Below are positions 1-19,824 of a stretch of DNA of 19,824 bases, in pieces. How positions within the stretch are numbered: the stretch's first letter is position 1; each line of letters opens with the position of its first letter. Both the position numbers and the translations under genes were made by a program. The notes under the pieces were generated by a model. The model saw only the letters and a list, made by a program, of their open reading frames with translations. It had not been told where the DNA came from and ran no database searches. The DNA is from Candidatus Thorarchaeota archaeon (GTDB lineage: Archaea > Asgardarchaeota > Thorarchaeia > Thorarchaeales > Thorarchaeaceae): positions 1 through 19,824 of the forward strand of contig PRDI01000101.1 in the NCBI GenBank assembly GCA_003345595.1, given 5' to 3'.

Positions 1-279
1 AGTTCTGTCAAAGATCCTATTATAGTGTCCGATGTCAAGACCCACTTTGAGGCAGTCGATGCTGAGTACGCCTACCTGTCACAGCGCTTCGGGAGGAAGG
101 GTACTCACTGGAAGCTTCTCCTGCAATCTCTGCTAGGTACGGACGGTAAGCAGATCGACAAGATTGACATTGAGCTCTCAAACGGCCAGAGCGTCACATT
201 GTTCTTTGACATAACCAAGTACTTTGGTGTGTTTGAAGCACCCTACACTCTGATTCACAGCAAGACTCGCAGAAAGTAA
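1..279 (+). CDS. Conserved hypothetical protein, probably 5'-truncated by the window edge
   Basis: Frame 1 is open from base 1 (SSVKDPIIVSDVKTHFEAVDAEYAYL...W..LLQSL...GKQIDKIDI..SNG....FFDITKYFG) to TAA at 277-279. The AEY..L / Q.L / D.I / FDI..FG pattern resembles a small uncharacterised prokaryotic family (recalled, not searched). The GTG at 25 is probably internal. Confidence 0.7.
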   Translation, partial: SSVKDPIIVSDVKTHFEAVDAEYAYLSQRFGRKGTHWKLLLQSLLGTDGKQIDKIDIELSNGQSVTLFFDITKYFGVFEAPYTLIHSKTRRK

Positions 280-297
280 CTCACTCAGTAGGCCTGC

Positions 298-359
298 TGC
301 ACTGGAAACACACTCCAGTTGCGCCGCGCCTCAACGCCCACCTCTGTGTTTCCAGTGCA
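298..359. repeat. Perfect 15-bp inverted repeat (hairpin) between convergent genes
   Basis: TGCACTGGAAACACA (298-312) and TGTGTTTCCAGTGCA (345-359) are exact reverse complements with a 32-nt spacer. Confidence 0.9.
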
Positions 360-393
360 TGAACAATGAGCCAGTCAGCATGTGATGGATGGG

Positions 394-777
394 CTAAGCT
401 ATCGCGATTACATCTATCTCCATGCCCGCCTCTCTCGGGAGCCTTGCGACCTGTACCGTTGATCGGGCCGGGGGGTTCTTGGGGAAGTGCTTTGCATACT
501 CTGTATTCATCTCGGCGAAGTCATCCATGTTTCTTAAGAAGACAGTCGTCTTCACGACCTTCTCCATGGAGGAGCCCGCCGCCTCAAGTACAGCCTTGAG
601 GTTCCCAAGTATCTGCTTGGTTTGTTCTGTAATGGAACCTGCCACCACTTGACCTGTCGCGGGATTAATCGCTATCTGACCGGAGCAAAACACTAGGCCT
701 TTGGCCTTGATGGCTTGAGAGTACGGGCCAATGGCCTTTGGCGACTTCTCGGTTGTTATCACTTCTCGAGTACTCAT
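394..777 (-). CDS. ridA: RidA/YjgF/UK114 family reactive intermediate (enamine/imine) deaminase
   Basis: Motifs PKAIGPYSQA, CSGQIA, VVKTTVFL, PARSTVQV (catalytic Arg) and MEIDVIA. The ATG at 777 (MSTREVIT) is preferred over the track start at 789. Confidence 0.93.
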   Translation of the reverse strand: MSTREVITTEKSPKAIGPYSQAIKAKGLVFCSGQIAINPATGQVVAGSITEQTKQILGNLKAVLEAAGSSMEKVVKTTVFLRNMDDFAEMNTEYAKHFPKNPPARSTVQVARLPREAGMEIDVIAIA

Positions 778-852
778 TTTGCATCGCACTGGCTTTGAGG
801 CAGCACAGTCATTAATGTAATGGTGCCCTGACGTTGTCTTTGCCGGGAGAGC

Positions 853-1839
853 TTATGGTCTTCGGATAGGAGCCGGAGGAACGGAAAACCCAGGTGTTAT
901 CCGAGTACCCGTTTCGCCTCGAAGCGCTTTCGTTATGTTGGGCGGGTCAGTTATGATCGCGAGTTGACCACCCTTTCTTACAAAGTCGATGCAGGATTGG
1001 ATCTTGGGCAGCATGCTGCCTGCGGCAAAGTGGCCCTCATCGATGTACCGCTGTGCCTGAACGTGGTCCATTTTGTCGATGGCCTTCTGGTTAGGCTTGC
1101 CAAAGTTGAGATACGCCTTCTCTACTGCTGTGGAGATGAGCAAGAGGTCTGCTTTCAACCCAGTGGCAAGCAGTGCAGAAGCCCTATCTTTGTCGATTAC
1201 AGCTGATATGCCCTCAAGTTCTCCATTGCTCTTTCGGATGACTGGTATGCCTCCGCCGCCAACCGCGTACACGATGGTACCTTGGTTCACCAGGAGCTCA
1301 ATGGAGGGGAGCTCAATGATCTCTTTTGGCATTGGAGAGGGAACGACTCTGCGCCAGCCTCTTCCAGCGTCCTCTTTCACGGTCCAGCCATCAGCCTGAG
1401 CCCTATCCTTTGCAGTCTTCTCGTCCAAGAAGGAACCTATCGGCTTGTCCGGGTTCTTGAACGCTGGGTCATCGCTGTCCACCCGGACAAGTGTCACAAC
1501 GCTGACAACATCCTTCTTCATGTTTCTTCTTCTGAACTCATTGTTGAGAGCCTTCTGAATCATATAGCCAATGGCTCCCTGTGTGTCAGCCCCACAGGAG
1601 TCTAGAGGGACCTCGTGGAGTTCATGCTTGGAAAGCTCGGAGCGTCGAAGGATGAACCCGACCTGAGGACCGTTCCCGGAAGTGATCACCACGTCCCAGC
1701 CCTCTTGTATCATATCTGCTATGTGTTTGCAGGTTTCAGCCATAGCCATATACTGGTCAGGTACTGTCTGGTGTTGCTTGTCCTTAATCAGCGAATTGCC
1801 GCCAATCGCGATGACTGCTTTCTTGGCCACTGTACTCAT
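853..1839 (-). CDS. arcC: Carbamate kinase (or carbamate kinase-like carbamoyl-phosphate synthetase)
   Basis: Motifs AIGGNSL, GNGPQVG, TQGAIGY, P.KPIG, GWRRVVPSP, GGGGIPV, AVIDKD and GSMLPK. Start is ATG 1839 (MSTVAKK) or TTG 1848. Confidence 0.95.
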   Translation of the reverse strand: MSTVAKKAVIAIGGNSLIKDKQHQTVPDQYMAMAETCKHIADMIQEGWDVVITSGNGPQVGFILRRSELSKHELHEVPLDSCGADTQGAIGYMIQKALNNEFRRRNMKKDVVSVVTLVRVDSDDPAFKNPDKPIGSFLDEKTAKDRAQADGWTVKEDAGRGWRRVVPSPMPKEIIELPSIELLVNQGTIVYAVGGGGIPVIRKSNGELEGISAVIDKDRASALLATGLKADLLLISTAVEKAYLNFGKPNQKAIDKMDHVQAQRYIDEGHFAAGSMLPKIQSCIDFVRKGGQLAIITDPPNITKALRGETGTRITPGFSVPPAPIRRP

Positions 1840-1930
1840 CTCCGACAAATGGGGGCACAGGGGGTGCTTCGATGCCTAGTTAAAGAAAGCGGTGAGGCTT
1901 GCTTAGAAGTCCTGCACTTGTTGCTGGTGA

Positions 1931-4063
<2,133 letters not shown>

Positions 4064-4187
4064 CAGAGTCGATTTCATCTGTATTTGTGAAGGCTAACGG
4101 CTACTATGAATACTTGCAGTGTTGGCAGAAAGGAAATTGGTAGATACGATTAGTTTTATTTCCCGCAGATAACCCGCCACCTTCTCC

Positions 4188-5669
4188 ATGGCGACTGCAT
4201 ACAAGTGGCGCGCTCTCTCCGTCACTTCCCTCGGCTCACTTCTTTCAATTCTAGATGGGACGATTTTCATTATTGCCTTGCCGAGCATCATGAAAGGGCT
4301 GGATGCAGATCTTCTGACCATTACTTGGATTATCATGGGGTACATGCTCATCATGACACTCTTGGTGCCAACCTTTGGTCGTATCGCCGACATGGTTGGG
4401 CGTAAGAAGCTGTACATAGGTGGTTTCATTCTCTTTACTGTTTCATCCTTGTTTTGCGGTACGGCTGTGTCAGGGTTTCAGCTCCTGATCTTCCGAATGA
4501 TTCAGGCCATCGGCGGGTCTCTGCTAGTGGCGAACAGCGCCGCGATTGTCACGGATGCATTTCCCAAGGAGGAATTGGGGACCGCGATGGGGATCAACAG
4601 CATGATCTTCGGCGTGGGGGCTGCGATCGGTCCTGTTCTAGGCGGCTTGCTCCTCCAATTTGGCTGGCGCTTCATTTTCTTCATCAACATCCCGACGGGC
4701 GCGATTGGCACCATATGGGGAGCAGTCCAACTCAAGGAATTGGTGAAATTCCCGAAAAAGCGGAAGTTCGACTGGATTGGCACCGTCCTATTCACTATCG
4801 GCATTTCGGGATTACTGGTCGGGCTGTCATTTGGAGGTTTTGTCGGGTGGTTCAGCCCGATGATTATAGTCGTGATTCCAGTCGGAGCGGTTTGTTTCTT
4901 CCTTTTTGCAGAAGTGGAAAGGAGAGCCGAGTTTCCCATGATGGATTTGCGCTTGTTCAAAGCTTCGCGGTTGGCCTATGGATTTGGCGCCGCGCTGCTA
5001 AATGCAATCGCCCGAGGAGCGGTCATCTTCCTCCTTACGTTCTTCCTGCAAATCATCTTGGAGCTGGACCCCATCACGGCGGCGATCTACTTGACTCCCT
5101 TTGCTGTTGCACTGACCATTGGGGCGCCGGTTAGTGGCAGGCTTGCCGACAGGTACGGGACACGGGAGTTGTCGACGATTGGCTTGCTTATCTCAGCAAT
5201 TGGCTTGCTGGGCATGATGTTTGTTTCCATCGACACCTCGTTTCTGGAGCTGGTCTTGTGGATGAGCCTCATGGGTCTTGGCTCGGGGCTATTCTTCTCT
5301 CCCAACGCCAAGGTGATAATGGAGGCCGTACCTCCTCTCAAACGTGGCATTGCCACTGGTGTGCGGTCGATGTTGTTCAACGCGGGACAGGTCGTTAGCT
5401 TGGGGTTGGCCTTGGCAATCCTGTCCGAGGCGATATCGCTCAACGCATTGACGAATCTGTTCCTTGGATTGCAGGTGGGATCTGAAGGCGTGGAAATCGC
5501 TGAATTCATCATTGGGATCAGATTTGTGTTCACGATTTCATTTGCCGCGACTTTGCTTGCGGCGTTCATTTCGTCCCGCAAAGGTGTCCCGCCGCAATGG
5601 GAGAACAACGCTGAGGCGATTCCCAAGGGAGAAGCAGCGAACGTTCCGGCCGGAGAACATTCCCTCTGA
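4188..5669 (+). CDS. MFS drug:H+ antiporter, DHA2 (EmrB/QacA) family
   Basis: Strongly hydrophobic throughout, with motif D1 (LDGTIFIIALPSI), motif A (GRIADMVGRKK), motif B (FRMIQAIGG), motif C (GAAIGPVLGG), WRFIFFINIP, FDWIG and a second motif A (GRLADRYG). Confidence 0.93.
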   Translation: MATAYKWRALSVTSLGSLLSILDGTIFIIALPSIMKGLDADLLTITWIIMGYMLIMTLLVPTFGRIADMVGRKKLYIGGFILFTVSSLFCGTAVSGFQLLIFRMIQAIGGSLLVANSAAIVTDAFPKEELGTAMGINSMIFGVGAAIGPVLGGLLLQFGWRFIFFINIPTGAIGTIWGAVQLKELVKFPKKRKFDWIGTVLFTIGISGLLVGLSFGGFVGWFSPMIIVVIPVGAVCFFLFAEVERRAEFPMMDLRLFKASRLAYGFGAALLNAIARGAVIFLLTFFLQIILELDPITAAIYLTPFAVALTIGAPVSGRLADRYGTRELSTIGLLISAIGLLGMMFVSIDTSFLELVLWMSLMGLGSGLFFSPNAKVIMEAVPPLKRGIATGVRSMLFNAGQVVSLGLALAILSEAISLNALTNLFLGLQVGSEGVEIAEFIIGIRFVFTISFAATLLAAFISSRKGVPPQWENNAEAIPKGEAANVPAGEHSL

Positions 5670-5783
5670 TTCAAAGGATATCGAATACAGTGTCGCAACA
5701 GTACCAACTCGAAAGGGTGAGGCAGACATATTGCCATTCCTCAAGTTTCTTGTCCATTGCAGTCGGTTCTCTCTCCTTAGTGA

Positions 5784-5975
5784 CGGACCAGAGAAGAGCT
5801 TGAACACATCGAAATGGGATTGGGTGGACGTGTTTCCTCCAGCATGAACAAGAACACCAAGTATGTTGTTGCAGGGCTAAGTGCGGGTTCCAAGCTGGGC
5901 AAGGCAGAAGATCTCGGTGTCGACGTGGTATCGGAAGCGGAATTCGCCGAAATGCCGGCAAGAACAGGGAGCTAG
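5784..5975 (+). pseudogene. Relic of a LigA C-terminal BRCT domain (ligA 3' fragment)
   Basis: Manual translation gives [63 protein letters not shown]. It aligns without gaps to the LigA C-terminus in this window (33/57 identical by hand count). In-frame TAG-TGA stops precede it at 5778-5783. It is absent from the ORF track. Confidence 0.85.
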
Positions 5976-6290
5976 CAGCGAGCCACGAATCCTCGAGTGC
6001 CTTCTAGTCTGCTGGACAATCTCTTCAGGGCTCTCCTCATCACGTTTTGCGGGCGTGTCCTCTCCAAGGCCTTTGAATCTGCAGTTAAACGACGTAGACA
6101 GTTGGTCATCACACTGTTTCTGTCGAAGCGCCAAAAGCTTTATGTCAATTGTTCCTATCCTTCTCAGCCGACGGCTCGTGCATCACTTGATTACGTTACA
6201 TCTTTGGTAAAGCCCGCTAGTGGGCGATTTGGGCTTTGACTTCTTTGTTCTAATGATTCGGCACAAGCTCGTATTGCAGGAGGATCTGAA

Positions 6291-7742
6291 ATGAGAGAAA
6301 AGGGACTGAAACGTGTGAGAACAGCGTCAGCAGTGATAGCTGCATTGCTCTTTCTGGGCGCGTTCTACGCGTTGACAACTAGTCCGGTGGCAGCATCAGT
6401 TGAAACCGAGATAGTCGTCGACGTTGGGAACATAACCGATCTTATCTGGTCATCAAGCGGAACCAGGATAGCGTATGTGAAGTGTCCTGATGGTCAGCAA
6501 TGGGGCGGACTCTGGGTGGGGGACTGGGATGGTCATGAAGTCACCAATGTGCAGTTGCTGTACACAGAAGTTGACGGGACTAGACTAGAAGACTGGCAAG
6601 GAAGCTGGATCCTTTTCATGATACGACATGAGAATGGTCTTCCAAGCGAATACTACGGCCGCGGGGAACTCTGGAAGATCCGAGATGATGGAACCCAGCT
6701 TACTCAGATTACCTTTACGTATACAAACGGGATAAGAACAGAATGGTGGAACCCCGCATACACAAACATTGGCACTGCAAACTGGGGGCGCTTTATTCCC
6801 GGAACTGGTTTCGTGTACTTCTCTGCCCATGATGGCAACGGGTGGTGGAAGGCTTACACATGCAATGCTGACGGTACTGATGACTGGAATTTGATCAGTG
6901 GGAACACGTTTTCATTCACTATCGGTATGTCGCCCACAGGCAACAAGCTCGTGTGGGGTACGAGCTGGTACTGGAATCAGCCCACAACGCTCATGGCAAG
7001 CAACGTCGACGGGACGGAAAGGATAACCATCAGACAGTTTCCATTCAAGACCTATCCTTTGGTGTTGGCAGATGGAAACACAGTCGTGTACAGCAGGCCA
7101 GACGGTAACATCGGCGCGATTCAAATAGATGGGACCGCTGATCGGGTGGTGATCGATGACGAATACGCCAATTACTGGGCGAACTACGATCCTGTTGACG
7201 GGCAGTCGTTTCTAATGAGCAGCAACCGCGATCCGGACGGCAATGTTCACATTTTCAGCGTTGGAGTTAGCGGCACCGAAGTTTTCCAGCTCACAGACGG
7301 TCCATACAATGATGACAGCCCAATCTATTCTCCCAACGGATACTGTGTCCTGTACAGGAGACTTCCTGTCGGGTCCGATACATACACATACGAGTTAGTC
7401 ATCAGATGGATTGCCAAACAGATCGAAATCGACATCAAACCAGGTAGTGAATGCAACCCCATCAACCTCGGATCCAGAGGCAAGACAGCAGTTGCTGTAC
7501 TAACCACAAGCAACTTCGACGCCTCAACAGTCAATCCGGTCACGGTAGTATTCGCTCAAGCCGTTGCACTGCGGTGGAATCTTGAAGATGTTGATGGTGA
7601 CGGCGACCTCGATCTTGTTCTACACTTCAGTACACAAAGTCTTGAGCTTGCCATTGATAGCACTGAAGGAATCCTGACTGGATTCACGTTCGGCTGGGAG
7701 CTTATCGAAGGCAGAGACTCAGTCAGAATAGTCCCGCCCTAG
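6291..7742 (+). CDS. Secreted TolB-like (PD40/WD40-like) beta-propeller protein with a C-terminal DIKPG-type domain carrying a DxDGDG Ca-binding motif
   Basis: AGGAGG RBS at 6278-6283 and a signal peptide (basic N-region, hydrophobic core, VAA|S). Repeats WSSSGTRIAY, MSPTGNKLVW, YSPNGYCVLY and (I/C)xxDGT..QLT. The C-terminal domain reads IDIKPGS..NPIN...EDVDGDGDLDLVLHF. Confidence 0.8.
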   Translation: MREKGLKRVRTASAVIAALLFLGAFYALTTSPVAASVETEIVVDVGNITDLIWSSSGTRIAYVKCPDGQQWGGLWVGDWDGHEVTNVQLLYTEVDGTRLEDWQGSWILFMIRHENGLPSEYYGRGELWKIRDDGTQLTQITFTYTNGIRTEWWNPAYTNIGTANWGRFIPGTGFVYFSAHDGNGWWKAYTCNADGTDDWNLISGNTFSFTIGMSPTGNKLVWGTSWYWNQPTTLMASNVDGTERITIRQFPFKTYPLVLADGNTVVYSRPDGNIGAIQIDGTADRVVIDDEYANYWANYDPVDGQSFLMSSNRDPDGNVHIFSVGVSGTEVFQLTDGPYNDDSPIYSPNGYCVLYRRLPVGSDTYTYELVIRWIAKQIEIDIKPGSECNPINLGSRGKTAVAVLTTSNFDASTVNPVTVVFAQAVALRWNLEDVDGDGDLDLVLHFSTQSLELAIDSTEGILTGFTFGWELIEGRDSVRIVPP

Positions 7743-7791
7743 GGTTCATGAGAAACACACTGAGGTCTGGAAACCGATCTGTGTCTGTGGT

Positions 7792-7818
7792 GAGGGGCCA
7801 TGCGCTCCTCCCGTTTTT
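7792..7818 (+). terminator. Possible hairpin plus T-tract terminator after the propeller gene
   Basis: GAGGGGC-catgc-GCTCCTC stem (one G-U pair) followed by CCGTTTTT, about 50 nt after the stop codon. Confidence 0.4.
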
Positions 7819-8050
7819 CTCAATTGCGGATTGCCGGTGCGCTCCATGGCGTCTGCGAATGTCTTTTGCCGTGTTCATTAGAACCCATCCCTCCACCCCA
7901 CAGCCAGTGAGAGGATGACTGACAGTAAGGTCGAATCAGACGAGACCCCGAGCGAAAACCGGATTGTTTAATTCGATAGAAACGCTATCGCACGCGTCTT
8001 TGCTGATCCGAATCTCTGAGCAGCTAGTAGGCAATGCGGGGTCGAGGTCA

Positions 8051-10456
8051 ATGAATGGTAGACATGCCTTATTCATCGTGGTCTTCCTGTGTCTCACGGT
8101 GCAGTGCATACTGATACTGCCGGGTTCTCTCGGATGCTCTTCGGGTCTTTCTTATCTCGAGGACGACAGTGAACCGCAAGCCAAGCAGACTCTGTCATCG
8201 TCATGGCTGTTTGGATGGTCCTTCAGGAAGTCACACACCATAGAAGGTTCTACGGGTGCTGGCCCCGATTACCAGATCAGAATAGTCGCTCATTACGGTT
8301 CAGGAAATGATTCCGGCGCTGATGTATATCTCGACCACAAAAGCCAGGCTGATTTCGATGACATTCGTTTCACGGACGAGGATGGTCTAACGCTACTGCA
8401 ATATTGGATGGAGGAAGCGGCAGTCTCCGATCAAGCAGTGTTTTGGGTAAGAATAGGTGACAATCTGAATTTCACTGTGCACATCTACGTGTACTATGGC
8501 AACTATGTGTGTTCATCGATCAGTAACGGTTTTGCGACACTCATCTTCTTCGAAGACTTCGAGTCGGGCGTTCTGAGTCCAGCAAGGTGGGAAGATCCCG
8601 GTGACTGGCAGATTGTTGAAACAAACGTCAAACACGGGTCATACGCGGCATACTGTGTTGCGATGGCGCCCGAACTTACTCTATGGTGTAATCTGACTTC
8701 CAAACACCTTAACTACGGATTCATGCTTCATGTTTGGGCCAGATTTGGAGGTCTTTCAGGGTCCGCAGGTTACCCTGAGCTGTTCAGAGACTCTGATGGA
8801 GAACAGGTATACTCTGTAATGGTCTACTTCGGGCAGTACTGCTATGACCACGTCGGATCAAATCCCACACCTTGGCCAGCTAACAACACGATCTCATCAA
8901 ACACGTACTATAGAACGGAACTCGGGTTCGACTTCCAGAACGATAGACAACGATGCTGGAAATCGGGCAGCTACATGGGCGAAATAGATCTCAAAGATAT
9001 CTTCGGGGGCTCGGTCACTGAAATCATCTATTATGGTCCGGCGTCAGGATACCATTCTGGAGAAGATGTGTGGCTTGACGATTGCTACATCAGAAAATGG
9101 GTTCCTGATGAACCTGTACACGCCGCCTGGGGCATCGAAGAGATCGGCTCAGCCCCAGCGGACATGCTTAGATGGCATCATGACTGTTCGAATACAACCG
9201 GATGGGTCGTGGACGTCAAAGCATCGGAATCGAATCAGTTTGACCTGGGAATATTTGAGGTCCAGGATAACGTTTCAATCGTCTCTGACGGAGTTGGCAT
9301 TTACTCGAATTCAATACCTTATCATTCTGGTTACTTCCATGGCGCCACGTTCACATACACCCTTACCGCTGCGATCCTCGCAGGTTATGGGCTTGCTTTT
9401 CGGGCGCAGGTGAACCACACAGGATCGTCTAACAGGATGGGGGGCGTCACAGTGGCACTCTATGATGAGAACAAGAGTCTCGCGTACTTTGTAGGCACTC
9501 AAGACATGTGGTACGGCTCACATGTGGTGACGATTCTGGGCTATAAGGACGAAGACGGAAGGCGACTCAACATCACTGATCGAGATGGCCCTCTTGTAGT
9601 TGGCCTGCGGATATGGCAGGATGAAACAGATGGCTGCATCTATGCCAATGACACTCTTTCTATCCATTCATTGGCCACAAAAGGGACCTATGTACCCGAG
9701 AGATGGATTCGCTATGTGGCGTTGACATTCTACAATGGTGAGGACAATCAGTACGAGAGTGAAAGAGTGGTGGACATCAGTCTCACTGGTCAAGCCGGCG
9801 TATTAGCGATATCTCACCCTGAAGACATTGAATACGAGGCTGGAACTACCGGTCACTCGATAGACTGGACACACTCCGTACCCTTGCCAGGTGCCTACGA
9901 GATACTGCGGAATGGAGAATCTGTTCGGTTTGAAGCTTGGGACGGATCTCGAATCAGTGTCCCGGTTGATGGTTTCGATCCTGGAGTCTACAACTTCACT
10001 AACGTGATCCGCTACAATATGACAGAAATCGTGAGCGACACTGTCATTGTCACAGTTGTTGACACGACCCCACCCGTGATTAATCACCCGGTGGACATCC
10101 GCATGAATGAGACAGACACAGGGCTGTCGATTGTGTGGACCCCCTCTGACCTGTATCCTGCCAGCTGGGAAGTCAGGCTGAATGGGACTGTGGTTGCATC
10201 AGGAGCCTGGAACTCGACCGGAGAGGACGTTGTCGTTTCTCTCAATGGCCTCAACCCCGGAACGTACGTGTACACTATTACCGTTGCAGACATGAGCGGC
10301 AACCTGGAGGACGATATGGTTGCCGTGAGAGTAGAGAGAGTTCCAGATTGGTGGGAACTCTTCGGGCCATTCGGTTCTGTGACTATGACTATCACGATAG
10401 GATCCTTGGCTGTGATGGTGATTTTCGGAGCGCTGATTTGTCGGACGAGGAAGTAG
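8051..10456 (+). CDS. Membrane-anchored cell-surface protein: DUF2341 domain, beta-sandwich/lectin-like regions, two Ig-like repeats and a C-terminal TM helix
   Basis: GAGGT RBS before ATG 8051 and a hydrophobic signal segment. DUF2341 signature DFDDIRFT.EDG.TLL.YW.E...FWVRI...IYVYYGN. Two repeats of HP.DI...G.TG.SI.WT...Y/W.I..NG....AW. Ends in a TM segment and RTRK tail. Many NxS/T sequons. Confidence 0.85.
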   Translation: MNGRHALFIVVFLCLTVQCILILPGSLGCSSGLSYLEDDSEPQAKQTLSSSWLFGWSFRKSHTIEGSTGAGPDYQIRIVAHYGSGNDSGADVYLDHKSQADFDDIRFTDEDGLTLLQYWMEEAAVSDQAVFWVRIGDNLNFTVHIYVYYGNYVCSSISNGFATLIFFEDFESGVLSPARWEDPGDWQIVETNVKHGSYAAYCVAMAPELTLWCNLTSKHLNYGFMLHVWARFGGLSGSAGYPELFRDSDGEQVYSVMVYFGQYCYDHVGSNPTPWPANNTISSNTYYRTELGFDFQNDRQRCWKSGSYMGEIDLKDIFGGSVTEIIYYGPASGYHSGEDVWLDDCYIRKWVPDEPVHAAWGIEEIGSAPADMLRWHHDCSNTTGWVVDVKASESNQFDLGIFEVQDNVSIVSDGVGIYSNSIPYHSGYFHGATFTYTLTAAILAGYGLAFRAQVNHTGSSNRMGGVTVALYDENKSLAYFVGTQDMWYGSHVVTILGYKDEDGRRLNITDRDGPLVVGLRIWQDETDGCIYANDTLSIHSLATKGTYVPERWIRYVALTFYNGEDNQYESERVVDISLTGQAGVLAISHPEDIEYEAGTTGHSIDWTHSVPLPGAYEILRNGESVRFEAWDGSRISVPVDGFDPGVYNFTNVIRYNMTEIVSDTVIVTVVDTTPPVINHPVDIRMNETDTGLSIVWTPSDLYPASWEVRLNGTVVASGAWNSTGEDVVVSLNGLNPGTYVYTITVADMSGNLEDDMVAVRVERVPDWWELFGPFGSVTMTITIGSLAVMVIFGALICRTRK

Positions 10457-10571
10457 GTATTGACAGCAAGCAGGGCTTTCTCCTAGTAGGCCGTCTGACA
10501 GGCATTTGGAGTCTGGACCACTCATCGCGGTTGATGTCCATGAAACGAGAGTAGTCATGAGGAAATAGAGT

Positions 10572-11855
10572 CTACTGGTCTTGATCGAAACCTGCCTCGG
10601 CGTTTTTTGTTTTCCAATAGGCACTATATTCGGGATCTAGGTCATCGATAATGGGGCTTCTGGCGACAAGATTCTCAAGCAGGCTTTCGTGTTTGCGAAT
10701 CAGAGCATCCATCTTCCGGACGTCAGTCGTCCGCGAATGCGAACGATATGCCTCTTGTTGAAGTGCTACAACCTCCGGGAATCTCATACCCTGTGGTCCA
10801 TACCTCACTGCAAGAGCACGATTGGCCTTCTCTCTTCGCCACCAGTACGACCTGTCTGAGTACTTGAATCCACCAACATCAAAGCCCGAATAGACATGCG
10901 GTTTCTCGAAGTCGAAGGGCCAGTAGACGCTAATACATGGGCTAGACGAACCAGTGAACCAGTGAGTGCATTCTCCTCCAATCTCCGATATTTGGCTGCC
11001 CGTGGTGGATGAACCACCATTCTGGTTGGAATGTTGGCACACTGGAGTAACGTCTTGCTTCCATGGAGTCCAACCATCTGGATGGTTCCTGAGGATTGAG
11101 GCAATCTGAAAGAAGTCGATTTTTCCTTCCGTGTCGAGAAGCGATTTGGTGGAGCAGTTGAGTCTGTCATCGCAGTGAGTGATGAAGCGGAGGGTTTCGT
11201 TCCCATATGCTGTTGCGAAATCGAATTCCTCCTTGCTCTGACAGAAACCGCTGGCTATGGCATGTTCAATGAGGTCACCTGAGGCAAGGTCCCAATCCGA
11301 ATGGATAGTGTACCCATTGGATATGGCACGCACTGTCTTCACTCTCTGTGCAACCCAGCGTCTGTCTGAGGTTTCAAGCACCCAAGCCTCGTTCTTGTCT
11401 GCTATCAGAAAGCTGTTGTGGTACTTGTTCACGCCTCCCAGCTCACAGACTCCTCCTTGACCGTGCTCCTCCAAGAGCGACACGATTACGTCAAGGGCTC
11501 TTCGGGCAGTATACCCGCGCTCTAATGCGAGTCGGAGCAGGTCCATTCCGAGAAGGCCGGTTTCTGGCACCTGTTCGTTCGAGTACACTGCCTCATTGCC
11601 GATAGCTACGCCATGCTCATTGGCACCCATCTCTCCACCCCACAGCCAGCTAGGCGATGATAGGAATACGGCATATGTCACCCTTTCTTGTGGAATAGAG
11701 ACGTATGTGCACTTCAGCATGTCGGCTTTGTCATAGTCTTTCCTAGGAAAGTACCTCACAAGCTGAGCCTCATTCGGAGGCCTGTCGCTGTTCTTTCCGA
11801 ACAGGGTTCTTCCGTCGGTCGTTGAATTGCCCAGTGCAACAAGTGTGTCACACAA
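10572..11855 (-). CDS. Secernin-like peptidase C69 family Ntn-hydrolase
   Basis: TTG start gives (M)CDTLVA...LFGKNSDRP.NEAQ with an N-terminal nucleophile Cys. Further motifs are W.WGGEMGANEHGVAIGNEAV, LLGMDLLRLALER, GQGG and YHNSFLIAD..EAWVLET. Confidence 0.92.
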   Translation of the reverse strand: MCDTLVALGNSTTDGRTLFGKNSDRPPNEAQLVRYFPRKDYDKADMLKCTYVSIPQERVTYAVFLSSPSWLWGGEMGANEHGVAIGNEAVYSNEQVPETGLLGMDLLRLALERGYTARRALDVIVSLLEEHGQGGVCELGGVNKYHNSFLIADKNEAWVLETSDRRWVAQRVKTVRAISNGYTIHSDWDLASGDLIEHAIASGFCQSKEEFDFATAYGNETLRFITHCDDRLNCSTKSLLDTEGKIDFFQIASILRNHPDGWTPWKQDVTPVCQHSNQNGGSSTTGSQISEIGGECTHWFTGSSSPCISVYWPFDFEKPHVYSGFDVGGFKYSDRSYWWRREKANRALAVRYGPQGMRFPEVVALQQEAYRSHSRTTDVRKMDALIRKHESLLENLVARSPIIDDLDPEYSAYWKTKNAEAGFDQDQ

Positions 11856-11897
11856 ATGACGTCACTCCATGAGAGCTAGCGGCTAACCTTCGCAATA

Positions 11898-12650
11898 CTA
11901 GCTCTTGTTGCCGTACTCGCGAAGCCACTCATCCTCGAAGTCTACTTCCATGTCGGCAGCTTCAGCCAGTTCTTCTCCAGTCATGCCATCGATGAGCATC
12001 TTTGTCCTGAGCATGATGTACCTGTCCTTCTTCATGAGACCGGCCACAAACTCCATAGTCTTGGGCATCAATTCTGCAGAGGGGAACACCCTGTTGGCTA
12101 ATCCTATCTCAAGTGCCTCATCAGCAGAAACGAGGCGAGAAGTGAGCAGTAGGTCTTTCGTTCGGCTAGAACCAACGAGATGAATCAGGTTTGACGCAGC
12201 TCCTGCGCCAGGGAATATGGCCAACTCCACTTCAGGAAACCGAAAACCGGCTGTGTCAGAGCAGAGCCGAAAGTCACAGGCTGAGGCAACCATCGCTCCA
12301 AAGCCAACAGCGTACCCATTCACGGCTGCAATAGTGAAGCAGCTCTTGGCCTGCCTTATCAAGCGAATAGTCTTCTCAAGCAGCTTGAAGAAATCGTGGC
12401 GATCTTGACCCTTCACACCTCTTACCATATCAAGGTCAAACCCTGCCGAGAAAGCCTTCTCGCCCTCACCAGTGATGACGATCGCCATGATGGCTGGATC
12501 ATTAGTCAGGTGTCCAACTTGTTCACTGAACGATTCGAACATGCGTCTAGTTACAGAATTGAGCTTGTCCGGTCTCGAAATCGTAATCGTCGCAACAGGT
12601 TCGGTTCTTTCCACTTTGATTTCTCCGAGTGGGGAGACATCTTTCCTCAT
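11898..12650 (-). CDS. Enoyl-CoA hydratase/isomerase (crotonase) family protein
   Basis: Motifs ITISRPDKLNS, AFSAGFDL, IAAVNGYAVG.G, ACDFR, FPEV.LAIFPG.G and VSADEAL.IGL. ATG 12650 (MRKDVSP) avoids overlap with iscU. Confidence 0.9.
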   Translation of the reverse strand: MRKDVSPLGEIKVERTEPVATITISRPDKLNSVTRRMFESFSEQVGHLTNDPAIMAIVITGEGEKAFSAGFDLDMVRGVKGQDRHDFFKLLEKTIRLIRQAKSCFTIAAVNGYAVGFGAMVASACDFRLCSDTAGFRFPEVELAIFPGAGAASNLIHLVGSSRTKDLLLTSRLVSADEALEIGLANRVFPSAELMPKTMEFVAGLMKKDRYIMLRTKMLIDGMTGEELAEAADMEVDFEDEWLREYGNKS

Positions 12651-12705
12651 GATGTCACGTCCTGCGTGCCGCGAGTGTTGTTGATGAAAAGCAGCTAATA
12701 AACTT

Positions 12706-13134
12706 TCAAGGCTCTTGAGCGTTTGCCGGCTTATCTCCCTTGGCCCTGCGTTCATAGTCTTCGATAGCTTTCTGCAGCGCTTCAGCTGCTAAGTTACTGC
12801 AGTGCATCTTATGTGGAGGAAGACCGTCGAGCGCGTCAGCCACCATCTTCCTAGTTATCGTCTTGGCTTCTTCAATTGTCTTTCCCATTGCCATTTGAGT
12901 GGTCATTGAAGAGGTGGCAATAGCAGCGACACAACCGAATGTTTCCACTTTGATGTCTTCGATGATGCCGTTTTTGACCTTGATGAAGAGCCTCAGCATG
13001 TCTCCGCAAACAGGGTTTCCAACTGTCCCAACGCCGTCTGGATTCTCTATCCTACCCATATTCTGCGGCTTTCTGAACTGCTCAATCACCTTGTCCGTAT
13101 ACGTGTGGAATTCCTCCGATGAACCCCGATTCAC
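12706..13134 (-). CDS. iscU: Fe-S cluster assembly scaffold IscU/NifU-N
   Basis: YTDKVIEQF..P.N.G, GNPVCGD, FGC.AAIA.SS and LPPHKMHCSNLA. All three Cys, the Asp and the His are present. Confidence 0.95.
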   Translation of the reverse strand: MNRGSSEEFHTYTDKVIEQFRKPQNMGRIENPDGVGTVGNPVCGDMLRLFIKVKNGIIEDIKVETFGCVAAIATSSMTTQMAMGKTIEEAKTITRKMVADALDGLPPHKMHCSNLAAEALQKAIEDYERRAKGDKPANAQEP

Positions 13135-13190
13135 ACTCTGTATAACGATTGCTGAAGGGGCGCACTTTCTCCTTTCTCTGTGATGCTTGT

Positions 13191-14405
13191 CTACACCTCG
13201 TCCAGTTTCTCATCCTGATGCTCGTCTTCACTATTGCTTTCATATGCGAAGTACTCCCCTCTTCGGAGTGGACTAAACTCTCTAAGACGTTCCACTGTAG
13301 GGACGAGAGCTTGCACAAAAGCGTCAATCTCCTGTTTCGTGTTGAATCGAGAGAGAGAAACCCTGACTGATCCATGCGATATCTCCGGCGGAAGTCCTAT
13401 TGCTTTCAGCACGTGACTGCCTTGCAGAGTTTTCGATGAGCATGCCGATCCAGTCGATACTGCAAATCCTTCCATGTCAAGCTGGACCAGCATTGATTCA
13501 CCCTCGATCTGTTCGACAATCATGCTGTAGAGGTTAGGCAGCCGCTTCACAGGATGGCCTGTACTTCTAAGTTCTGTGAGTTGTCCTGCTAGCTTCTGCT
13601 CAAGATACTTCCTCAGAGCTAGGAGCTGTGCGGGCTCGTTTCCACCCCAGACCTCAACAGCCTTTCCGAAGCCTACTGCAGCCGGTATATCCGGCACACC
13701 GGGTCTGAGCCTCCGCTCCTCATCTCCGCCCTCCATGATCCTTTGGAGCCTCGTACCTTTCCTTATGTAGAGCGCACCTATGCCCTTCGGTCCGTGGATA
13801 TGATGGGCATCAAAGGTGATCATGTCAAGAGGCGTGGTCTTTGTGTCGATTGGTATCTTCAGGTAGCTCTGTGTGGCATCGGTGTGGAATAAGATGCCGC
13901 GTTGCGATGTTATCTTGGCAATCTCCTCGATGGGCTGAACGGTTCCTATCTCTCCGTTTGCATGCTGGATCGAGACCAGAATTGTGTCGCTCCTGATCCT
14001 CTTTGTGAGCTGAGCTATATCGACGAGACCGTACTGATCCACATCGAGCACGTCAACATCAAACCCCTCCTTCTCAAGTGCTTTGCACGTCTGAAGCACA
14101 GACATGACCTCTGTGGCGCATGTGATGACGTGCTTGCCCTTGTCAGAGTTGGCAAGAGCAGCACCTCTTATGGCCAGATTATTTGATTCAGTCTGGCCCG
14201 ATGTGAAGACGATAGTTAATGGTTCAGTATTAATGGACTGTGCCAAGATCTTCCTCGCGTTTTCAAGGCCTCTCATGGCAGTGACATCGCGGGAGTGACC
14301 CAGTTCCATTCCTGCGGTTCCGTAGTGCTCTCGCAGATATGGAAGCATGGCCTCTATGACCCTATCATCCACTCTTGTGGAGTTTGCATTATCAAGGTAG
14401 GCCAT
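13191..14405 (-). CDS. iscS: IscS/NifS-like type I cysteine desulfurase homolog lacking the PLP-binding Lys (probably desulfurase-inactive)
   Basis: Class V PLP fold motifs YLDN, FTSGQTESNN, EIGTVQP, FHTDATQ, HGPKGIGAL, STGSACSS and GSVRVSL. The canonical HK(I/F)xGPKG reads HHIHGPKG. ATG 14405 (MAYLDN) lies one nt after the regulator stop. Confidence 0.9.
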   Translation of the reverse strand: MAYLDNANSTRVDDRVIEAMLPYLREHYGTAGMELGHSRDVTAMRGLENARKILAQSINTEPLTIVFTSGQTESNNLAIRGAALANSDKGKHVITCATEVMSVLQTCKALEKEGFDVDVLDVDQYGLVDIAQLTKRIRSDTILVSIQHANGEIGTVQPIEEIAKITSQRGILFHTDATQSYLKIPIDTKTTPLDMITFDAHHIHGPKGIGALYIRKGTRLQRIMEGGDEERRLRPGVPDIPAAVGFGKAVEVWGGNEPAQLLALRKYLEQKLAGQLTELRSTGHPVKRLPNLYSMIVEQIEGESMLVQLDMEGFAVSTGSACSSKTLQGSHVLKAIGLPPEISHGSVRVSLSRFNTKQEIDAFVQALVPTVERLREFSPLRRGEYFAYESNSEDEHQDEKLDEV

Positions 14406-14406
14406 G

Positions 14407-14880
14407 TCATCGCCCGCCGTCCTTGCAGGCCCTGCATTCCTCCTCGACCTCGCCGCATCGCTCCTTATGGACGTCACACATGATTCCAGCGTCCCTAAGA
14501 CTCCTGATCAGTCTGTTGATCTCTTTCGTCATTATTTGGTAGATGTGCGCGTCGGTTTCTTTCTGGCTCCATGCTTTGAGTACAACGTCGACTGACTTCT
14601 CAATCTCGTGAAGGAAGGACTCTGGGATTTCTATCACGTCTCCACGGGCTCTCTTCTTCTTCTGTACTGTGTGGCCCTTCTTCTTCTTGTACTGTGTGAC
14701 AGCCGGCTCTGTGACGCCCAATATTCCAGCTATGTCCTTCTGCGGAACCTTCCTCTCGATCATAATGCGGGCCATCTCTCTGCGCAGAGACGGCAGTACG
14801 TACCAGACCTCGAGTTCCTGCGGCATCAGCCAAGTCCTTCGTTTCACCTGTTTCTTGTGTTGCTTCTCCGTTTCCGACAT
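14407..14880 (-). CDS. Archaeal XRE-type HTH transcriptional regulator (COG2522-like) with a Cys/His-rich C-terminus
   Basis: P.E..V.YVLPSLRR.MAR, HTH QKDIAGILGVTEPAVTQY and C-terminal C-x2-H-x3-C-x6-C-x2-C. Confidence 0.85.
   Translation of the reverse strand: MSETEKQHKKQVKRRTWLMPQELEVWYVLPSLRREMARIMIERKVPQKDIAGILGVTEPAVTQYKKKKGHTVQKKKRARGDVIEIPESFLHEIEKSVDVVLKAWSQKETDAHIYQIMTKEINRLIRSLRDAGIMCDVHKERCGEVEEECRACKDGGR
14653..14698 (-). repeat. Imperfect tandem duplication inside the regulator gene
   Basis: CTTCTTCTTC-TGTACTGTGTG (14653-14673) and CTTCTTCTTCTTGTACTGTGTG (14677-14698) are identical except for one indel. Confidence 0.85.
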
Positions 14881-14907
14881 GGATATTCACTCGAAGGAAT
14901 GTTCAGT

Positions 14908-14937
14908 TTACAATTGTGAAGACAATTGACTAATAAG
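14908..14937 (-). promoter_or_regulatory. TATA-like box and candidate operator CAATTG-N6-CAATTG upstream of regulator-iscS-iscU
   Basis: The minus strand reads CTTATTA-gt-CAATTG-tcttca-CAATTG-taaa. The palindromic hexamers at 14923-14928 and 14911-14916 lie between the TATA-like box and the expected transcription start. Confidence 0.55.
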
Positions 14938-15039
14938 GGTTGTCTTTCGGTGTCATTCGTAGGAACACTGACTGTCTTAGGTCAAAGGTTAAATCGGGTG
15001 TGTCACCGAGATGCCGTAGTTTCCTTCGGAGGAAGTCTG

Positions 15040-15435
15040 TTGTCAGTCTTTCAAGGTATTGAGCATGTCGGGCTTGTCTGCAAGGACACCACTGGCATGG
15101 CGAAGTGGTATGCCGAAGTCTTTGGATTGAAGGAAGTGTACAACAATAGAAAGACACCGCCGACTCTCTTCTATAAAGCTCCCAATGGAATGATGATTGA
15201 GTTCGTGCCCACTGGCGGCAAGGCCTCTCTTCCCTTTGATGAAAAGGACGAGGGTTGGCGACACATAGCAGTCAAGGTAGTCAACATTCAGTCTGCTATG
15301 GCCAAGCTAGACGAACGACATGTAGAATGGATTGGCGATCTCAAGGAGAGCCCACAGACTGGAGTGAAGGCACGATTCTTCAGAGACCCCGAAGGCAACA
15401 TCTTGCACATCATAGAAAGGTCCAGCCCGCTCTGA
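15040..15435 (+). CDS. VOC (glyoxalase/bleomycin resistance/dioxygenase) family protein
   Basis: GGAGG at 15028-15032 precedes TTG 15040. Motifs IEHVGL, WY.EVFG, MIEF, GWRHIA.KV.NI and FFRDPEGN. Confidence 0.9.
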   Translation: MSVFQGIEHVGLVCKDTTGMAKWYAEVFGLKEVYNNRKTPPTLFYKAPNGMMIEFVPTGGKASLPFDEKDEGWRHIAVKVVNIQSAMAKLDERHVEWIGDLKESPQTGVKARFFRDPEGNILHIIERSSPL

Positions 15436-15482
15436 CCTGCAGACCTTCTTCCCTCCGCGGTGTTCCCCACGAACGTCCCGTC

Positions 15483-16220
15483 TCACAAATCGTCAAGAAT
15501 AGCAGCGGACGTAGAGAATGCAATGTCGTGGCCGGGGATGATTGTTCTGGGGTTGAGTGACCTGATTCTCTCGAGGCTAGACAGGTAGGCTTGTTTGTCT
15601 TCAGCCGAACCCGGGCTTTTGCGTTTCCGATACTCATCTGCTGAGCTTACAGCGTCGCCCGCTATGACGGTGGACCCGGTCGGCGTTCTCACAACTACGC
15701 TGATACTCCCAGCTGTGTGACCGGGCGTAGTTACTATGCTCACATCCTCGGACACCTTGGTGTCGCCTGATATCGGCTGAATCTTCAATGTCTTGACGCA
15801 GGCTTCGAAGAATTCTGGCCACGAATGTAACAGGTCCGATGATTGGAGTTCCTTTTCATGAACCATGAGTTTCTTTCCTCGGAATAGGAAGTTGCTACCA
15901 GCATGATTTGCATGAAGATGTGTGTTTACGACAAGGTCGATGTCAGACGGTGTCAACTTCAGTTCCTTCAGTCTCTCGTTTAGCACTTGCTGTAAACCGA
16001 CCTCGGGAGCTCCTGGGTCAACGATTATTCTGTCTTCGCCCTCAATTAGTACAGTGTTGCAGGAACCCACCTTCAACCAAGAAGATCCGAATGATCTGTC
16101 AAGCAGACGATCAAGGTCATAGCTTGTCATTGCTGAATGCTCTCGAACAAGCACGGGATGACCACCCTTCAACCCATAGAATGTCGCAAACTCGTGTATG
16201 AGAATCCTGATTCGTGTCAA
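15483..16220 (-). CDS. Metallo-beta-lactamase fold hydrolase (HxHxNH variant)
   Basis: Motifs NTVLI, IIVDPG, VNTHLHANHAG, TPGHT.GS, AGDA and IPGHD. AAGGAG lies upstream of the TTG start. Confidence 0.88.
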   Translation of the reverse strand: MTRIRILIHEFATFYGLKGGHPVLVREHSAMTSYDLDRLLDRSFGSSWLKVGSCNTVLIEGEDRIIVDPGAPEVGLQQVLNERLKELKLTPSDIDLVVNTHLHANHAGSNFLFRGKKLMVHEKELQSSDLLHSWPEFFEACVKTLKIQPISGDTKVSEDVSIVTTPGHTAGSISVVVRTPTGSTVIAGDAVSSADEYRKRKSPGSAEDKQAYLSSLERIRSLNPRTIIPGHDIAFSTSAAILDDL

Positions 16221-16368
16221 GACTCATTCTCCTTAGAGGATATGCTCACAAATCGCATGCTCACATGCCGCCGTTCTGCATGAAGAAGAGCAAGTTCATC
16301 GGTTACCACTGCAATCGGCAACAGATAAATGCCCGGATGAGCGGTTGGTCCTTCAAGGTGGCGTAAGC

Positions 16369-17364
16369 ATGAAGGTCTTAGTCACGGGTGCAACTGGGTT
16401 TATTGGGCACAAGTTTGCTGAGCGTTTGGCGAGTGAGGGACACGAAGTTTTTGCCCTCGTTCGCAAGACTAGTGACAAAACGCGTATACCCGACGGTGTG
16501 CAGATCAGGGAAGGCGACATGCTGGACGAGCCGAGCCTGAAGGAGGCCGTCAAGGGGGTGCAGGCAGTAGTACACTTCGCTGCCTACTTTGACTTCTACC
16601 CCCGCGACAAGGGTTTGCTTTACAGGGTGAATATCGATGGCACACGGATGCTTGCAAACGCCTGCGTCGGCAAATCGGTCGAGAGGTTCATCTACTGCTC
16701 GAGTACAGAGGCCATCGGACCCGTTGCTCATCCACCGGCCAATGAAGAAAGTGAGCTCAGGCCGTCGTTTGATTACGGGCATGTGAAGGATCTTGCCGAG
16801 CAGGTCGTCAGACAGGTTACCAAAGACACAGGACTGCCACACATAATCTTGCGGCCCACGGGAGTTATGGGAGAAGGCGACTTCTATACTGCATACGAGG
16901 TCATTAAGGCCTTGAACGAGCGGGAGATTCCTGTTCTCCCTGGGGACGGCGAAAAGAGCATAATGTATACATACGTCGATGATGTCGTGGATGGCTTCGT
17001 GAAGGCGCTCACTTCGGGAAACGCACTGAACAACACAATAATACTCTGTCCCGATGTGGGCATCAAATACAAGGACTTGATAGAATTCTTCTGCACATGT
17101 CTTGGAGTAAAGCCTCCAAAGAGAAGAGTACCTACGACTCTCGCCATGCTGGGTATCGGCTTGCTCAGTCCAATGAAGAACCGAAAGAAGAACACATTCC
17201 TCTGGCACATGAAGACGGTTCGGAGCATGGATGAAGAACGCACGTACTCCAACGAGAAGGCAAAGCAACTGCTAGGTTGGACTCCCAAATACACGATGCA
17301 AGAAGGCATCAAGAGAGTCATAGACTGGTACTTCGCAAACGGACACCTTCAGAGGAAGGGATAG
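16369..17364 (+). CDS. NAD(P)-dependent epimerase/dehydratase (extended SDR; DFR/3beta-HSD-like)
   Basis: VLVTGATGFIG Rossmann motif, ALVR (NADP-type), GD, V.HFAA, VN.DGT, CSST, catalytic YGHVK, ILRP, YVDDV and KAK.LLGW.P. Confidence 0.92.
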   Translation: MKVLVTGATGFIGHKFAERLASEGHEVFALVRKTSDKTRIPDGVQIREGDMLDEPSLKEAVKGVQAVVHFAAYFDFYPRDKGLLYRVNIDGTRMLANACVGKSVERFIYCSSTEAIGPVAHPPANEESELRPSFDYGHVKDLAEQVVRQVTKDTGLPHIILRPTGVMGEGDFYTAYEVIKALNEREIPVLPGDGEKSIMYTYVDDVVDGFVKALTSGNALNNTIILCPDVGIKYKDLIEFFCTCLGVKPPKRRVPTTLAMLGIGLLSPMKNRKKNTFLWHMKTVRSMDEERTYSNEKAKQLLGWTPKYTMQEGIKRVIDWYFANGHLQRKG

Positions 17365-17368
17365 AGCC

Positions 17369-18964
17369 ATGGATCCGGTGCTTGGCTTCGCCCTGATAAT
17401 CTTCCCAATAGTCCTAGCACTCGTGATGCTCGTTTTCCTCCACAAAGCAGCAGACACAACAGGGGTGGTTGTGTGGCTCGTGACTGTGCTGATTGCCGTC
17501 TTCGCATTCCAGACTGATATCATGGTAGCACTGGTTTCCAGCGTCGCAGGTATTGTAAACTCGTTTCCGATCTCCCTCATGGTGGCAACCTCAATTCTGA
17601 TGATGACCTACATGCAAGAAACAGGAGCGCTTCAGAGACTGATCGTATTCTTCAAGACCCTCGGCGGAGGGAGTCGGCCGATGCAGATCATGATGATCAG
17701 TCTTGGTCTGGGTCTCTTTCTGGTGGGAATAGGAGCCACACCCGTTTCGATGTTGCCTCCGGTCATGCTGGCCTTGGGTTTCAGTCCACTTGTCGCCGTG
17801 GCATTGCCGGCAATAGGCTACGATCCTCTAACGACGTTCGCGCTCCTCGGAGTCCCGGCCGTTGTGTTCAGAGACACGTACTCCGCAGTTTCAGGCACTT
17901 CTGTGACTCTGTCCGAGGCTGGCGGCGTTTTTGCGCTTTATATGCCCGTCATAACGACGGGCATAGCGATCTCAATGCTCTGGATTGCAGGGGGTCGAAA
18001 GCTACTAGCTCAGAAGGAGGGACTTCTTCTCGCTGGCATTTGCGGCGTCACGGCGGGTTTCATTGCCATCGTGTGCAACACGGCATTCGTAAACCAGACC
18101 ACACTGACCGACGTGTTCGCGGGCGCCGCGGTGATGGCAGTGTTGTTTGCCTACAACAGAATAAGAAAGAGACCAATGATTGACAAGAGCGTACTCACGG
18201 AGAAGGACATTCAGGTCCAGCAGTCTTTGAGCTTGTCAAGAGCCAGCATACCATGGGTCATACTTGTTGTCCTGTGCCTTGTCACGAATCTCATTCCATC
18301 GGTCAAGGATTTGCTGTATAATCAGCTCGCCATGGGTATTGTCATCGATGGCTACCCACGCGCGATAAGCACACGTGTCCTGTGGCAGGCGTACACACTG
18401 ATGCTAGTTGCAACATTGGCGTCTATACCATTCCTCAAGAGAGACCGGGTGACTCTAAGGAATACACTCTCCAAGTTCTCCAAGAGAGCACCGAGACCGG
18501 TCCTTGCGGCTGCAATCTTCTTTGCGATGGCAGAAGTGATGAACTATAGCGGCTACTTCGTCAGTGTGGGTACATGGACATCCCCTGGCGACCCCAGCAA
18601 CAACATGATCTATCTCTTGGCCACGGCCACCTCGAGTACGTTGGGCATCGCCTACCCGCTCACAGCAGCCTTTCTTGGGCTCTTAGCCGGCTTTATCTCT
18701 GGTTCCGAAACCTCAGCGATTGCGATGTTCACGAAATACCACTATCAGGCGAGCACTCTGATCGGAGCCAACTCCTTAGTCGTTGCCGCTTCGAACGGGA
18801 TTGGAGGAGGACTCGCCAGTGTCTTGAGTCCAGCCAAGATCCAGAATGCCGCAGCAGTGATCGACCAGATCGGCATAGAAGGCCATGTTATTCGGTACGG
18901 TGTTGTTGTGGCAGTTCTCATGACTGCGGTCGTTGCAGTGATGACGATGTTTTGGGCATTCTGA
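17369..18964 (+). CDS. lctP: L-lactate permease (LctP) family transporter
   Basis: Polytopic hydrophobic protein with ETGA...I..F, LGFSPLVAV, F..LG.P, LG.LAGFISGSETS..AMF...Q and A.N.IGGGLAS.LSPAKI. It starts 4 nt after the SDR stop. Confidence 0.85.
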   Translation: MDPVLGFALIIFPIVLALVMLVFLHKAADTTGVVVWLVTVLIAVFAFQTDIMVALVSSVAGIVNSFPISLMVATSILMMTYMQETGALQRLIVFFKTLGGGSRPMQIMMISLGLGLFLVGIGATPVSMLPPVMLALGFSPLVAVALPAIGYDPLTTFALLGVPAVVFRDTYSAVSGTSVTLSEAGGVFALYMPVITTGIAISMLWIAGGRKLLAQKEGLLLAGICGVTAGFIAIVCNTAFVNQTTLTDVFAGAAVMAVLFAYNRIRKRPMIDKSVLTEKDIQVQQSLSLSRASIPWVILVVLCLVTNLIPSVKDLLYNQLAMGIVIDGYPRAISTRVLWQAYTLMLVATLASIPFLKRDRVTLRNTLSKFSKRAPRPVLAAAIFFAMAEVMNYSGYFVSVGTWTSPGDPSNNMIYLLATATSSTLGIAYPLTAAFLGLLAGFISGSETSAIAMFTKYHYQASTLIGANSLVVAASNGIGGGLASVLSPAKIQNAAAVIDQIGIEGHVIRYGVVVAVLMTAVVAVMTMFWAF

Positions 18965-19005
18965 ATGCCAGAAACGGATGGAATCTAGCGTTGAGGTGAC
19001 TTAGG

Positions 19006-19359
19006 TCAGGTCGAGGTGCCGATGTTTTGCGGGTAGGCTTGTGCCAACCGTGCCTTTCTCCGCCTCACGAATACAACCGCTACAACGACGACAAAGACAA
19101 CTAGGAATCCGACATAGGCCTCAGATGGAATCGCCGAACCAATGAACTCAACCACCAACCGACCGAGTGCGAGGACGATAATCGTTTCCACACAGTGACC
19201 AAGTAATGTCAAAGAGTCCGTGGCTGGGCGAAGCTTTGTTTCGATCCCACTTATTGTCATGTTGCCGCAGTAGCGGCAGAAGACCGTTCCGTCGAGTCTT
19301 ACTTCCTCTTGTGGGTAAGTGTATCTCCCGCCACAGTATTGGCATTCTGTTTCCGACAT
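19006..19359 (-). CDS. Small zinc-ribbon membrane protein (CxxC-x18-CxxC plus two hydrophobic segments)
   Basis: CQYCG...FCRYCG, then hydrophobic segments (TIIVLALG.LVV; AYVGFLVVFVVVVAVVFV) and a basic RRRKAR stretch. Confidence 0.7.
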   Translation of the reverse strand: MSETECQYCGGRYTYPQEEVRLDGTVFCRYCGNMTISGIETKLRPATDSLTLLGHCVETIIVLALGRLVVEFIGSAIPSEAYVGFLVVFVVVVAVVFVRRRKARLAQAYPQNIGTST

Positions 19360-19413
19360 GAGTCAGACCCGCGCCCTTCGACGAACACCCACTGAGAATC
19401 ACGCAACTGACGG

Positions 19414-19445
19414 TTTAAGGTTTCTGTTCCTCGGAACAGCTTAAG
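19414..19445. promoter_or_regulatory. Palindrome CTGTTCC-N2-GGAACAG between two TTAA-containing TATA-like boxes in a divergent intergenic region
   Basis: Perfect 7-bp inverted repeat at 19424-19439, flanked by TTTAAG (19414-19419) and CTTAAG (19440-19445). Confidence 0.5.
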
Positions 19446-19510
19446 AAGCGGAACGCGCACGTAGACGAGGCATCCCCCTTGCCAACAATCTGCGGGCAGA
19501 GGCGAAAGTG

Positions 19511-19824
19511 ATGAAGTGGGTGACTCGGAACAAACCTCATGTCGATCGCTGTGCATCCGCATGGCTCATCAAGAGATTCATCGATGAAGGCGCACGCTTC
19601 AGCTTCATCTCAAGAGACGATCCGATTCCCAAAGGTTCCGTTGCTTTCACGCTGCCAAACGCAGAGATAAGACCAGTTGAGGGAGCAAGGACAACCTATG
19701 ACGTTCTGCTAGAGAGATATGAGGTCGCAGACCCTGTCGCTATAAGAATAGGTATGCTTGTCCATGATTTCGAAGTTGACGCAGCTGAGGATCCAGACCG
19801 AGTCGCACACAAAGAAACACTGGG
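19511..19824 (+). CDS. Chromate-resistance ChrB C-terminal domain protein (stand-alone, ChrF-like), 3'-truncated by the window
   Basis: Manual translation: MKWVTRNKPHVDRCASAWLIKRFIDEGARFSF...TTYDVLLERYEVADP....IG.LVHDFE. WVTR..P.VDR.A.AWLI.RFID is the ChrB_C signature. The frame is open to the window end and is not in the ORF track. Confidence 0.88.
   Translation, partial: MKWVTRNKPHVDRCASAWLIKRFIDEGARFSFISRDDPIPKGSVAFTLPNAEIRPVEGARTTYDVLLERYEVADPVAIRIGMLVHDFEVDAAEDPDRVAHKETL

Follow-up and report, generated by a model that had tools for sequence, protein, structure and literature searches.

IscS proteins without the PLP lysine pose the question of where the sulfur of Fe-S clusters comes from in anaerobic archaea that have no desulfurase. 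Such a protein is encoded in the window analysed here, a stretch of 19,824 nucleotides from a Candidatus Thorarchaeota archaeon (contig PRDI01000101.1), between a regulator gene and the gene of the scaffold protein IscU. The initial annotation had attributed this locus to a probable Asgard archaeon, in line with its Thor type and with the names of its orthologs, almost all of them Thorarchaeota MAGs, and had proposed that the IscS homolog acts as a non-catalytic co-scaffold or sulfur carrier. This role is indeed the best-supported reading, and the protein is best seen as adding a new lineage to the dead-IscS co-scaffolds already known, without constituting a system of a new kind.

The IscS homolog (positions 13191 to 14405, minus strand; hereafter Thor IscS) is a type-I cysteine-desulfurase homolog of 404 amino acids without the PLP lysine, as indicated by PF00266, alignments, orthologs and dN/dS. 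Its match to PF00266 (237 bits, 3e-70, residues 3-363) indicates a class-V aminotransferase fold over the full length, and it is 42-50% identical to Lys-bearing IscS/NifS, while its scores stay below the NCBIfam equivalog cut-offs of TIGR03402 (415 vs 530.75 bits), NF010611 (360 vs 548) and TIGR02006 (354 vs 643). In the numbering from the MAYLDN start, position 202 is the PLP lysine in desulfurases and a His here, encoded by the CAT at 13802-13800, the second CAT in ITFDAHHIHGPKG as read on the minus strand from 13820 to 13780. This H202 was placed by phmmer opposite D199 of Archaeoglobus fulgidus IscS (4eb5) and opposite the Lys of both its D199K variant (4r5f) and the 9wep desulfurase, and was aligned by MAFFT with K206 of E. 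coli IscS.

The lysine was clearly not the only cofactor contact to be lost. In E. coli IscS numbering, H104 is replaced by V100, N155 by G151, S203 by D199, T243 by V237 and A11/T12 by Asn/Ser, while T76, D180, Q183, H205, R354 and C328 are retained; H104, D180, Q183, K206 and C328 are each needed for the activity of the E. coli enzyme (PMC9978102). The changes at H104, N155 and A11/T12 had been correctly recognised as altered PLP contacts in the initial annotation, but the change of S241 to Pro in the RPGV motif, listed with them, proved undiagnostic, some Lys-bearing relatives having Pro, Ala or Gly at this site. Across the clade, the H104 site reads Thr, Val or His (10%), N155 is Gly (81%), T243 is Val or Ile, Q183 is Gln or His, and S203 is Asp in almost every member, so that a negatively charged residue now lines the phosphate cup. 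It should be noted that, with D180, T76, H205, Gln or His at 183 and R354 retained, PLP/PMP or another ligand may still be held non-covalently; PMP is bound by A. fulgidus IscS.

None of 59 full-length orthologs (61-93% identity to Thor IscS), which come from Thorarchaeota MAGs in nearly every case, has Lys at position 202, where His (37), Leu (12), Arg (8) or Val (2) is found. Because all four residues occur there within one clade, the position is, as far as the alignment can tell, unconstrained, with no specific role for His202. The description of the protein as a His variant was abandoned accordingly, and His202 as a working substitute for Lys was rejected. The ortholog set also bears on whether the missing Lys might be an assembly error or a sign of recent decay, a check proposed at the outset. 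These orthologs stem from independent assemblies, the reading frame of Thor IscS is open with a conserved start, and dN/dS relative to a 93%-identical contig is 0.069 for Thor IscS, 0.061 for IscU and 0.073 for the regulator. Faulty assembly and a pseudogene in recent decay were both rejected on these grounds, their probability being negligible. Thor IscS is under strong purifying selection, Lys is absent from the whole clade, and the cofactor pocket is eroded.

By contrast with the eroded pocket, the Cys loop and the cluster ligands of IscU are kept. The mobile-loop Cys322 (codon 13442-13440), equivalent to C328 of E. coli, is intact within the STGSACSS motif, which is invariant or nearly so across the clade, and the loop STGSACSSKTLQ.SHVL is identical in 16 of 17 residues to that of A. 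fulgidus IscS. The adjoining IscU (12706 to 13134, minus strand; PF01592, 151 bits) has the full set of cluster ligands announced for it: compared with E. coli IscU, C37, D39, C63, H105, C106 and the LPPxK motif are all invariant. Its start is uncertain, being either the GTG at 13134, which leaves a gap of 56 nt from the Thor IscS stop codon, or the GTG at 13089 called on the sister contig. IscU directly follows Thor IscS in every locus with enough flanking sequence.

The closest known system is that of A. fulgidus, whose IscS gives the best solved-structure match of Thor IscS (345 bits). This protein is inactive and contributes its Cys to the coordination of the [2Fe-2S] cluster on IscU (PMC8918507, PMC7585200), a non-catalytic ligand-donor role for which sulfide is the proposed sulfur source (PMC8918507). 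A. fulgidus IscS2-IscU (4EB5, 4EB7, 4HVK; D199K, 4R5F) and the Thor pair both combine a type-I fold without the PLP lysine, a near-identical intact Cys loop and an adjacent IscU. They differ in the pocket: A. fulgidus IscS has Asp at the Lys site, keeps H104, N155 and S203, has Ser for T243 and binds PMP, whereas the Thor clade has His, Leu, Arg or Val at the Lys site and has lost H104, N155, S203 and T243. Given that Lys is gone from the whole clade, that the pocket is eroded while the Cys loop is kept, that synteny is conserved and that A. fulgidus IscS is the closest structure, we consider that Thor IscS is probably a non-catalytic partner of IscU, similar to A. fulgidus IscS and supplied with sulfur from sulfide or another donor.

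From a mechanistic point of view, Thor IscS belongs to a clade extending across Thorarchaeia in which the lysine of the Schiff base was lost long ago, together with most of the other contacts to the cofactor, and PLP-dependent cysteine desulfuration would no longer be possible. Thor IscS and IscU would most likely form an (IscS-IscU)2 complex, as in A. fulgidus, in which Cys322 may contribute to holding or assembling the [2Fe-2S] cluster that forms on IscU. The sulfur may be free sulfide or a persulfide handed over by another protein, for which the source genome offers an intact SufS-like protein and, in a second cassette, the carriers TusA and DsrE as candidate donors. Both genes would be transcribed together with that of an HTH regulator upstream of them, which would control its own expression and may respond to metal, cluster or redox state through its Cys3His/Cys4-type motif.

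Proteins lacking this lysine have already been described in A. fulgidus and, as IscS1, in Methanosarcina acetivorans (PMC8918507, PMC7585200). M. acetivorans IscS1 (MA0808) lies beside IscU1 (MA0807), has an intact Cys loop and was proposed to act like the A. fulgidus protein (PMC7585200). It shares with Thor IscS a 2-residue insert in the GNPSS-H loop, whereas the IscS1 group, with Thr at the Lys site, Asp at H104 and the loop STGSACFS, constitutes a clade of its own (99*), outside which Thor IscS falls by both tree and motifs. The MIS (minimal iron-sulfur) system MisS-MisU of Garcia et al., which according to a review can use sulfide (PMC13066941), likewise consists of an IscS-like/IscU-like gene pair in an anaerobic archaeon, without HscAB, Fdx or IscA. 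However, MisS is described as a cysteine desulfurase (PMC13066941), while Thor IscS cannot be a PLP-lysine enzyme, and the Thor pair, unlike MIS, is embedded in a unit with a regulator and a crotonase gene.

The rest of the source genome bears on the origin of the sulfur. Contig C115 encodes another IscS without the lysine, of the A. fulgidus (Asp) type (448 bits to 4eb5), within a tusA-dsrE-iscS(K->D)-iscU cassette (3215-5800); this copy, a gene separate from Thor IscS, is the one truly orthologous to the A. fulgidus type in this genome. The search for another intact desulfurase, suggested in the initial annotation, revealed a SufS-family gene on contig C75, in a genome without a SufE, SufU or SufBC partner for its product. 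The parallel search for SufBC found no SufB in the source genome (83% complete) or in three genomes of the same genus, and no Lys-bearing type-I desulfurase was found in the four genomes of the genus searched. As neither was found in these four genomes, every Fe-S scaffold of the genus could be an IscU with a dead IscS, the Thor copy having arisen separately, with its pocket lost, no adjacent carriers and a new regulator with a Cys/His motif; this wider reading remains tentative and somewhat doubtful. Among related genomes of the family, Thor IscS is present in six of nine without SufB and in four of 10 with SufB, and a link between the absence of SufB and the presence of Thor IscS was dismissed as a weak trend. 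TusA or DsrE was found within 6-8 kb of Thor IscS in none of nine loci (tblastn with the genome's own copies), which makes the sulfur route less certain.

This result also weighs against the idea that Thor IscS is mainly a persulfide relay, whose Cys322 would take sulfane sulfur from the SufS-like protein of C75 or from TusA/DsrE and give it to IscU or other acceptors, with no role as a cluster ligand. The invariant Cys loop of the clade, a SufS-family gene without its usual partners and the presence of TusA and DsrE elsewhere in the genome are all in line with such a relay; the Thor-type module has no such donor beside it in any of the nine loci, however, and the sole characterised dead IscS, that of A. 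fulgidus, is a ligand donor. Relay and ligand roles are compatible, and a relay alone seems rather unlikely. A different use of the pocket is suggested by changes fixed in the clade at sites that are invariant in Lys-bearing enzymes, namely N35 to Thr, G44 to Asp and N290 to Thr (100% each), M151 to Gln (98%) and S203 to Asp, together with a 2-residue insert, E-L, and with the C-terminal sequence ..HHHD[LIV]PxDDW found in about 80% of members. A repurposed pocket could, with this His-rich acidic tail, bind a metal such as Fe2+ or a small ligand and make Thor IscS an iron donor or a gate for IscU. We regard this as improbable, since the protein of the window ends in EDEHQDEKLDEV, without the HHH...DDW tail, and the K position itself is unconstrained.

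Residual PLP/PMP chemistry would require another base, such as the GPKG lysine, H201 or H204, or else a different reaction. The retention of D180, T76, H205 and R354 would be compatible with it, and E. coli IscS K206A still holds some PLP (PMC9978102). Yet K206A, H104Q and Q183E of E. coli IscS are all inactive (PMC9978102); A. fulgidus IscS shares the GPKG lysine and shows no activity, not even in its D199K variant (PMC8918507); and Thor IscS lacks the ring-stacking His as well as N155 and T243 and has Asp in place of S203. Such an activity is thus very improbable, and a non-catalytic partner of IscU remains the preferred reading.

Catalysis may have been lost more than once. In the best tree, the Thor clade stands apart from the Asp-type (A. 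fulgidus-type) clade, which is characterised by SSNDIYGPKG and keeps H104, N155 and T243, motifs that differ in Thor IscS. The clade in which Thor IscS falls on that tree shares the 2-residue insert with Lys-bearing Heimdall proteins. A separate loss of Lys in each is favoured by the best tree and the common insert, but an AU test with the Thor and Asp-type clades joined did not reject their union (p 0.217). Among the 149 nearest representatives of IscS-family clusters at 50% identity, 16 lack Lys and almost all of these keep the Cys, which suggests that proteins of this family have repeatedly given up catalysis while keeping a scaffold role. Of 19 genomes of the archaeal family, only 10 carry the Thor IscS gene, which makes it dispensable. 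On a poorly resolved proxy tree of regulator and Asp-type IscS, gain versus loss of the pair involves at least four changes, of which well-supported branches force only one.

The gene order around the pair was also conserved. The first gene encodes an HTH regulator of 157 amino acids (14407 to 14880, minus strand), recognised from its homologs and ESM Atlas neighbours, with the Thor IscS ATG lying 1 nt past its stop codon; the order regulator, Thor IscS, IscU is kept in all nine relatives carrying Thor IscS and on one metagenome contig. Directly after IscU comes a crotonase/enoyl-CoA hydratase family gene (11898 to 12755, minus strand), assigned through NCBIfam enoyl-CoA hydratase models (1e-43 to 1e-29, every score below the cut-off), whose true start is probably downstream of 12755. 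In genomes bearing the pair, the crotonase gene lies 0.1-2.5 kb past IscU, and in genomes without it the gene immediately follows the regulator, so that crotonase is the conserved partner gene of the regulator across the family. A module with a Cys-rich regulator had been proposed; the Cys-rich motif, C135-x2-H138-x3-C142-x6-C149-x2-C152 at the C-terminus, is indeed conserved (1.00, 1.00, 0.88, 0.99 and 0.99 for the five residues in order), but the regulator is not dedicated to IscS-IscU. A dedicated regulator was ruled out because the gene is family-wide, single-copy (17 of 18 same-family genomes) and heads the crotonase gene, with the same operator, where the pair is missing.

This regulator appears to be of a restricted type. 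Its 205 homologs, where a source is named, are almost all from Thorarchaeota, and the family is, on these names, confined to Thorarchaeia and close kin. It matches no family in Pfam or NCBIfam, where no Rrf2 domain was found at E<=0.01, and its nearest neighbours by protein-language-model features in the ESM Atlas are HTH_3 clusters. Modelled by AF2 (pLDDT 75.5), the protein is all-helical and has no Foldseek match against the PDB at E<0.9, and a profile search against PDB sequences returned designed helical repeats only. IscR, the Rrf2-family [2Fe-2S] regulator of the bacterial isc operon, has a ligand set of three Cys and one His. Both IscR and the Thor regulator are first-gene HTH regulators before iscS-iscU, with a Cys/His ligand set (putative here) and an operator at their own promoter (candidate here), whereas the Thor regulator is not an Rrf2 protein, has HTH_3 nearest neighbours and is not dedicated to IscS-IscU.

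The candidate operator, TTCACAATTGTAAA (14907 to 14920, minus strand), is an imperfect copy of the regulator-family palindrome TTCACWATWGTGAA and lies 9 nt downstream of a TATA-like box, CTTATTAG (14930 to 14937, minus strand), the putative promoter of the regulator, Thor IscS and IscU in view of its conserved upstream position; CTTATTAG or CTTATAT occupies the equivalent place in orthologous upstream regions. The core AC[ACT]AT[AT]GT is found before the regulator gene, downstream of the TATA-like box, in nearly all loci of the family, with or without the pair. Two exact sites were observed in the source genome vs 0.24 expected, and the search for a regulon with this pattern added just a single exact match (C28, 1393-1406), located ahead of an ORF of 80 amino acids with no known function. 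Regulator and operator offer a handle on Fe-S gene regulation in Asgard archaea, even though the regulator is not specific to Fe-S genes.

Thor IscS is thus found in about half of one archaeal family, alongside an A. fulgidus-type cassette. Its clade constitutes a clean natural experiment, the cofactor site being far more eroded than in the A. fulgidus protein and sulfur carriers not adjoining it, and makes it possible to test whether the Cys loop at the IscU interface is the sole remaining role and whether the cofactor matters at all. If every scaffold of the genus does work with a dead IscS, an Asgard lineage would have no other route than cysteine-independent Fe-S assembly, fed by sulfide or by a relay, and Thor IscS, through its pocket and His-rich tail, may have been repurposed for iron delivery.

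The 404-aa class-V aminotransferase-fold protein encoded at 13191-14405 (minus strand, start MAYLDN; hereafter IscS*) is indeed an IscS homolog devoid of the PLP lysine, as proposed in the initial annotation. Its codon 202 reads CAT (13802-13800, within ITFDAHHIHGPKG, minus strand 13820-13780), and in the alignment the encoded His202 lies opposite D199 of Archaeoglobus fulgidus IscS (4eb5) and opposite the lysines of its D199K variant (4r5f), of the 9wep desulfurase and of E. coli IscS (K206). The activity of E. coli IscS requires each of H104, D180, Q183, K206 and C328 (PMC9978102). Further replacements in IscS*, in E. coli numbering, are H104 to V, N155 to G, S203 to D, T243 to V and A11/T12 to N/S, while T76, D180, Q183, H205, R354 and the loop Cys (C328, here C322) are retained; 16 of the 17 positions of the Cys loop are identical to those of A. 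fulgidus IscS. A 157-aa HTH protein (regulator, 14407-14880, minus strand) heads this three-gene head-to-tail row, its stop being separated from the IscS* ATG by 1 nt, and an IscU (127-142 aa, 12706-13134, minus strand) comes third, followed by a crotonase/enoyl-CoA hydratase-family gene (11898-12755). The annotation of this IscU as fully liganded was also confirmed (C37, D39, C63, H105 and C106, together with LPPxK), and IscU always adjoins IscS*.

In a database of 5.8 billion proteins, the orthologs of IscS* formed a tight set (61-93% identity, next matches at 53% or less), reduced to one representative by clustering at 50% identity, and those named came nearly all from Thorarchaeota MAGs. 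None of the 59 full-length members of this Thor clade carried Lys at position 202 (H 37, L 12, R 8, V 2), which, in a conserved clade, rules out an assembly error. The same variability means that the proposed "His variant" did not hold, and His202 has no special role. Across the clade, the equivalent of E. coli H104 is T or V (His in 10%), that of N155 is G in 81%, that of T243 is V or I, and that of S203 is Asp in almost all members; N35 to T, G44 to D, N290 to T and M151 to Q are newly fixed, and STGSACSS is invariant or nearly so. Comparison with a metagenome contig (93% identical) gave dN/dS values of 0.069 (IscS*), 0.061 (IscU) and 0.073 (regulator). Given this low ratio and the clade-wide conservation, IscS* stays under strong purifying selection, with no constraint left on the former Lys position. 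Around 80% of the clade (e.g., P0050, P0061) also bears a His-rich acidic C-terminal tail, ..HHHD[LIV]PxDDW with a terminal Trp, absent from other IscS; in the window's genus it is replaced by EDEHQDEKLDEV, a divergent copy (13194-13230).

Among the 149 closest representatives of clusters at 50% identity, 133 had the Lys; the other 16 carried T, L, Q, D, S, G, A, R, P or M instead, almost all of them with the Cys kept. The Thor clade had full support and a long stem (0.57) in an IQ-TREE tree of 82 rows, where it grouped with a Hodarchaeales Lys-to-Leu group and Lys-bearing Heimdall proteins (SH-aLRT 89); an insertion of two residues in the GNPSS-H loop is common to all three. Methanosarcina acetivorans IscS1-like proteins (K to T, H104 to D) and A. 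fulgidus-like proteins (D/S/A/P) formed separate clades, and the tree required at least 8 Lys-state changes. Loss of Lys in the Thor clade independently of the Asp-type (A. fulgidus-type) clade is thus favored but not proven, the AU test not rejecting a union of the two (p 0.217).

The same genome (2.73 Mb assembly, 83% complete) carries another Lys-less module on contig C115 (3215-5800, minus strand throughout; loci L002, L009), comprising tusA (5588-5800), dsrE (5195-5536), an Asp-type IscS (4002-5201) that reads SSNDIYGPKG and scores 448 bits against A. fulgidus 4eb5, and an IscU of 268 aa (3215-4021), extended by ~130 aa at its C-terminus. The Asp type was found in nearly every genome of the family, the Thor type in 10 of 19, and a Lys-bearing type-I homolog in only 5 of 18 relatives. 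Around the Thor-type module, at the nine loci examined, no TusA or DsrE gene lay within 6-8 kb. A SufS-family gene with intact Lys and Cys, on contig C75, had no Suf partners; SufB/D (PF01458) was not found in this genome or in the same-genus G001-G003 (85-93% complete), and was present in 10 of 18 same-family genomes, with none found in the other 8. A SufS-family homolog on contig C49 (22264-23478, plus strand, L004; 231 bits, below the cut-off) seemingly lacks the PLP lysine, with LSGNVGFMGSPG in place of SufS S.HK..GP.G, and retains a Cys in LLCAHP. The Lys-bearing type-I homologs of G009, G011, G014 and G015 (L049, L053-L055) are mostly open frames of 749-782 aa that contain AGHKLYAPKG; their loop is unusual (SAGAACHA), and they look like fusion proteins.

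Neither Pfam nor NCBIfam has a family that matches the regulator; of its 205 homologs, those with a source name come almost exclusively from Thorarchaeota, and its protein-language-model neighbors are archaeal HTH_3 clusters. AF2 predicted an all-helical structure (pLDDT 75.5), for which the PDB held no fold match; a C-terminal C-x2-H-x3-C-x6-C-x2-C is conserved in the family. The regulator of the window's genus carries inserted lysine-rich sequence behind the HTH (KKKKGHTVQKKK, 14653-14698, residues ~64-76), most homologs having a gap of ~6 residues there. A TATA-like CTTATTAG (14930-14937) precedes the regulator gene and is followed 10-20 nt on by a palindrome, TTCACWATWGTGAA (14907-14920), an arrangement retained in nearly all family genomes. 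The overlap of this candidate operator with the putative transcription start suggests possible autorepression. The only other exact match in the genome (0.24 expected) is a perfect palindrome, TTCACTATAGTGAA (contig C28, 1393-1406), 6 nt upstream of an 80-aa ORF with a CC pair (1145-1387, minus strand).

The view of this protein as an Fe-S-specific regulator was contradicted by synteny. The regulator, single-copy in 17 of 18 family genomes, directly precedes the crotonase gene where IscS*-IscU is absent, in an unchanged neighborhood (lactate permease, NAD-epimerase ... crotonase, amino-acid kinase, RidA-like), and crotonase is its conserved downstream partner across the family (window and L065, L066, L072-L084). 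The IscS*-IscU pair is therefore an insert, or a lost segment, within a regulator-crotonase unit, a proxy tree favoring neither gain nor loss, and is probably under the control of the regulator.

From a mechanistic point of view, the Thor clade is unable to form the internal aldimine and has neither the stacking His nor a number of other cofactor contacts, and Asp at S203 should disfavor the cofactor phosphate. A. fulgidus IscS has no desulfurase activity and holds PMP non-covalently, as does its D199K variant; its Cys helps to coordinate the IscU-bound [2Fe-2S] cluster, with sulfide as the proposed sulfur source (PMC8918507). The Lys-less M. acetivorans IscS1 is possibly similar (PMC7585200). 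The Thor clade likewise lacks Lys and has a near-identical Cys loop and an adjoining IscU. IscS* is probably a non-catalytic partner of IscU, in which Cys322 would serve as a ligand, a persulfide carrier or both, with sulfur coming from sulfide, the SufS-like enzyme or TusA/DsrE. Alternatively, it could act purely as a relay, its pocket or tail could have been repurposed to bind metal, or some residual cofactor chemistry could persist.

Compared with the published dead IscS, the Thor clade is more degenerate and its gene context is different. The finding holds up and has biological meaning, yet it extends a published phenomenon: dead IscS was already known, and what is new is a more degenerate lineage of it.
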